Translations under genes and position numbers: made by a program
DNA from: an uncultured Christensenellaceae bacterium
GTDB taxonomy: Bacteria > Bacillota > Clostridia > Christensenellales > UBA3700
Length of the DNA stretch: 64,000 nt
Assembly (NCBI GenBank): GCA_944380305.1
Contig: CALWHF010000004.1
Coordinates: forward strand, 42,844-106,843
Direction: 5' to 3'
Part shown: one piece after another, positions 1-64,000 of the stretch
Layout of the letters: every line of letters begins with the position of its first letter
Position numbering within the stretch: the first letter of the stretch is position 1
The notes under the pieces: model-generated
The model's database searches: none
Told to the model about the DNA's origin: nothing
The model's input: only the letters and a program-made list of their open reading frames with translations

Positions 1-20
1 TATCCAGTCATAATATTGCT

Positions 21-55
21 AAAATCCCGCAAAAATATAACCTTGTGGGATTTTT
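21..55 (+). terminator. Rho-independent terminator-like hairpin, probably ending a + strand gene upstream of the window
   Basis: Arms AAAATCCCGCAA (21-32) and TTGTGGGATTTT (43-54, one G-U pair) with a 10-nt loop. The 3' arm runs into a T5 tract. Confidence 0.5.
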
Positions 56-832
56 ACTACATATTAGACGGAAACTTGGAACAATCGCCCCGACACTCTC
101 GTTTTGATTGAAAAATTGTTTGAAAACTCAGATTTAATTTTGAAAAGCCGGCAAACGATTTTATTTGCAGTCGGATATTGGTGCTGATGTCGGTGATTTG
201 ACGGAGTATTTTTTTTGAAATGTTTTATAGTGATGTGTTAAGCTAAAATCTATTCACAAAATGGTTTTTATTTTTTATGCCATTCATCGCTTGTCGACAC
301 ATTTTTCGTTTGATCGTCCGACGTGTTTCAGATTTTTTTCGGGTTTGCCGTATGCTGCCGTTGCCTTCAGAGCAGAGGCGGTTTCGTTTGCCCCGCGGTA
401 TGTTGCGTATGTCAGGACAGTCGCTTTTTGCATATCCGATATTTCGATGTTTCGTTCGGGTTTTGCCGCTTGTGTCTTTTTATGCTCGTTTGAACGGGAC
501 GTTTTTATGGCTGCCTGTGAACATTGCAGCATTGATATTTTAGCTGTAGATATATTGGCAGAGTGTCGGTTGAACTTTGTCAGATTTCCCGTGGATAAAG
601 ATTATAGATGTCTGTTATTCGTTACGAGTCGATATTTTATGGAATTTTTGATGTTTTTTCTTGAATGCTATGGCGGACGGTCGACTATGTTTGTGCTTTT
701 TTATTGACGGATTATATGCTCCGCGATCTGAGTCGTTTCAAATTTTTATATCCTGAAAATACTTCGCTTTGAAGATAGCACCGTGTTTTGCCGTTACTAG
801 ATTCAGTATATTTATTTATTTTATTAAAATAT

Positions 833-861
833 TTTACATTTGTTGCCCGATATGTTATCAT
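833..861 (+). promoter_or_regulatory. Sigma-A-like promoter upstream of yggS
   Basis: TTTACA (833-838), 17-nt spacer, TATCAT (856-861) preceded by TGT. An AAGGTGA Shine-Dalgarno and the ATG at 881 follow. Confidence 0.4.
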
Positions 862-880
862 ATAGCTGTAAGGTGAAAAA

Positions 881-1573
881 ATGTTGGACTTAAGCGTTGT
901 CGAGAGCAATATTCTAAAATTCAAAGAAGAAGTAAATAAGTTGGCGGGTAACGCGGGCAGAGACGTAAAAATAGTCGCCGCTACTAAGACTCAACCCAAG
1001 GAACTTATCGAGTTTATTGCAAAAAAGTCGTTGTTAACCGACGTCGGCGAAAACCGAGTACAGGAATTCGTTGAAAAATACGACGACGCTCTGGGGCTGA
1101 ATTATCATATCATTGGTCAGCTTCAGACCAACAAAGTCAAGTATATTGCGGGAAAGATCGCGCTCGTGCATTCGCTCGACAGATACGCGCTCGCTGACGA
1201 AATAGAGAAGCAGTCGGCAAAGAGAAACATTGTCACGGACTGTCTGGTTGAGATCAATATGGGCAGCGAACTGAGCAAGGGCGGCGTCGATCCCGACGCT
1301 TTATTCGCATTTGTAGACGGGCTCAGGAAATATCCGCATATCGCAGTAAAGGGCATTATGAGCGTAATGCCAAACGTAGAGATAAGCGCGCTGACAGCGT
1401 ACTATAAAAAATTCGCTTCGCTCTTCGGAGAGCTGAAAAAATCGGCGGGAGGAAATATATCTGCCGAAATATGTTCGTGCGGCATGTCGGGCGATTACGC
1501 GCCCGCGATAGAATACGGCGGTTCGAACATGGTCAGACCCGGCAGGATACTGTTCGGGGAAAGAAACTATTGA
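881..1573 (+). CDS. yggS: YggS/YlmE-family pyridoxal-phosphate homeostasis protein
   Basis: 230 aa. Contains GENRVQE and IGQLQTNKVKYI motifs typical of the YggS alanine-racemase-fold family. Sits directly upstream of sepF, as ylmE does in Bacillus. Confidence 0.85.
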   Translation: MLDLSVVESNILKFKEEVNKLAGNAGRDVKIVAATKTQPKELIEFIAKKSLLTDVGENRVQEFVEKYDDALGLNYHIIGQLQTNKVKYIAGKIALVHSLDRYALADEIEKQSAKRNIVTDCLVEINMGSELSKGGVDPDALFAFVDGLRKYPHIAVKGIMSVMPNVEISALTAYYKKFASLFGELKKSAGGNISAEICSCGMSGDYAPAIEYGGSNMVRPGRILFGERNY

Positions 1574-1585
1574 GGAGTTCAGGGT

Positions 1586-2419
1586 ATGGACGACAACGAC
1601 AGAAGAAGATTCAACAGAGACGAAAACGACTATTACACAAATAACAGTCGCAGGATCCCGACGCCGCCGCGCAGTTACGGCGCGCCGTCTCAGGGTATGC
1701 GCAGAGATTACGGCGTTCCTCGCGACGGCGGGCAAAGCTCGTTTCCGCAGAGGCCGTCTTCTTCGGTCCCGCAAGGAAGTCAGCCTGCGCAGAGACCGTA
1801 CGACAGACCCGTTTCTCAGCAGGGTGTTCATGGCGGATACGGACAGTACGGCAACGCTCCGCGCGCACCGTATTCTCAGCCGTCTCCGTACGGTTCTTAC
1901 GGTCAGCCGCAGGCTCCTTCTTATCCGCAGGGCGGCTATCAGCAGCAAGGCGGATACCCTCCCGTAAACGGGGCTTCGCAGGGCTATCAGGGCATGCCGC
2001 AGCAGGGCGGTTTCGTTCCTCCGCAACCGCAGTACGTCCAGAATTACGACGAAAGGGATATTTCGTACGAAAACGTACAGGCTCAGCCCGCGGAGAAGAA
2101 AAAACGCGGTCTGTTCGGTTTCGGCAAGCAGAAAAAAGAGGAATTCGATCCTGCGAATATGGGCAACGTGATAATCACCGAGCCGAGGACGTACGACGAC
2201 GTGCGCGTCATTATCGACGGTCTGAGAAAGAGGCAGGCGATAATAATCGACCTTTCAAAGGTGTCGGATAAGGATTCGCAAAGGATACTCGATTTCTTGA
2301 GCGGTGCGATATACGCTCTTGGCGGCGCGCAGCAGAGGATCAACGATCATATGTTCCTGTTCACGCCCGAAGGCGTAATGATACAGGGACCCGCGTCTTT
2401 GCGCAATAAATACAGATAA
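1586..2419 (+). CDS. sepF: Cell division protein SepF with a long low-complexity N-terminal extension
   Basis: The C-terminal ~90 aa (VIITEPRTYDDVRVIIDGLRKRQAIIIDLSKV...FLSGAIYALGG...FLFTP) match the SepF core. The N-terminal ~170 aa are P/Q/G/Y-rich. Confidence 0.8.
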   Translation: MDDNDRRRFNRDENDYYTNNSRRIPTPPRSYGAPSQGMRRDYGVPRDGGQSSFPQRPSSSVPQGSQPAQRPYDRPVSQQGVHGGYGQYGNAPRAPYSQPSPYGSYGQPQAPSYPQGGYQQQGGYPPVNGASQGYQGMPQQGGFVPPQPQYVQNYDERDISYENVQAQPAEKKKRGLFGFGKQKKEEFDPANMGNVIITEPRTYDDVRVIIDGLRKRQAIIIDLSKVSDKDSQRILDFLSGAIYALGGAQQRINDHMFLFTPEGVMIQGPASLRNKYR

Positions 2420-2436
2420 AAGGGCGATTTGCGGCT

Positions 2437-3237
2437 ATGACGGACAGAATCAGGAAATATAAAGTCTATATATGCGAAGTGCTGCTTTTTGCGGCCCTTC
2501 TCGCGGTAGATCTCATATCCAAGAGCGCGGCTTTCGATTTTCTCGGAAGTCAAGGCGGGAGCTACGTCGTTTTCGACGGTATTTACGAGCTCGTCGAAGT
2601 GCACAACGACGGCGCGTCTTTCGGCATTTTCAGTGGTCAGACTGCCGTTCTCAGCATATTCACGGCAATCGCTATGGCTGTTCTCGGAGCGGTTTTATTG
2701 TGGAGACCGAAGTCGCCCAGGCTTTTCAGGCTGGGGGTTATTGCGATAATTGCGGGCGGCGTAGGCAATCTCGTGGACAGGCTCGCATTCGGTTACGTCC
2801 GCGATTTTATCGATTATAAATTCCTCGAAACTTTCTTCGGGATAAAGAATTTCGGGGTCGGAAACGTCGCTGACATATTCGTGCTCGTAGGGTTGCTTTG
2901 CATAGTCGTATACGTCTTTTTCGGATACAAAGAGGGCGATTTTGCCAAAGAACCGCACCATTCGGATACGCTTCCCGACGCGCTCGTGGTAAACGAAGGA
3001 GAAGAGAAAAAAGACAAGAAAAAAGAAGAGAAGGAAGGCGTCGTCTCGTTTGTCGACGAAAGCGTGAACGGGGGTTCTGCAGCCGTCGAAGAGAAGCCAT
3101 CTGTTGAAAACAACGAGGCAGACATTGTTTCGGAAAACGTTCAGACGAAAAAAGGTCAGAAACCCGCAAAATCGCGTCGTAATTCTGCCTCAAACGACCG
3201 CGGGAGATCCGCTGCGGCGAAGGACGGGGTCAGATGA
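2437..3237 (+). CDS. lspA: Lipoprotein signal peptidase II with a ~100-aa charged C-terminal extension
   Basis: GNLVDRLAFGYVRDFIDY and NVADIF motifs plus 4 hydrophobic helices. Followed by rluD, as in Bacillus. Confidence 0.85.
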   Translation: MTDRIRKYKVYICEVLLFAALLAVDLISKSAAFDFLGSQGGSYVVFDGIYELVEVHNDGASFGIFSGQTAVLSIFTAIAMAVLGAVLLWRPKSPRLFRLGVIAIIAGGVGNLVDRLAFGYVRDFIDYKFLETFFGIKNFGVGNVADIFVLVGLLCIVVYVFFGYKEGDFAKEPHHSDTLPDALVVNEGEEKKDKKKEEKEGVVSFVDESVNGGSAAVEEKPSVENNEADIVSENVQTKKGQKPAKSRRNSASNDRGRSAAAKDGVR

Positions 3238-4148
3238 ACGGCGATTCCGTGGTGACGGCTAGCGCATGTTCGGCGGGAAGGCTCGACAATTTCGTGTCGA
3301 CGGCGGCAGAATGTACCCGTTCGCACGCCAAAACGCTTATTGAGGCCGGAAACGTCTCCGTCAACGGCGTCAAGGTCGCGAAAAGCGGTTTTTCTCTCAA
3401 GGTCGGAGATTTTGTCGAGATAGTAAATCCCGCGCCGAAAGAATTGAATCTGGAGCCTGAAAACATACCGATAGACATAGTCTGGCAGGACGACGACTTT
3501 GCCGTGGTCAACAAACCGCAGGGCATGGTCGTGCATCCCGCTCCCGGCGCGTACGATCACACTCTGGTCAACGCGCTTTTGTATTCGCTGTCTTCCTTGA
3601 GCGGCATAAACGGTGTCGCGAGACCGGGGATAGTACACAGGCTCGACAAGGATACTTCGGGACTTCTCGTTGTCGCGAAAAACGATTTCGCGCATGCCTC
3701 TTTGCAAAAGCAGATCGCAGAGAAAAGCGCGAAACGCTATTATTACGCGCTCGTTGACGGGGTGGTGGAGAAGGATAGCGGGGAGATACGCAATTTCCTG
3801 GCGAGGAGCACGTCTGACAGGAAAAAATACGCCGTTGCCAGAGACGGAAGACTCGCAGTGACTTTGTACAGGGTCGCAGAGAGGTTTTCCGCGTATACTC
3901 TCGTCGAGTACGAGCTGAAGACGGGCAGGACGCACCAGATAAGGGTGCATTCGCGCTATATCGGTCATCCCGTGGTAGGAGACAGGACGTACGGGGGCAG
4001 CGACAAATTCGGGCTGAACGGTCAGCTGTTGCATGCGTATAAGCTCGTGTTGAGGCATCCTAGGACGGACGAAGAGATGACGTTTACCGCGCCGCTGCCA
4101 GAGTACTTCGAAAGAGTACTTGCGGAATTGAGAGCGAAAAAAGGCTGA
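3234..4148 (+). CDS. rluD: 23S rRNA pseudouridine synthase, RluA/RluD family
   Basis: N-terminal S4-like domain, catalytic HRLDKDTSGLLVVAK motif and TGRTHQIRVH motif. ATGA overlap with lspA. Confidence 0.9.
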   Translation: MNGDSVVTASACSAGRLDNFVSTAAECTRSHAKTLIEAGNVSVNGVKVAKSGFSLKVGDFVEIVNPAPKELNLEPENIPIDIVWQDDDFAVVNKPQGMVVHPAPGAYDHTLVNALLYSLSSLSGINGVARPGIVHRLDKDTSGLLVVAKNDFAHASLQKQIAEKSAKRYYYALVDGVVEKDSGEIRNFLARSTSDRKKYAVARDGRLAVTLYRVAERFSAYTLVEYELKTGRTHQIRVHSRYIGHPVVGDRTYGGSDKFGLNGQLLHAYKLVLRHPRTDEEMTFTAPLPEYFERVLAELRAKKG

Positions 4149-4206
4149 AACATTGCGTAGCGATACGGTTGAATGCTATGGAATATAAAATGTTGAATTT
4201 TCGGAT

Positions 4207-4232
4207 AAAGACGGCAAATCGCCGTCTTTTTT
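4207..4232 (+). terminator. Rho-independent terminator after rluD
   Basis: AAAGACGGC (4207-4215) pairs with GCCGTCTTT (4221-4229). The stem is followed by a T-run. Confidence 0.75.
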
Positions 4233-4487
4233 GCTCTTTATGCCGGTTGTGACGAAAGTGGTCAAATATACCGAGCGGAAAAACTCGGAAACGATTTTGA
4301 ACCTAGCTGACCGACGGCTTCGAAACGAACTGACCGACGGCAGCGAGATACGCCGTTAAGAAACATGGAGCGCGGTTTTCAAACGCAGTGAAATAATGTG
4401 GGTCGTTGTGCCGTTTGGTAGCGCAGACAAAAAGTATTTTTTTGCCGTATACGCTAACGTGCGATGAAACTGGTTTTTACCGTTTGT

Positions 4488-6215
4488 TCAATCTTTTTGC
4501 AGATATTCTTTGTGCTCGTCGGCAACGACTGTCGCGCTGTTGTAAACGGTGTAGAGCACCATGCCTGGCTTGCCCGACGGATGGCGTTTGAGATTGCGGC
4601 GGAAAGTGTAGTCGCATACCGTTTTTGTTCCCGTTTGCGCCTGGGAATGGAAACAAGCTATCTCGCACGCAGTCAGTATAACGTCGTCGGGGATAGATCT
4701 GCCTTCGGCGAATACGATGACGTGCGAGCCGTGCACGTCTTTGGCATGCAGCCACAGGTCTCCGCCGTTTGCCAGTTTGAAGGTCAGTTTGTCGTTCTGA
4801 AGGTTGTTTTTGCCCACCGCAACTGTGAATCCGTTTACATCGTAGAAATACGGTTGCGCGGCTTTCGTGCGGGTCTTGTTGCGTCTTCCCGATGGTTTCA
4901 TCGCGCCTGCCGATATGAGTTCCGCTTCGACCTCGGCGATCTCGTCGTCGGTAGAGCAAGTCTCTATAGACGGTTCTATGCTGAGCAGATATTCCAGTTC
5001 GTCTTCGGTCTGTTTAATCTGTTCTCCGACGACTTCGAGCGTACGTTTCTGTTTTGCGTACTTTTTGAAATACTGCTGAGCGTTCTGCTGAGGGGTCAGC
5101 CTTTCGTCGAGAGGTATCGTAACGTCTTGCATGTTTTCGTCGTAATAATCCTGAACGGTAGCCGATCTGTCGCCGCGTTTAATTCTGTAAAGGTTTGCGG
5201 TTATAAGCTCGCCGTATTTTTTATTGCGGTCCGATCCCGACGCTTCGCTGAGTCGTTGACGGCACTTTTCCAGTCGTTTTCTCAGCTTAGTCACCGCGGA
5301 GGAATGAGCTTTTTTCAGGTGCTTGGAGTGTTCGTTCCGCCTGTATTTTTCGTCCTTTTTGCCTATACATTTTTCTATCGCTTTGCTGAGAGTGTCGGCA
5401 GACACGAAAGAAAGAGAGGATGATTTATAAGGAAAAACGAAATAATCGTCTTCGACGCCGTCGACGAGACTGCAGCACGGTTCGTATGCGTCGTGTTTAT
5501 TGACGTCGAGCAGAAGTTCGAGCACGCGCACCGCGGCTTTGATCCCGTCTTCGTCGGGCTTTGACGCGTTGTCTATTCCCGCGATATACAGCCATTCTTT
5601 TGCCGTAGCGACCGAAAATCCCGAGATCGCCGACATCACGAAACCGCATAGATCGCTGCCGTTGTAGTTTTTCAGCGCGTCGGCAACCTGAGCGGCATCC
5701 GTGCAAGGTATCTTGTTTCTCGGCGGCAGTTCGTAGCGTACCGAAGGAAGAAGGCAACGCTTTGTCGCCGTGTCGTAAGACGCCTGCTTGAGAGTATCTT
5801 TTATTATGCCGTTCGAGTCAACGAGCAGAACGTTGCTGTATCTTCCCATGGTTTCGGCTATGAGAGAATAGGTGACCTCGTCGCGCAGTTCGTTGCGGGC
5901 TGTGATCGAAAAACAGAATATGCGGTCGTTGCCGAGCATGGAAACGCCGTTTATTACGCCTCCTGCGAGGCATTTTCTCAGGCGCATGCAAAATGCGGGT
6001 GCGGTGAGAGGGTTGGTCTTTCTGTTATCGGACAGGTGTATTCTCGGGTTCTGCGCGTTTGCCGAGACGGCGAGGAGCAGATTTGCGCCGCCCTTGCGGA
6101 TGTGGATGTTTATCTCGTCGTTTTCGGGCATGCTTATCTTGTCGATCTTGCCGCCCGACAGAGCGGAGTCGAGTTCTTTGCATAGCGCGTTGAGCGTAAT
6201 GAAATCGTTTGGCAT
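4488..6215 (-). CDS. rqcH: NFACT-family ribosome quality-control protein (RqcH / fibronectin-binding protein A homolog)
   Basis: 575 aa. NFACT-N-like N-terminus (MPNDFITLNALCKELDSAL..GGKIDKI), a coiled-coil middle region and a C-terminal NFACT-R-like WLHAKDVHGSHVIV motif. This is the only clear minus-strand gene. Confidence 0.85.
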   Translation of the reverse strand: MPNDFITLNALCKELDSALSGGKIDKISMPENDEINIHIRKGGANLLLAVSANAQNPRIHLSDNRKTNPLTAPAFCMRLRKCLAGGVINGVSMLGNDRIFCFSITARNELRDEVTYSLIAETMGRYSNVLLVDSNGIIKDTLKQASYDTATKRCLLPSVRYELPPRNKIPCTDAAQVADALKNYNGSDLCGFVMSAISGFSVATAKEWLYIAGIDNASKPDEDGIKAAVRVLELLLDVNKHDAYEPCCSLVDGVEDDYFVFPYKSSSLSFVSADTLSKAIEKCIGKKDEKYRRNEHSKHLKKAHSSAVTKLRKRLEKCRQRLSEASGSDRNKKYGELITANLYRIKRGDRSATVQDYYDENMQDVTIPLDERLTPQQNAQQYFKKYAKQKRTLEVVGEQIKQTEDELEYLLSIEPSIETCSTDDEIAEVEAELISAGAMKPSGRRNKTRTKAAQPYFYDVNGFTVAVGKNNLQNDKLTFKLANGGDLWLHAKDVHGSHVIVFAEGRSIPDDVILTACEIACFHSQAQTGTKTVCDYTFRRNLKRHPSGKPGMVLYTVYNSATVVADEHKEYLQKD

Positions 6216-6285
6216 ATGTCCTCTTGGAGTCCCCCGAACGGGACAGCATTATTATAAAATATTTATAAAACATTTGCAATAGTAA

Positions 6286-6314
6286 TTGCAATAAATCGTC
6301 GGTTGTGGTAAAAT
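6286..6314 (+). promoter_or_regulatory. Sigma-A-like promoter upstream of tig
   Basis: TTGCAA (6286-6291), 17-nt spacer, TAAAAT (6309-6314) with an upstream TGg (extended -10). Confidence 0.5.
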
Positions 6315-6368
6315 TATTTCACTGTGTAAAAAAACAAATCGAAAAATTTTCAAAGTGAGGATATAAAA

Positions 6369-7655
6369 ATGAACTACACAAAAGAACTTCTTGAAAAGGA
6401 CCGCGTAAAGTTTACCGTAGAGGTCAGCGAAGAAGAGTGGAAGAACGCTCTTACCAAGGCTTACGAAAAGAATAAGGGCAAGTTCCAGATAGAGGGATTC
6501 CGCAAGGGTAAAGTTCCCCGCAAGGTCATCGAGAACATGTACGGCATCGGCGTATTTTTCGACGACGCGTTGGATATAATCCTGCCTGAAACGTACACCG
6601 AAGTCCTCGACAAGGAAAGCGAGCTTTTCCCCGTTGACAGACCCGAGGTGGATATACTCGCTATAAGCGACAGCACGCTCAAATACACCGCTACCGTTCA
6701 GCTGCGTCCCACCGTTACGCTCGGCGCGTACACCGGTCTCGACTTCGAGAAGAAGAGCACCGAGGTCAGCGACGAAGAGGTCGAGGCGGAGATCAAAAAG
6801 GATCTCGAGAACGCAGGCAGCTGGGAACCCGTAGGCGACAGAGCCGTAGAGAACGGCGACAAGTGCGTCATCGATTTCAGCGGCAGCGTTGACGGCGTCA
6901 AGTTCGACGGCGGCACGGCTAAGGATTACACGATCGTTCTCGGCAGCGGTTCGTTCATCCCCGGTTTCGAGGAGCAGATGGTCGGCATGAAGGCGGGCGA
7001 GACCAAAGTCGTAAAGGTCAAGTTCCCCGACGATTATCACGCTGAAAATCTCGCGGGCAAGGATGCGGAATTCGAAGTCGTACTGCACAGCGCGACCGTA
7101 AAGAACGTTCCCGCGCTCGACAACGAGACCGTCAAGGACATCTCCGAGTTCGACACCGTTGACGACTACAAGAAGAGCGTCAAGGACAGACTCGCTGCTA
7201 AGAAGAACGAAGAGGCGGATTTCGCTCTCGATCAGGCTATCATCGAAAAGATCGCCGAGGGCGCGCAGGTCGAAGTTCCCGAGTGCATGATAAACGACGA
7301 GGCAGAGGACATGCTGAGAGAGTTCGAGTACAGAGTGATGTACAGCGGCGGCAGCCCCGAACAGTTCTACAAGATGAGCGGTCAGACAAGAGAGAACGTG
7401 CTGAACACCTACAAGACCGGCGCGGCTAAGAACGTCAGACTCAGACTCGTGATGCAGGAGATCATCAAGGTCGCGAACATCACCGTCAGCGACGAAGAGA
7501 TCGAAAAGGATATAGAGAAATCCGCAGAAGAGGCGGCTATGGCGGTCGACGAGTTCAAGAAGAACCTCAGCGACGAGCACAGAAATTATATCAAAAATTC
7601 TCTGCTTACCAAAAAGACGTTCGAATTTCTCAAGAACAGCAACAATATAAAATAA
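6369..7655 (+). CDS. tig: Trigger factor
   Basis: 428 aa. GFRKGKVPRKV ribosome-binding signature and an FKBP-type PPIase segment. tig-clpP-clpX synteny. Confidence 0.95.
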   Translation: MNYTKELLEKDRVKFTVEVSEEEWKNALTKAYEKNKGKFQIEGFRKGKVPRKVIENMYGIGVFFDDALDIILPETYTEVLDKESELFPVDRPEVDILAISDSTLKYTATVQLRPTVTLGAYTGLDFEKKSTEVSDEEVEAEIKKDLENAGSWEPVGDRAVENGDKCVIDFSGSVDGVKFDGGTAKDYTIVLGSGSFIPGFEEQMVGMKAGETKVVKVKFPDDYHAENLAGKDAEFEVVLHSATVKNVPALDNETVKDISEFDTVDDYKKSVKDRLAAKKNEEADFALDQAIIEKIAEGAQVEVPECMINDEAEDMLREFEYRVMYSGGSPEQFYKMSGQTRENVLNTYKTGAAKNVRLRLVMQEIIKVANITVSDEEIEKDIEKSAEEAAMAVDEFKKNLSDEHRNYIKNSLLTKKTFEFLKNSNNIK

Positions 7656-7739
7656 TTGCGGCATTTTCGCAAATTTCCTCCGCGCACTTCGCGGGGGAGA
7701 CGGAAATTCGTTGAGACTAAATATCAGGAGGATTTGAAT

Positions 7740-8339
7740 ATGAAAAAGGACGAAATAGTCAAGAATAACATATACGTCATAGACAAAGTTGACGGGGGAG
7801 AAAGGCAGTACGACATATATTCGAGACTGCTCGAGGACAGAATAATCTTTCTAACGGACGAAATCAACGATTATACGGCAAATCTCGTGGTGGCACAGCT
7901 GATATTTCTCGAGGCTAAGGACAGCGAGAAGGATATCTGCATATATATAAACAGCCCGGGCGGAAGCGTCAGCGCGGGTCTTGCCATCTACGACACGATG
8001 AAATACATCAAGTGCGATGTCAGCACCATCTGCATAGGCATGGCTGCGTCCATGGGCGCGTTCCTGCTCGCGGCAGGTACAAAAGGCAAGAGATACGCGC
8101 TGCCCAACAGCGAGATCATGATTCACCAGCCTCTCGGAGGCGCGCAGGGTCAGGCGTCCGATGTCGAGATCATGGCGAACCACCTCAAGAAGACCAAGGA
8201 TAAGCTCACCAGAATTTTGGCGGAAAACTGCAATCAGCCGTACGACAAGGTTCTCGAAGACACGGACAGAGACAATTTCCTTAGTCCCGAAGAGGCTCTC
8301 GAGTACGGTCTCATCGACCAGATCTATTATAAGAGGTAA
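7740..8339 (+). CDS. clpP: ATP-dependent Clp protease proteolytic subunit
   Basis: Start chosen at ATG 7740, after a CAGGAGGA Shine-Dalgarno. Motifs [20 protein letters not shown] (catalytic Ser) and IMIHQPLGG (catalytic His) are present. Confidence 0.95.
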
Positions 8340-8341
8340 TC

Positions 8342-9583
8342 ATGGAGCGTAACAAAGAAATCAATAAGTGTTCTTTCTGCGGCAGAGGCGAAGGCGAAGT
8401 CGAGAAGATATTTTCGGGGCCCAACGGCGTGAATATCTGTAACGAATGCGTCGAGTTCTGCTATGAGCTTATGGAGCAGGAGTTTACCTCTCCGATAGGC
8501 GGCGCAGAGAAGAAACACGCGATAAAAGTGCCCACGCCGCACGAGATAAAGGCTCAGCTCGACGAGTATATCGTCGGACAGGACCAGGCGAAAAAGGTTC
8601 TCTCGGTCGCGGTGTACAATCACTACAAGAGGCTGAATTGCGAGGCTAAAGGCGACGTGGAGCTCGAGAAGAGCAACGTGTTGCTGCTCGGTCCCACGGG
8701 CTGCGGCAAAACTTTGCTTGCGAGCACACTCGCAAAGATCCTCGACGTGCCGTTCGTGGTCGCGGACGCAACGTCTCTTACCGAGGCGGGTTACGTCGGC
8801 GAAGACGTCGAAAACATCCTGCTCAAGCTGATAAAGAAAGCCGATTACGACATCAAGCGCGCCGAAGTAGGCATAATCTATATCGACGAGATAGACAAGA
8901 TCGCAAAGAAGGGCGAGAACGTCTCGATAACCCGCGACGTTTCGGGCGAGGGCGTTCAGCAGGCACTCCTCAAGATAATCGAGAGTACCGTAGCGAACGT
9001 GCCGCCCAACGGAGGAAGAAAACATCCGCAACAGGAGTGTATACAGATCAATACGAGAAATATCCTGTTTATATGCGGAGGAGCTTTCGTCGGTCTCGAG
9101 AAGATAATCGAAAAGCGCATGCAGGGCGCGGCACTCGGTTTCGGTGCGGAGATCAAGAATACGAAGACTTCGACCTACGGCGAGATATGTAACGAGATAC
9201 GTCCCGACGACCTGATAAAATTCGGTCTGATACCCGAATTCGTCGGCAGACTTCCGGTAGTCGTATCGATCAACGCGCTCGACGAAAAGGCACTCGTCAG
9301 CATACTCAAAGAGCCTAAAAACGCATTGACAAAGCAGTATACTTCGATGTTTGCCGATGACGGGGTAGAGCTCGAATTCGAGGATGACGCGCTGTTTGAG
9401 ATAGCAGGCAAAGCCGTCAGGATGAAGACGGGAGCCCGCGGACTCAAGTCGATCATGGAAAATCTTATGCTTGACGTTATGTACGATGTCCCCAGCGACA
9501 AATCGATAGAAAAAGTCGTGATAACGGGCGATTGCGTACTCGGCAAAGAAAAACCCGTGATAATCCGCCGCAAAACGGCGTAA
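8342..9583 (+). CDS. clpX: ATP-dependent Clp protease ATP-binding subunit ClpX
   Basis: N-terminal Cys4 zinc finger (CSFCGR...CNEC), Walker A GPTGCGKT, Walker [10 protein letters not shown], and an IPEFVGRLP motif. Confidence 0.95.
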
Positions 9584-9592
9584 AGACGAAAC

Positions 9593-9618
9593 GGCAGGCT
9601 TTTTTGCCTGCCTTTTTT
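9593..9618 (+). terminator. Rho-independent terminator after clpX
   Basis: GGCAGGC (9593-9599), T6 loop, GCCTGCC (9606-9612), then TTTTTT. Confidence 0.8.
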
Positions 9619-9843
9619 GTCGGTGTAACGCGTCCGATGATCGCAAACCGCGCCGCGGCACGATTCTGCGATAGTCCAGAAACGGTCCGGGACGCGGGCG
9701 CGACGCAAAATTCGGGATAAAGCCGCTCTGGTAACGGCGCGGGAGAGTCGGGCAAACTTAGCCAGCCGCGACAGCGAGACAAACGCGGGCAGGGAGAGTC
9801 AGCGGAACCGTTCAAAAGAAACAAAGGTAAAGGAGAAGAGGAT

Positions 9844-10455
9844 ATGATAATCAAAAACGCGAAATTCGTGACGTCGAAAGCGTCTTTTACCAAGGGCGAC
9901 GGTTTCGGTGTCGACGAGATAGCGATTGCAGGCAAGTCCAACGTGGGCAAGAGTTCGTTTATCAATTTCCTTGCCAATCACAACGGTCTTGCAAAGACTT
10001 CTTCCACGCCCGGTAAAACCAAGCTGATAAACTATTTCTCGGTAAACAACAACGAGTTTATGCTCGTCGATCTTCCCGGCTACGGATTTGCGAAAGTGGG
10101 GGAGGAAGAAAAACGCAAGTGGGACAAGATGATAGGCAGCTATCTGACGCTCAGTGAAAGATTGAAAGGGGTCGTAGTGCTGGTCGACGTGCGTCACGAG
10201 CCGACCGCTCTCGACAAGCAGATGATAGCTTATCTTCATCATTACGGCATTCCGTTTTTCGTCGTCGCTACCAAAAGCGACAAACTTTCCAAAGCGCAGA
10301 CAGCGAGACAAAAGAGCGTTATCGCAGCATCTCTTTGCCTCGGCGTCGGCGATATACTGACCGTTTCCGCTCTGAAAAAAGAGGGGAAAGAGGCGGTCCT
10401 CGAAAAAATAGAGAACTTGCTTAAATTTATTCCCGATATTGATGAAACAGAATAA
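9844..10455 (+). CDS. engB: Ribosome biogenesis GTPase EngB/YsxC
   Basis: GKSNVGKSS (G1), DLPGYG (G3) and TKSDK (G4) motifs. Located downstream of clpX, as in Bacillus. Confidence 0.9.
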   Translation: MIIKNAKFVTSKASFTKGDGFGVDEIAIAGKSNVGKSSFINFLANHNGLAKTSSTPGKTKLINYFSVNNNEFMLVDLPGYGFAKVGEEEKRKWDKMIGSYLTLSERLKGVVVLVDVRHEPTALDKQMIAYLHHYGIPFFVVATKSDKLSKAQTARQKSVIAASLCLGVGDILTVSALKKEGKEAVLEKIENLLKFIPDIDETE

Positions 10456-10525
10456 ATACGGCTGGATATAACTATTTTTTGCGCTAATTTAGAATATTTT
10501 CAGGTTGTTTTATAACAGATTTGTG

Positions 10526-10553
10526 ACATTATTTCGCTTTTTCGCATATATTT
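10526..10553 (+). promoter_or_regulatory. Possible sigma-K-type sporulation promoter upstream of the Cys-rich ORF
   Basis: AC (10526-10527), 17-nt spacer, CATATATTT (10545-10553). The remembered consensus is AC-N16/17-CATAnnnTA, so the last base mismatches. Confidence 0.3.
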
Positions 10554-10613
10554 TTATAGCGATTGCATCAAGGCTTTCGGCTTTGTGCAGTCATATAAAA
10601 GGAGGAGTACATA

Positions 10614-11288
10614 ATGTCATTTTCAAATAATTGCAAATCTGAAAGGATACCGGGACCGATAAGAGGAAACGCTCTTTCCGGAATTTGCGAAAAGACTTGC
10701 ATACAGGCAGAAAAGGTTTTCGACGCGTGCATGAGTCAGAGCTCCATGTCCGATCTGCAGCTCACCGTCACGGACGTTACGCCGACCGATCTTACCGCTC
10801 CGTATAAGTTTGTCAGCGCAAAGTCCTCTTCGACCGCGGCGCAGATAACCGATCTGACCGTGACGGATATACCCGAGGACAGCTGCTACGCGAGGGTGAC
10901 CTGCAATGTTCAGATACCCGTGACGGTCACTTTTACCGACGCGAACGGCAAGACCGGTACGGGCATCGCTACCGTCACCGTGCCGAAAGACGTGATACTG
11001 CACGTTTCCACGCCCAGCGTGATTCCGTATTCGATACAGGCGACCGTCGGATTCGTGGCATCGCAGGGCAGCTATACCGCGGACGATCAGTTTACTGTGA
11101 CAGGCTGTGCGACCGTTATACTCAAGGTGACAATGCCTGTGGATCTTCTCGTGCCCAGCTACGGATATTGCTATATCCCGCCGTGCAGAGAATACACTCA
11201 GCAGGTATGCGAGGGCGTTTTCGATCTTCCGCTGTATCCGCAGGAGTGCGGCGAGGATTGCAGATGCGGCTCTCGTCTCAAAGGCTGA
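10614..11288 (+). CDS. Hypothetical Cys-rich, beta-rich protein (candidate spore coat or outer-layer structural protein)
   Basis: 224 aa with a strong AAAGGAGGA Shine-Dalgarno. Has 13 Cys clustered at both termini, a T/V-rich middle, and no signal peptide or TM helix. I do not recognise a family. Confidence 0.6.
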   Translation: MSFSNNCKSERIPGPIRGNALSGICEKTCIQAEKVFDACMSQSSMSDLQLTVTDVTPTDLTAPYKFVSAKSSSTAAQITDLTVTDIPEDSCYARVTCNVQIPVTVTFTDANGKTGTGIATVTVPKDVILHVSTPSVIPYSIQATVGFVASQGSYTADDQFTVTGCATVILKVTMPVDLLVPSYGYCYIPPCREYTQQVCEGVFDLPLYPQECGEDCRCGSRLKG

Positions 11289-11309
11289 AAAACTCGGCAA
11301 CGTGCGTCT

Positions 11310-11347
11310 GAGGCGGCGAGTCCGCTTCATACGCGCGTATTTTTTTT
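11310..11347 (+). terminator. Probable terminator after the Cys-rich ORF
   Basis: GAGGCGG pairs with CCGCTTC around a 5-nt loop. The palindrome ATACGCGCGTAT and a T8 run (11340-11347) follow. Confidence 0.4.
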
Positions 11348-11686
11348 GCGTGCAAAATCGAGTTTGGATTAAATTTTTTGGATAGTTAAGTTCGGGTTTT
11401 CGTTTTACTTTTGAAAGGGCGGGGTGTTTCTTATAATGCTTTTGCCTTTGGGTGTAGACGTGCTTTGTGCTTGATATATATTTTTTTGCGGACAAGCGGC
11501 GTTATTTCGTGAATTTATTGTTTATACGGCTTTTCAGGTACTTTGAGATTTTTTATTTTATCTGCGATTATTAATCAATGTCGTGTAAATGTTACGTTTT
11601 TGACCGTCGTGACCGTTTTTAAGCGGATTTTTCGTTTTTATCGCTAAAAGTTGATTGATTTGCCGTTTTGTTGATATAATGAACGT

Positions 11687-12406
11687 ATGAAAGTTTTTAG
11701 TATAAGTGATCTGCATCTCGGCAAACGCTGCGACAAGCCGATGGATATATTCGGTGACGGTTGGGGCGGATACTGGGACAATATACGGGAGGATTGGAGA
11801 AACCGCGTAGGAGAGGACGACGTTGTAGTGATCGCGGGAGATATATCCTGGGCAATGAAACTCGAGGATGCGTTGCCCGATATTGACGAGATCGCTGAAC
11901 TTCCCGGGAAGAAGGTGATTCTTCGCGGAAACCACGACTATTGGTGGCAGTCTTACGGCAAACTTACAGACGCGCTTCCGCCCGATATGTACGCCGTGCA
12001 GAACAATGCCGTCAGGATAGGGGATCTTCTCGTGTGCGGCAGCAGGTTGTGGAATCTCGGAGCGGGAGGCGAGCACGACAAAGCCATGATAAACAGGGAA
12101 GCCGTGAGGCTGAGACTTGCGCTGGAAGATGCGCGTCGTCAGAGAAAAGAGGGCGACAAGCTGGTCGTTGCCGTGCATTATCCTCCGTTTGACGCCTCGT
12201 TTGCCGATTCGTTATATACTGACATTATTGCCGAATACGATGCGGACGCCGTGGTTTACGGGCATCTTCACGGCAAAGACGTCAGAGTGAAAAGGTTGAT
12301 AAACAAAAACGGCGTAAACTATTATCTTACGTCGTGCGATCTCGTAGGGTATAAATTGGTGGAATTGCCCGAACCGAGCGATCGACGCCCTGGAGACTTG
12401 AAATAA
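11687..12406 (+). CDS. Calcineurin-like metallophosphoesterase
   Basis: SDLHLG, GDISW, RGNHDYW and GHLHG metal-ligand motifs appear in the canonical order. Confidence 0.8.
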   Translation: MKVFSISDLHLGKRCDKPMDIFGDGWGGYWDNIREDWRNRVGEDDVVVIAGDISWAMKLEDALPDIDEIAELPGKKVILRGNHDYWWQSYGKLTDALPPDMYAVQNNAVRIGDLLVCGSRLWNLGAGGEHDKAMINREAVRLRLALEDARRQRKEGDKLVVAVHYPPFDASFADSLYTDIIAEYDADAVVYGHLHGKDVRVKRLINKNGVNYYLTSCDLVGYKLVELPEPSDRRPGDLK

Positions 12407-12456
12407 TATCGGCTATCGGTTGCCGCGCTCGTTGCGGCTGAGTTCTTTCGGGTTTA

Positions 12457-12487
12457 GCGGCACGCTTATTTTGCGTGCCGTTTTTTG
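12457..12487 (+). terminator. Rho-independent terminator after the phosphoesterase gene
   Basis: GCGGCACGC pairs with GCGTGCCG, followed by T7. Confidence 0.75.
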
Positions 12488-13198
12488 TCTGTCCGTAAGG
12501 ATTGCGATAAAATGTGATGCTCCCGACGATTTGAAAATAACCGACGTGAGGGGAGAGTCGGTTTGACGGTATTTATATTGATATTTAGCGCGCGTATATA
12601 TAAAGCGCGCGACGACGTTTTTAGACTACGAAAAATTTTACGCAAAATTTTATCGTATATTGTCGTATTTCTTCTCTAATTAAAAGAAAATTTCCTTCGA
12701 AAGAATTTCGTCGATAAGTTATTATTATCCGATGTTAAAAGTCTGTTCTCTTTGAAACGATGCACACGGCTCGGTGTGGTGTTCGCCGTTTTTTTGAGGC
12801 TTTTTATTTTGTCGGGAAAAAGGGGGCGGGCATCTCAAACAGAACCGTGTTTGAAAATCGCTATGTCTTAAAACAGTGTCGGGTTTAGTGTTTCGGGAAA
12901 TTGAAAACGGCAAAAAACGTATCGGAAACGCAATGAAAAAGGGAGATTTTTCCACGACTTGGGAAGAATCGGGAAAGAGTTTGAGAGTGCTTCGACCGAT
13001 GCGCGGCAAGTGCGACAGAAAAAGAGAGGAAACCGTATTGTTTACGCTTTGAAAACGCGGATATTTATAAAAACAGACCGCTATACGGGCGTGTCGGCAT
13101 GATCGGGGAAGAGCGTTTGCCGACGTGGCTTTTTTACACCTGCAAACTGTTATAGGAGCAAAATTATGGGAAATTCATGGGCGAAATTTCCACAAAAT

Positions 13199-13288
13199 GT
13201 AACAATTAGTAAATAATAGTAAAACATAGTAAATATAAGTAAAAATATGCAGCTGACAAGCAAGTAAAAACAAGTAAATTTTAGTAAA
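13199..13288 (+). repeat. 10-bp-phased array of eight (A/T)AGTAA(A) boxes
   Basis: GTAA starts at 13199, 13209, 13219, 13229 and 13239 (exact 10-bp phase). Further starts at 13264, 13274 and 13284 are also in 10-bp phase but offset by half a helical turn. Confidence 0.8.
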
Positions 13289-13312
13289 GATCAAAAAATC
13301 ATTTAATGCGAA

Positions 13313-13346
13313 CAAGTGTTTACATTTGCAAGTGGAAATTTGTGGA
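13313..13346 (+). promoter_or_regulatory. Candidate MraZ operator (GTG[G/T] boxes abutting the -35)
   Basis: caAGTGTt (13313-13320), caAGTGGa (13329-13336) and ttTGTGGa (13339-13346). The last two are 10 bp apart. They resemble published MraZ direct-repeat boxes (TGGGN in E. coli, AAAGTG[T/G] in mollicutes). Confidence 0.4.
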
Positions 13347-13353
13347 GATAATC

Positions 13354-13382
13354 TTGACATTCCTTTTTATACACGATAAAAT
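13354..13382 (+). promoter_or_regulatory. Sigma-A promoter of the dcw cluster (Pmra)
   Basis: TTGACA (13354-13359), 17-nt spacer, TAAAAT (13377-13382). An AAAGGAGGT Shine-Dalgarno and the mraZ start follow. Confidence 0.55.
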
Positions 13383-13416
13383 AAAAGTACAAATTCAGCA
13401 AAGGAGGTAATGCGCC

Positions 13417-13872
13417 ATGATGATGTCAGGTATGATAACGCTTCAGGTCGACCCGAAGGGCAGACTCAGAATACCGTCTAAGTACAGACCGTCTCTCGGC
13501 GAAGAAGGCAGCAAGATCTACGCAATGATCAACAGCAACGGCTGTCTGAACATTATCTCTCAGGAAAAGGCAAACGGCATAATCTCAAAACTCTCGTCGG
13601 TCGTTTCGATCGCGGTCACCGAAAAGTCCACCGCGGCGCGTCTGATACTCAGCAGCGTATGCGAGCTCACCGAGGACGGACAGGGCAGATTCACTTTGCC
13701 GCCTATGCTGAAGAAGTTTGCGGGCATATCCAAAAACGTCGTTTTCGCAGGTATGGGCAATTCGCTCGAACTGTGGGACGCGGATAAGTGGGAGGCTCTG
13801 CACAGCATCGTCAACGATCCCGACGAATTCCGTGCGGCGGTCGCAAGTCTCGAGGACATACTCAGTATATGA
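13417..13872 (+). CDS. mraZ: Transcriptional regulator MraZ
   Basis: Two SpoVT/AbrB-like halves: DPKGRLRIPSKYR and DGQGRFTLPPMLKKFAGI. First gene of the dcw cluster. Start could be 13417, 13420 or 13423. Confidence 0.9.
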   Translation: MMMSGMITLQVDPKGRLRIPSKYRPSLGEEGSKIYAMINSNGCLNIISQEKANGIISKLSSVVSIAVTEKSTAARLILSSVCELTEDGQGRFTLPPMLKKFAGISKNVVFAGMGNSLELWDADKWEALHSIVNDPDEFRAAVASLEDILSI

Positions 13873-14804
13873 CTCAATTCGCTCACACTCCGGTAATGCC
13901 GACAGAAGTCATCGAAGGGCTGAACGTAAAGCCGGACGGCATCTATCTCGATTGTACACTCGGCGGAGGCGGGCACAGCGAGCTGATACTGAAGAAACTC
14001 ACGACGGGCAGGCTTATCGCGACGGACAAGGACGAAGATGCGATCGCGTTCGCGAAAGAAAGGCTGAAGGAGTACGGCGACAAGATCATTTTCGTACACA
14101 GCGATTTCAAGAGAGCGGACAAAGTGCTCGACGATTTGAACATTGACAGAATAGACGGCGTGTTGATGGATCTCGGGGTATCCTCGTACCAGCTGGACGC
14201 CGCGGAAAGAGGTTTTTCCTACCGCTTTGACGCTCCGCTCGACATGAGAATGGACAAGACGCAGTTTCTTACGGCGTTCAACGTGGTAAACGAGTACAAC
14301 GAAATGGATATTGCTGATATTCTTTTCAGGTACGGAGAGGAAAGATACGCGAGGAAGATAGCGGCGAACATAATCCGTTACAGAGGCGAGCAGTCGATAA
14401 GAACGACGGGTCAGCTTGCCGAGATAGTGGAGAAGTCGTATCCGCCGAAGGAGCGATTCAAAGGCGGCAATCCCTGCAAGCGTACCTTCCAGGCGATCAG
14501 GATCGAAGTCAACGAAGAGCTCAAGGAGCTGGACGAGATAATCGGAAAGCTGGCGGAAAGACTGAATAAGGGCGGAAGGATATGCGTGATAACCTTCCAC
14601 TCGCTGGAGGACAGGATAGTAAAGAGAGAATTTCAGTATCTCGAAGCGAAATGCATTTGTCCTCCGAAACAGCCGATATGCACATGCAACAAAGTGCAGA
14701 CGGTCAGGATAATTACGAAAAAACCGATTACGGCAAGCGAAGAGGAGCTTGCGGTCAACCCGAGAGCGCAGAGTGCGAAGCTCAGAGTCGCGGAAAGGGT
14801 ATGA
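13869..14804 (+). CDS. rsmH: 16S rRNA (cytosine1402-N4)-methyltransferase RsmH
   Basis: HTPVM, DCTLGGGGHS, DLGVSSYQLD and SFHSLEDRIVK-like motifs. ATGA overlap with mraZ. Confidence 0.92.
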   Translation: MTQFAHTPVMPTEVIEGLNVKPDGIYLDCTLGGGGHSELILKKLTTGRLIATDKDEDAIAFAKERLKEYGDKIIFVHSDFKRADKVLDDLNIDRIDGVLMDLGVSSYQLDAAERGFSYRFDAPLDMRMDKTQFLTAFNVVNEYNEMDIADILFRYGEERYARKIAANIIRYRGEQSIRTTGQLAEIVEKSYPPKERFKGGNPCKRTFQAIRIEVNEELKELDEIIGKLAERLNKGGRICVITFHSLEDRIVKREFQYLEAKCICPPKQPICTCNKVQTVRIITKKPITASEEELAVNPRAQSAKLRVAERV

Positions 14805-14829
14805 ATAAACGGACGTTGGGGTGAATAGT

Positions 14830-15516
14830 ATGTTGAAAGAAAGGGAATTCAGACAAGAGACGATCGAAAGACCTGTGGACAACAGGTTCGGCGCGGGCTA
14901 TGCTCAGAACGGCGGCTACGGCTACTATGACGAGCAGCAGGGCTACGACGCTTACGAAAGATCGTATGAGGACAGAGGTTACGGCAACGCGTATCAGCAG
15001 AACGCGTATTACGACACGGCGGTAAGAGAATACCCCCGCGAGGACTTCGCTCGTCCCGAGGCGTTCCCCCGTTACGACGACTACACCGCGACGCAGAACG
15101 CTCCCTATCAGGAATGGCAGAGAAGCGGTTTCGACAGAACCGACGCATACGATTTCAATGCGGGATTCGCGGCTCCGCAGGCAACGACCTTCGAGCACGT
15201 CGAATACGAAACGAAGAAACGCGCAAAGCGCACTCTCAACGCAAAATCAAAAATGCTTATTGCCGTTTACTTCGTACTTGTAGCGGTAATCGCATCGTTG
15301 ATAATCGCCAACGTAGTGGCGTTCGGCGGCGGCAGCGTAGAGGCGCAGGCACCTACCGAGGCGACTTACAACGAAGAGGCTCTCAACATGGCGGTCACCG
15401 CTGACGGAAGCATAGTAGAGATGTCTGAAGTCAGATACCTCGAAGGATACGAATACGAGACGAGCACCAACTGGTTCGACAGTTTCTGCGACTGGGTTGC
15501 GAACGTCTCAAAATAA
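14830..15516 (+). CDS. Bitopic membrane protein in the ftsL position of the dcw cluster
   Basis: 228 aa from ATG 14830, with a GGGGTG Shine-Dalgarno 8 nt upstream. ~140-aa Y/G/Q/N/D/E-rich cytoplasmic region, one TM helix (MLIAVYFVLVAVIASLIIANVVAF) and a ~65-aa external tail. No clear FtsL coiled coil. Confidence 0.65.
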   Translation: MLKEREFRQETIERPVDNRFGAGYAQNGGYGYYDEQQGYDAYERSYEDRGYGNAYQQNAYYDTAVREYPREDFARPEAFPRYDDYTATQNAPYQEWQRSGFDRTDAYDFNAGFAAPQATTFEHVEYETKKRAKRTLNAKSKMLIAVYFVLVAVIASLIIANVVAFGGGSVEAQAPTEATYNEEALNMAVTADGSIVEMSEVRYLEGYEYETSTNWFDSFCDWVANVSK

Positions 15517-15580
15517 GACGAAACGGACACTAATCAAACCCGTCGGATACTCGAGACGATAACAAGCGGAGGGGTATTCG

Positions 15581-17476
15581 ATGCACAAAATTTCCCATAT
15601 CACACTAAAAAGAAAGCTACCTGCGGTACTAGCCCTGGTAGTCTTTCTTTTTTTATTGCTTGCAGGCAGGCTTTTTTATATACAGATCATCGACGGGATC
15701 GGACTTCAGACGCTCGCGCTCGGTCAATGGATGCGCGATCTTCCTTTCAGGGCGGAAAGAGGTGACATCGTGGACCGCAACGGCACGGTACTCGCGTCGT
15801 CTCAGACGTCGTATACGGTATACGTCCGTCCCAACGACCTGAAAGAACACGACAAAGTCGCGAAAGCGATCGCGTCTGCAACGGGCGCGGGCTTTGACGA
15901 GGTGTATAAAAAGGTGATAAAGAGCGGCGTATCCGAGGTCAGAGTCGCGACGGGACTCACGAAAAACGAGATGCTTGCGGTTTCGGCATACGGTTTCGAC
16001 GGCGTGTATTTCGCCGAGGATGCGACCAGATATTACAATTACGGCAATTTCGCGACCCAGCTCCTCGGGTTCACAAACGCGGACGGCGTGGGACAGAGCG
16101 GCATCGAGCAATATTACGACGTTTATCTCAAGGGGACGGACGGCGCGTCATATACGCAGACAGACCTGATAGGCAGAGAGCTCGACGACAACGTGACGAG
16201 CTATCTCGCGCCGATAAAGGGAATGACGGCAAAGCTGACTATCGATTTCAAATTGCAGAGTTTTGCCGAAAAAGCGGTGAACGACGCTGTTCTGACCTAT
16301 TCTCCGAGGTCTGCGTCCTGCCTGATGATGAACGCGTATACCGGCGAGATACTTGCAATGGCGAGCGCGCCGACGTTCGATCTCAACGATATTCCGAGAA
16401 ATGACTTGTCGCTGCTGCTGGCGGGAGCGAAAAATCTGCTTGTCACCGACGTTTACGAGCCGGGTTCGACGTTCAAGATACTGACGTCAGCGATAGGGAT
16501 AGGGACGGGCGTGATCAAGGACAGCTATTATTGCCCGGGGTATAAGGTCGTGGACGGTCAGCGGATAAAGTGCTGGAGAAGCATAGGTCACGGCTCGCAG
16601 GACTTTGCGCACGGCATAATGAATTCGTGCAACTGCGTATTCATGGACATAGCTCTCAGCGCGGGAACGGCGACGATGTACGACTATTTCGAAAAATTCG
16701 GTTTGATGAGAAAGACGGGCGTGGACATATCGGGCGAAGGCAAGGGTATCCTTCTCGCCGAAGAGAGCGTCAAGACGGTGGACATCGCCCGCATAGGTTT
16801 CGGTCAGGCAATAGCGGTGACGCCGCTCCAGCTTGCGACGGCGGTAGCCTCTGTCATAAACGGCGGAAAACTCGTCACTCCGTACGTTCTCGACAGCATT
16901 TACAGCGAGGACGGCAAACTTGCATACAGAAACACGCCCGTCGTAGTGAACACAACGGTGTCGGAAAGCACTTCGGCGGCAATGCGCGAATATCTTTACG
17001 GCGTCGTCGAAGAGGGCGGCGGAAAAAACGCGTACGTCGAAGGTTACAGGATAGGAGGAAAGACGGGGACGGCTCAGAAATACAAGGACGGCGCGATAGA
17101 CCGCGGCGCGTACGTCTCTTCGTTCATCGGTTTCACCGAGATAAACGGGGAGAGGATATTGTGTCTGATGATTGTGGACGAACCGCAGGGATACGTTTAT
17201 TACGGCAGCATAGTCGCCGCGCCGTACGTCGGGCAGATATTCAGGAGCACTTTCGCGTATTACGACGTCGCGCCCGCTCTTGACGCGGACGACGTTCCGA
17301 AAAAAGTCGTGATGCCCGACATATACGGACTTTCAGCGACTGCCGCCTGTGCCGCGATGAGAGAAAAAGGGCTGACCTACGAAGTGGCGGGAGAGGGAAA
17401 CAAGGTCGTTTACCAGTTCCCCGCGGAGGGTGCCGAGATAGACGAAAACACGGTGGTTTATTTCATGCTGGGCTGA
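15581..17476 (+). CDS. Class B penicillin-binding protein (FtsI/PBP2B/SpoVD-like) with one C-terminal PASTA domain
   Basis: N-terminal TM anchor, STFK (EPGSTFKILT), SxN (MNSCNC) and KTGT motifs. The C-terminal ~60 aa are PASTA-like. Confidence 0.9.
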   Translation: MHKISHITLKRKLPAVLALVVFLFLLLAGRLFYIQIIDGIGLQTLALGQWMRDLPFRAERGDIVDRNGTVLASSQTSYTVYVRPNDLKEHDKVAKAIASATGAGFDEVYKKVIKSGVSEVRVATGLTKNEMLAVSAYGFDGVYFAEDATRYYNYGNFATQLLGFTNADGVGQSGIEQYYDVYLKGTDGASYTQTDLIGRELDDNVTSYLAPIKGMTAKLTIDFKLQSFAEKAVNDAVLTYSPRSASCLMMNAYTGEILAMASAPTFDLNDIPRNDLSLLLAGAKNLLVTDVYEPGSTFKILTSAIGIGTGVIKDSYYCPGYKVVDGQRIKCWRSIGHGSQDFAHGIMNSCNCVFMDIALSAGTATMYDYFEKFGLMRKTGVDISGEGKGILLAEESVKTVDIARIGFGQAIAVTPLQLATAVASVINGGKLVTPYVLDSIYSEDGKLAYRNTPVVVNTTVSESTSAAMREYLYGVVEEGGGKNAYVEGYRIGGKTGTAQKYKDGAIDRGAYVSSFIGFTEINGERILCLMIVDEPQGYVYYGSIVAAPYVGQIFRSTFAYYDVAPALDADDVPKKVVMPDIYGLSATAACAAMREKGLTYEVAGEGNKVVYQFPAEGAEIDENTVVYFMLG

Positions 17477-17645
17477 GCCGCGCAATCCGAGCTTTTGCGA
17501 CAAAGACGGATATTTTCCGCGCATGCGGCAATAATCGGCAAAAGAGATAATTGCGGTGTTTTGTCGCGAAAGCGCGAATTTCGCCTGAGCAGGCACGCGA
17601 CGCGCAAAATATTATATTATTTAGAAAACTGATCGGAGGGACACT

Positions 17646-19079
17646 ATGAAATTATCCGAATTACTTGAGGGTGTAGCAGCGTCGGAGCCTTTCGGAGATA
17701 CCGAAATCGGCGGGGTAGCCATAAACAGCAAACAGGTGAAAGAAGGAGACCTCTTCGTATGTCTTCATGGGGTGAACGGAGACGGGCACTCGTATTGCGA
17801 CGAGGCGATCGCGGCAGGCGCGGCGGCGATAATATGCGAAAGGAACGTGGGCGCGAGATCGGTACCCGTGATAAAAGTGCCCGACACGAGACGGGCATAC
17901 GCGCTGATCGCGTCGAATTTTTACGGCAATCCGTCGCGCTCGATGCGGATAATCACAGTAACGGGAACAAACGGCAAATCCACTACCGCGTATCTTACGG
18001 CAAAACTTCTCGAAGCGGGAGGCTACCGCGTCGGTCTTATAGGTACGATGTATTACGAGTATGCGGGGAAGAAACTTCCGTCGACGCTGACGACTCCCGA
18101 CCCTATGCAGCTGCATTCTCTTCTCGCCGATATGAAAGCGGCGGGCGTTGAGTATGCGGTTATGGAGTTTTCGGCACACGCGATATATCTGAAAAAGCTG
18201 TGCGGGATATGCAGCGACGTATGTATTTTTACCAATCTTTCGCAGGATCATCTCGACTTTTTCGGAGATATGAAGAGATACAAAGCGGTCAAAAAAAGCT
18301 GTTTTACCGCCGAATACACCAGGTGCGCGCTCGTCAATGCCGACGATGCTTGCGGAAGAGAGATACTTTCGGAATGCAGAGTTCCCGTCGTGAGTTACGG
18401 GCTAGAAAACCCCGCGGACTGTTTCGCGATCGACGTCGAGGATACGAAGAGAGGATGTGCGTTCGTCGCGAATATTATGGACGATCTCGTCTCGGTGGAT
18501 TGCAGACTGTACGGCACTTTCAACGTTTACAACGTGCTCGCGGCATGCGCCGCGGCGCGTATGGCTGGCGTAGGACTCGGCGAGATAGCAGATTGTCTGT
18601 ACTCGCTCGATCCCCCGTCTGGCAGATTCAACGTGATAGAGTCGGGCGGCGTAAAATACGTCGTCGATTTCGCGCACACTCCCGACGGGCTTTACAATCT
18701 GCTCAAAGAGGGCAGAAAGATGTGCAAAGGCAGGCTCGTTACCGTCTTCGGTTGCGGCGGTGACCGCGACGTGTCGAAACGTCCGATCATGGGCAAGATA
18801 GCGGGCGAAATGTCTGACGTCGTGATAGTGACGAGCGACAATCCGCGTACCGAGAGCCGTCAGTCGATCGCCGACGATATACTTTCGGGCATAAGGAAGA
18901 AAAACAAACTCTACGTCGAACTCGACAGGAGCAGGGCGGTCGCTCTCGCCGTCGAACTGGCGAAAGAGGGGGACGTCGTGCTGATCGCGGGCAAAGGCAG
19001 CGAGGGGTATATCGACGAAAACAACGTGAAAACGCCTTACAGCGACAGCGTCCAGCTCGGCAAAGCTCTCGGAAGATAA
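17646..19079 (+). CDS. murE: UDP-MurNAc-L-Ala-D-Glu:meso-diaminopimelate ligase
   Basis: GTNGKSTT P-loop. A DNPR motif (TSDNPRTE) is typical of meso-DAP-adding MurE. Confidence 0.92.
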   Translation: MKLSELLEGVAASEPFGDTEIGGVAINSKQVKEGDLFVCLHGVNGDGHSYCDEAIAAGAAAIICERNVGARSVPVIKVPDTRRAYALIASNFYGNPSRSMRIITVTGTNGKSTTAYLTAKLLEAGGYRVGLIGTMYYEYAGKKLPSTLTTPDPMQLHSLLADMKAAGVEYAVMEFSAHAIYLKKLCGICSDVCIFTNLSQDHLDFFGDMKRYKAVKKSCFTAEYTRCALVNADDACGREILSECRVPVVSYGLENPADCFAIDVEDTKRGCAFVANIMDDLVSVDCRLYGTFNVYNVLAACAAARMAGVGLGEIADCLYSLDPPSGRFNVIESGGVKYVVDFAHTPDGLYNLLKEGRKMCKGRLVTVFGCGGDRDVSKRPIMGKIAGEMSDVVIVTSDNPRTESRQSIADDILSGIRKKNKLYVELDRSRAVALAVELAKEGDVVLIAGKGSEGYIDENNVKTPYSDSVQLGKALGR

Positions 19080-20080
19080 TGGATCTGACCCTGAGACTTC
19101 TTTTATCCGTACTTGTCGGTTTCGCCGTCACCGCGCTGTTGTCGAGACCCGTGATAGCTTTCGCAAAGCATGCGAAGGCAAGTCAGACCATACTGTTTTA
19201 CGTCGATAAACACGAGGGGAAAAAGGGCACTCCGACCATGGGCGGGATAGCGTTCCTCGCGGGAGTGACCGCGGCGGTGCTCGTTCTCGGCAGACACAAA
19301 CTGGCGATAGTCGCGCTATGCGTCACGCTCGGATACGGGCTGATAGGATTTCTCGACGACTTCATAAAGGTAAAATTCAAACGCAATCTCGGTCTGAAAG
19401 CGTACCAGAAGATAATAGGACAACTGGGCATAGCCGCGATCGCGACGGCGTTCTGCTATACGAGCGGGGCGATCGGCACGGCGGTCAGAGTGCCTTTTAC
19501 CGAGATATACCTCGATTTCGGCTGGGCGTATATACCTTTTTGCGCATTCGTTTTCATAGCGATGACGAACGCGGTCAATCTGACAGACGGTCTCGACGGT
19601 CTCGTGGCGGGTAGCGGCAGCGTATATTTCGCCGCGTTCGGCATAATGATCGCTATGGCGGCGGTCTCAGCGGCTGACGACGGCATGACCGTGCTTTCGG
19701 AAGAATATTCTGCTATGGGCGTATTTGCCTTTGCTTTTTTCGGTGCGTTGATAGCGTTCTTATGGTTCAATTCCAATCCCGCGAGCGTTTTTATGGGCGA
19801 CACGGGTTCTCTCGCGACGGGCGGAGCGGCGGCTTGCGTGGCGGTTTTTTCGCAAAACGCGCTTTTTGCGCCGATCGTCGGCATAATGTTCGTGGTCTCC
19901 TGCATATCGGTAATATTGCAGGTGTTGCATTTCAAGCGTACGGGTAAGAGGATCTTTCTTATGGCTCCGTTTCACCATCACCTGGAATACAAGGGTATAA
20001 AGGAGAGCAAGATAGTGAGCTGCTACGCCGTGATAACGCTTGTCGCCGCGACGGTGGCTCTGATTGCGTACACGTTATGA
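19079..20080 (+). CDS. mraY: Phospho-MurNAc-pentapeptide translocase
   Basis: Polytopic membrane protein with GTPTMGG, NAVNLTDGLDGL, MGDTGSLALG-like and APFHHH motifs. Confidence 0.95.
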   Translation: MDLTLRLLLSVLVGFAVTALLSRPVIAFAKHAKASQTILFYVDKHEGKKGTPTMGGIAFLAGVTAAVLVLGRHKLAIVALCVTLGYGLIGFLDDFIKVKFKRNLGLKAYQKIIGQLGIAAIATAFCYTSGAIGTAVRVPFTEIYLDFGWAYIPFCAFVFIAMTNAVNLTDGLDGLVAGSGSVYFAAFGIMIAMAAVSAADDGMTVLSEEYSAMGVFAFAFFGALIAFLWFNSNPASVFMGDTGSLATGGAAACVAVFSQNALFAPIVGIMFVVSCISVILQVLHFKRTGKRIFLMAPFHHHLEYKGIKESKIVSCYAVITLVAATVALIAYTL

Positions 20081-21393
20081 ACAAAACTCTGATACTTGGT
20101 TGGGGAAAGAGCGGCGACGCCGCTTGCGGACTGCTGCGTCGTCACGGAGAAGAAGTCGTATGTTTCGACGACAACGAAGGCGATCTCGCGGGCGACGGGG
20201 TGGAAAACAGAAGGGGAATGTCGCTCGAGAACGTGCTCGAGGACGTCGGACTCGTAGTGGTCAATCCCGCCGTGCCGTATTCGCATCCCGTAATACGCGG
20301 CGCGACGGCTAAAGGGATAGAGGTCATCGGCGAGATTGAGCTGGGCTTCCGCTACTGCAACGGCAATACCGTGGCGGTAACAGGTACGAACGGGAAGACG
20401 ACGACGGTATCTCTTCTTGGCAGGATATTTGCCGAGGCAGGTATAGAGGCGCACGAACTCGGTAACATAGGCGTGCCTTTTTCTTCGATGGCGGACAGCC
20501 TGTGCGGAGCGGTCGCTATCCTCGAAATATCCAGTTTTCAGCTTGAGACGACAAAGAGTTTCGCCCCGTCGTTCGCCGTATGTCTCAACGTGACTCCCGA
20601 TCATATCGAAAGACACGGAAGTTTCGACGAATACGCAAAGACAAAGGCAAAGATATTCGTCAATCAGACCGCGGGAGATTACGCCGTGCTCAATTACGAC
20701 GATCCGATAACGAGAGCGTTCGCGTTACATATCCCGTCCAAACCCTATTATTTTTCGCTTGAAAGAAAGGTCAAAGGTGCGTACGTCGAGAACGGCGTCG
20801 CGTATTTTTCCGACGGATACTCTGCAGAAAAAGTCTTCTCGGTCGCAGACGTTCCGCTGAAAGGAAAACACAATCTTTCAGACGTGCTTGCCGCAACCGC
20901 GGTAGCCCGTCTTTACGGGATAAAAGCCGAAAAGATAGCGGCGGCGATCAAAAATTTCAAGGCCCCCGAGTACAGGATAGGCTTTGTGAAGAACTGGAAG
21001 GGGATCAACATTTTCAACGATTCGAAATCGACAAACATCGACAGCACTCTTCGCGCTTGCGAGGCGATGGACGGTGACACCGCGCTGATAGTCGGCGGCT
21101 GGGACAAGAAGATAAGTTACGAAAACTTCTTTTCGCGTCTTCCCGAAAACGTAAGGCATATCGTGTGCTGCGGAGACAACAGCGACGAGATCATGAGGTG
21201 GTCTCCCGACGGTGCGCCGTACTCGCTGGTCAAGACCGCGACGCTCGAACGCGCCGTAGAGGTCTCGCTCGGATACGGAGACGTCGAAAATCTGCTGTTT
21301 TCGCCTTCGACTTCAAGTTTCGACAGATATACGGATTACAAGCAGAGAGGCAGACATTTCGACGAGATAATAAAAGCGTTTGCAAATGGCTGA
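20077..21393 (+). CDS. murD: UDP-MurNAc-L-alanine:D-glutamate ligase
   Basis: GTNGKTTT P-loop and Mur-ligase middle and C-terminal domains. Position follows mraY. Confidence 0.92.
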   Translation: MNKTLILGWGKSGDAACGLLRRHGEEVVCFDDNEGDLAGDGVENRRGMSLENVLEDVGLVVVNPAVPYSHPVIRGATAKGIEVIGEIELGFRYCNGNTVAVTGTNGKTTTVSLLGRIFAEAGIEAHELGNIGVPFSSMADSLCGAVAILEISSFQLETTKSFAPSFAVCLNVTPDHIERHGSFDEYAKTKAKIFVNQTAGDYAVLNYDDPITRAFALHIPSKPYYFSLERKVKGAYVENGVAYFSDGYSAEKVFSVADVPLKGKHNLSDVLAATAVARLYGIKAEKIAAAIKNFKAPEYRIGFVKNWKGINIFNDSKSTNIDSTLRACEAMDGDTALIVGGWDKKISYENFFSRLPENVRHIVCCGDNSDEIMRWSPDGAPYSLVKTATLERAVEVSLGYGDVENLLFSPSTSSFDRYTDYKQRGRHFDEIIKAFANG

Positions 21394-22507
21394 GCGCAAA
21401 GCCCCGCTGGTCGCGGATAAAATATTATTGGCGGCGACTCTGACTCTCGCATTGTTCGGCATTGTCATGCAGTACAGCGCGAGCAGTTATATCGCGCTGC
21501 AACAGACGGGTGACGAGTTTTTCTACGTTAAGAAACAGGCTCTCGCGCTCGTTGTCGCGCTTATCGCGGGTTTCGGAGCGTCGAGGCTGAAAAGCGCGTA
21601 TCTGAAGAAGTTTTCGCTCGCACTTCTGGGTGTATCCGTCGTCCTGCTCGCACTTGTGTTCGTCCCCGGTCTCGGTGTCGAAAAGTACGGCGCGACGCGC
21701 TGGCTAAATCTCGGTTTTACGACTTTTCAGCCTTCCGAACTCGCGAAGTTCGCGCTCGTTATATTTATATCAACGAGATTGTCTGAACGCAGTACGCTCA
21801 GGCTGCGCGATACCGTGCAGATACTGATAGCGACATTAGCCGTATGCGCTCTCGTCATGCTCGAACCTAACATGTCGATCACGGTCTGTATAGGACTGTG
21901 CGTTCTTCTGATGTTGTTTATCGGCGGTTGCGGTATAAAACAATTCGCCGTGATGGCGGTGCCCGTCGTCGTTGCGATACCTCTTCTGATATTTGCCGAA
22001 CCGTACCGACTCAAACGTCTTCTGGCGTTCGTCGATCCGTGGGCGTCACCGCTCGGTGAAGGGTATCAGCTGATACAATCCTACTACGCGCTCGGCTCGG
22101 GAGGCTGGTTCGGACTCGGGCTTTTCAACAGCAGACAGAAGTATATGTTTCTGCCGTTCGCGGAAAGCGATTTCATCTTCGCGGTGATAGGAGAGGAACT
22201 CGGGCTTATCGGCTGTATCTTCGTTATCGCGCTGTTCGTCGTCGTGATATGGAGAGGAATAACGATAGCGATGCGCGCCCGCGACAGATTTCAGACGTAC
22301 GTCGCCGCGGGGGTCAGCATAGTCATTGCCGTGCAGACGCTGCTGAATATCGCTGTGGTCAGCGGCTCTATCCCGCCGACGGGTCTGCCGATGCCGTTTA
22401 TAAGCTCGGGCGGCAGCTCTCTCGTCGTATTCGCGTCCGCCGTCGGGCTTCTCGAAGGCATTGCCCGCAATTCACAAATCCCGCCGTCTTTCCATAAAAT
22501 GTATTAA
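21386..22507 (+). CDS. ftsW: SEDS-family peptidoglycan polymerase FtsW/SpoVE
   Basis: About 10 TM helices. FQPSELAKF, ESDFIFAVIGEELG and PPTGLPMPFISSGGSS motifs. The ORF track start at 21380 is TTG; ATG 21386 is preferred. Confidence 0.9.
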   Translation: MAERKAPLVADKILLAATLTLALFGIVMQYSASSYIALQQTGDEFFYVKKQALALVVALIAGFGASRLKSAYLKKFSLALLGVSVVLLALVFVPGLGVEKYGATRWLNLGFTTFQPSELAKFALVIFISTRLSERSTLRLRDTVQILIATLAVCALVMLEPNMSITVCIGLCVLLMLFIGGCGIKQFAVMAVPVVVAIPLLIFAEPYRLKRLLAFVDPWASPLGEGYQLIQSYYALGSGGWFGLGLFNSRQKYMFLPFAESDFIFAVIGEELGLIGCIFVIALFVVVIWRGITIAMRARDRFQTYVAAGVSIVIAVQTLLNIAVVSGSIPPTGLPMPFISSGGSSLVVFASAVGLLEGIARNSQIPPSFHKMY

Positions 22508-22537
22508 GCGATTACGCTTTCGCGTAAGGAGAGAAGG

Positions 22538-23788
22538 ATGAGCAAATACATAATCCGCGGGGGAACGCCCGTAGCGGGAGATATAAGGATCAAAGGCGCA
22601 AAGAACTCGGTGCTGACGCTGCTTGCCGCGTGTATTCTCACGGACGGCAAAGTCACGCTGCACGACTGTCCGCACATTTCGGACGTCAATACCATGCTCG
22701 CGATACTGGAGAGACTGGGGTGCAGGACCAGCAGGACGGGCGACGATGTGACAGTGGACAGCGCGGGTATTTCGGGTGACAAGATACCGGGAGGATTGGC
22801 GAGCGAGCTGAGGTCGTCTATTTTTTTGCTCGGGTCATTGCTTTCCAGGCTGAAAAAGGCGAAAGTCGCATATCCCGGAGGCTGCGAGATAGGGCTGAGA
22901 CCAATCGACATACATCTCGCGGGTCTGAGAGAGCTGGGCGTCAGGATAGTGGAGAAACACGGTTACATAGATTGCGACAGCACCCGCGCTCATTCTGCGG
23001 ACATAATGCTCGATCTGCCCAGCGTCGGAGCGACCGAAAATCTCGTTATGACCTGCGTGTTTCTCAAAGGCGTAAGCGTCATAAGGAACTGCGCGAAAGA
23101 ACCAGAGATCGTCGATCTTCAGAATTTTCTCAACGCGATGGGCGCGAAAGTCAGCGGAGCGGGTACCGGCATCATCACGATAGAGGGAGTTGAAAAACTG
23201 CACGGCGTCGAATATACGCCGATCCCCGACAGGATAGTGGCGGGAACGTGGCTCATCGGCGCGGCGATATGCGGGGGAGAACTCACTCTTTCCAACGTGA
23301 ATCCCGAGCATCTTTCGTCGCTTATAGCCAAATTGCCGAAAAGCACTTGCAAAATAACGTGTGCGCGTGATAAAATTAATATAATCTGCAACGGAAGGTG
23401 CGAAAGCATACCCAAGGTGGAGACGACCTATTACCCCGGTTTCCCCACCGATCTCCAGACGCAGATACTCACTTTGCAGACCGTCAGCGACGGTACGAGC
23501 GTCGTCGTGGAAAATATATTCGAGACGCGTTTCAAGACCGTGCCCGAGCTTCTCAAGATGGGAGCGGACGTTACGGTCAACGGGCGCACCGCCGTCGTCA
23601 GAGGAGTGCGGTCGCTCAACGGCGCGAGAGTGTCTGCAACCGATCTCAGGGGAGGAGCCTCTCTCGTGCTCGCGGGCATGTGCGCGCAGGGCGAAACGGT
23701 GATAGACAATATCTACCATATCGACAGGGGGTACGAAGATCTGACTTCGGTGCTTTCGTCGATAGGAGTAAACATAAAAAGGATCTGA
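22538..23788 (+). CDS. murA: UDP-N-acetylglucosamine 1-carboxyvinyltransferase
   Basis: KNSVLTLLAA, the active-site loop PGGCEIGLRPIDIH (catalytic Cys) and HIDRGYE. Confidence 0.92.
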   Translation: MSKYIIRGGTPVAGDIRIKGAKNSVLTLLAACILTDGKVTLHDCPHISDVNTMLAILERLGCRTSRTGDDVTVDSAGISGDKIPGGLASELRSSIFLLGSLLSRLKKAKVAYPGGCEIGLRPIDIHLAGLRELGVRIVEKHGYIDCDSTRAHSADIMLDLPSVGATENLVMTCVFLKGVSVIRNCAKEPEIVDLQNFLNAMGAKVSGAGTGIITIEGVEKLHGVEYTPIPDRIVAGTWLIGAAICGGELTLSNVNPEHLSSLIAKLPKSTCKITCARDKINIICNGRCESIPKVETTYYPGFPTDLQTQILTLQTVSDGTSVVVENIFETRFKTVPELLKMGADVTVNGRTAVVRGVRSLNGARVSATDLRGGASLVLAGMCAQGETVIDNIYHIDRGYEDLTSVLSSIGVNIKRI

Positions 23789-23789
23789 C

Positions 23790-24557
23790 ATGAACAAAAG
23801 ACTTTTAGGGATTTTTATAGCCGTTGCGGTCGCCGTCGTGGTGATCGTAGTCTGTTGCGTAATGTTTCTGACCGGATCGGTAGAGGTCAGAACGACGGAC
23901 AACCTTACTCTCGACGACGAGACGGTAAATGCCGTCATCGCTACAAGCGGCATAAAAAAAGGCTCGAGCGTTTTCGCGATCGACGAGAACGCGTCGGCAG
24001 GCGCGGTAGAAAAGGCGTATCCGTCCTACAAAGTCGTTTCGATAGAGAGAAAATTCCCCAATAAAGTGGTTCTGTACATCGCTTTGCGCACGCCTTTGAT
24101 GGCGATAGCTCTCGAACCTTCCGAAGAGGGCGGTGAAGAGCTGTTTGCGATAGTGGACAACGAGCTGAAGATACTTTCGGTCACGAACAGTGAAGGCATA
24201 ACGGGTCTTACTTTCGTCGGCAACTTTACGATCGCGGGAGACGAGACCTCGGTGGGCAGTTTCGTGGCGGACAAGTCCGAATGGCTGCAAGGCATAGTCA
24301 AGGGCGCGGAAAAGGTCAGTTTCGTTTCGTCGAGATTTACCGACTTCGTCAAGAGAATAGATTTCGGGCAGATCAACGTCAACGTAAAAACGAATACCGG
24401 CGTTACCTTCGTACTCAAAAACGTCTCGGGCATAAACGAGATGTTCGTCGGTGCTTATACGTTCTATTCCAATTACGCAAGCGAGACGATGAGAAAGAGC
24501 GGATTCATTTCTCTGACGAACAGCGGTTGGCTATGGTCCGAGACCGCTCTTAGCTAA
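23790..24557 (+). CDS. ftsQ: FtsQ/DivIB-like cell division protein (POTRA domain)
   Basis: N-terminal TM anchor followed by a POTRA-like segment (VEVRTTDNLTLDDETV...SIERKFPNKVVLYI). Position is just upstream of ftsA-ftsZ. Confidence 0.7.
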   Translation: MNKRLLGIFIAVAVAVVVIVVCCVMFLTGSVEVRTTDNLTLDDETVNAVIATSGIKKGSSVFAIDENASAGAVEKAYPSYKVVSIERKFPNKVVLYIALRTPLMAIALEPSEEGGEELFAIVDNELKILSVTNSEGITGLTFVGNFTIAGDETSVGSFVADKSEWLQGIVKGAEKVSFVSSRFTDFVKRIDFGQINVNVKTNTGVTFVLKNVSGINEMFVGAYTFYSNYASETMRKSGFISLTNSGWLWSETALS

Positions 24558-24621
24558 TTTCCCGATTGTGTCGCAGCTTAACGGATTTGCGTAAATTTCC
24601 GTATTTTTTATTACCTAACTG

Positions 24622-24650
24622 TTGACAATACATTATAATTTTATTATAAT
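24622..24650 (+). promoter_or_regulatory. Consensus sigma-A promoter placed for a leaderless ftsA transcript
   Basis: TTGACA (24622-24627), 17-nt spacer, TATAAT (24645-24650). ATG 24657 lies 6 nt after the -10 and no Shine-Dalgarno is present. Confidence 0.6.
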
Positions 24651-24656
24651 AATTAT

Positions 24657-25802
24657 ATGAACGAGGTGTTTTTGCTTGACGTCGGCTCGGGCAAGCTGGC
24701 TTTTGCGGTAGGCAACAAGTCCGATGCGGGCGTTTACAACGTCAGACATATCGCTTCCTGCGAATACGACGGTTACTATAAGGGAGAGTTTCTCGCTCCC
24801 GACGCACTCGAGGAGAGCGTACGTCAGACGATAGCCGAGAGCGGCTACCGCGGCAGGATCAACAAACTTTACGTCGGCGTTCCTACGGACTTCATCAAGG
24901 TAAGGAACAATCAGGTCAAAAACACATACCGTTCCGCGCGCACCGTCACGGACGACACCCTCGACGAGCTTTACGCGAGAGGCAATATCTTCGACGGTGA
25001 TGCGGATTACGTCGCGATAAACTGCAGTGCGAGAGGGTTCACGCTCGACAACAAATTCAGATGCGTAAATCCGATCTACGAGCAGGCAACGTATATCGAC
25101 GCCGATCTCACATACATCATGTGCGACAAGAAGTTCTGCGAGACGATCGAAAGAGTGGCGGCGGCGATAGGAGTCAGGAGAGTCAGCTATATATCTTCGT
25201 TCTGGGCTACCTGCGTGCAGATGTTGCCATCGGACGTAAGAGAGCAGGGCGCGGCGGTCTGCGACATAGGGTTTTCCAACACATCTTTCGGCATTGTGGT
25301 CGGAGACGGGTTGGAATGCGCGGCGAGCAAATCGATCGGCGGCGCGAATATAGCGGGAGATCTGTATCAGGTGCTGGATATTCCTTTCGCAAGCGCGAGC
25401 ACGCTCGTTTCGAAAGCGAATCTGTATCTCGAGACCGACAACGGCAGCTGTTACAACGTGCTTGTTGACGGCAAACCCGAACAGTTCAACAGTTTCGGCG
25501 TCAACAGGATAATACAGGCAAGACTCGACGATTTTGTGGAATTCATTTCGGAGCAACTCGCTCAGAACGGCAATTTTTCCACAGAAGTCGTGTATCTGAC
25601 GGGAGGAGGCATCGCATCGCTCAAGGGCGCGGCGGCTTATATATCGAGACAACTCGGCATGAGGCTGGAGACTATCGTCCCCGACGTTCCCACATACGGG
25701 AAGAGCTACTATTCTTCGGTATTCGGGACGTTCGACGTGGCGGACAAACTGGAAAAAAGCAAAAACGTACTGAAAAGGTTTTTTGAGAGATTTCGGAGGT
25801 AA
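24657..25802 (+). CDS. ftsA: Actin-like cell division protein FtsA
   Basis: LLDVGSGKLAFAV phosphate-1-like N-terminus, YLTGGG motif and a C-terminal amphipathic tail (NVLKRFFERFRR). Immediately upstream of ftsZ. Confidence 0.8.
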   Translation: MNEVFLLDVGSGKLAFAVGNKSDAGVYNVRHIASCEYDGYYKGEFLAPDALEESVRQTIAESGYRGRINKLYVGVPTDFIKVRNNQVKNTYRSARTVTDDTLDELYARGNIFDGDADYVAINCSARGFTLDNKFRCVNPIYEQATYIDADLTYIMCDKKFCETIERVAAAIGVRRVSYISSFWATCVQMLPSDVREQGAAVCDIGFSNTSFGIVVGDGLECAASKSIGGANIAGDLYQVLDIPFASASTLVSKANLYLETDNGSCYNVLVDGKPEQFNSFGVNRIIQARLDDFVEFISEQLAQNGNFSTEVVYLTGGGIASLKGAAAYISRQLGMRLETIVPDVPTYGKSYYSSVFGTFDVADKLEKSKNVLKRFFERFRR

Positions 25803-25807
25803 TAAAA

Positions 25808-27334
25808 ATGGCAGACGGAAGCGGAAGAGCTAAAATCAAAGTTATCGGCGTAGGCGGAGGCGGAAACAACGCCGTGAACCGTATGATAGCGGCGGGCATC
25901 AAGAGTGCGGAATTCGTCGCGGTCAACACTGACTATCAGGCGTTGACTCTTTCAAACGCGCCCACCAAAGTGCAGATAGGCGCGAAACTCACGGGCGGTC
26001 TCGGCGCGGGTGCCGATCCCAACGTGGGCGAAAAGGCGGCGGAAGAATCCAGAGAAGAACTCCGCGCGCTGCTCAAGGACGTAGACCTGCTTTTCATCAC
26101 CGCAGGTATGGGCGGCGGTACCGGTACAGGTGCGGCTCCCGTGATCGCCGCGCTTTCCAAAGAACTCGGAATATTGACCGTTGCGGTCGTGACCAAACCG
26201 TTCGCGTTCGAAGGAAAGAGACGTATGCACAACGCGATCCAGGGTATCGAGAATCTGCGCGGCAACGTGGATACTTTGCTCGTGATCCCCAACGAAAAAC
26301 TGCTCGAAGTACTCCCCAAGGGCACCGCGATGCTCGAGTCCTTCATCAAGGCGGACGAAGTGCTCAAGCAGGCTATTCAGAGTATAAGCGAACTTATCGT
26401 GACCCCCACGGTCATCAATCTCGACTTTGCCGACATCAGCGCGATCATGAGAAAGAAAGGTCTCGCTCACATGGGTATCGGCGTGGGTGAAGGTCCCGAC
26501 AAGGCTATCGAGGCTGTCAGAAACGCGGTCGAAAGCCCGCTTCTCGAAACGAATATCGAAGGCGCGAGCGGCGTGATCCTTCACGTCATGGGCGGCAAGG
26601 ATATGGCACTCGACGAAGTCGCCGACGCAAGCAGACTCGTAGAGGACATCGTCGATCCCGCGGCAAACATCATCTTCGGCACGGGCTTTGACGAGAACCT
26701 CGAGAACAAAGTACAGGTCACGCTTATCGCCACGGGCTTCAGCGCGCCCGCAGAGGACGCGAACGGCGGTTATTCGCAGAGAAGAGGACAGGGCTCGGCT
26801 CAGTCCCGCACTTCGGCGGCAATGGATAACGCTATAAAGCGTCTCAACGACAGTCGCAAGAAGGAAAGCGCGTACGACGACATCGGCGACGACAGGAACA
26901 GAGGTTACGCTCCCTATCGCGGCGAGTCGAGAAACGAAGGTCAGAACGCAGATCAGCGTCGTTTCGACAACTACGGCGAAAGCGGCAGGAACAACGGCAA
27001 TTTCGGAGGAAATTACGGCTATTCCGACAACCGCGGACAGGCTCCCGCAGGCAATAATTACGGTCAGAATCAGAATTTTGCTCCCAGCGGCGGCAATTTC
27101 GCGGGCGGCAACGGCGGCTATACAGATTTCCGCGGAGCGGGCAATGGCAATTACGGCACGCAGGGCGGCTATCAGAACCAGGGCGGCTTCGGCAATTATG
27201 CGACTCCTCAGCGTCCGCAGGACAATGCGGGACAGTATCAGCCGAGAGGTCAGCAGGGCGGTTACAACGCGCCTCAGGACGAGGACGATGAAAAGCTCCC
27301 CGCGTTCCTCAGAGTCTTCCGCAAGAAGAAGTAA
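25808..27334 (+). CDS. ftsZ: Tubulin-like cell division protein FtsZ with a ~180-aa low-complexity C-terminal linker
   Basis: GVGGGGNNAV and GMGGGTGTGAAPV signatures. The linker is G/N/Q/Y/R-rich and the protein ends in a conserved-type C-terminal peptide, DDEKLPAFLRVFRKKK. Confidence 0.95.
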   Translation: MADGSGRAKIKVIGVGGGGNNAVNRMIAAGIKSAEFVAVNTDYQALTLSNAPTKVQIGAKLTGGLGAGADPNVGEKAAEESREELRALLKDVDLLFITAGMGGGTGTGAAPVIAALSKELGILTVAVVTKPFAFEGKRRMHNAIQGIENLRGNVDTLLVIPNEKLLEVLPKGTAMLESFIKADEVLKQAIQSISELIVTPTVINLDFADISAIMRKKGLAHMGIGVGEGPDKAIEAVRNAVESPLLETNIEGASGVILHVMGGKDMALDEVADASRLVEDIVDPAANIIFGTGFDENLENKVQVTLIATGFSAPAEDANGGYSQRRGQGSAQSRTSAAMDNAIKRLNDSRKKESAYDDIGDDRNRGYAPYRGESRNEGQNADQRRFDNYGESGRNNGNFGGNYGYSDNRGQAPAGNNYGQNQNFAPSGGNFAGGNGGYTDFRGAGNGNYGTQGGYQNQGGFGNYATPQRPQDNAGQYQPRGQQGGYNAPQDEDDEKLPAFLRVFRKKK

Positions 27335-27353
27335 TATATTTTTTCGCGATTGC

Positions 27354-27383
27354 AGATCTCCTCGGTCGAGGGGATCTTTTTTT
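27354..27383 (+). terminator. Rho-independent terminator after ftsZ
   Basis: AGATCTCCTC pairs with GAGGGGATCT (one mismatch), followed by T7. Confidence 0.65.
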
Positions 27384-27551
27384 ACGGTTATTTGGCGGGG
27401 GCGTACCCGTGTTTCGAGGTTTATATATCGGAAAGAGCCGTTTATCCGCCTTAATTTTTGTCAAATGACCCTGATCGGAGCGTTTATCGTCCTTTTTACG
27501 CGTATTTCTTACTTGAGATCAGACGCGATTTTTCAATTTTGCGGCACGCAA

Positions 27552-27593
27552 TTCGACACGGTCGGAAATTGTTTGCGCGCGTACGGTTATAAT
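27552..27593 (+). promoter_or_regulatory. Candidate Spo0A-dependent spoIIG promoter (0A box plus -10)
   Basis: TTCGACA (27552-27558) is a perfect reverse-complement 0A box (TGTCGAA). TATAAT (27588-27593) has no good -35 at 17 nt. A second near-box, TGTCAAA, lies at 27459-27465. Confidence 0.35.
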
Positions 27594-27601
27594 ATAGAGC
27601 C

Positions 27602-28384
27602 ATGCAAATATACATAGAGTATGTGATCGCGGACAATATGGCGGTCAACCTGCTGCTGATATACGCGACGACCCTCACTCTGAGGCGTAAATTCGCATGT
27701 TTCAGGGCATTTCTCGCGGCGGGCGCGGGAACTGTATTCGCAGTCATCATGCCGCTATACGAGATCAAGGCACTCTTTCTCGCAAAGATCGTTCTTGCGC
27801 TGGCGATGGCACTGATAATGCTGAAACACAAGGACGCGAAAAGCTATGCGAAGTGCCTCTCGATTTTCCTGCTGTATACCTTTCTCGCAGGAGGGATCTG
27901 CGTCGCGATTCTGGGCGCAAACGACGGATTTATCGCATTGAAAGACCCTGACGATTACACTCCCGCGGTAGTCGCCGTCGCCGCGCTTATATGTCTTTTT
28001 ACCGCAAAAAAAGTCGTTGGTTACGTCACTCTGGCGCGAAGGGAACAAAAGTACGTCACAAGCGTAAAAGTGGTCATTGCGGGAGAATGTATAGAATGCA
28101 AGGGCTACCGTGACAGCGGGAACAAACTTTACTACAAAGGCATCGTGCCCGTCGTGGTTTCCGACGCCGATTTCGTCAAGAAGATACACAATATCGACAA
28201 GGCGGAAAAGGTCGAAGGTATAAAGCTGACCACAGTGGCGGGGAGCAAGACGATAAACGGATTTGTCGCCGACGAGCTGACGATCTCGGAAGAGAGCGGC
28301 GAAAAGCGTTTCGACAATGTGATAATAGGCGTGGGAGAGGGCAAATTCAAAGGTTTTTCCTTGCTTCTCAATTGCGATTTATAG
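27602..28384 (+). CDS. spoIIGA: Sigma-E processing peptidase SpoIIGA
   Basis: N-terminal membrane domain (MQIYIEYV...), a C-terminal aspartic-protease-like DSGN motif ([10 protein letters not shown]), and position directly upstream of sigE. Confidence 0.85.
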
Positions 28385-28392
28385 GAGGAAAT

Positions 28393-29103
28393 ATGCTGAA
28401 AAAGATACTCGGCTTTCTGAAAAAGCTGTTTTCGTCGCCTCTTGCCGAGGACGACGGAGTGGACTATCTGAACGGCGGGGAGACTTTGCCCGCGCCTCTC
28501 GCGGCGGACGAAGAGAAAGAACTCGTCGAAAAACTCGCCGCGGGAGACAGGCAGGCGAGAGAAAAGCTGATCGAACACAACCTCAGACTGGTCGTGTACA
28601 TTGCAAAAAAATTCGACTCGTCGAACGTGGACATCGACGATCTGATAAGCGTCGGCACGATAGGGCTGATCAAGGCTGTCAATTCTTTCGACGGCGCGAA
28701 ACAGATAAAACTGGCTACTTACGCCAGCAGATGTATCGAAAACGAGATTTTGATGCACCTGAGAAAAGTCGTCCGCACAAAGAGCGAGATGTCTCTCGAC
28801 GAGCCGCTCAACGTGGACTGGGAGGGGAACGTCCTTCTTCTGTCTGACGTACTGGGCACAGACAGCGACGTTACCTGCAAGGACGTGGAAACAGACGAAG
28901 AAAAGGATATACTCATAAAGACGTTCAAGAGACTGCCGCCGCGCGAAAGACAGATCGTCAGGCTACGTTTCGGTTTGCTCGGCGCGCAGAAAAAGACGCA
29001 GAAAGAGATAGCGGATTTGATGGGAATATCCCAGTCGTACATATCGCGTCTCGAAAAAAAGGTTATGAAAAAGCTGAAAAAAGAACTGACGAAAAGCGTA
29101 TAA
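28393..29103 (+). CDS. sigE: Sporulation sigma factor E (pro-sigma-E)
   Basis: Pro-sequence followed by [43 protein letters not shown] and [13 protein letters not shown] all closely track the B. subtilis SigE sequence as I remember it. Confidence 0.92.
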
Positions 29104-29170
29104 AGCCGTCGATAAAGTAAAGAATAACTACGGGAAGGTGCACTGTATCGCGTTACATACGGAGGTGAAT

Positions 29171-29938
29171 ATGGTGCACAAAGTGGTTATATGCGGCGTG
29201 GATACCAACACGCTGCCGAAACTCAGCAAAGAACAATCCCAGAAATTGATGGAGCGCGCGAAAAGCGGCGACAAAAACGCGAGAGACGAACTTGTCGAAG
29301 CTAATATACGACTGGTACTGTCCGTCGTGCAGAGGTTCAACAACAAAGGCAACAGCGACGACCTGTTTCAGGTCGGCATCGTGGGACTTCTCAAGGCGAT
29401 AGACAATTTCGACGACAGATTCAACGTGCGGTTTTCGACCTATGCCGTGCCTATGATAATAGGCGAGATCAGACGTTTTCTCAAGGACGGAACAGGTATA
29501 AAGGTCAGCAGAAGCATGCGCGATACGGCGTACAAAGTGCTCAGGGCAAAAGAGGAAATAGAGAAGAAAAGGCAGATCACGCCTACCGCGGTCGAGATCG
29601 CGGAGGAGATAGACATGCCGATAAAAGAAGTCGTCTGCGCGCTCGACGCTGTCAGCGAACCCGTATACCTTCAGGAGCCGGTCTTCAACGACGGCGAAGA
29701 GGGAATGGTTCTCGAAGAACAGATCGGCGACAGCAAGAATACAGAGGAGAGATGGACGGATAAGATATGCATATCCGACGCTATCGCGGATCTTCCCGAA
29801 AAGGAGAGAAAAGTGCTTGTTCTGAGGTATTATTACGGCAAGACGCAGACAGAGATCTCGAAACAGATCAATATCTCTCAGGCACAGGTCAGCAGGCTGG
29901 AGAAAAACGCGCTTGCAAAGATGAAAGCGTACTTTTAA
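29171..29938 (+). CDS. sigG: Sporulation sigma factor G
   Basis: ICGVDTNTLPKL, NIRLVLSVVQRFNN, FSTYAVPMIIGEIRRFLKD and ISQAQVSRLEK closely track B. subtilis SigG. Confidence 0.92.
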   Translation: MVHKVVICGVDTNTLPKLSKEQSQKLMERAKSGDKNARDELVEANIRLVLSVVQRFNNKGNSDDLFQVGIVGLLKAIDNFDDRFNVRFSTYAVPMIIGEIRRFLKDGTGIKVSRSMRDTAYKVLRAKEEIEKKRQITPTAVEIAEEIDMPIKEVVCALDAVSEPVYLQEPVFNDGEEGMVLEEQIGDSKNTEERWTDKICISDAIADLPEKERKVLVLRYYYGKTQTEISKQINISQAQVSRLEKNALAKMKAYF

Positions 29939-30007
29939 GTTTTCGCGGTTTTGCGAAATTTGTCATAATTTGGCGACGCCTCCCGTACATTATCGGGAGG
30001 TGTTGTT

Positions 30008-30283
30008 ATGTTGAACGATCTTACTTTTTGCGAACTCAAAGAAAAAGAAGTGGTCAATGTGATTGACGGCAGAAGACTGGGGAGACTTCTCGACATCGCT
30101 TTTACCCCGGGCGGAAAGATAACGGGGCTGATAGTGCCGGGGGAAAAGAAGTTTTTGAAAAACATTACCTGCTCGGACAGCATTTTCGTGCCGTGGAGAT
30201 GTATCGTCAGGATCGGCGAAGACGCGATCCTTGTCGAACTTTCGGACAACGTGCCGCCGCCGCCCGCGAAATGCGATTGCTGA
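30008..30283 (+). CDS. ylmC: YlmC/YmxH-family sporulation protein (PRC-barrel)
   Basis: 91 aa. FCELKEKEVVNVIDGRRLG....D..F....GKI.GLIVPG is the family pattern. Lies downstream of sigG, as in Bacillus. Confidence 0.8.
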   Translation: MLNDLTFCELKEKEVVNVIDGRRLGRLLDIAFTPGGKITGLIVPGEKKFLKNITCSDSIFVPWRCIVRIGEDAILVELSDNVPPPPAKCDC

Positions 30284-30347
30284 ACGTCTCGAGAGCGATC
30301 GGACCCCGACGTGTCAGAGGGCAGAACGTTCTGTTTAGCGTACATGC

Positions 30348-30376
30348 TGGACAACCGCCGCAATATGTTGTATAAT
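30348..30376 (+). promoter_or_regulatory. Sigma-A-like promoter upstream of nrdR
   Basis: TGGACA (30348-30353), 17-nt spacer, TATAAT (30371-30376). Confidence 0.45.
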
Positions 30377-30477
30377 TAATTAAATCGGAGCGGTCGTCGC
30401 GTCGACTCTGGCAACAAACAGAGGAGCCGAGATTTGCGACGATATGTCGTTCCGACCGAACAGCGGAGGTTTTGGTT

Positions 30478-30966
30478 ATGAAATGCGTATATTGCGGCTG
30501 CATGGACAGCAAGGTCATAGACAGCAGACTCAACGAGGACGGCACGTCGATAAGGCGCAGGAGAGAATGCGTCGCATGCGGCAAGCGTTTTACGACGTAC
30601 GAGACGATAGAGACCACGCCTATCATGGTCATCAAGAAGTCGGGTTGCAGGCAGATTTTCTCACCCGCGAAACTCAAGAACGGCATAATCAAAGCGTGCG
30701 ACAAACGTCCCGTCAGCATGCAGCAGATAGACAAGCTGGTCTCAGACATCGAGAAAAAACTCGCCAACGGACTGGAGCAGGAAGTCACGTCCGACTACAT
30801 CGGCGATCTCGTGATGGACGGGCTTAAGGAGATAGACGACGTCGCATACGTCAGATTCGCCGCCGTGCACAGGCAGTTCAAGGACATCAATTCCTGGCTC
30901 GGGGAGATCAACGAGATCCTGAAGAGCAAAAACGGGAAGTCCGACTGCAAAGACGACAAGAAATGA
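30478..30966 (+). CDS. nrdR: Transcriptional repressor NrdR
   Basis: MKCVYCG...SKVIDSR...RRRRECVACGKRFTTYE zinc ribbon followed by an ATP-cone. GGAGGT Shine-Dalgarno at 30465-30470. Confidence 0.92.
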   Translation: MKCVYCGCMDSKVIDSRLNEDGTSIRRRRECVACGKRFTTYETIETTPIMVIKKSGCRQIFSPAKLKNGIIKACDKRPVSMQQIDKLVSDIEKKLANGLEQEVTSDYIGDLVMDGLKEIDDVAYVRFAAVHRQFKDINSWLGEINEILKSKNGKSDCKDDKK

Positions 30967-31031
30967 GATAAGACATCACGTTGCGGTCCGCTTGCTTTTG
31001 CAGGCGGATCTTCTTTTTTCGACAAAAAAGT

Positions 31032-31058
31032 ATAAACGTCGCTCGGCGGGCATAGATT
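31032..31058 (+). promoter_or_regulatory. Possible sigma-E-type promoter upstream of sigK
   Basis: ATA (31032-31034), 16-nt spacer, CATAGATT (31051-31058). The remembered consensus is ATA-N16-18-CATACAnT. It lies very close to the Shine-Dalgarno, so the call is tentative. Confidence 0.25.
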
Positions 31059-31075
31059 TATTCGGAGGTGGATCT

Positions 31076-31777
31076 ATGTTACTCAGCGGCATTTTCGCAT
31101 TGCTTTCGAACCTGCTGTTTTTCAGCGGATACGTCAAGAACAAAAACTGTTTTCCGAGGCCGCTTTCGCCCGAAAAGGAAAAAGAACTGCTCGACAGGAT
31201 CGCGCAAGGAGACAAACAGGCTAAGGACGACCTTATCCGTCACAATATGAGACTCGTGGTACATATAGTCAAGAAATATACGAGTTACGGCGACAACGAC
31301 GAGCTTATCAGCGTCGGATCGATAGGTCTCATCAAAGCGGTCAATTCTTTTCACGAAGGTAAAGGAACGCAGTTTGCCACATACGCGAGCAGGTGTATAG
31401 AAAACGAGATACTGATGGTGATCCGCGCCAACAAGAAATATAAAAACACGAAGTCACTTTACGAGCCCGTGAGTTTCGACAAGGACGGCAACGAGGTCGC
31501 GCTTATCGATCTTATCGGGCAGGAAGAGGAAAGCGTGATAAGCAAAGTTGAGAGCAGGATCGTCCAGGAAAAACTGCTTGACGCCGCAAAAAAGGTGCTC
31601 GACGACAGAGAGTACGAGATAATAATGCTGAGATACGGGATAAACGAGGACAAGGCGTATACTCAGAACGAGGTCGCTGAAAAATACGACATATCGCGTT
31701 CGTACGTTTCGAGGATAGAGAAAAAAGCGTTGTTCAAGATGAGAAAATATATCGAAGATCACGGCATGAGGTTCTGA
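31076..31777 (+). CDS. sigK: Sporulation sigma factor K (pro-sigma-K), uninterrupted
   Basis: Hydrophobic pro-sequence ending in GYVKNKNCFPRPLS (B. subtilis SYVKNNAFPQPLS). [27 protein letters not shown] and ISRSYVSRIEKKAL are present. No intervening element. Confidence 0.9.
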   Translation: MLLSGIFALLSNLLFFSGYVKNKNCFPRPLSPEKEKELLDRIAQGDKQAKDDLIRHNMRLVVHIVKKYTSYGDNDELISVGSIGLIKAVNSFHEGKGTQFATYASRCIENEILMVIRANKKYKNTKSLYEPVSFDKDGNEVALIDLIGQEEESVISKVESRIVQEKLLDAAKKVLDDREYEIIMLRYGINEDKAYTQNEVAEKYDISRSYVSRIEKKALFKMRKYIEDHGMRF

Positions 31778-31814
31778 ACGCTTGCGTTTTACACCGTCCG
31801 GTGCTATCATACCG

Positions 31815-32137
31815 TTGAGACAGTCGGATAAACGCAGCCCGCAAGGGGTGAGGAAAGTCCGGGCATCGCAAGGCAGGGTGCCGGCTAACTACCGGTGAAG
31901 GCGACTTCAAGGAAAGTGCAACAGAAATAAACCGCCCGCAAGGGTAAGGATGGAAAGGCGAGGTAAGAGCTCACCGCTCGCTCGGCGACGAGGGAGGCAC
32001 TGTAAACCCCACCCGATGCAAGAGAAAACGACGGTATGCGGTCGCCTGCCGCGTCGGAAAATCGCTTGAGGCGCGCGGCAACGCGCGTCCTAGACAGATG
32101 TTTATCCTCGACAGAACTCGGCTTACAGACTGTCTCG
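31815..32137 (+). ncRNA. rnpB: RNase P RNA (bacterial)
   Basis: Universal P4 strands GAGGAAAGUCCGGGC (near 31849) and ACAGAACUCGGCUUACAG (near 32111). P1 pairing of GAGACAGUC (31817-31825) with GACUGUCUC (32128-32136). Internal GGUGCCGGCUAAC, GUGCAACAGAAA and GUAAACCCCACC elements. Ends are approximate. Confidence 0.85.
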
Positions 32138-32162
32138 CCCCTCAAAGGGGTCTTTTTTTTTG
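32138..32162 (+). terminator. Terminator after rnpB
   Basis: Short CCCC pairs with GGGG around a TCAAA loop, followed by T9-10. Confidence 0.5.
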
Positions 32163-32251
32163 CTTTCAGCGTGCTTTACCCGCCTTTACGGGACAGGATC
32201 GAGTTATAAATCCGTGCCGCTCGGGGCATAATCGCTCGTAGAGGTGCAGTC

Positions 32252-35200
32252 ATGTTTATTTACATTATCACCGCGCTCTGCGTACTTGCCGTGGTATGTC
32301 TCGGCGCGATAGTAGCGCAGTACGCGCGCAAGTTCGATTATGCCGGATACGTCGTCGGCGGAGACAAGACGACGAATATCAAGCAGCTCGCGATCGCTCT
32401 CAAAGACGTCGAAAAGGTCGGCTCGGTGCCCAACGTCGCCGCAATTCTCGGCAAGATACGCAAAGCGTATGCCGTCGTCAGACAAAAGGCGGAGAGAAAA
32501 GAGACTTTGCTCGAGTGCGAAAAATGGCTGCTCGAAAATTACCGCTCGGTCACCGCAGGGATAAAGAGGTCGGATTACACCGCGTTTGCCGCATTGCCGC
32601 ACAAGGGAGAGGCGAGGATACTGCACGTCGCGACGACGATCGCGGCGCAGAATTATTGCAGACTGGACGCAGATACCGTCGCGGGCGCGGTACACGAATT
32701 CTGCCGATACACACCGCTTTCGTATGACGAATTGAACGCTCTCGGAAAAGCGTTCGAAATCGCGCTTCTGCGGAAAATAGCTTTCGTCGCCGACAAGATC
32801 AGACTTCTCGGCAGAATGAAACGCCGTGCCGAAGAGGATAGGGAACCTGATGCGAAACTGGGCAAAAAAGAGGGATACCTCTATTATTACAGGGCGAGCG
32901 GCAAGAAGATCCCCGAAAAATATCTCGGCAAAACCGCGTCCGTCAACGCCGAAAACATAGAATTCGCTTTTGCAGGCGCAGCCTCGGATTATGCGAGACT
33001 GATAGCAAACGCGGTAACGTCGCTTAAAGGTCTGAGAGACTTTTTCACCCCTGCATTCAAAATATCGCTGTCAACTATAAACTCGTATTACGAAAGGGAT
33101 AAGTCGTACAGAGACAGCGATCCCGCGTCCAAAGAGCAGTACCTCGCGGCAACGGCAAAGCTCGCTGCCTACTTTTCGTCGGGAGAATATGCGGTCGCGA
33201 AAGGCGCGTTCGATCTTGCTGCGCGTTTCGACAAGCATTTCGGAGAGATAATTTTCGATCACAGATACGCGCTTGCGTCACATGTCAGAGGCAAGTACGT
33301 TGCCGCTCTCAAAAGGACTTCGTATAAGGCGGACAAGTGGGCATATTATGTCTCGGTTTTTCTGTTGCAGACCGTGTTTTCATTCGTATCGTGCGTGTTT
33401 TTGCCGATATTGTGGCTCAGGATCGCAGTGTTCTTCCTGACTTTTGTCGCGTGCTATCCGCCGTGCGCGTATATCGCCGAAAGATCGCTTTCGTTTGTGC
33501 TGCCAAAAAGACCTGTACCCAGAATGAATTACGATAAACTGCCTTTAGAAGGCGCGACGGCTGTCGTCGTGCCGATCTTCGTCACGTCTGAAAAGCAGGC
33601 AAGGAACGCCGTCGAAAACGTGCTCGCTATGCAGGCGGTGAACAGCGACGAAAACCTGACGTATTATCTTCTATGCGACCTGAAAGAGAGCGATTGCGAA
33701 AAAGACGTTTCCGATGACGGGATACTTTCGGCTATGGCGGAATTTTCGGGAAGAAAAAACTTCGTCGTGCTTGTCAGAAAGAGAGTTAAAACAGGCGAAA
33801 GGTACGGCGCGTACGAAAGAAAACGCGGAGCCGTGCGGGATTTCAACGAATACATGCTTACGGGCGACGATTCGAAATTCAGTTTCGTCTCTCGGAAAAG
33901 CGACGCGAAACCTAAGTTTGCTATGGTTCTCGACGATGACAGCCGATTGTCGGCAGGCGAAGTACTGACCGCCGTAAATACCGCGCTGCATCCGCTCAAC
34001 GCAAAATACGACGTGCTCGCTTTTTCGTCCGTTTATTCGCTAAAATCGCTGAAAACGCCTTATTCGAAAAAATACGTCGATTACTCCGGAATGCAATCGT
34101 ATTGCCATTATGACGACTTTTTTTACGACCTTTGCGCGCGATCGGTTTTTTGCGGGAAGGGAATATACCGCATTGAGGAATTTCATAAAAAGACTTCCGC
34201 GGCGGTTCCGGACGGCAAGGTGCTGAGTCACGACGTGCTCGAAGGCGCGCTTGCCGATACAGGTTCTCTCGACCTTGCAGTATCGGAAGACGCTCCCGAT
34301 TCGTTCGTCAGCGACGTTACCAGATCGAGAAGGTGGACGAGGGGAGACCTGCTTCTTTTGCCGTTTGCAGGCAAAAAGTACCGTTCGGACGGGATTTACG
34401 CATATATCGTGCTGAAAAACGTCTTTGCAATATTCGCGCCCGTATGTGCTCTCGTTTTATGGATTTTTACGTTAATTTTCGGCTATCCGTTGATGGGACT
34501 TGCCGTGTTTTTCGCAAGTTTTTCCATGCCCGCCGCGTCGCTCGCGGTTTCGGCGGTCAGCGCGAGAAACGTGAAGGCGTCGCGTAGTTTTTCAAAGATA
34601 TTTTCCACGGTGTCAAGAGCGGTCGCGGACGTATTGCTTTTGCCGTTTTACGCTGTCGACAACCTGCTCACCGCGGCTGGAACTTTTGTCGATTACGTTT
34701 TCAATTCGCGCGCGCTTCTGAGATGGAGACCGTTTTCGTCCACGCTAGGGCAGAAAGATTTTTACAGACACGCAGCGGCGGTCGCGCCGTCTTGCATATT
34801 CGCGGCTTTCGTTGCCGCGGCGTTTTATTTCAGCATACCGCTCGCGACGTATTTTCTCGCGTATATAGTCGCGGTCAATCTGCTGTATTTTGCGGGTAAA
34901 CAGTACAAAAAACGCCTTTTGCGCGAAGAAGAACGCAGAATTCTCACCGAATACGCGAAAGCTACTTACGGGTATTTCGCCGCATTCGATTATGAGTCGC
35001 TTCCTTGCGACAACGTACAGTACTATCCGCCAAACGGTTCCAGCGCAACGACCTCGCCTACCAATATCGGGTATTCTTTGCTCGCCGAGATATGCGCCTC
35101 AAAGCTGGGTTTCGAGACGCCGCTGAGAGCCCGTGCGAGGGTAGTTTCATTGCTGGACAAGGTTGATTCTCTGGACAAATGGAAAGGACATCTTTACAAC

Positions 35201-38200
35201 TGGTATGACGTAAACACGTCAAAACCCGTCGCGCCGCTTTTCGTGTCTTCGGCAGACAGCGGGAATTTAGTCGCCGCGCTTACAGTAACGCGAAGTTTTC
35301 TTGCCGAAAACGGCGACAAGTTCAATGCGTACAGGTGTAAAAAACTTATAGACGAAACGGATTTTTCCGCGCTGACAGACAGAGACAAAAACCAATTGTA
35401 TATCGGTTACGACGTCGGGAGCGGAAAATATTGCGGGCATTACGACATGATGGCGAGCGAGGCGAGACTTACCGTATACGGCGTATGTTGCAGATCGGGA
35501 GACCAATCGCTTTGGCGCGGACTTTCGCGTCGAATCGTAAATTCGCACGGCAACGTACTCGCGTCATGGTCGGGCACGGCGTTCGAGTATCTGATGCCGC
35601 AGCTCTTTTTGCCCGATTTCGAAGGGTCTCTTATAACTTCGAGCGTCAGAAGAGCGGTAAAAACGTATATTTCGAGAAAATGCAATTCGCTTTGGGGTGT
35701 CAGCGAAAGCGGATATTACGCTTTCGACGCAAACGCGAATTATCAGTACAAAGCGCACGGTCTCAGCGAACTTGCGCTGAGAAACGAGGACGACAGATGC
35801 GTTATCGCGCCATACGCAAGCGCGATGGCTGTGAAATATGCGCCGAAGAAGGTAGCGGACAACCTCGGCAAGCTTTCGCAATGCGGGGGCGCGTGCGAAT
35901 TCGGGTTTTACGAGGCGATTGATTTTTCATCGGGCAAAAACACTGTCGCTTCGTGCATGACTCACCATCAGGGAATGATACTTTGCGCGCTGACTAACGC
36001 ACTCGTCGACGACGCTATCGTCGGATATTTTATGCGGGACGATGCGATGCGAGGCGGGGAGCTTCTGCTTGCCGAGCCCGAAGATTATACGAAGGCGGCA
36101 AGGGAAAGAAAGCGGGATTTCGTTTACGACGACAGGAAGAAATCGTACGGCGAGGAGATCCCGTTGGGAGAATTTCCAGAGGTCTGTCTGCTGCACGGCA
36201 AGGAGTACAGCGTCGTCATAGACGATTACGGGTGCGGATACTCGCGCTGGCGGGACAGAGACGTCAACGTGTTTTCGCACGATTTTTACAAAAACAGCGG
36301 AGGATTCGGATATTTCGTCAGCGACGGCGAGATATTTTCGCCCACTTTCGCGCCGCTGAAAAAAGACGGCGGATCGTATAAAGCGCGCTTTTCGGACGAT
36401 AGTGCCGAATTTCAGAACGTAGGATCGAATTGCAGACTCAAAGTATACGCGCCTGCAGTAATAAGCGGCGAAGTGCGGGAATATACGGTTGAAAACAAGA
36501 GCGATTCGATGAAAAAATATGTTTTCGTCTTTGCCGAAAGGGCGGCTTTGAGCCGCAGGGACGAATACGCGGCTCACCCCGCTTTCTGCGACCTTTTCGT
36601 AAAAGCGGAATTCGATGCCGAAAAAAACACGGTATATCTAAAAAGAAAACCGAGAGAAAGCACGGGCGGGTTTACGCTTGCGGCGACGATGCTGTGTTCG
36701 AACGAAGTTTTCGCCGAATGCAACAGACTCAATCTGTATGGCAGGAACAGAGACGAGAGCAATCCCGCACTCGATTTCGGAGGCGACGCACCTTCTACGG
36801 GAGACGTTCTGTTTCCGGCTGTCGGATTGAAGTGCGAGTTCACACTCGCGCCGGGGCAGAGCGAGACGGTCGCCGTCGTGATACAGTGTTCGGATGACGA
36901 GGACGCTTTGAGATACAGAGTGGAACGGGTGCTCGGCACCGACTTTCTCGATTACGCCTGCAAGTCGGCATCTGGCGCGGAAAGCGTGATGTCAAAATAC
37001 CTGCCCGATCTTAAAACTGCACGCTATGCAGGGAAACTTGCCGCCAAACTGCTTTACGAACCGTATCCCTTATCCGCGCTAAAAGCGAGAGAGGCGGGGG
37101 CGTCGCAACTCGTTTTCAAAGAGAAAACTCTCGTTCTGAGATATGACGGCAATGCGGCTTTCACGAAAAAAGCGGTGCTGTCCGCGCTTGCTTGCCGACT
37201 TGCGGGAATAGACCTCAGACTGTTTATCGAATACGACGGAAACAAAACCGACGCGCTCGACGAGATCGCGGAAAGGTGCGGGGTAAAGGATATTGCGAGC
37301 CTGCCGTTCGTCACGGTATTCGACGTGAACGCGTATAAGCCGAGAGACGTAAAGAATTTCGAATCCACGGCTTTTTTCGTGATGAAAGAGCTCGAAGGAA
37401 ATATGTCAAAAGGCACGACTATCTCTGTCAGGAGAAGAAACGACGCGGCGTCGTTCGTGCAATGCGAATTGCCCGAAATATATCCTAGCGGAAACGGCGG
37501 CTTTGCAGACGGAGATTATGTCGTCACATCAGTGCCGTCCGCGCCTTATTCCAACGTGGCGTCGGGGAGAAACGGCGGTTTCGTCGCGACCGAGAACGGC
37601 GGCGGATATGCCTATTTTCTCAATAGCAGGGAGAATAAGCTGTCGGGTTGGAGCAACGATCCCGTCGCGGATCCGCCGTTCGACAGAGTGCTGGTTTCAG
37701 ACGGCGACGGAGTGATCAGGATAAACAGGCTCAACGAAGGAGGTTACGTCAGACACGGCGAAGGTCGCTCAGTATACAAGTGCAGAACGTGGCGCGCGGA
37801 TTACGATCTGAAGAAAAGCGTGCTTGCCGACGGTAGGATCATCGCTACGACGGTCAGGATAGAAAATCACGATGACAATGAGCTGTCGCTATCGGTGATA
37901 TATCTTGTCGATCCTTGTGCGGACGTCTGCGAAAACAGAGCCGATGTCTATTGCGAAAAGCACGGAAAGGACTCCGTCAGGATCGTCAACGTCAGGACGG
38001 GCAGGTCGTATTATCTGTATGCCGAAAACGCGTACGAGCTTATCACGGACAAGATACAGGCGGTCTCGAGGGGGGTAAACGGATATAATCCCAAGCGCGG
38101 AGAAAGCGCGTTCAACAATCCGCTCGCAGGTGCGGAGGTCAGGATAAGGCTGAAGAAACACGAGTCGGCGACGGTCGAATTCGCGTTGTGTGACGAGAAA

Positions 38201-47294: not shown

Positions 47295-47324
47295 GCTATT
47301 AGCAATTACGAGAGGTGCAATTTT

Positions 47325-47903
47325 ATGATTAACAGCGAAAAGATCGAAATTCTCGAAGTGTTCGACAAGTTCGAGGAAAAACTCGAAAAGGGCGTGACCA
47401 ATCTCAAGGGGGAATTCGCGAAACTCAAGGCGGGCAGAGCGAACGCTCACGTTCTCGACAAGATATTCGTGGACTACTACGGCACTCCGACGCCGATCAA
47501 GCAACTCGGCAACATATCCGTTCCCGAGGCGAGGATACTGATGATCTCCGTATGGGACGTATCCGCTCTCAAGGCGGTCGAAAAGGCGATTAACGAGGCG
47601 AATATCGGCATCAATCCCCAGAACGACGGCAAGGTCATCCGCCTTATTTTCCCCGAGCTTACCGAGGCGAGAAGAAAGGATCTTTGCAAAGAAATAAAAG
47701 CTATGGGCGAGAATACCAAGATTGCTTTGAGAAACGCTCGCCGCGACGCTAACGACGCTGTCAAAAAGCTGAAAAAGGACAACGTCGTGACCGAGGACGA
47801 AGTTTCTCTGTGCGAAAAAGAGATAGACAAGCTTCTCGCGGACGCCGTTGCCGAGATCGACAGGGCGACGAAGGACAAGGAGCAGGAGGTAATGACCGTC
47901 TGA
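47325..47903 (+). CDS. frr: Ribosome recycling factor
   Basis: 192 aa. LKAGRANAHVLD and PELTEARRKDL motifs. Confidence 0.95.
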   Translation: MINSEKIEILEVFDKFEEKLEKGVTNLKGEFAKLKAGRANAHVLDKIFVDYYGTPTPIKQLGNISVPEARILMISVWDVSALKAVEKAINEANIGINPQNDGKVIRLIFPELTEARRKDLCKEIKAMGENTKIALRNARRDANDAVKKLKKDNVVTEDEVSLCEKEIDKLLADAVAEIDRATKDKEQEVMTV

Positions 47904-47940
47904 CGGACGGGCTTGCTTTGCTGTCACGACAAAGGACTCT

Positions 47941-47968
47941 GCAAGCCGACTTTTTCAAGTCGGCTTGT
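47941..47968 (+). terminator. Hairpin after frr (weak terminator candidate)
   Basis: CAAGCCGACTT pairs with AAGTCGGCTTG (11 bp) around a TTTC loop. There is no clean downstream T-run. Confidence 0.35.
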
Positions 47969-48006
47969 ATGCAATTTTAACGTATTTGTAATAAAAGGAG
48001 CGTAAA

Positions 48007-48711
48007 ATGCAACAAGAGAAAAAGATTCCTAGCCATATCGCGTTTATAATGGACGGCAACGGCAGATGGGCAAAGAAACGCCTTTTGCCGAGAAAGGCGG
48101 GGCATCGCGAAGGCGTGTCGGCGTTGCGCCGCATGGTTGACGCGTGCGCGGACGCAGGCGTCGAAATGGTCTCTTTTTACGCTTTTTCCACCGAAAACTG
48201 GACGAGACCGCAGGAAGAGATCGACGCTCTTTTCAAAATGGTGTCGGAGTTTGCGGATAAACATCTCTCCGAATACGTCAGACGCGGTTTCAGGATAATG
48301 TTCATGGGCGATCTGTCAAAGCTGCCTTCGGATACCGTCGCCGCATTGAAGAAAATAATCGAAGAGGCGAAAGACAATACGGGCATGGTAGTCAATATCG
48401 CGCTCAATTACGGCGGCAGAGACGAGATTCTGCGCGCTGTCAACAAAATAATAAGCGCGGGGATAAGGGAAGTGGATATTCAGACCCTGTCCGACTGCAT
48501 GTATACGGGCGGCTTGCCCGACCCCGACGTCATAGTCAGGAGCAGCGGGGAAAAACGCCTCAGCAACTTCATGCTGTGGCAGGCGGCATACTCCGAGCTT
48601 GTGTTTGTGGACGAGCTGTGGCCGGATTTCGACTCCGCCGTTTTTGACAAAATAATAGAAGAATATTCGAAGAGAGACCGCAGATACGGCAATATCAGAC
48701 GTATCGGCTGA
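48007..48711 (+). CDS. uppS: Undecaprenyl-diphosphate synthase
   Basis: HIAFIMDGNGRWA, FSTENW and RSSGEKRLSNFMLWQAAYSE motifs. Confidence 0.93.
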   Translation: MQQEKKIPSHIAFIMDGNGRWAKKRLLPRKAGHREGVSALRRMVDACADAGVEMVSFYAFSTENWTRPQEEIDALFKMVSEFADKHLSEYVRRGFRIMFMGDLSKLPSDTVAALKKIIEEAKDNTGMVVNIALNYGGRDEILRAVNKIISAGIREVDIQTLSDCMYTGGLPDPDVIVRSSGEKRLSNFMLWQAAYSELVFVDELWPDFDSAVFDKIIEEYSKRDRRYGNIRRIG

Positions 48712-48731
48712 CCGTCGAAGAGGAATAAATT

Positions 48732-49625
48732 ATGCTGAAGAGAATAATCACCGCAATAGTTTTGCTCGCCGTCGTGCTGGGCACTTTGTTCGGGCTCAGA
48801 CAACTGAGTCTGTTCTACGTTGACGCGCTGATACTAATATGTATGGCGATCGGCGTCTACGAGATGTACGAGGCGTTCAGGTCCGCAAAATACAGACCTA
48901 TGGCGATACCTCTTGCGATAGCGGTTGTCGGGATATATCCCGCGCTGTGGTTTCTGCGCGAAACGGGCATAATCATAGTCGTGGCTCTTTCGCTTATGAT
49001 CGCGCTGACGATATTCACGTTCGATCACAAGTATGAGCTGAAAGATTTTCTCGCCACGGCGTTCGTGCTGTTCTATCCGATAGTTCTGCTGTCGATATTC
49101 TTCCTTATAAACGGAAAGACGACGCTCGGCGACAACCCCGTAAACGAGAATTACGGCGATATGATAGGCATTATGCTCGCGCTGTTCATTCCTGTATTTA
49201 CCGACACTTTCGCGTATTTTACGGGCATGGCGATAGGTGGCAGGAAACTCTGTCCCGAAATCAGCCCCAAAAAGACGATTGCGGGTGCGGTCGGAGGCTT
49301 GTTCGGCGGTATGGCGGCAAGCGTGATGGTCTTCCTCATGTTCGACTATTACGGCGTGTTCGACACTATGAAAAACGTGCATCAGCTTGCCCTGACAACG
49401 GATATTTACGTTTCGCTCGCGATATATCTCGTGATAGGTTTTGTCGGCGCGATCGTCAGCGAAGTCGGCGATCTTGCCGCAAGTTGGATTAAGCGCAGAG
49501 CGGGAATAAAGGATTTCGGCAAGATTTTCCCGGGACACGGCGGGATCATGGACAGACTCGACAGCATTATGTTCGTACTTCCCGTAATCTATCTCACTTT
49601 CGCGGTGATAAATGCCGTCGAATGA
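48732..49625 (+). CDS. cdsA: Phosphatidate cytidylyltransferase
   Basis: Polytopic membrane protein with the C-terminal signature S.IKRRAGIKDFGKIFPGHGGIMDRLDS. Confidence 0.88.
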   Translation: MLKRIITAIVLLAVVLGTLFGLRQLSLFYVDALILICMAIGVYEMYEAFRSAKYRPMAIPLAIAVVGIYPALWFLRETGIIIVVALSLMIALTIFTFDHKYELKDFLATAFVLFYPIVLLSIFFLINGKTTLGDNPVNENYGDMIGIMLALFIPVFTDTFAYFTGMAIGGRKLCPEISPKKTIAGAVGGLFGGMAASVMVFLMFDYYGVFDTMKNVHQLALTTDIYVSLAIYLVIGFVGAIVSEVGDLAASWIKRRAGIKDFGKIFPGHGGIMDRLDSIMFVLPVIYLTFAVINAVE

Positions 49626-49676
49626 CGGATTGCGGCGGATAACGAATATGCGTTCTGAGACGGAAAGGAGAAAGCG

Positions 49677-50834
49677 ATGAAAGAGCTTATTATACTCGGC
49701 AGTACCGGTTCGATAGGAACTCAGGCACTCGAAACGGTAAGACAATATCCTTCCGAGCTTAAAGTGCTTGGACTTTGTTGCGATAAAAACGTCGCTCTTC
49801 TTCAGAAACAGATTGACGAATTCAGACCCCGCTACGTTGCCGTGCGCGACGAAAACGCGGCAAGATCGCTCGATTTGCCTGAGAATACGCAACTGTTTGC
49901 GGGCAGCGACGCTCCCGCGAAGATAGCGGGTGTCGCGCGTGCTACGGTGCTCAACGCGCTTGTAGGCATAAGCGGATTCGTGCCTACGCTGAACGCCATA
50001 AACGCGGGCAGCGAGATAGCTCTCGCGAACAAGGAGACGCTTGTCGCGGGCGGAGACGTGGTTATGAAAGCCGCCACAGACAAAGGCGTGGACGTTCTGC
50101 CCGTGGACAGCGAGCACAGCGCGATTTGGCAATGCCTCGGCAGAAAGGCAAAAGCCGCCGCTGACGTCGAAAAACTTATCCTCACCGCATCGGGAGGGGC
50201 TTTCAGGGGCAAAAAGAGAGAAGAACTGCTAGACGTCACGATAGACGACGCGCTGAGACACCCGACCTGGAATATGGGCGTCAAGGTCACCGTTGACAGT
50301 GCGACGATGATGAATAAAGGATTCGAAGTCATAGAGGCGTCGCATCTTTTCGGAGTCTCTGCGGACAAAATAGATATAGCCGTACACAGACAGAGTGTCG
50401 TTCATTCTATGATAGAATACGCCGACGGCAGTATAATCGCACAGATGAGCTATCCCGACATGAGACTTCCGATCCAGCTCGCTTTGCTGTATCCCGAACG
50501 CGGGGACTATTGCTTTACGCCTCTTTCTTTCAACGGTCTGACACTCGACTTCGAAGCACCCGATCTCGGGGTGTTCGAATGTCTGAAGATCGCGCTCGAC
50601 TGCGCGAAATCGGGTTCGGAGTCTACGGCTATCCTCAACGCCGCAAATGAGATCGCGGTAAAACGTTTTGCTCAAAGACAAATAAAATTCTACGATATAC
50701 CATATTATATTAAACGGGCACTGGATAAGTTTTCGGAGGGTGGTCGCAGCCTGACCGAGCCGGAAGAAGTGCTCGAAACAGACGAAAAAGTAAAAAAATT
50801 CGTCGATGACGTTATCGGGAGAGAAAAAGTATGA
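49677..50834 (+). CDS. dxr: 1-deoxy-D-xylulose-5-phosphate reductoisomerase
   Basis: ILGSTGSIG, LANKE, DSEHSA, HPTWNMG and NAANE motifs. Confidence 0.93.
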   Translation: MKELIILGSTGSIGTQALETVRQYPSELKVLGLCCDKNVALLQKQIDEFRPRYVAVRDENAARSLDLPENTQLFAGSDAPAKIAGVARATVLNALVGISGFVPTLNAINAGSEIALANKETLVAGGDVVMKAATDKGVDVLPVDSEHSAIWQCLGRKAKAAADVEKLILTASGGAFRGKKREELLDVTIDDALRHPTWNMGVKVTVDSATMMNKGFEVIEASHLFGVSADKIDIAVHRQSVVHSMIEYADGSIIAQMSYPDMRLPIQLALLYPERGDYCFTPLSFNGLTLDFEAPDLGVFECLKIALDCAKSGSESTAILNAANEIAVKRFAQRQIKFYDIPYYIKRALDKFSEGGRSLTEPEEVLETDEKVKKFVDDVIGREKV

Positions 50835-51934
50835 CGACAATTTTGCTTTGCGTTTCCGCAGGCGAAGTCTTCAAATGGATAGGATATATCCTGATCGCGA
50901 TGGTCTGTTTTATGTTTATGATCGTCGTGCACGAGCTCGGACATTATACGGCGGGCAAGATACTCGGTTTCAAGATAAACGAATTTGCGATAGGTTTCGG
51001 TCCCGCGATATTCAAAAAGACGACGAACAAGGAGACGGGAGAAGTGTTTTCGATACGCTGTATCCCTGCGGGCGGTTTCTGTGCTTTCGAGGGCGAGGAC
51101 GAAGAGGCCGTTTCTCCCGAAAGTTTCAATTCTCATCCCGTATGGAAGAGGATAATCGTGCTTGCCGCGGGCGTCTTTTTCAACTTCGTCAGCGCGCTGA
51201 TAATCCTGAACGTGTTTTTTATGGCGTACGGCGAGGCAGTGCCCGTAATTATCGACACCTACGAGCTTGTGGACGCTGAGCATACGCAGCTGTTCGAAGA
51301 GGGCGACAGAATAATCGAAGTCAACGGAAAACCCGTTTACAGTCTGCTCGAATCGGGCAAGCTCGGCGAGCTGATCGGCGACTCGGATACCAACGAATTC
51401 ACCGTGCTCAGAGACGGCGAAAAGGTGACGTTCACCTATTCGAAAACCGATTATTACTTCACATACGAAGACGAGGAAGGAAATCTCGTCTCAGAGGTGA
51501 AAACGGGGCTGGGCATAACGTACGGTTTCGGGCAATATAAACTGGGATATTTCGCCGCCGTCGCAAGGTCGTTCAACTTCTGCGGCGACGTGGTGGAGCT
51601 GATATTCAAATCGATAGGACAGCTGTTTACGGGCGCGGCGAAGGTGAAGGACACCATGGGCGGAACGATAACTGCGGTATCCGCGCTCGTACAGCTCGGG
51701 CAGTCGGGCGTTGCGGCGGTCGCCTACGGCGTGGCGGTGCTTTCTATATCGATAGCGTTTATGAACATTCTTCCTTTGCCTGCGCTTGACGGCTCCCGCA
51801 TATTGTTTGCTATAATAGAATGGATAAGGAAAAAACCTTTGAACCGCAAGGTCGAAGGGATGATACACGCGGCAGGGCTGATATTGCTTATCGGGCTTGC
51901 GATAACCTTCGACTTGCTGCATTTCTTCGGGTGA
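50831..51934 (+). CDS. rseP: RIP site-2 metalloprotease RseP/RasP
   Basis: HELGH zinc motif in TM1, a central PDZ-like segment and a C-terminal NILPLPALDG motif. Confidence 0.88.
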   Translation: MTTILLCVSAGEVFKWIGYILIAMVCFMFMIVVHELGHYTAGKILGFKINEFAIGFGPAIFKKTTNKETGEVFSIRCIPAGGFCAFEGEDEEAVSPESFNSHPVWKRIIVLAAGVFFNFVSALIILNVFFMAYGEAVPVIIDTYELVDAEHTQLFEEGDRIIEVNGKPVYSLLESGKLGELIGDSDTNEFTVLRDGEKVTFTYSKTDYYFTYEDEEGNLVSEVKTGLGITYGFGQYKLGYFAAVARSFNFCGDVVELIFKSIGQLFTGAAKVKDTMGGTITAVSALVQLGQSGVAAVAYGVAVLSISIAFMNILPLPALDGSRILFAIIEWIRKKPLNRKVEGMIHAAGLILLIGLAITFDLLHFFG

Positions 51935-51937
51935 ACT

Positions 51938-52969
51938 ATGACGAAAAAGGTTAAAATCGGCAATATCGTTATCGGGGGAGGCGAAAAGATCGCTATTCAG
52001 TCGATGACCAATACGAAAACGTCGGACGTTGACGGCACTCTCGCTCAGCTGGCCGCGCTCGAGGCGGCGGGATGCGACATCGCGCGTTGTTCCGTGCCCG
52101 ACGAAAAGAGCGCGATCGCGTTGAAAAGCATAGTAAAAGGCACGAAAATGCCGATAGTTGCGGATATTCACTTCGATTACAGGCTGGCTGTCGCCGCGGC
52201 GGACGCTGGTGTCGCAAAGATAAGGATAAACCCCGGCAATATCGGCGACGAAAGCAAGGTCGAATATCTCGCGAAATATCTGAAGGAGAGAGGCATTCCC
52301 GTCAGGATAGGCGTCAACGGCGGTTCTCTCGATAAAAAATACGAGGGACAACCTCTCTACGAGGCGATGTGCAACAGCGCGCTCGAACACGTCGCGCTCC
52401 TCGAAAAACACGGATTCGACGATATAGTCATATCGGTCAAATCCTCCGACGTCGTGAATACGGTCAAGGCATACAGGCTTCTTTCGCAAAAATGCGATTA
52501 TCCTCTCCACGTCGGGGTGACCGAAGCGGGAATATACGAAAAAGGACTGATAAAGTCGGCGATTGGCATAGGTGCGTTGCTTTGCGACGGCATAGGCGAC
52601 ACCGTACGCGTGTCTCTTACGGACGATCCCGTAAAAGAGGTCTATGCGGCGAAGGAGATACTCAAGGCGATAGGGAGATACGACGGAGCTTACGCGGAAG
52701 TCGTTTCGTGTCCGACTTGCGCGAGGACGTGTATCGACGTGCAGGGCATTGCGACCCGTGTCGAAGAATATGCCCGCACTCTCGACAAGAGCGTCCGCAT
52801 CGCGGTCATGGGTTGCGTCGTCAACGGGATAGGGGAATCCAAAGGTTGCGACATCGGCGTCGCGGGAGGTAAGGATAAGTCCGTGATATTCAGAGAAGGG
52901 AAGATAATCGCCACCGTGCCCAATGAAAATATATTCGACGAGTTGAAAAAGCAGATCGACGTCCTTTGA
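51938..52969 (+). CDS. ispG: 4-hydroxy-3-methylbut-2-enyl-diphosphate synthase
   Basis: IQSMTNT, RINPGNIG, SCPTCAR and GCVVNGIGE (Fe-S Cys ligands). Confidence 0.93.
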   Translation: MTKKVKIGNIVIGGGEKIAIQSMTNTKTSDVDGTLAQLAALEAAGCDIARCSVPDEKSAIALKSIVKGTKMPIVADIHFDYRLAVAAADAGVAKIRINPGNIGDESKVEYLAKYLKERGIPVRIGVNGGSLDKKYEGQPLYEAMCNSALEHVALLEKHGFDDIVISVKSSDVVNTVKAYRLLSQKCDYPLHVGVTEAGIYEKGLIKSAIGIGALLCDGIGDTVRVSLTDDPVKEVYAAKEILKAIGRYDGAYAEVVSCPTCARTCIDVQGIATRVEEYARTLDKSVRIAVMGCVVNGIGESKGCDIGVAGGKDKSVIFREGKIIATVPNENIFDELKKQIDVL

Positions 52970-53122
52970 TCACGATTTGTTATAATTTTGTCGAATTATT
53001 ATAAAAATCGACTTAATTTAGAAGTTAAAGGTCAAATTTCAGCCAATATATTGCTGAATATCCAGCCTTAACAATATAAAACCACCGTGCCGAGCAACGG
53101 CGCAAACGAGCGGAATACCGAA

Positions 53123-54709
53123 ATGGCAGACACCAAAGATACCGAAAAGACAGGACAAAAGACAGATTTCATAAAGCTGCTCAATATTCGCTTTGACGGA
53201 GCGTACGACTTTCTGCGCGTGCGTTCGGTCGATCTCGATCTCGAACAGAAGACCGTCAGCGTTCAGATAGGTCTGCCGTACAGCGGAGAGAATACGCTTA
53301 CGGAAGAAGACAAAAGGAAGATATTATCGTTTGCCGTTGAGATATTGCCTTCGGAATACACGGTTTCGGTCAATTACAGAAAGTTCGGCGTCGATCCCGA
53401 GATAGTGTTCAAACTGGTAAAAGAGTACGTCAACAAGTATCACAGGGCGTATTCGGTTCTCATTTCAAGCGACAACGTGGATATAACGTGCACGGATACC
53501 GTCGTGACGGTAAAGATAACCGTCGTAAAGTCGGTCGCCGATCTGTTCGAAAAATGCGGACTCACTAAAGGACTGGAAGAATACCTCGATTCGTCGTACG
53601 ACAGAAAGAACGTCGTAAAGACAGAGTATACCGACAAACTGATCATTTCGGAGACCGCAAAGGAAGAAGTGCCTGTCGTGATCGACGATTGCTACATAGA
53701 GATAAGCGCGCTGCACAAACTGTGCGGGGGCGAGATCACTTCGAAAGCGCGCTATATAAGGGCATGCACCTCGCCTCAGAGTGCCGTATGCGTAACGGGA
53801 AAGGTCGAGAGCATCGTCGCGAGAAATTCGAAGACGTCGGGCAATCTCTATTACAATTTTACGATAAACGACACGACGGGGGCGATGAAGTGCTGTTACT
53901 TTACGAGAAAAGCCGCAAAAGGTCCGCTCGATATTCTCGAGGAAGGCGCGGAGATCGCGGTCGTCGGGGATCTTCAGACGGACAGTTTCCGCGGAGGACT
54001 CAATCTGATTGCGAAGAGCGTGAGTCTTTGCAGGATCAATTACTCGTCGATACTGACCGAGGAAGACCTGCGCCGCAAAAAAACATACGTTCCCGTAAAG
54101 GCAAAGCCTCTTGACATTACCACTCAGCAGGATATATTCGACATCGCGAGCGAAAAACCCGCATATCTCACGGATAACGACTTTGTCGTTTTCGACCTAG
54201 AGACCACGGGGCTTCTCGACAACGGTGTACCTTGCAAGATTATCGAGATAGGCGCGGTCAAGATAAAGAACGGCGTCTGCACCGAATATTTTTCCACGCT
54301 CGTAGACCCGAGAATGCATATTCCCGAAGGAGCGTCGGCGACCAATCATATATACGACGACATGGTCGAGGACGCGCCGTATATCGAGGACATTCTCCCC
54401 GATTTTCTCGCGTGGGTCGGGAATGCGACGCTTGTTGCTCACAACGGCAACAAATTCGACTTTATCGTACTGAAAAACGAGGCGGCGGAGCAGAATATGG
54501 TCGTACCGAATCGGACGAAAGACACGATCGTCATCGCCCAGGCGTACAGAGACAGGACGGGAAAGCGCGGGCAGCTCAATCTGCGCGTGCTTTGCAAGGA
54601 GTTCAATATCGAACTGGTAGAAGCGCACCGCGCGTATTACGACGCATACGCTACCGCGCAACTGTTCATCAGGCTGTGCGATTACGTTGACGTGTCGAGG
54701 ATAGGCTGA
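53123..54709 (+). CDS. PolC-like N-terminal domain + OB fold + DEDDh 3'-5' exonuclease, lacking PHP and polymerase domains
   Basis: 529 aa from ATG 53123 (alternative GTG at 53087). The OB-like segment VCVTGKVESIVARNSKTSGNLYYNFTINDTTGAMKCCYF...VVGDLQTDSFRGGLNLIAKSV parallels the B. subtilis PolC OB domain. Exo motifs FDLETTG, AHNGNKFDF and HRAYYDAYATAQL are present. Confidence 0.75.
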   Translation: MADTKDTEKTGQKTDFIKLLNIRFDGAYDFLRVRSVDLDLEQKTVSVQIGLPYSGENTLTEEDKRKILSFAVEILPSEYTVSVNYRKFGVDPEIVFKLVKEYVNKYHRAYSVLISSDNVDITCTDTVVTVKITVVKSVADLFEKCGLTKGLEEYLDSSYDRKNVVKTEYTDKLIISETAKEEVPVVIDDCYIEISALHKLCGGEITSKARYIRACTSPQSAVCVTGKVESIVARNSKTSGNLYYNFTINDTTGAMKCCYFTRKAAKGPLDILEEGAEIAVVGDLQTDSFRGGLNLIAKSVSLCRINYSSILTEEDLRRKKTYVPVKAKPLDITTQQDIFDIASEKPAYLTDNDFVVFDLETTGLLDNGVPCKIIEIGAVKIKNGVCTEYFSTLVDPRMHIPEGASATNHIYDDMVEDAPYIEDILPDFLAWVGNATLVAHNGNKFDFIVLKNEAAEQNMVVPNRTKDTIVIAQAYRDRTGKRGQLNLRVLCKEFNIELVEAHRAYYDAYATAQLFIRLCDYVDVSRIG

Positions 54710-54799
54710 CGGGCAGGGCCGTTTTTTAGTAAAACGGGCGTTTCCGAACAAAAATATTTCACATTTGTGCATTTTTTTGAATAAACTCGGAAAAAAGTG

Positions 54800-54828
54800 T
54801 TGCGTTTATAATGTTTATATGCTAATAT
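54800..54828 (+). promoter_or_regulatory. Sigma-A-like promoter upstream of the rimP-nusA-infB operon
   Basis: TTGCGT (54800-54805), 17-nt spacer, TGcTAATAT (hexamer at 54823-54828). Confidence 0.45.
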
Positions 54829-54894
54829 ATACACAAGATAGTATTGACTTACTAAGCGGCTGAAATCAGTCGCTTTAATTATGTAGGAGAGATT

Positions 54895-55362
54895 ATGCCC
54901 AAGATTTGCGACTCGGTACAGGCACTTATAACGCCTATCCTCGAAAAAATGAATATCGAACTCGTCGAGGTCGAATACAAGAAACGCGGCGAAAACGACG
55001 GCAGTCTGACGATCTATATCGACAAGGACGGCGGGGTATCGCTCGACGATTGCGAGGCGGTGCACAACGCCATAGACGCGCCGCTCGACGAACTCGATCC
55101 GACGGCGGGCAAGCCGTACACTCTCAACGTCTCGTCTCCCGGTCTCGACAGACCTTTCAGGACTCTGAGGGATTATCGCAAACATCTCGGAGAGGAGATC
55201 GAGATCTCTCTGTACAAACCCGTTGACGGCAAAAAGAAATTCGAGGCGGTCCTCGAAGACGTTGACGACGCTCTCACGGTGGCGACCGTGAGCATAGACG
55301 GAAAAACCATACAACTTAATATAAAAGAGATAGCCCTCGCGAGAGCGGTTATCAAATTCTAG
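54895..55362 (+). CDS. rimP: Ribosome maturation factor RimP
   Basis: 155 aa with LEVSSPGLDRPL-like VSSPGLDRPF. Immediately upstream of nusA. Confidence 0.9.
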   Translation: MPKICDSVQALITPILEKMNIELVEVEYKKRGENDGSLTIYIDKDGGVSLDDCEAVHNAIDAPLDELDPTAGKPYTLNVSSPGLDRPFRTLRDYRKHLGEEIEISLYKPVDGKKKFEAVLEDVDDALTVATVSIDGKTIQLNIKEIALARAVIKF

Positions 55363-55371
55363 GAGGACAAA

Positions 55372-56454
55372 ATGATTAACAAGGATTTTTTTCTTGCGCT
55401 CGACTTGCTTGAAAAAGAAGGAAAAATCGACAAAGAACTGACGCTCAAGTCTCTCGAAGCCGCTATTGCCGCGGCATACAAGAGAGAGTCCGGCGAAGCG
55501 CGTCCCGTCAGCGTTCAGATAGACGAACAGCGCAACCGCATCAGGATCGTCGCGTATCAGGAGGTCGTCGAGACCGTCGAAGATCCCGAAAAAGAGATTT
55601 CTCTCGAAGATGCGAAGAAGATAAAATCGTCTTATAAGGTCGGCGACCGCGTTATCGAAGAGATCGCGCCCAAGGAATTCAGCCGTATCGATGCACAGAC
55701 CGCAAAGCAGGTCTTTATGCAGAGACTTATGGATGAGCACAAGAAGATCACCCTGGAAGACATGACCCAGAAAGAGGGCGAGATCGTCACCGCGCAGATC
55801 AGAAGGATCGACGGAGACAGGATATACCTCGATATTTCCGGCTCTCAGATGGAAGGCGTAATGATGCCTCAGGATCAGATCAAAGGCGAGATATACAAGC
55901 AGGGCGACGTGCTCAAGGTATTCGTCAAGAATATCCGCACCGACTTCAAGGGCGGCTCGCAGGTCATGGTTTCGAGAGCGCACCGCGACTTCGTCAAGAG
56001 ACTGTTCGAGATGGAAGTGCCCGAGATCAAGTCGGGTCTCGTCAAGATCAAGAAGATCGTCAGAGAGGCGGGATACAGAACGAAGATGGCTGTCTATTCC
56101 GACGACCCGAGCGTGGACGCGGTCGGCAGCTGCATAGGACAGAGAGGCATGAGGATAAACGGCATAGTAGGCGAGCTGAACGGCGAAAAGATCGACGTCA
56201 TCGGCTGGTGTGCTGATCCGCTCGAGTATATCGCCAGAGCACTCAGCCCCGCTAAGGTCATCATGGTGCAGGTCAACGACGAGGAGAAGAGCGCGAAGGC
56301 TATCGTTGCCGACGACAAACTCTCTCTCGCCATCGGCAAGCAGGGACAGAACGTACGTCTCGCGGCTAAGCTGACCGAATGGAAGATCGACGTCAAACCG
56401 TACTCTTCGGTCGAGAACATCGTGACCGCTGAGAGCGATTCCGACGAGGAGTAA
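55372..56454 (+). CDS. nusA: Transcription termination/antitermination factor NusA
   Basis: S1 domain followed by two KH domains (GSCIGQRGMRI, LAIGKQGQNVRLAAKLT). Confidence 0.95.
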   Translation: MINKDFFLALDLLEKEGKIDKELTLKSLEAAIAAAYKRESGEARPVSVQIDEQRNRIRIVAYQEVVETVEDPEKEISLEDAKKIKSSYKVGDRVIEEIAPKEFSRIDAQTAKQVFMQRLMDEHKKITLEDMTQKEGEIVTAQIRRIDGDRIYLDISGSQMEGVMMPQDQIKGEIYKQGDVLKVFVKNIRTDFKGGSQVMVSRAHRDFVKRLFEMEVPEIKSGLVKIKKIVREAGYRTKMAVYSDDPSVDAVGSCIGQRGMRINGIVGELNGEKIDVIGWCADPLEYIARALSPAKVIMVQVNDEEKSAKAIVADDKLSLAIGKQGQNVRLAAKLTEWKIDVKPYSSVENIVTAESDSDEE

Positions 56455-56457
56455 GAA

Positions 56458-56727
56458 GTGAAAAAGATTCCCGAAAGAACGTGCATCGCATGCCGTACGA
56501 CGAAGCCGAAGAACGAGCTTATCAGGGTCGTCAGAGACCCCGAAGGCAACATATCACTCGACTTTACGGGCAAGAAAAACGGTAGAGGAGCTTATCTTTG
56601 CAAAGACAAGAACTGCCTTGCAAAGTGCATCAGATCGAAAGGTCTCGACCGCGCGCTCGGTAGCAAGGTCGATGAAGAACTCTATCAGAGACTTTTGAAA
56701 GAGTATGACGAAAACTGCGGGAATTGA
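56458..56727 (+). CDS. ylxR: YlxR-family RNA-binding protein (DUF448)
   Basis: ERTCIACR....ELIR and GRGAYLC motifs. GTG start after a GAGGAG Shine-Dalgarno. Confidence 0.85.
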   Translation: MKKIPERTCIACRTTKPKNELIRVVRDPEGNISLDFTGKKNGRGAYLCKDKNCLAKCIRSKGLDRALGSKVDEELYQRLLKEYDENCGN

Positions 56728-57007
56728 CTCATATCTCGGTTTCGCGGTCAGGGCAAAGAAAACCGTGTTCGGTCTCGAGTGTCTGCTCAGACTGAAATCC
56801 GCTCCCGAAGTCGTGCTTTACGACGAAAGCCTGGGTGCGAGCGCGAAACGCAAGGCGCAGTACTTCTGCGAAAAGAATAACGCCGCGTTTTTGGCGGTGA
56901 GTGAGGACTATCTCAACGACGTCCTCAAGAGAAAAAACGTAAAGATCGTCGCTGTGACCGACAAGTCGCTCGGCGATCAGATCAAACGAATATTAGCGTC
57001 CGAGTAG
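56705..57007 (+). CDS. ylxQ: L7Ae-family RNA-binding protein YlxQ
   Basis: 100 aa between ylxR and infB, with an L7Ae-like pattern (LGFAVRAKKTVFG). Confidence 0.7.
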   Translation: MTKTAGIDSYLGFAVRAKKTVFGLECLLRLKSAPEVVLYDESLGASAKRKAQYFCEKNNAAFLAVSEDYLNDVLKRKNVKIVAVTDKSLGDQIKRILASE

Positions 57008-57033
57008 CCGACGACGCATTACGGAGGTAGTTT

Positions 57034-59608
<2,575 letters not shown>

Positions 59609-59616
<8 letters not shown>

Positions 59617-59962
59617 GCTTGACAGGATAAATTCCGAACTCAAAAAGCAGCTCGCGATAATCCTGCGCGACGGCGTGCGCGACCCGAGGGTACGCGGCAT
59701 GATAAGCGTCATGGAAGTCAGCGTGGACAAGGATCTGACGCTCGCGAAAGTGTACGTCAGCATCTTCGGCGCGGACGGGGCGGAGAGCGAAGTGCTCGAA
59801 GGACTCAACAGCGCGGAAGGATACATCAAGTCCAGACTCAAGAAAATGATGATACTTCGCGCGATACCCGCGCTCAGATTCGTGCTCGACACTTCTATCA
59901 GTTACGGTATGAGCATGGATAAGCGAATCACGGAGCTAAACAAAAATGACGGTCAGAAATGA
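59609..59962 (+). CDS. rbfA: Ribosome-binding factor A
   Basis: 117 aa with the pattern R...i....l..il...v.DPR and a KH-like fold signature. Follows infB. Confidence 0.9.
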
Positions 59963-60923
59963 GGTTGCTGAAAAATTCGTAAAGGCTGTGGACAGAGCGG
60001 AAACGATCGCGCTCTTCAGCCACGTTAACCCCGACGGAGATACTTGCGGCAGCGCGCTCGCGCTTTACCGCGCTTTGAAGACGTATGGTAAAAAGCCATA
60101 CGTTTTTTGCGACGGTACGTTCAACGACAAATTGCATTATCTTGACGGACTGGACGCGTACAATTCGGTCAGATTCGCGCCGTGCGATCTCGCGATAGCC
60201 GTGGACTGTTCGGACGACGGCAGACTGGGAGCGTACGACGGCGCGTATTATTCATGCAAATACCGCGTGTTCGTCGATCATCACATCACGAGAGGAAGAC
60301 GCGGAGATCTGAACATAGTCGAGACGGATGCGTCCGCTACGGCAGAGATCGCGTTCGATCTGATAAAGGCGTTGGACAGTCGGAAAAAGTGCATGGACGA
60401 TACGGTCGCGAAATTGCTGTACTGCGCGCTCGTCACGGACAGCGGGGGATTTTCGTTTTCTTCAGTGACCCGAAAAACCTTGCTGACAGCCGCGGAGCTG
60501 ATCGCGTACGATTTCAAAGCAAACGAAATTTTCGACAATTTCATGAAGAAGACGGATTACAGGATATTCAACCTCAAAAATCGCGTGCTTTCAGGCGCAA
60601 AACTTTACGACGACGGAGCGATAGGGGGCATTTTCTTCAGAAAAGCCGATTTCGAGGCAACGGGCACGACTGACGCGGATACAGAGGGAATAATAAACAA
60701 TGTCCTCAATATAAACGGCGTAAAAATCGCGTTTTCGCTGACGGAAACCAAGGGCGAAATGCAATATAAGGTCAGTTTCCGTACCGTTGACGGAGTGAAT
60801 GCCGACGAAATTGCCGCGATTTTCGGCGGAGGCGGACATAAGAATGCCGCGGGATGCAGAGTCAGCGGATATTTCGAAGACGTCAAAGACAAGATACTCA
60901 AGGCGTGCAGGGATTGTCTATGA
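59946..60923 (+). CDS. nrnA: DHH/DHHA1 phosphoesterase (NrnA-like oligoribonuclease/pAp phosphatase)
   Basis: SHVNPDGDTCGS, VDHH and GGGHKNAAG motifs. Confidence 0.85.
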   Translation: MTVRNEVAEKFVKAVDRAETIALFSHVNPDGDTCGSALALYRALKTYGKKPYVFCDGTFNDKLHYLDGLDAYNSVRFAPCDLAIAVDCSDDGRLGAYDGAYYSCKYRVFVDHHITRGRRGDLNIVETDASATAEIAFDLIKALDSRKKCMDDTVAKLLYCALVTDSGGFSFSSVTRKTLLTAAELIAYDFKANEIFDNFMKKTDYRIFNLKNRVLSGAKLYDDGAIGGIFFRKADFEATGTTDADTEGIINNVLNINGVKIAFSLTETKGEMQYKVSFRTVDGVNADEIAAIFGGGGHKNAAGCRVSGYFEDVKDKILKACRDCL

Positions 60924-61807
60924 ATTTTGCGATCGCCATCGACAAACCGCTCGGTATCTCGTCGAGCGACGTGGTTATAAAGTGCAGAAACGCGCTGTCA
61001 AAAGCGGTGGGCGAAAAGATAAAGTGCGGGCACATGGGTACGCTCGATCCGGCAGCCGACGGAGTTCTCGTTCTCGGGTTCGGCAAAGCGACAAAACTTT
61101 TCGACTATATGCAGAGCGGAAAAAAGGAGTACGTCGCCGAATTCACTTTCGGAATGACGACCGATACGCTCGACCGCGAAGGGATAGTGACCGAGAAAGA
61201 CGATAAACTGCCTGAAAAGGCTGATCTCGAAAGGATTTTGCCCGATTTCGTCGGTGAGATCGATCAGATCCCGCCCGCATACAGCGCGGTGAACGTAAAC
61301 GGCGTCAGGGCATATAAACTGGCGAGAAAGGGAGGCGAAGTCTCTCTCTCCGCAAAAAAGGTCAAAATATATTCGATAACGCTTTTGGACGTCGTATCCG
61401 AAGGAGAGTCCGTAAATAAGGCGAAACTTGCGATAGTCTGCGGCTCGGGGACGTATATCAGAAGTCTCTGCCGCGATATTGCGGAAAAGCTCGGCTGCTT
61501 TGCCTATATGTCGGCTTTGAAACGTACGGCGTGCGCGGGATATTCTTTGAGTGATGCCGTTCCGATGCGGGATTTCATCGACGACCCGAAGGCGTACGTC
61601 AGACCCGACGGAGAGATAGTCGGCAAACTGTTCGATATGAAACAAGTTTCGGGCGAAACGGCAAAGAGATTGTGTTGCGGTCAGACTCTGGTCACGTCGC
61701 ACGCCGACGGAAGATTCGGCGTAGAATCGGACGGAAACGTGATAGGGGTCGCGACGGTAAAAGACGGAAGGATGAAAATAGAGACGCATTTATGGAATAC
61801 GATATAA
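60920..61807 (+). CDS. truB: tRNA pseudouridine(55) synthase
   Basis: IDKPLGISSSDVV, GHMGTLDPAADGVL (catalytic Asp) and QIPPAYSAV motifs. ATGA overlap with nrnA. Confidence 0.9.
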   Translation: MNFAIAIDKPLGISSSDVVIKCRNALSKAVGEKIKCGHMGTLDPAADGVLVLGFGKATKLFDYMQSGKKEYVAEFTFGMTTDTLDREGIVTEKDDKLPEKADLERILPDFVGEIDQIPPAYSAVNVNGVRAYKLARKGGEVSLSAKKVKIYSITLLDVVSEGESVNKAKLAIVCGSGTYIRSLCRDIAEKLGCFAYMSALKRTACAGYSLSDAVPMRDFIDDPKAYVRPDGEIVGKLFDMKQVSGETAKRLCCGQTLVTSHADGRFGVESDGNVIGVATVKDGRMKIETHLWNTI

Positions 61808-62712
61808 GACAAATCGATTACAAGACGGGTTGCCCCGACAGGATAGTTCTGTGTCTCGGCTTTTTCGACTGCGTTCACCGCGGTCACAATTCGCTTTTGC
61901 AAAGGGCGAAACTCTTTGCGAAGATCGATTTTGCAAAATGCGCCGTATTCACTTTCTGCGACAATCCTTTCGGCGCGCTCGGCAGAAAGGACAAGGAGAT
62001 ATTCACATACGACGAGCGCGTATTCCGTCTTTGGCAGCTCGGCGCGGACGTCGTGGTAAAAGCAGAACCCGACGCAAAGTTTTTCGCGACTGACGCAAAC
62101 GATTTTCTCGACGGTCTTTTCGAAAGATTCAATATATCGGCAATCGTCGCGGGCAGCGATTACACATACGGCGCGGGCGCAAAGGGCAACGCATCGACGT
62201 TGAAAAAGTATTGCAGAGACCGCGGTGCGGATTGTTATATCGTCGATATGGTCGAATACGCGGCGGGCAGAAAGATTGCCAGCAGAGAGATAAGAGAGCT
62301 TGTTACAAAAGGCGAGATCGAAAAAATCAACGCGCTTTTGCCGTTGCCGTACATCGTGGCGGGGAAGGTCGTCAGAGGCAGACACGACGGCACTACGATA
62401 GGGACACCTACCGCGAATATCGACATTCCCGACGAAAAACTGCCCGTTGCCGAGGGTGTTTACGATACCAACGTGCTTATTGACGGGGTGAGGCTGCGCG
62501 CCGTCACAAACGTCGGCGAACATCCCACTTTCGGAGACTCGCATTACAACGTCGAAAGCTACATTCTGCACTGGAGCGGAAATATTTACGGAAAGACAAT
62601 CGTCGTCGAGTTTCTGAGAAAGATCAGAGACGTCAAAAAATTCGATACAAAAGAGGATCTCGGCGCGCAGATAGCCAAAGATGCCGACGAGGTGCTGAGG
62701 AGGAGATCATGA
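61792..62712 (+). CDS. ribF: Bifunctional riboflavin kinase / FMN adenylyltransferase
   Basis: LGFFDCVHRGH, RGRHDGTTIGTPTAN and the C-terminal riboflavin kinase barrel. Overlaps the truB end. Confidence 0.9.
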   Translation: MEYDIRQIDYKTGCPDRIVLCLGFFDCVHRGHNSLLQRAKLFAKIDFAKCAVFTFCDNPFGALGRKDKEIFTYDERVFRLWQLGADVVVKAEPDAKFFATDANDFLDGLFERFNISAIVAGSDYTYGAGAKGNASTLKKYCRDRGADCYIVDMVEYAAGRKIASREIRELVTKGEIEKINALLPLPYIVAGKVVRGRHDGTTIGTPTANIDIPDEKLPVAEGVYDTNVLIDGVRLRAVTNVGEHPTFGDSHYNVESYILHWSGNIYGKTIVVEFLRKIRDVKKFDTKEDLGAQIAKDADEVLRRRS

Positions 62713-63554
62713 TAAAATTCGGTCCAAGCGGCAGTTGCGAACTCTTTGCGATGCAGGGATATTCGCATACGATACAAGAGGCGAAATGGCTTGCCGGTCT
62801 CGGGCTTGACTGTTTCGAATATTCTTTCGGCAGAGGCGTCAGGATCACCGAAAAGACGGCAAGGGAAATAGGAAACGAATTCAGGAAATACAATATCGAA
62901 TTTTCCGTACACGCGCCGTATTTCATCAACCTCGCGACTCTCGAAGAAGACAAGGCGGCGAACAATCACGAATACATATTCGGCTCGCTGAAGGCACTTG
63001 AATATTTCGGCGGAAAAAGGTGCGTTTTCCACCCGGGATCTCCGCTTAAGGCTGACAGAGAGGACGCGATGAACGTGCTTATGAAACGCCTCGATAATGT
63101 CATGGAACTGAAACACGAACTGGGTTTCGACGACCTGTGGCTGTGCGCAGAAACTATGGGTAAAAAGTCGCAGCTGGGCGATCTGAACGAAGTTATACGC
63201 ATGTGTAAAGGCTACGACACGTTGCTGCCTTGCATAGACTTCGGCCATCTCAACGCGCGCGACCAGGGCGTGATAAAGGGATACGACGAATATAAACGCA
63301 TAATCGACACGCTCGCGGACGGACTGGGCGACTTCAAGACGAAGAACATGCACGTCCATTTCAGCAAGATACAGTACGGCGATAAGGGAGAACTCAGGCA
63401 TCTGACTTTTGCCGACGAAAAATACGGACCGGACTTTGAACCTCTCATGAAAGTCATATCCGACTACAAGCTGGAGCCGTATATCGCATGCGAGTCCGCA
63501 GGCACGCAGACCATCGACGCGCTTGCGATGAAAAACTACTATAAATCGCTTTAA
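62709..63554 (+). CDS. Endonuclease IV (Nfo)-family TIM-barrel protein
   Basis: Metal-ligand pattern in Nfo order: SVHAPYFINLA, VFHPGS, CAETMG, CIDFGHLNA, HVHFS and ACES. Confidence 0.7.
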   Translation: MIKFGPSGSCELFAMQGYSHTIQEAKWLAGLGLDCFEYSFGRGVRITEKTAREIGNEFRKYNIEFSVHAPYFINLATLEEDKAANNHEYIFGSLKALEYFGGKRCVFHPGSPLKADREDAMNVLMKRLDNVMELKHELGFDDLWLCAETMGKKSQLGDLNEVIRMCKGYDTLLPCIDFGHLNARDQGVIKGYDEYKRIIDTLADGLGDFKTKNMHVHFSKIQYGDKGELRHLTFADEKYGPDFEPLMKVISDYKLEPYIACESAGTQTIDALAMKNYYKSL

Positions 63555-63557
63555 TTC

Positions 63558-63586
63558 TTTACAAAAACAAGCGATTATGCTAAAAT
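63558..63586 (+). promoter_or_regulatory. Extended -10 sigma-A promoter close to the start of the pepP-like gene
   Basis: TTTACA (63558-63563), 17-nt spacer, TGcTAAAAT (hexamer at 63581-63586). ATG 63595 lies 8 nt after the -10. Confidence 0.5.
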
Positions 63587-63594
63587 ACTAGAGT

Positions 63595-64000
63595 ATGAAC
63601 GGCTATATGGACATCACAAAAAATTGCGGTATAGACGCGGCTGTGGTCATTACGACATCCAACACTTTTTATCTTTCGGGATACGAAAGCAGCAATTGCC
63701 GTATACTTCTGACCGATGAAAAAAACTACTTTTTCACCGACATGCGCTATCTCGAAGAAGCGCGTGACAGGATCGGCGACGCTTTCGACGTAAGACTCGG
63801 CGGAATCGAAGAGATTAAGGAGCTTGCGGACAAACTCGGTGTAAAAAAACTCGGCGTTGAACAGACTATCCCGCATTGCGATTACGTCGCGCTCGAAAAA
63901 CTTTTCAAAGGAGTGACTTTCGTCGCGACCGACGACGCGTTCGCCAAACTGCGTGCTGTAAAGTCCGAACGCGAAATTGATCTGATAAAAAAAGCCCAGA
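63595..64000 (+). CDS. Xaa-Pro aminopeptidase/dipeptidase (M24B), N-terminal part; runs off the window
   Basis: My own translation from ATG 63595 is open to the window end: MNGYMDITKNCGIDAAVVITTSNTFYLSGY...LRAVKSEREIDLIKKAQ. This is the creatinase/prolidase N-domain followed by the typical K.E.EI..ikkA transition. Confidence 0.75.
   Translation, partial: MNGYMDITKNCGIDAAVVITTSNTFYLSGYESSNCRILLTDEKNYFFTDMRYLEEARDRIGDAFDVRLGGIEEIKELADKLGVKKLGVEQTIPHCDYVALEKLFKGVTFVATDDAFAKLRAVKSEREIDLIKKAQ

Follow-up and report, generated by a model that had tools for sequence, protein, structure and literature searches.

In the 64-kb stretch of DNA analysed here (the window), mraZ is followed by Pfam-confirmed dcw genes and preceded by a predicted sigma-A promoter and a series of upstream elements (Table 1). 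The most conspicuous of these is an array of AGTAAA boxes. Measured upstream, its distance is 129-209 bp from the mraZ ATG, 70-145 bp from the -35 and about 105-180 bp from the point where dcw transcription is predicted to start, and the sequence reads ...CCACAAAATGTAACAATTAGTAAATAATAGTAAAACATAGTAAATATAAGTAAAAATATGCAGCTGACAAGCAAGTAAAAACAAGTAAATTTTAGTAAAG... A LexA-like palindrome and a pair of GTGG boxes stand between the array and the promoter, and a further conserved block lies on the far side of the array.

Table 1. Features upstream of and including mraZ, in window coordinates
Feature	Position	Strand	Remarks
Distal conserved block TGGG..TGGG-N4-AATTTCCAC	13166..13193	+	Upstream edge of the conserved regulatory module
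D1, TGTAAC	13198..13203	+	Doubtful array box; probably right half of a degenerate NrdR-like box (TTTCCAC-N5-TGTAA)
Distal run D2-D5, four AGTAAA (13208, 13218, 13228, 13238)	13208..13243	+	Exact 10-bp spacing
Proximal run P1-P3, three AGTAAA (13263, 13273, 13283)	13263..13288	+	10-bp spacing
LexA/Cheo-box-like palindrome CGAACAAGTGTTTA	13309..13322		Includes AGTGT; 13/14 positions of CGAACRNRYGTTYC
GTGGAAATTTGTGG, two canonical MraZ-type boxes GTGG-N6-GTGG	13332..13345	+	Abuts the -35; box definition from PMC12957436
Predicted sigma-A promoter TTGACA-17-TAAAAT	13354..13382	+	11/12 sigma-70-type match; conserved in 8 species
AAGTAC at predicted transcription start	13385..13390	+	Invariant in 8 species
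mraZ	13417..13872	+	Pfam PF02381 and neighbouring genes

The AGTAAA array and its conservation

Seven exact AGTAAA boxes occur on the + strand within 81 bp upstream of the dcw promoter. GTAA starts on this strand at 13199, 13209, 13219, 13229 and 13239, then at 13264, 13274 and 13284, and the 25-bp shift between the two runs places the proximal one half a turn out of phase with the distal one. All eight starts of the phased GTAA/AGTAAA array in the preliminary description were confirmed, and the array is real. The count of eight AGTAAA boxes (five plus three) held for the seven exact ones and failed for the first, the TGTAAC at 13198 (D1). D1 is the least conserved box, with the variants TGTAC, TGAAT and CGTAT, and it probably forms part of the one degenerate NrdR-like box of the array lineage (TTTCCAC plus the TGTAA of D1), which carries five of the six key positions in five of eight species. 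Being half of such a box would explain why D1 is the odd one out. For both reasons, the robust array is four plus three rather than five plus three.

AGTAAA itself is not rare. Both strands of the window hold 25 copies, the number predicted by shuffles, so it is the clustering that is unusual. GTAA-N6-GTAA-N6-GTAA (at most one mismatch) occurs four times in the window, always in the array, where 0.17 occurrences were expected and none of 100 shuffles reached four. AGTAAA-N4-AGTAAA (at most two mismatches) has 13 matches against 4.2 expected, 7 of them in the array. Tandem Repeats Finder reports periods of 10 and 20 for the array.

A genome scan with the MraZ protein gave seven species-level, Christensenellaceae-type MAGs whose MraZ is 86-93% identical, and these together with the window make up our comparison of eight species. 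Conservation in relatives was one of the checks set by the preliminary description, and the upstream alignment bears it out: the boxes stay put while the spacers change. Relative to the -35, GTAA is fixed in all eight species at -155/-145/-135/-125/-115 and -90/-80/-70, as are GTG(G/T) at -38/-22/-12 and CCAC at -164. A logo drawn from the 64 boxes reads N-A-G-T-A-A-A-(A/T)-N-N, and with D1 left out its successive positions hold A at 84%, G at 84%, T at 93% and A at 98%, in a region whose background G content is 15%. Between species the boxes are conserved at 84-98% and the spacers at about 57%. Not all boxes of the distal run are equally strong: D2 and D4 are always AGTAA, and D3 and D5 are weaker, often ATTAAA or AATAAA. 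Cross-species DNA similarity has a sharp upstream edge at 13164-13172 and from there continues into mraZ with 73-78% identity, on a par with the coding gene next to it; the 750 bp preceding this module show no conservation between species.

The array extends to more distant relatives. In a clade whose MraZ is 71% identical (L011-L013), the proximal three boxes keep their positions relative to the -35, and a four-box distal run lies 11 bp closer than in the window, so that the two runs still differ in phase by 4-5 bp. One further contig, with MraZ 67% identical (L014), begins inside an array. No relatives with MraZ 52-65% identical exist in the searched collection. The array is absent upstream of mraZ in seven other Christensenellales with MraZ 40-52% identical (L139-L144 and L016). 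On the genomes compared, the AGTAAA array is restricted to one Christensenellaceae clade.

Variation within the species follows the same pattern. Ten other contigs encode an identical MraZ protein, and the 11 conspecific sequences have eight variable sites in 13199-13290, none of which falls in an AGTAAA hexamer. Calculated from the site positions, the probability that all eight would miss the hexamers at random is about 0.003-0.008. No gain or loss of repeat copies was seen among the 11 sequences. As far as sequence comparison can tell, selection maintains the boxes and not the spacers, and the array is a genuine operator-like element.

The dcw promoter and its other candidate inputs

The operator of MraZ is thought to consist of three or four GTG(G/T) boxes. 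AGTGT at 13315, AGTGG at 13331, TGTGG at 13341 and TTGACA at 13354 are all as first described, and the GTGG boxes have kept their standing as the natural MraZ operator. GTGG-N6-GTGG occurs once in the window, is invariant in the eight species and is also found beside TTGACA in relatives with MraZ 45-52% identical. The array-less relatives share a common proximal layout of GAACATATGTT(T/C), then GTGG-N6-GTGG, then TTGACA, and the two most distant of them (MraZ 40-45% identical) have three boxes, GTGG/ATGG/GTGG. Because this layout is common to relatives without the array, the GTGG pair is, by comparative sequence, the ancestral, canonical MraZ operator. The AAGTAC element just past the -10 is also present in one array-less relative (L141).

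The GTGG pair has a counterpart beyond the array. Within the distal block, in which GGG and AAT(T/A)TCCAC are conserved in the eight species, AAATTTCCAC forms an inverted repeat of 10 nt, without a mismatch (100% complementary), with GTGGAAATTT at 13332-13341, and the two bracket the array. They may be an inverted pair of MraZ or DnaA-type boxes that could loop the DNA. In six of the eight species, TGTGGATAT (TGTGGAGAT in the window, 13341-13349) matches the DnaA box TTATCCACA at 8/9 positions in reverse complement, and in B. subtilis DnaA reportedly binds the ftsL/yllB promoter (PMC8203912). Given this likeness and this precedent, the GTGG pair could double as DnaA boxes. DnaA boxes were rejected as a reading of the array, as AGTAAA units share just 3/6 positions with the DnaA core.

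The AGTGT had been listed alongside the GTGG boxes, and as a third MraZ-type box it does not hold up. It lies 16 bp, not 10, from the next box, and it forms the centre of the LexA-like palindrome CGAACAAGTGTTTA. The Gram-positive LexA/Cheo consensus is CGAACRNRYGTTYC (PMC2248561). GAACAAGTGTTT is invariant in the eight species, relatives have GAACATATGTT(T/C) at the same place, and in one of these (L143) the core is perfect (GAACATATGTTC). Matches to GAAC-N4-GTTY are no commoner in the window than chance would allow (5 against 6.7 expected); the others include one at 54081, which is intragenic, and further ones at 3066 and 37125. From the conserved candidate LexA-type box it would seem that, across Christensenellales, the SOS response acts directly on the dcw promoter.

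NrdR is regarded as a dedicated regulator of ribonucleotide reductase genes, so that its acting on the division cluster would be out of the ordinary. Four array-less relatives (L139, L140, L142 and L143), and L141 as well, nevertheless have NrdR-type boxes upstream of mraZ, such as ACACAATATATTGTGT and CCACAATATATTGTGG; in the first four these lie in the slot of the array, about 60-120 bp upstream of the mraZ -35. Boxes of the ACACAATATATTGTGT type carry all six of the key positions of an NrdR box, which are C4, A6, A8, T9, T11 and G13 (PMC13584703). L143 has two, with starts 31 bp apart, the canonical spacing of a pair. NrdR boxes were rejected as a reading within the array lineage, where the single degenerate one at TTTCCAC and D1 is all that was found. 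With the array slot taken by NrdR-type boxes in relatives, the promoter would act as a multi-input hub, a point in favour of a separate regulator at the array. These candidate sites suggest that the Christensenellales dcw promoter integrates LexA-type and NrdR-type inputs beside MraZ, an arrangement that would tie DNA damage and nucleotide supply to division.

Candidate readers of the array

The best explanation we can offer, and one we hold tentatively, is that the array serves as the operator of a second, non-MraZ regulator that binds in tandem. The AGTAAA array would then be a lineage-specific cis-regulatory operator in which every box serves as the half-site of a single protein subunit that reads the major groove. 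Subunits would line up head-to-tail at 10-bp spacing, four in one run and three in the other, on roughly opposite faces of the helix, and the predicted intrinsic bend may help. Once bound, this complex would modulate the sigma-A promoter in concert with two other proteins, MraZ on the GTGG pair and a LexA-type repressor on CGAACAAGTGTTTA. Binding by a protein, the identity of that protein and the direction of its effect on the promoter are inferences here. The box-reading protein is most likely not MraZ, and its best candidate would be a winged-helix response regulator of the OmpR/PhoB family.

A hallmark of OmpR/PhoB-type regulators is the head-to-tail array with a 10-11 bp repeat and A/T-rich spacers, and multi-repeat arrays of the ArcA, PhoP and OmpR type are examples. 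In Bacillota the essential system for cell wall and division is WalRK. Our array has the format of the family (5-7 bp cores at 10-11 bp), with a core of 6-7 bp in direct repeats of 10-bp period. It resembles OmpR/PhoB tandem sites in half-site sequence, head-to-tail spacing of 10-11 bp, A/T-rich spacers, multiple upstream copies and the alternation of strong and weak half-sites, and envelope or cell-wall signalling on division genes would fit. The consensus of CpxR is GTAAA-N5-6-GTAAA (PMC9600279) and the S. aureus WalR motif is TGTHH-N6-WGTNDD (PMC10746227). What makes OmpR/PhoB the best candidate family is that the boxes are identical to the CpxR half-site GTAAA at N5 and satisfy WGTNDD of WalR; [A/T]GTAAA fits TGTHH as well, and the N6 spacing of WalR is not found. 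WalR sites have a period of 11 bp whereas the array has one of 10 bp, and CpxR is proteobacterial. Unlike OmpR/PhoB tandem sites, the array includes an odd-numbered run of boxes and is the single target site seen in the window. That an OmpR/PhoB-type response regulator specifically binds the array accounts for the larger part of our preference for a second regulator, and taken alone we think it possible though rather unlikely.

The distal run combines alternating strong and weak boxes with a Tandem Repeats Finder period of 20. The alternation suggests that dimers might sit on 20-bp units, rather than equivalent subunits on every box. Three half-sites in the proximal run are awkward for dimers and count against a second regulator, as does the fact that the format, the orientation and the placement of the array at mraZ are those of known MraZ operators. 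Pfam scans of 30 of the larger ORFs of the window, the dcw surroundings included, turned up neither a response regulator nor any other candidate. The array motif has no further site in the 64-kb window, so no regulon is visible there. A metagenome scan with AGTAAA-N4-AGTAAA-N4-AGTAA returned at least 120 stretches. Most of those listed were (AGTAA)n microsatellites or tandem repeats of no relation, and tblastn found no mraZ locus among them. Two human-gut contigs (L029, at 552-660, and L036) carry ACAGTAAA boxes at 10-bp spacing that overlap a TTGACA-17-TAAAAT promoter; this promoter precedes an AAA-ATPase-like gene and is an unrelated case of a GTAAA-type phased operator.

A close competitor is MraZ itself. 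The array may be an auxiliary, low-affinity MraZ operator, a reading that we consider possible but doubtful. MraZ would nucleate at the GTGG pair, and when it is concentrated the free heads of the same oligomer, or a filament, would fill the three-box and four-box runs; the wrapped or bridged complex would sharpen the autoregulation of the dcw promoter. Much of what has been described for MraZ is compatible with this. Its boxes consist of GTG(G/T) plus six spacer bases, three being usual and four occurring in some Mycoplasma, and four subunits occupy four boxes (PMC12957436). MraZ forms fibre-like assemblies on concatenated boxes, tolerates altered spacing and has spare DNA-binding heads (PMC12957436). 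The repeat has also been given as (AAAGTGKN3)3, and M. gallisepticum MraZ binds a related GTG repeat of different spacing (PMC5282649). Both the assemblies with their spacing tolerance and the M. gallisepticum case favour an auxiliary operator here. The location does too, as do exact 10-bp direct repeats oriented like the GTGG boxes, in runs of three and four that match known operators, and the motif is found at no other promoter in the 64 kb.

At the level of single bases the comparison is close in some respects. The array unit AAGTAAAAAT differs from the canonical M1 unit AAGTGGAAAT solely by a change of GG to AA. K13, R15 and R86 contact the T-G-T/G signature of the MraZ box (PMC12957436). 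With the G-T of the array set on positions 3-4 of GTGK, both arginine-contacted bases (R15, R86) are kept, several boxes have TGT variants, and the proximal run (13264/74/84) stands in exact 10-bp register with the third base of both GTGG boxes (13334/44). The contact loops DPKGR and DGQGR are present in the MraZ encoded here, and alignment to the M. genitalium and M. pneumoniae structures bears out the equivalence to K13, R15 and R86.

Like MraZ operators, the array occupies the mraZ/dcw promoter region and has at least three direct repeats at 10 bp. Its boxes lack GTG(G/T) or TGGG, with no TG step in the 64-box logo and no GTGG or GTGA variant, and a GTG(G/T) core is found solely in the separate pair at 13332-13345. 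The array is not in the canonical MraZ-box family on account of this core. No register gives AGTAAA the TG core that every described MraZ box shares. Where MraZ boxes allow either G or T, 57 of the 64 array boxes have T and none has G, and the A at -1 is specifically kept (84%). The reading loops, DPKGRLRIP and EDGQGRF, are close to the DEKGRLRIP and EDGQGRF of an MraZ (P0014) with a canonical three-box operator and no array. An altered MraZ reading head was looked for and not found, the loops of the two proteins being essentially the same. Register and box strength also tell against MraZ: in each of the two clades the runs stand 4-5 bp out of mutual register, the clade whose MraZ is 71% identical misses the register of the GTGG pair by 1 bp, and strong and weak boxes alternate in the distal run.

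Set beside the described operators (TGGGN three times in E. coli, GTGG[A/T]G three times in B. subtilis and (AAAGTGKN3) three to four times in Mollicutes, all at the mraZ/dcw promoter), the array shares 10-bp direct repeats in runs of three and four, gene orientation and A-rich flanks. It differs in that AGTAAA has no TG or GTG core and that its seven boxes form two out-of-register runs. The array stands 70-145 bp upstream of the -35, whereas MraZ repeats stand on the core promoter, and a canonical GTGG pair is present in addition. We found no report of AGTAAA repeats linked to mraZ in the literature searched. The array may still work as canonical MraZ boxes do. For MraZ to read a second class of box here, with four plus three weak boxes, two canonical boxes and the inverted GTGG at 13190-13193, seems possible but doubtful on these data. 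If it did, occupancy by a single opened or bridging oligomer, or by a filament, would depend on MraZ concentration, a higher-order autoregulatory switch undescribed for any MraZ. The preliminary description had proposed both a second MraZ operator and a site for another oligomeric regulator, and as judged from the boxes the choice leans slightly to the other regulator.

Its third proposal was structural, with a phased A-tract bend acting as an upstream activating or architectural sequence and no dedicated protein reading the boxes. The curvature part of this proposal was upheld by prediction. About 94% of boxes carry AAA(A/T), the A-tracts are in helical phase, and a wedge model with Bolshoy/Trifonov parameters predicts that the 40-bp distal run is strongly bent, by ~66 degrees. 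This is the 99.9th percentile of the window, against 41 +/- 12 degrees for mononucleotide shuffles of the region, and array-bearing relatives reach 48-78 degrees in the same model. As a full explanation the bend falls short, since the G (84%) and T (93%) 5' of the A-runs are as well conserved as the A's where background G is 15%, polymorphisms stay out of the entire hexamer, and relatives without the array are similarly curved (52-66 degrees, wedge model). The proximal run adds little net bend because of its half-turn offset (74 degrees over 90 bp, the 96.6th percentile). The modelled curvature is probably real, but not by itself the selected property, and we judge a purely structural role improbable.

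Two known systems help to place this reading. The C. perfringens plc promoter has curved upstream DNA made of phased A-tracts, and it resembles the array in its helically phased A-runs upstream of a sigma-A promoter and in strong predicted curvature. The array differs from it in that G and T are selected, in lying further upstream and in having two runs half a turn apart. R1 parC is an iteron-type centromere of 5+5 11-bp repeats bound by ribbon-helix-helix proteins. It shares with the array two clusters of ~10-11-bp direct repeats near a promoter, and parC is bound cooperatively; the array belongs to a chromosomal housekeeping promoter with no partition genes nearby, so the likeness is one of layout only.

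Finally, the array could be a functionless, neutral remnant of a 10- or 20-bp tandem duplication, which would give exact periodicity for free and agree with the Tandem Repeats Finder periods of 10 and 20; this very improbable reading is strongly disfavoured, as the array is old (common to species with diverged spacers and flanks and to a clade with MraZ 71% identical), its boxes are conserved where spacers are not, and conspecifics vary neither in copy number nor in the boxes. An Rfam scan of 12300-13500 gave just two sub-threshold chance matches, and an RNA role is unlikely because no conserved promoter lies upstream of the array. In a comparison by eye with consensus sequences, the distal block was rejected as a sigma-H promoter for misfits of spacing and -10, and Spo0A, CtsR and CodY boxes did not fit.

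The locus is a well-conserved, lineage-specific extension of the mraZ regulatory region, and it offers two clean alternatives: a second, weak-box mode of MraZ, or a second tandem-binding regulator that feeds the dcw promoter and would plausibly be an envelope-sensing response regulator. It could widen what is known of MraZ or bring to light a further input to the dcw promoter. Sequence analysis establishes the boxes and how they are phased, their conservation both among species and inside one, their restriction to one lineage and the promoter architecture around them. The account as a whole is a good hypothesis generator rather than a discovery.

Genomic surroundings

A 750-bp non-coding stretch (12407-13163) separates the conserved module from a metallophosphoesterase gene. 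It contains terminator-like hairpins at 12456-12482 and 12772-12788 and has no Rfam match. Between engB and the metallophosphoesterase gene, 10614-11288 encodes a cysteine-rich protein of 224 aa with no Pfam match. A gene of the same size occupies the same place in one relative with the array (L011) and is absent in one without it (L140), a comparison of very few genomes.

Downstream of ftsZ, 27602-30966 holds spoIIGA, sigE and sigG, followed by nrdR (30479-30966). Upstream of nrdR, an NrdR-like box, CCGCAATATGTTGTAT, overlaps a TATAAT at 30358-30375. In a genome of Christensenellaceae type, so complete a sporulation sigma cascade is noteworthy.

Follow-up and report, generated by a model that had tools for sequence, protein, structure and literature searches.

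The FtsZ protein of an uncultured gut Christensenellaceae bacterium carries a long, aromatic linker between its globular core and its C-terminal peptide, and SepF and an FtsL-derived protein, encoded in the same window (the whole 64,000-nt stretch of DNA that was analyzed), carry comparable tails rich in Tyr and Arg. With AlphaFold2 pLDDT and composition serving as proxies for disorder, our analysis shows that these tails are real parts of the translated proteins, disordered and kept by selection, on three division proteins that work close to the membrane in one Christensenellales clade. Because relatives keep the design of the tails, the design is probably functional. That the tails, which have a sticker-and-spacer layout, give cohesive or condensate-type co-assembly of the three proteins we regard as a serious but tentative possibility. 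The features on which these statements rest are listed in Table 1.

Table 1. Positions, within the window, of the division genes and of the parts of their products
Feature	Position	Strand	Remarks
sepF	1586-2419	+	277 aa; Pfam SepF match limited to aa 195-266
SepF conserved N-terminal motif	1586-1654	+	MDDNDRRRFNRDEND; acidic/basic
SepF aromatic disordered region	1655-2065	+	Tyr/Arg retained, spacers vary
SepF basic/Phe membrane-targeting-like motif	2096-2143	+	KKKRGLFGFGKQKK; aa 171-185
SepF core	2168-2383	+	Pfam SepF
FtsL-derived bitopic protein	14830-15516	+	228 aa; between rsmH and PBP gene
FtsL-slot disordered Tyr-rich cytoplasmic region	14878-15228	+	aa 17-133; pLDDT <50, no secondary structure (AlphaFold2)
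FtsL-slot TM helix	15241-15327	+	aa 138-166 (AlphaFold2)
FtsL-slot small extracellular domain	15328-15513	+	ends TNWFDSFCDW
ftsA	24657-25802	+	381 aa; second membrane anchor for FtsZ C-terminal peptide; context
ftsZ	25808-27334	+	ORF, 508 aa; Pfam Tubulin and FtsZ_C matches
FtsZ proximal linker	26741-26878	+	aa 312-357; not low-complexity
FtsZ low-complexity linker	26879-27277	+	aa 358-490 (133 aa); G/N/Q-rich, Tyr/Phe stickers evenly spaced
FtsZ C-terminal peptide	27284-27331	+	DDEKLPAFLRVFRKKK; in frame after linker

The FtsZ protein scores 416 bits against TIGR00065 (cut-off 295) and matches PF00091 and PF12327 with E-values of 5e-52 and 2e-30; its core, which ends at LIATGF (aa 311), is modeled by AlphaFold2 at a pLDDT of 75-97. 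An earlier, sequence-only reading had placed a linker of about 180 residues at 26741-27283, followed by a conserved C-terminal peptide, and we confirmed both the coordinates and the sequence. The linker is 181 aa long and consists of 19.9% G, 13.3% N, 9.9% Q, 9.9% A, 8.8% R, 7.7% Y, 3.3% F, and 1.7% K. Its proximal part holds a predicted helix (aa 334-355, 26807-26872, SAAMDNAIKRLNDSRKK, pLDDT 58-73, AlphaFold2) and the motif SAAMDNAI[RK]RL[NT]DSRKK, which is kept in a genus-level clade only. Residues 358-490 are the only part of the linker with a pLDDT below 50 and are predicted to lack secondary structure; they contain no I, L, V, or M at all, compared with a background of 27% (P ~10^-18.5). 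A FUS-like character had been attributed to the linker as a whole; its first ~45 residues are ordinary, and the 133-aa low-complexity part is nearer to hnRNPA1 than to FUS. The C-terminal peptide fits the [DE]..[IL]P.FL[RK] pattern of FtsZ homologues, is kept in all long-linker homologues, and is predicted to form a helix at aa 499-507 (AlphaFold2). In characterized systems, this peptide is the docking site for FtsA and SepF. The FtsA encoded in the window has only sub-threshold matches to FtsA families and ends in an amphipathic helix, VLKRFFERFRR, with a hydrophobic moment of 0.96.

Within SepF, the conserved core (PF04472, E 1e-23 over aa 195-266) is preceded by a 170-aa extension rich in P, Q, G, Y, and R, which opens with a conserved 23-aa motif (consensus MDxxDRRR[FY]N..E.DYYTNN.R) and lies downstream of a GAGGAG ribosome-binding site 6 nt 5' of the ATG. 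An N-terminal region is present in all 107 homologues whose SepF core aligned, and nearly all of these retain its opening motif as well as the basic/Phe motif farther in. Canonical SepF has a membrane-targeting amphipathic helix at its N-terminus. No such helix was found at the extreme N-terminus of the window SepF, where the sole basic/Phe motif is KKKRGLFGFGKQKK at aa 171-185, with a low helical hydrophobic moment (0.34). The protein thus shares with canonical SepF (function: PMC3034016) the core and a basic/Phe motif immediately upstream of it, but differs from the canonical order of N-terminal helix, short linker, and FtsZ-binding core in that the motif is internal and follows the 170-aa extension. 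An internal membrane-targeting-like motif behind a long extension would be an unreported SepF architecture. In relatives, the SSB encoded next to ylmE-sepF was considered as one more candidate for a disordered linker, but it is of the tandem-OB type and lacks a low-complexity linker.

The third protein occupies the gene position of FtsL, has a ribosome-binding site, and is predicted to be bitopic with a cytoplasmic N-terminus. It begins with MLKEREF..DNRFG (MLKERE..DNR[FY]G across relatives) and has a basic stretch, KKRAKRTLNAKSK, on the N-terminal side of its TM helix. No Pfam or NCBIfam profile matched it, including those for FtsL/DivIC, and the extracellular coiled coil of FtsL appears as a gap in the hhalign alignment of the window-type slot protein. 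When the window-type slot proteins (group A1) were aligned by hhalign with those of other Christensenellales (group A4), they matched over the TM helix and C-terminus with 98.3% probability (E 1.8e-14); one A4 member, L055, passes the Pfam FtsL profile PF04999 (26.8 bits; cut-off 22.9), and the TNWFDxxCD motif is shared. These profile and motif comparisons show that the slot protein of the window derives from FtsL. Its cytoplasmic region is rich in Y, A, E, R, and D, with 20% aromatics, 27% charged residues, only ~26% G/N/Q/S/P, and a net charge per residue (NCPR) of -0.11; of the 21 alignment columns in the disordered region that are invariant or nearly so, 10 are Tyr or Phe.

The three tails share a recognizable pattern. 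Each of the low-complexity stretches has 9 Arg and 0 Lys (for FtsZ, composition was measured on the overlapping aa 366-492), aromatics make up 12-20% of the three regions, and all three distribute their aromatics more evenly than do shuffled sequences (z -1.5 to -3.0; FtsZ z -1.9). Tyr exceeds Phe in each of the three, and in the FtsZ and SepF stretches the NCPR is near zero. A disordered polar G/N/Q/S/P composition with few aliphatic or charged residues is found in FtsZ 358-490 and SepF 24-160. At ~11%, aromatics are abundant for disordered sequence, but this is only slightly above the 8.8% of the organism's folded proteins. The sequence-only reading had assigned one composition to all three proteins; this stands for the SepF extension, whereas the FtsL-slot tail, although Tyr-rich, with Arg rather than Lys, and free of aliphatics, is acidic and not G/N/Q-rich. 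A six-frame scan of 327 ORF segments for at least 10% aromatic, at least 40% G/N/Q/S/P, and at most 7% aliphatic residues returned only FtsZ and SepF, and among ~54 greedy gene calls in the window, genuine long low-aliphatic segments occur only in SepF, the FtsL-slot protein, and FtsZ. As a control, we examined the LspA tails of the window and of relatives, which are rich in K/E/S and poor in aromatics. A short motif possibly shared by the SepF and FtsL N-termini, ER.V..N.R.G[FY], was too weak and was dropped.

We also considered whether the tails result from a frame error, mis-assembly, or mis-called start. Beyond the metagenome-type source of the DNA, nothing was found that speaks for such an artifact; the C-terminal peptide of FtsZ is in frame after 181 aa, the N-terminal motifs and ribosome-binding sites fix the starts of SepF and FtsL, and identical or near-identical proteins occur in many independent assemblies. 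In the cluster that contains the window FtsZ, 13 of 14 members are 508 aa long, and in the next cluster the full-length members among those listed are all 516 aa. This explanation is effectively refuted. Tandem Repeats Finder detected no real tandem repeat in the ftsZ and sepF coding regions (a trivial two-copy 12-mer only), which led us to reject recent DNA slippage as the source of the tails. Foreign DNA was likewise rejected: GC3 is 63-67% where the tails are encoded and 65-68% elsewhere in these genes. An Rfam search of the whole window returned RNase P RNA only.

In relatives, the length, the aromatics with their even spacing, and the Tyr/Arg positions of the FtsZ linker persist, and unrelated or absent linkers, which the sequence-only reading had named as counterevidence, were not found among close relatives. 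All FtsZ homologues at 61-99% identity have linkers of 153-223 aa with ~10-11% aromatics and almost no Lys; in related clades the range is 124-223 aa. Species whose FtsZ cores are 97-99.7% identical have linkers that are merely 45-55% identical, yet linker length stays at 189-195 aa and aromatics at 10.3-10.9%. The residues that survive this turnover are the putative stickers: retention in the FtsZ linker is 0.84 for Tyr and 0.79 for Arg versus 0.38-0.47 for G/N/Q, and in the SepF extension it is 0.76 for Y and 0.82 for R versus ~0.45-0.5 for P/Q/G and 0.14 for S. Adjacent aromatic pairs are absent from 17 long linkers, where ~26 would be expected in total. Spacer composition partly tracks genomic GC (N, rho -0.50; D/E, rho +0.61), which fits drift. 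The spacers (G/N/Q in FtsZ, P/Q/G/S in SepF, A/D/E in FtsL) drift freely between species.

The distribution of the tails was examined at 36 species loci. Twelve have both the long aromatic linker and an aromatic FtsL tail, eight have the FtsL tail only, none has the linker only, and 16 have neither; linker length and FtsL aromatic content are correlated (Spearman rho +0.69). In one clade (L011-L016, L062, and L072), the tails of SepF and FtsL are aromatic, but the FtsZ linker is 72-79 aa long with 2.6% aromatics. Pairing of SepF with FtsZ across genomes was indirect, and was made partly via one shared species name. The traits show nesting and not strict coupling: a broader Christensenellales clade has aromatic tails on SepF and FtsL, and only inside it does the long aromatic FtsZ linker occur. 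The traits fall in contiguous blocks on the MraY tree, indicating one or two origins; consequently, correlations across species are mostly phylogenetic and do not constitute independent evidence. From this distribution, SepF and FtsL seem to have had their tails first, and FtsZ to have acquired a matching one later.

These data bear on a rival explanation, that the linker is a tolerated low-complexity expansion: a flexible tether of nearly free sequence that, like other tails in the lineage, grew and drifted to a lineage-typical composition, with Tyr and Arg kept because they aid solubility, compaction, or protease resistance and not for contacts between molecules. Hypervariability and tolerance of scrambling are known for FtsZ linkers (10.1101/301622), and long ones are common: in a set of 98 diverse FtsZ representatives, linker length has a median of 100 aa (IQR 67-149), and 39 of the 98 are at least 120 aa. 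The expectation that Firmicute linkers are ~50 aa was accordingly too narrow; for aromatics, the same representatives have a median of 4.3% and a 95th percentile of 10.4%. The window linker is thus unusual in composition, not in length. Tolerated expansion is also consistent with spacers that track GC, with the small number of origins, and with the sister clade in which SepF and FtsL tails coexist with a short, aromatic-poor FtsZ linker that works. It does not readily account for a length and aromatic fraction that stay constant while half of the residues change, for stickers selectively retained in two proteins, FtsZ and SepF, or for even spacing and full avoidance of Lys in all three tails. 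Further, the LspA control shows that another disordered region in the same genomes is K-rich and aromatic-poor, and within the window the feature is confined to division proteins. On balance, we consider tolerated expansion somewhat unlikely.

In the model that we favor, the tails would make weak, multivalent, cohesive contacts through their aromatic and Arg residues. Such contacts could form between the FtsZ tails of neighboring subunits and filaments, and FtsZ tails might also contact those of SepF and FtsL, which are tethered alongside them at the membrane. These interactions would come on top of the specific docking of the FtsZ C-terminal peptide on SepF and FtsA, and could join Z-ring, anchor, and late divisome in a condensed, membrane-apposed network. 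Comparable behavior is seen in prion-like low-complexity domains and in the long-linker FtsZ of alphaproteobacteria. In prion-like domains, Tyr is a stronger driver of cohesion than Phe, whereas Lys and net charge weaken it (10.1101/2021.01.01.425046); the even Tyr/Arg layout, the absence of Lys, and the near-zero charge of the FtsZ and SepF stretches match this published grammar. The acidity of the FtsL tail, on the other hand, should weaken its homotypic cohesion. Work in B. subtilis, where low-complexity or sticky tails reportedly reduced the amount of FtsZ and disturbed its assembly (10.1101/301622), counts against the cohesion model, as do the nesting of the traits, their few origins, spacers that partly track GC, and an aromatic content only slightly above that of folded proteins. 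A broader scenario, in which a Christensenellales clade remodeled the cytoplasmic side of its divisome with three prion-like tails that evolved together (first those of SepF and FtsL, then a matching one of 130 aa on FtsZ), and in which heterotypic aromatic/Arg condensation at the membrane, beside the classical peptide-domain contacts, holds Z-ring, anchor, and late septal complex together, seems to us distinctly unlikely.

Two further alternatives would assign the tails other partners. They could be docking platforms for a common factor that they recruit or that regulates them, for example a Tyr/Ser/Thr kinase or phosphatase, a protease, a regulator of asymmetric division specific to sporulation, or a polyanion (nucleic acid or polyphosphate) bound as it is by RGG/YGG sequences. 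A short, strongly conserved motif does lie beside each variable region (the SepF and FtsL N-termini and the FtsZ helix at aa 334-355), and short conserved motifs in disordered regions are typically specific binding sites; the genes also have a sporulation context. However, the conserved motifs differ among the three proteins, the FtsZ helix occurs in just one genus-level clade, the common ground of the tails is composition and patterning rather than any motif, and no candidate partner was identified within the window. We therefore find docking quite improbable. Alternatively, the aromatic and Arg residues might insert at the bilayer interface, raising the membrane avidity of the ring or sensing or inducing septal curvature. 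FtsZ is held at the membrane via its C-terminal peptide on FtsA and SepF, the SepF region adjoins the basic/Phe motif and the FtsL region a TM helix, and aromatic-centered motifs can drive insertion of disordered proteins (PMC13516693). The same study found that Leu/Arg flanks favor insertion and Asn/Glu flanks disfavor it (PMC13516693). Within 4 residues of the aromatics, FtsZ flanks are 0% aliphatic, 29% N+Q, and 30% G, and FtsL flanks are 22% D+E; these values argue against membrane adsorption, which is very improbable.

Among known systems, the closest in layout are the long-linker FtsZ proteins of alphaproteobacteria (Caulobacter, >170 aa; Agrobacterium, ~240 aa), which have the same order of core, disordered linker, and peptide (PMC13170164) and, like those of the window clade, linkers 3-5x the E. 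coli length that are clade-wide. The Agrobacterium linker promotes condensates in vitro and foci in vivo, widening the conditions under which they form, and its truncation reduces both (PMC13170164); the aromatic content of the FtsZ linker is not a topic of that paper. The window clade differs in belonging to the Bacillota, in a linker that is rich in aromatics and Arg without Lys or aliphatics, and in having two partner proteins with matching tails. The B. subtilis FtsZ linker (~50 aa, charged, K/E/Q/P-rich; 10.1101/301622) has the same position, presumed tether role, and type of peptide, but is ~3.5x shorter, Lys-rich, and aromatic-poor, with an illustrative Jensen-Shannon divergence of 0.40 from the window stretch. 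Selection against low-complexity FtsZ tails has been argued from the B. subtilis work (10.1101/301622), and the window clade contradicts it.

Outside cell division, the tails resemble the hnRNPA1 and FUS domains in their G/N/Q/S spacers, Tyr in excess of Phe, Arg instead of Lys, near-zero charge, and 12-14% evenly spaced aromatics (10.1101/2021.01.01.425046). They differ in their bacterial cytoskeletal and membrane setting without RNA-binding domains, and the FtsL tail is much more acidic. The Jensen-Shannon divergence of the FtsZ stretch is 0.139 from the hnRNPA1 LCD and 0.196 from the FUS PLD, and SepF is closer to FUS (0.140), values that are illustrative. E. coli SSB likewise joins an oligomerizing OB core, a low-complexity linker, and a partner-docking C-terminal peptide, and SSB, with its G/Q/P linker and conserved acidic tip, phase-separates (PMC7584906); its linker is close in composition to the FtsZ stretch (illustrative divergence 0.167) but has few aromatics, and the protein belongs to another family and process. 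When the low-complexity stretches of FtsZ and SepF were compared by phmmer with all PDB chains, nothing matched up to E 10, as expected from the HMMER composition filter. Our literature searches turned up no account of FtsZ linkers that are aromatic or prion-like, of condensates formed by SepF, or of the division proteins of Christensenellales.

The lineage offers a natural example of an FtsZ linker with all of the aromatic/Arg grammar known from eukaryotic phase-separating domains, and this grammar recurs on the direct FtsZ anchor SepF and on the late-divisome membrane protein FtsL. As such, it bears on whether the FtsZ linker has a role beyond that of a flexible tether and whether FtsZ condensates are physiological. 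Relatives offer graded controls, with the same core and different spacers or with the same partners and a short linker; sister clades with 48-70% identical FtsZ cores and short, aromatic-poor linkers would, if the model is true, form a titration series for linker grammar in cytokinesis. Should the tails co-assemble, sticker-and-spacer cohesion would extend to the bacterial cytokinetic ring, and the case would show how evolution builds such a module step by step; otherwise, it remains a record of strong selection acting on the composition and patterning of disordered regions in bacteria. As a minor observation on the locus, a strong terminator-like hairpin is found at 27354-27377, 3' of ftsZ, and spoIIGA, sigE, and sigG lie directly downstream, placing the division genes beside genes of sporulation.

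The sequence-only reading, that FtsZ carries a FUS-like linker whose composition recurs in SepF and in the protein of the ftsL slot, was confirmed with refinements. All three regions are genuine and disordered, and in the window only these division proteins carry such regions; every sequence that had been quoted was found where it had been placed, and an artefact is effectively excluded. The window, at 51.5% GC, is the dcw (division and cell-wall) region of a spore-forming Christensenellales bacterium, the closest relatives of which in the genome collection are gut or faecal MAGs (uncultured Christensenellaceae, Christensenella sp. and Candidatus Ornithoclostridium).

Features of the window, in gene order
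Feature	Position	Length or residues	Observation
Upstream of ylmE	1-880		All forward frames lack a convincing ORF
ylmE
sepF	1586-2419
SepF opening motif MDDNDRRRFNRDENDYYTNNSRR	1586-1654	23 aa
SepF basic/Phe motif KKKRGLFGFGKQKK	2096-2143	aa 171-185	Membrane-targeting-like
lspA	2437-3237
mraZ, rsmH
ftsL-slot gene	14830-15516	228 aa
Extracellular domain of the slot protein	15328-15513		Small; holds the C-terminal motif TNWFDxxCD...FGG
PBP gene, murE, mraY, murD, ftsW, murA, ftsQ/divIB
ftsA	24657-25802	381 aa	Short
ftsZ	25808-27334
FtsZ linker	26741-27283	181 aa
Linker, first part		aa 315-334	Low confidence (AlphaFold2)
Linker helix SAAMDNAIKRLNDSRKK	26807-26872	aa 334-355	Predicted; pLDDT 58-73
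Linker, low-complexity stretch	26879-27277	aa 358-490 (133 aa)	pLDDT <50, no secondary structure
FtsZ C-terminal peptide DDEKLPAFLRVFRKKK			Short helix (AlphaFold2)
spoIIGA, sigE, sigG
sigma-70-family gene	30992-31777
RNase P RNA, bacterial class A	31816-32141		277.6 bits
GH94 ORF	32252-39742	2496 aa

FtsZ is bona fide (TIGR00065, 416 bits vs a cut-off of 295). LIATGF (aa 311) closes the globular core, the linker and C-terminal peptide follow in the same frame, and a strong hairpin terminator lies downstream of the gene. The linker comprises 19.9% G, 13.3% N, 9.9% Q, 8.8% R, 7.7% Y, 3.3% F and 1.7% K. Because an AlphaFold2 model built from a 51-sequence alignment subdivides it, the truly low-complexity stretch is confined to 133 of its residues (aa 358-490), which contain no I, L, V or M, vs 27% in the window's folded proteins (P about 10^-18.5). 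GC3 is equal between this stretch and the remainder of ftsZ. DNA repeats, considered as its origin, were excluded by repeat analysis. The FUS-like description does not fit the linker residues ahead of this stretch. In composition the stretch itself comes closest to the hnRNPA1 LCD, and that of SepF to the FUS PLD, a comparison that is illustrative only. The helix, which may be a second docking site, is kept only in a genus-level clade with cores at least 97% identical; in neighbouring clades the linker carries different short motifs, RPNYxAPDF and VDALYGRK among them.

In SepF the Pfam match is restricted to aa 195-266, and the first 170 residues before the core contain 14.7% P, 14.7% Q, 12.9% G, 10% Y, 9.4% S and 8.8% R. 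The start is fixed by a good ribosome-binding site and by the opening motif, which nearly all of 107 alignable homologues carry in this form or as the variant MDRRDYNNEEREVFNNDRG. The basic/Phe motif of this protein is internal, not N-terminal.

The ftsL-slot protein gave no family match in a Pfam/NCBIfam profile search. Alignments identify it as a derived FtsL: over the TM helix and C-terminus it matches other Christensenellales slot proteins (hhalign, 98.3% probability), one Christensenellales slot protein passes Pfam FtsL, and the C-terminal motif is common to Christensenellales FtsL proteins (including those of the mraY-centred species loci L041, L045, L055, L068 and L075). In the window's clade the extracellular coiled coil between TM helix and motif is deleted, so that the protein no longer matches an FtsL or DivIC profile. 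Cytoplasmic residues 17-133 are predicted by AlphaFold2 to be disordered and are Y/A/E/R/D-rich, with 20% aromatics and an NCPR of -0.11. The composition said to be shared by all three proteins is polar and aromatic in FtsZ and SepF; FtsL shares the stickers (Tyr/Phe and Arg), the use of Arg rather than Lys and the lack of aliphatics, but not the G/N/Q spacers.

A six-frame scan of the window with a strict aromatic/polar/non-aliphatic filter returned only FtsZ and SepF, and among 54 greedy gene calls only SepF, the ftsL-slot protein and FtsZ had genuine long low-aliphatic segments. The C-terminal tail of LspA (signal peptidase II; ~100 aa), taken as an internal control for disordered regions, is K/E-rich and almost devoid of aromatics, and those of two relatives are shorter, K/E/S-rich and aromatic-poor. 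Thus, richness in Tyr and Arg is not a lineage-wide habit of all disordered regions.

Compared with shuffles that preserve composition, the aromatics of all three regions lie at more even intervals, with z of -1.5 to -1.9 in FtsZ, -2.4 to -2.6 in SepF and -3.0 in FtsL. Among homologous long linkers z was negative in 16 of 16, and 17 linkers had no adjacent aromatic pair, vs about 26 expected in total. Each variable stretch has 9 Arg, no Lys and more Tyr than Phe, and net charge per residue is -0.008 in FtsZ and +0.022 in SepF. In prion-like low-complexity domains Tyr exceeds Phe in cohesion, which Lys and net charge weaken (10.1101/2021.01.01.425046); the Arg-not-Lys and Tyr-over-Phe bias of the tails, and the near-zero charge of FtsZ and SepF, are traits that the study reports as favouring such cohesion.

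FtsZ homologues at 61-99% identity all have linkers of 153-223 aa with 9.7-11.2% aromatics and 0-3% Lys; those of farther Clostridia are mostly about 50-110 aa and D/E/K-rich, with mostly 1.5-10% aromatics. When 1.84 billion cluster representatives were searched exhaustively, 98 diverse FtsZ with a recognisable core and C-terminal peptide emerged; their linkers have a median length of 100 aa (IQR 67-149) and a median aromatic content of 4.3% (95th percentile 10.4%). The window's linker is therefore extreme by composition, not length, and the earlier figure of about 50 aa for Firmicute linkers was too narrow. Many 50%-identity FtsZ cluster representatives (P0334, P0337, P0338, P0373 and others) have 250-690 extra N-terminal residues ahead of the core, probably gene calls fused with upstream dcw genes, the alternative being real fusions.

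FtsZ and the FtsL-slot protein were compared side by side in 80 mraY-centred loci from species-representative genomes. In the seven closest species FtsZ cores are 97.4-99.7% identical to the window's and linkers (189-195 aa, 10.3-10.9% aromatics) just 45-55%. Across aligned disordered regions, retention in the FtsZ linker was 0.84 for Tyr and 0.79 for Arg, with G at 0.47, N at 0.46 and Q at 0.38; in the SepF extension it was 0.76 for Tyr, 0.82 for Arg, about 0.5 for P/Q/G and 0.14 for S (SepF core, 0.91). Of the 21 columns of the FtsL disordered region that are invariant or nearly so, 10 hold Tyr or Phe. Selection preserves how long the tails are, how many stickers they contain, and where and at what spacing the stickers lie. 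In loci L008 and L009 N/Q is swapped for R/D/E with linker length and aromatic content unchanged, and the tails of Ca. Ornithoclostridium faecigallinarum are R/D/E/aromatic in all three proteins. The L008 and L009 linkers, a natural spacer-swap variant, hold DYGR[TP]xxxxDY-type peptide repeats.

Among the 36 species loci with FtsZ and FtsL both complete, 12 combine a long aromatic FtsZ linker (at least 120 aa and 8% aromatic) with an aromatic FtsL tail (at least 14%); the tail occurs alone in 8, the linker alone in none, and 16 have neither. Genomes with the long linker carry, by indirect assignment, an aromatic SepF extension, and so does the FtsL-only clade of L013, L016 and L072 (FtsZ linker 73-79 aa, 2.6% aromatics). 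A neighbour-joining MraY tree groups the traits in contiguous blocks, which implies that they arose once or twice. Correlations across species (rho 0.5-0.7) are thus largely phylogenetic; they show that the traits were maintained over the long term, not that they co-evolved repeatedly. Spacer composition in part tracks GC, as expected if spacers drift. That effect, the few origins and linker hypervariability (10.1101/301622) would all suit tails that are neutral tethers, an explanation we consider somewhat unlikely, since it leaves unexplained the selective retention of stickers, their even spacing, the exclusion of Lys and the contrast with the LspA tail.

The interpretation is supported in part: evolutionary evidence favours functional sticker-and-spacer tails, and the septal co-assembly suggested with them stays a proposal. 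FtsZ polymers and SepF oligomers would be inherently multivalent, and all three tails would sit at the inner membrane face: FtsZ tethered through the binding of its C-terminal peptide to FtsA and SepF, FtsA attached by a strong amphipathic helix, the SepF tail next to the basic/Phe motif and the FtsL tail next to the TM helix. The most economical reading, a tentative one, is that the tails supply weak aromatic/Arg cohesion inside the ring and toward partners, as a condensate-like layer. In Agrobacterium, condensates of FtsZ are promoted by its long linker and reduced when the linker is truncated (PMC13170164), and SSB, which like FtsZ has a core, linker and tip, phase-separates (PMC7584906). 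The short conserved motifs beside each tail would also fit a platform for a shared ligand or for regulation, which seems improbable. Adsorption of the tails to the membrane is less probable still, as their aromatics are flanked by N/Q/G and D/E, which reportedly work against insertion (PMC13516693).

Both long disordered linkers in FtsZ and condensates of FtsZ are known, and prion-like grammar is well described in eukaryotes. In the searchable literature we found no FtsZ linker with such a prion-like grammar, no SepF that combines a disordered N-terminal extension with an internal membrane motif, no FtsL with a Tyr-rich tail and deleted coiled coil, and no case of the three tails together.

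FtsA scores under curated cut-offs (TIGR01174, 91 vs 176 bits; PF14450, 30.1 vs 31.8) and retains the strong C-terminal amphipathic helix VLKRFFERFRR. In relatives an SSB-family gene lies ~1 kb upstream of ylmE, a position beyond the window edge here. The RNase P RNA is flanked by the sigma-70-family gene and the giant GH94 ORF, whose glucoamylase-like, GH94 supersandwich and GH94 catalytic domains resemble those of cyclic beta-1,2-glucan synthases, a surprise in a gut Clostridia genome.

Follow-up and report, generated by a model that had tools for sequence, protein, structure and literature searches.

Epsilon (DnaQ), the free-standing exonuclease of the E. coli type, has its clamp-binding motif adjacent to the exonuclease domain and is the partner of a DnaE1 polymerase. 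In PolC (NF001688 / TIGR01405 profiles; 3F2B and 9QPC structures), the proofreading exonuclease is inserted inside the PHP domain. This exonuclease also proofreads DnaE errors in trans, even when PolC is polymerase-dead (PMC5627055). PolC modules can be lost separately, as in the Exo-less PolC of some Clostridia and Negativicutes (NTD-OB-PHP-POL3-HhH; PMC3919608). Replicase surveys distinguish DnaE1-only, PolC+DnaE1 and PolC+DnaE3 classes, and leave out PolC-like fragments that have no polymerase site (PMC3919608; PMC12926913).

The 64-kb window, that is the whole stretch of DNA analysed here, includes a gene for a polymerase-less PolC derivative, hereafter called mini-PolC. The gene, its domains and its flanking elements are the following:

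53123..54709, + strand: gene for mini-PolC (open reading frame and translation; 528 aa; stop codon at 54707-54709)
53123..53692, + strand: N-terminal domain (aa 1-190), a homologue of its PolC counterpart, made up of two α/β (KH-like) subdomains
53693..54037, + strand: OB fold (aa 191-305), a homologue of the corresponding PolC domain
54038..54178, + strand: linker predicted to be flexible (aa 306-352), which replaces the N-terminal PHP half; conserved Y322, [VI]325 and P327
54125..54142, + strand: QQDIFD motif (aa 335-340), conserved as Q-x-[DNS]-[LIMFV]-[FL]-[DE]; candidate β-clamp-binding motif
54179..54706, + strand: DEDDh 3'-5' exonuclease domain of PolC type (aa 353-528; Pfam, TIGR00573 and PDB profile)
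52993..53023, + strand: AT-rich conserved element GAATTATTATAAAAATCGACTTAATTTAGAA, ~100 nt upstream of ATG 53123
54708..54733, + strand: terminator-like hairpin and T-run directly after the stop, between the mini-PolC gene and rimP (consensus scan only)

The gene order in the window is frr-uppS-cdsA-dxr-rseP-ispG-[mini-PolC ORF]-rimP-nusA-ylxR-infB. The rimP-nusA-infB-rbfA-nrnA-truB genes adjoin mini-PolC, whose end is separated by 185 bp from rimP (start at 54895). On its upstream side the gene is flanked by ispG, in the arrangement typical of Clostridia, and not by proS as proposed in the initial annotation. Full-length polC occupies the same ispG-rimP position in the other Clostridia examined. 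The PolC-type genomic position of Clostridia, ispG-polC(-rimP-nusA-infB), is that of mini-PolC, and by position its gene is the orthologue of polC. It follows ispG or rseP in ~38 loci, and in ~30 of these the distance to the downstream rimP-nusA-infB genes is 110-400 bp.

Translation and Pfam place the open reading frame, its domains and its motifs where the initial annotation had located them (FDLETTG from nt 54191, F357-G363; AHNGNKFDF at aa 439-447; HRAYYDA from nt 54626, H502). The protein has 528 aa rather than 529, however, and the linker between the OB fold and the exonuclease ~47 aa (aa 306-352) rather than ~55. Of the two start codons between which it had hesitated, ATG 53123 stands, since its position is kept in two relatives (82-85% identity), while GTG 53087 was ruled out because the upstream extension is not conserved in relatives. 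Independent gene calls also give 528 aa. A misassembly is excluded by the Logan assembly SRR30169963, which has an identical protein between ispG and rimP, and ENA contigs of 56-216 kb exhibit the same gene arrangement around mini-PolC. The presence of a short gene, and of no full polC, at this locus is confirmed by independent assemblies and by ~37 species-level MAGs among the matches listed.

Mini-PolC aligns collinearly with a profile of 23 clostridial PolCs (hhalign E 7e-75; aa 14-515 to PolC 20-628), and its top structural match in Foldseek is PolC 9qpc. PolC NF001688 is also its best NCBIfam match, with scores below the curated cut-offs for this profile (144 bits vs 873) and for TIGR01405 (123 vs 1043). 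The homology of the N-terminal 330 aa to PolC, previously only suspected, holds for each of the two domains taken alone. The N-terminal domain matches that of PolC with 93% probability (hhalign E 2.6e-7, 140 collinear columns), whereas reversed and shuffled control sequences gave E >= 0.027. Residues 1-12 are disordered. The topology of this domain in the AF2 model (α-β-β-α-β followed by α-β-β-α-α-β) fits PolC; PDB PolC models lack the N-terminal domain and the folds were therefore compared by topology only. The Pfam PolC N-terminal families (NI/NII) matched none of 54 members. The OB fold is recognized by the Pfam tRNA_anti_2 profile (aa 209-300, E 8e-7) and aligns with PolC columns 249-358 (hhalign E 5e-13). 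Its PDB profile match is the OB domain of PolC 3f2b (E 2e-7), and it superposes on that of 3f2c with an rmsd of 1.7 Å over 93 columns (Foldseek). Judging from the collinear alignment and from the significance of each domain on its own, mini-PolC descends from PolC.

The exonuclease domain has the DEDDh motifs Exo I, II and III-epsilon with the catalytic residues D358, E360, D446, H502 and D507, all conserved in 54/54 members except D507 (53/54), and is predicted from these residues to be catalytically intact. It matches the Pfam RNase_T profile (PF00929; aa 355-515, E 4e-27, 96 bits vs a cut-off of 24), and a Rv2179c-like exoribonuclease Pfam model also matches. The score with TIGR00573 (93.6 bits vs 71.5) exceeds the cut-off of the DnaQ / epsilon superfamily domain, while the epsilon equivalog models remain below theirs (TIGR01406, 72.9 vs 222.7 bits; NF004316, 68.7 vs 196 bits). 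Against PDB, the exonuclease profile scores higher with PolC exonucleases (212 and 175 bits) than with DinG (133), DnaQ (128) or epsilon (110). The closest solved domain is the stand-alone PolC-type exonuclease of Thermotoga maritima, 2P1J (212 bits). However, 2P1J consists of an exonuclease only and the DnaQ-DinG fusions (8ZEF) of an exonuclease and a helicase, both without the PolC N-terminal domain and OB fold. In an NJ tree of 134 exonuclease sequences, PolC forms one clade and the short proteins are split into 78 and 11, with internal branches of 0.003-0.03. This tree does not prove a single origin.

Both PHP halves, the polymerase core (palm, thumb and fingers), (HhH)2 and the PolC C-terminus are absent from mini-PolC, which cannot polymerise because these polymerase parts are missing. 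The open reading frame ends a few residues past the last exonuclease helix (H504-519 of 528 aa, AF2). Searches by tblastn with four PolCs and by HMMs of the PolC core and PHP-N identified no polymerase or PHP coding sequence in the 64-kb window, in ~40 loci (+-10 kb) or in the 10 kb past each window end; the matches in these regions correspond to exonuclease and OB only. The PHP-N HMM had no match in the window or in the ~40 carrier loci, in agreement with the initial reading of the sequence, in which the linker had no His-rich PHP motif and nothing polymerase-like followed the exonuclease. A genome scan with narrow search patterns retrieved no PolC locus, among its best 80 matches, from any of ~37 carrier assemblies.

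The linker is mostly coil in the AF2 model (pLDDT 64-83) and, taken alone, shows no significant hhalign match with PolC. Part of its conservation could be vestigial, since hhalign aligns it, without significance, to PHP-N residues. Within it, the QQDIFD motif is conserved among 54 diverse members: Q in 41/54, [NSD] in 47/54, a hydrophobic residue and [FL] each in 54/54, and [DE] in 39/54. The columns flanking the motif are variable (~3 bits entropy), and its spacing to Exo I is fixed at 19-21 aa in most members; in two sub-clades it is replaced by K.KSVF or MSESLL. Positions 1, 4 and 5 are critical in the β-clamp-binding consensus QL[SD]LF/QxxLF (PMC3919608; PMC12309361), and the QQDIF of the window fits it, with a glutamine first and hydrophobic fourth and fifth residues. 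The consensus of clostridial PolCs terminates in NQLSLFD, while mini-PolC ends with DYVDVSRIG, without QLSLF. The linker motif resembles the β-clamp-binding motif of the PolC C-terminus and is a candidate clamp tether, although the role of its LF may instead be to hold the linker against one of the domains. This conserved clamp-binding-like motif is a new observation, unseen in the initial annotation, and favours a free-standing replisome factor among the possibilities that the latter had considered.

The resemblance to described systems is partial in each case. With PolC, mini-PolC shares the locus, the collinear N-terminal domain, the OB fold, a QxxLF-type motif and the DEDDh exonuclease, which is 38-50% identical to clostridial PolC exonuclease domains (Petroclostridium). 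It differs by the absent PHP halves, palm/thumb/fingers, (HhH)2 and C-terminus, and by the clamp-like motif, which lies in the OB-exonuclease linker and not at the C-terminus. With epsilon (TIGR01406; 1J53, 5FKU), it shares the DnaQ superfamily and the predicted status of a free-standing DEDDh proofreading exonuclease. However, the identity is only ~25%, ~350 residues (N-terminal domain and OB fold) are added at the N-terminus, no sequence follows the exonuclease fold that could correspond to the C-terminal α(PHP)-binding segment of epsilon, and the motif precedes the exonuclease domain whereas that of epsilon follows it. The Exo-less PolC is the converse architecture, with the polymerase kept and the exonuclease lost, but the two are not complementary because both keep the N-terminal domain and OB fold. 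The polymerase-dead PolC of B. subtilis, whose exonuclease removes DnaE errors without a polymerase of its own, provides the function proposed for mini-PolC (PMC5627055). It is an engineered full-length mutant acting in a template-DnaE-PolC complex, while mini-PolC physically lacks the polymerase part, and its partner is DnaE3 rather than the DnaE1 presumed for mini-PolC.

The mini-PolC family, a conserved protein of 510-530 residues, is widespread among gut Clostridia that have not been cultured. Mini-PolC is matched end to end by at least 150 clusters (50% identity), all of 493-566 aa, and lengths are bimodal (~510 vs ~1450 aa). Mini-PolC is conserved and under purifying selection in every part: dN/dS is at most ~0.1 in every domain, and pN is 0.05-0.17 vs saturated pS, similar to ispG, rseP and rimP. 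Identity within the family is 27-33% vs ~50% for NusA and IspG, indicating faster evolution than that of its neighbours. It had been considered that the family might be a common, annotated stand-alone exonuclease unrelated to PolC. It is indeed common; however, its database names are generic only ('hypothetical', 'exonuclease domain-containing', 'epsilon family'), and profile alignment relates it to PolC. No description of the family was found in the literature searched on PolC, Christensenellaceae and polymerase-less PolC.

The upstream GAATTATTATAAAAATCGACTTAATTTAGAA element is nearly invariant in three species with saturated synonymous sites and is a candidate promoter, operator or leader. 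An Rfam search of the gene and its flanks, including this element, gave no match. An exonuclease-only isoform expressed from an internal promoter-like site was considered and rejected, as no in-frame start codon occurs between this site and Exo I. In a phage collection, matches were restricted to the exonuclease domain and no record covered 80% of mini-PolC.

We consider it somewhat probable that mini-PolC is a free-standing, clamp-tethered, PolC-derived 3'-5' exonuclease which proofreads in trans for a DnaE-type replicase. The polC gene at the ancestral locus has lost the PHP halves, polymerase core, HhH and C-terminus, leaving the N-terminal domain, OB fold and exonuclease in place. The QxxLF-like motif in the linker, which is predicted to be flexible, would tether the protein to the β sliding clamp, the OB fold may hold the single-stranded template or replisome partners, possibly with help from the N-terminal domain, and the exonuclease would remove misincorporated 3' ends made in trans by the DnaE-type polymerase. 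Mini-PolC would then be a natural polymerase-dead PolC, with a trans-proofreading role like that of B. subtilis PolC on DnaE products. The likeliest background would be a lineage that dropped PolC as a polymerase and replicates with DnaE1 alone. By its features, clostridial DnaE1 looks like a self-sufficient replicase, and DnaE1-only genomes exist among Clostridia (PMC3919608). A second proofreader may be unneeded, since an intact PHP proofreader is usual in clostridial DnaE1 (PMC3919608). The broader prediction, that a large and deep clade of uncultured gut Clostridia has abandoned the PolC polymerase, is DnaE1-only and has kept the PolC remnant as a dedicated clamp-tethered proofreading subunit, is plausible but made tentatively.

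An accessory role is rather unlikely: a complete or Exo-less (NTD-OB-PHP-Pol) polC would lie elsewhere in the genome and the copy at the old locus would have been trimmed after duplication, becoming an exonuclease specialised in repair, in Okazaki-fragment processing or in back-up proofreading. Clamp motifs are typical of repair factors too, Exo-less PolCs occur only in Clostridia and Negativicutes, and two PolCs are found in rare genomes (PMC3919608). However, as polC sits at the ispG-rimP locus in the other Clostridia examined, the second copy would need to be ancient and kept across a very deep clade, and mini-PolC would duplicate the N-terminal domain and OB fold of an Exo-less PolC instead of complementing it. 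The ~37 carrier assemblies without a PolC locus among the best 80 matches weigh, weakly, in the same direction. A two-subunit PolC, in which a PHP-polymerase part encoded elsewhere reassembles with mini-PolC, would account for the N-terminal domain, OB fold and exonuclease having been kept together and for the source of the missing parts, which must come from some polymerase. It is nevertheless very improbable. Simple fission cannot yield mini-PolC because the PolC exonuclease is inserted inside PHP, so that two distinct deletions would have to occur, and the PHP-N segment has been lost rather than relocated. Moreover, ~40 loci include no adjacent partner gene, and a survey of ~2000 genomes contains no PHP-POL3-HhH-only PolC as main copy.

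It is also improbable that mini-PolC has become a nuclease acting outside the replisome, its KH-like, OB and DEDDh modules processing RNA or other DNA ends, for example in 3' trimming tied to the neighbouring ribosome-maturation operon. Modules of the KH-like and OB types often bind RNA, the RNase_T and Rv2179c-like exoribonuclease models both match, the gene lies beside rimP-nusA-infB-rbfA-nrnA-truB, and the family diverges faster than NusA and IspG. However, this neighbourhood is inherited from polC and a terminator-like site lies between the gene and rimP, while the exonuclease is still closest to PolC proofreading domains and a QxxLF motif is unexpected in an RNA-processing enzyme. An assembly artefact or decaying pseudogene, suggested by the unexpected protein length only, is already refuted: the identical protein occurs in independent assemblies, the length is uniform in the 150 or more clusters, the catalytic residues are intact and dN/dS is low in all domains.

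The mini-PolC family escapes replicase surveys because fragments without a polymerase site are discarded. Conversely, IMG names one 498-aa member 'DNA polymerase-3 subunit alpha (Gram-positive type)', and annotation-based surveys may therefore wrongly score carriers as PolC-positive. If the carriers are DnaE1-only, the family documents the reduction of a two-polymerase replisome to one, in which the proofreading module would have been worth retaining and the polymerase would not. Free-standing Pol III proofreaders would then have arisen independently a second time. If, in addition, mini-PolC is a dedicated clamp-tethered subunit, it would be an epsilon analogue with a replicative polymerase as its ancestor, and its carriers would be a living intermediate in the transition from PolC+DnaE1 to DnaE1-only replication. 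The PolC inhibitors now in clinical development are advocated because they spare organisms without PolC (PMC12592400), a group to which these gut commensals may belong: under DnaE1-only replication, ibezapolstat and other PolC-directed antibiotics would find no target in them.

Mini-PolC, a PolC derivative without polymerase, and its linker motif map to the window as follows:

53087/53123 to 54709, + strand: mini-PolC ORF, 528 aa counted from ATG 53123
54125-54142, + strand: linker motif QQDIFD, a candidate beta-clamp-binding motif by sequence match to the consensus

The gene follows rpsB-tsf-pyrH-frr-uppS-cdsA-dxr-rseP-ispG and precedes rimP-nusA-ylxR-(L7Ae-like)-infB-rbfA-nrnA-truB. The gene adjoining it upstream is thus ispG, and not proS as in the initial annotation, which also gave 529 aa and left the start uncertain. 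The start is settled by relatives at 82-85% identity, which share ATG 53123 but do not conserve the extension to the GTG. Pfam profiles identify an OB fold (aa 209-300, 8e-7) and an RNase_T (DEDDh exonuclease) domain (aa 355-515, 4e-27), whose motifs lie where they were first read. Nothing polymerase-like follows: the reading frame closes a few residues past the final helix of the exonuclease, with 185 bp separating it from rimP. A misassembly is excluded by a Logan contig, assembled independently, that has an identical mini-PolC flanked by ispG and rimP; near-identical gene order recurs in ENA contigs of 56-216 kb. About 100 nt 5' of the start codon lies a 31-nt AT-rich element, GAATTATTATAAAAATCGACTTAATTTAGAA (window 52993-53023). 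It is almost invariant in 3 species with saturated synonymous sites, the remaining spacer having diverged. It has no Rfam match and no obvious LexA or DnaA box; a role as promoter, operator or leader is possible.

Mini-PolC descends from PolC. Profiles of 54 diverse members of the short family (homologues of 493-566 aa) and of 23 full-length clostridial PolCs are collinear (100% probability, E 6.8e-75, aa 14-515 against PolC 20-628). The relation of the N-terminal region to PolC holds for each domain alone: the N-terminal domain matches its PolC counterpart over 140 collinear columns (93% probability, E 2.6e-7; reversed or shuffled controls score at most 24.6, E at least 0.027), and the OB fold matches at the OB position of the PolC profile (E 5e-13) and superposes on that of 3F2C with an rmsd of 1.7 A. 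Against the PDB, the exonuclease profile scores 212 and 175 bits with PolC exonucleases, compared with 133 for DinG, 128 for DnaQ and 110 for epsilon; the Petroclostridium PolC exonuclease is 38-50% identical to those of the short family. The AF2 model (mean pLDDT 87) has PolC 9QPC as best structural match (E 5e-17, 399 columns), and its N-terminal domain adopts an alpha-beta-beta-alpha-beta plus alpha-beta-beta-alpha-alpha-beta topology. A neighbor-joining (NJ) tree of exonuclease domains had too little resolution to address whether the family arose once.

Mini-PolC lacks the C-terminal half of PHP, a polymerase core, (HhH)2 and the QLSLF of the PolC C-terminus. Where PolC has the PHP N-terminal half (KRVELHxHT...DHG...), mini-PolC has a linker of 47 aa, somewhat shorter than the ~55 initially estimated and, as was then observed, devoid of the His-rich PHP motif. 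A simple gene split is ruled out as the source of this architecture because the exonuclease of PolC is inserted inside PHP. The top NCBIfam model is PolC NF001688, but the score (144 bits) is far under the cut-off (873) and, lacking PHP and polymerase core, mini-PolC falls outside PolC membership. It is a member of the DnaQ superfamily (TIGR00573 domain model, 93.6 bits against a cut-off of 71.5) but not an epsilon orthologue.

The proposal that this is the ancestral polC locus is borne out, since a full-length polC stands at this position in those genomes examined that are labelled Lachnospiraceae, Peptostreptococcaceae, Clostridiaceae or Eubacteriales. The short gene is a positional orthologue of polC. 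In about 38 loci of carriers (genomes or MAGs having the short gene) it lies directly 3' of ispG or rseP, and about 30 of these have rimP-nusA-infB 110-400 bp away. A few carry 3.5-8 kb between the short gene and rimP (L002 11591-17512; L006, L019, L032); one such insert encodes a Flg_new-repeat protein of 1212 aa along with alr-like, lspA and rluD genes. On an 828-kb Christensenellaceae contig (L001 10001-11569) the gene is inverted relative to all neighbours, still between rseP and rimP.

The five DEDDh residues are kept in 54/54 members (D507 in 53/54). Comparison with the relatives at 82-85% identity gives pN of 0.05-0.17 against a saturated pS of 0.6-0.9, and therefore dN/dS of at most ~0.1 in each of the four parts (N-terminal domain, OB, linker, exonuclease), the range of ispG, rseP and rimP. 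The gene is functional and under purifying selection. NusA, IspG and InfB of the window are ~50% identical to those of other carriers, about as distant as PolC-bearing families, whereas the short protein reaches only 25-37% in the segment that matches best and 26-31% along its whole length in the protein search. The family is therefore old and changes more quickly than the housekeeping genes around it.

Among 5.8 billion proteins, a word-indexed search found 322 matches; of the top 120, nearly all measure 500-560 aa (2 partial), and the domain set is shared down to 26% identity. When 1.84 billion cluster representatives were searched exhaustively with a profile, the best 150 matches were all 493-566 aa long and nearly all aligned end to end, with E < 1e-128, so that the family exceeds 150 clusters at 50% identity. 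Length is bimodal among the species-representative-genome matches listed: in ~37 MAGs the gene encodes 505-550 aa, and every other match is a PolC of 1430-1650 aa. The labels of carrier MAGs read uncultured Clostridia, Christensenellaceae or Candidatus Scatosoma, and the MAGs come from guts of human, mouse, rabbit, sheep, goat, deer and chicken; no cultured carrier was seen among the short-family matches listed. The genome scan also brought up other exonuclease-bearing ORFs: a short-family member at the polC locus whose frame is open further upstream (L075 5523-7361), a 481-aa ORF away from that locus (L070 9668-11113), and a 246-aa stand-alone PolC-like exonuclease of a Lachnospiraceae MAG (L081 9959-10699), which groups with the short family in the poorly resolved NJ tree.

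Source databases name members 'hypothetical protein', 'exonuclease domain-containing protein' or 'DNA polymerase III epsilon subunit family exonuclease'. The initial annotation had allowed for a common stand-alone exonuclease unrelated to PolC; the family is common, but generically named and PolC-related. One 498-aa member (P0026, JGI/IMG) is called 'DNA polymerase-3 subunit alpha (Gram-positive type)' by IMG. Annotation-based surveys could thus count carriers as PolC-positive despite a protein without polymerase domain. Two large C-family polymerase surveys do not describe mini-PolC, the earlier explicitly excluding fragments lacking the polymerase active site (PMC3919608). Targeted literature searches found no description of a polymerase-less PolC derivative, and phage genomes yielded relatives of the exonuclease domain only. 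The short family is classified here as a conserved, unnamed, polymerase-less PolC derivative.

The linker is variable in the 54 members (~3 bits per column) save two conserved elements, Y322-x2-[VI]-x-P and a motif 19-21 residues before Exo I, the first exonuclease motif: Q (41/54), x, [NSD] (47/54), [LFVIM] (54/54), [FL] (54/54), [DE] (39/54). This resembles the beta-clamp-binding consensus QL[S/D]LF, broadly QxxLF, in which positions 1, 4 and 5 are decisive and which PolC carries as QLSLF at its C-terminus (PMC3919608; PMC12309361). The consensus of the 23 clostridial PolCs terminates in NQLSLFD, and their alignment shows no QxxLF-like motif in the corresponding stretch ahead of Exo I. The linker is modelled as coil (pLDDT 64-83); the motif in it is a putative clamp-binding motif and a new feature. 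Two sub-clades (the P0017-P0023 and P0086-P0120 groups; L010, L022, L042) replace the Q, with K-[VI]-[KSN]-S-[VI]-F-D and M-S-E-S-L-L-D, and retain the hydrophobic pair and acidic residue; these variants are either weakened clamp motifs or a hint at another role of the motif. A near-perfect sigma-70-like promoter match overlapping the motif codons (window 54111-54138, TTGACA-16-TATATT, 11/12) is probably due to chance; an exonuclease-only isoform from it is unlikely because no in-frame start codon lies between it and Exo I.

Searches of ~40 carrier loci with 10 kb on either side, of the 64-kb window and of the 10 kb past each of its ends detected no coding sequence for a polymerase or PHP domain. 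Nor was a second, PolC-type locus from any carrier assembly present among the genome-scan matches listed, which is weak evidence given the narrow patterns. Known Exo-less PolCs (NTD-OB-PHP-POL3-HhH) retain the N-terminal domain and OB (PMC3919608) and would therefore be redundant with mini-PolC, not complementary. The surroundings include a 215-aa SSB gene upstream of the window 5' end (L089 8436-9083), an MgsA/RarA-type AAA+ ATPase (replication-associated recombination protein A) ~12 kb 5' of mini-PolC (window 39795-41123), and a 2496-aa ORF (window 32252-39742) with GH94 catalytic, GH94 supersandwich and glucoamylase-like domains, which resembles a cyclic beta-1,2-glucan synthase or a glycan phosphorylase of giant size. 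The contig extending the window carries a complete spoIIIA operon (AA-AH; L087 13150-17895, ~3-8 kb past the 3' end), so that the organism probably forms spores.

With its proofreading active site intact, and with an OB fold, a PolC N-terminal domain and a conserved QxxLF-like motif, mini-PolC is probably a clamp-tethered 3'-5' exonuclease editing the primer termini of another polymerase. In B. subtilis, the PolC exonuclease proofreads DnaE errors in trans, in a template-DnaE-PolC complex, even when PolC is polymerase-dead (PMC5627055). In Clostridia, DnaE1 shows the features of a self-sufficient replicase, and DnaE1-only Clostridia exist (PMC3919608). The most economical history would be that the PolC polymerase was lost in situ and its editing module retained.
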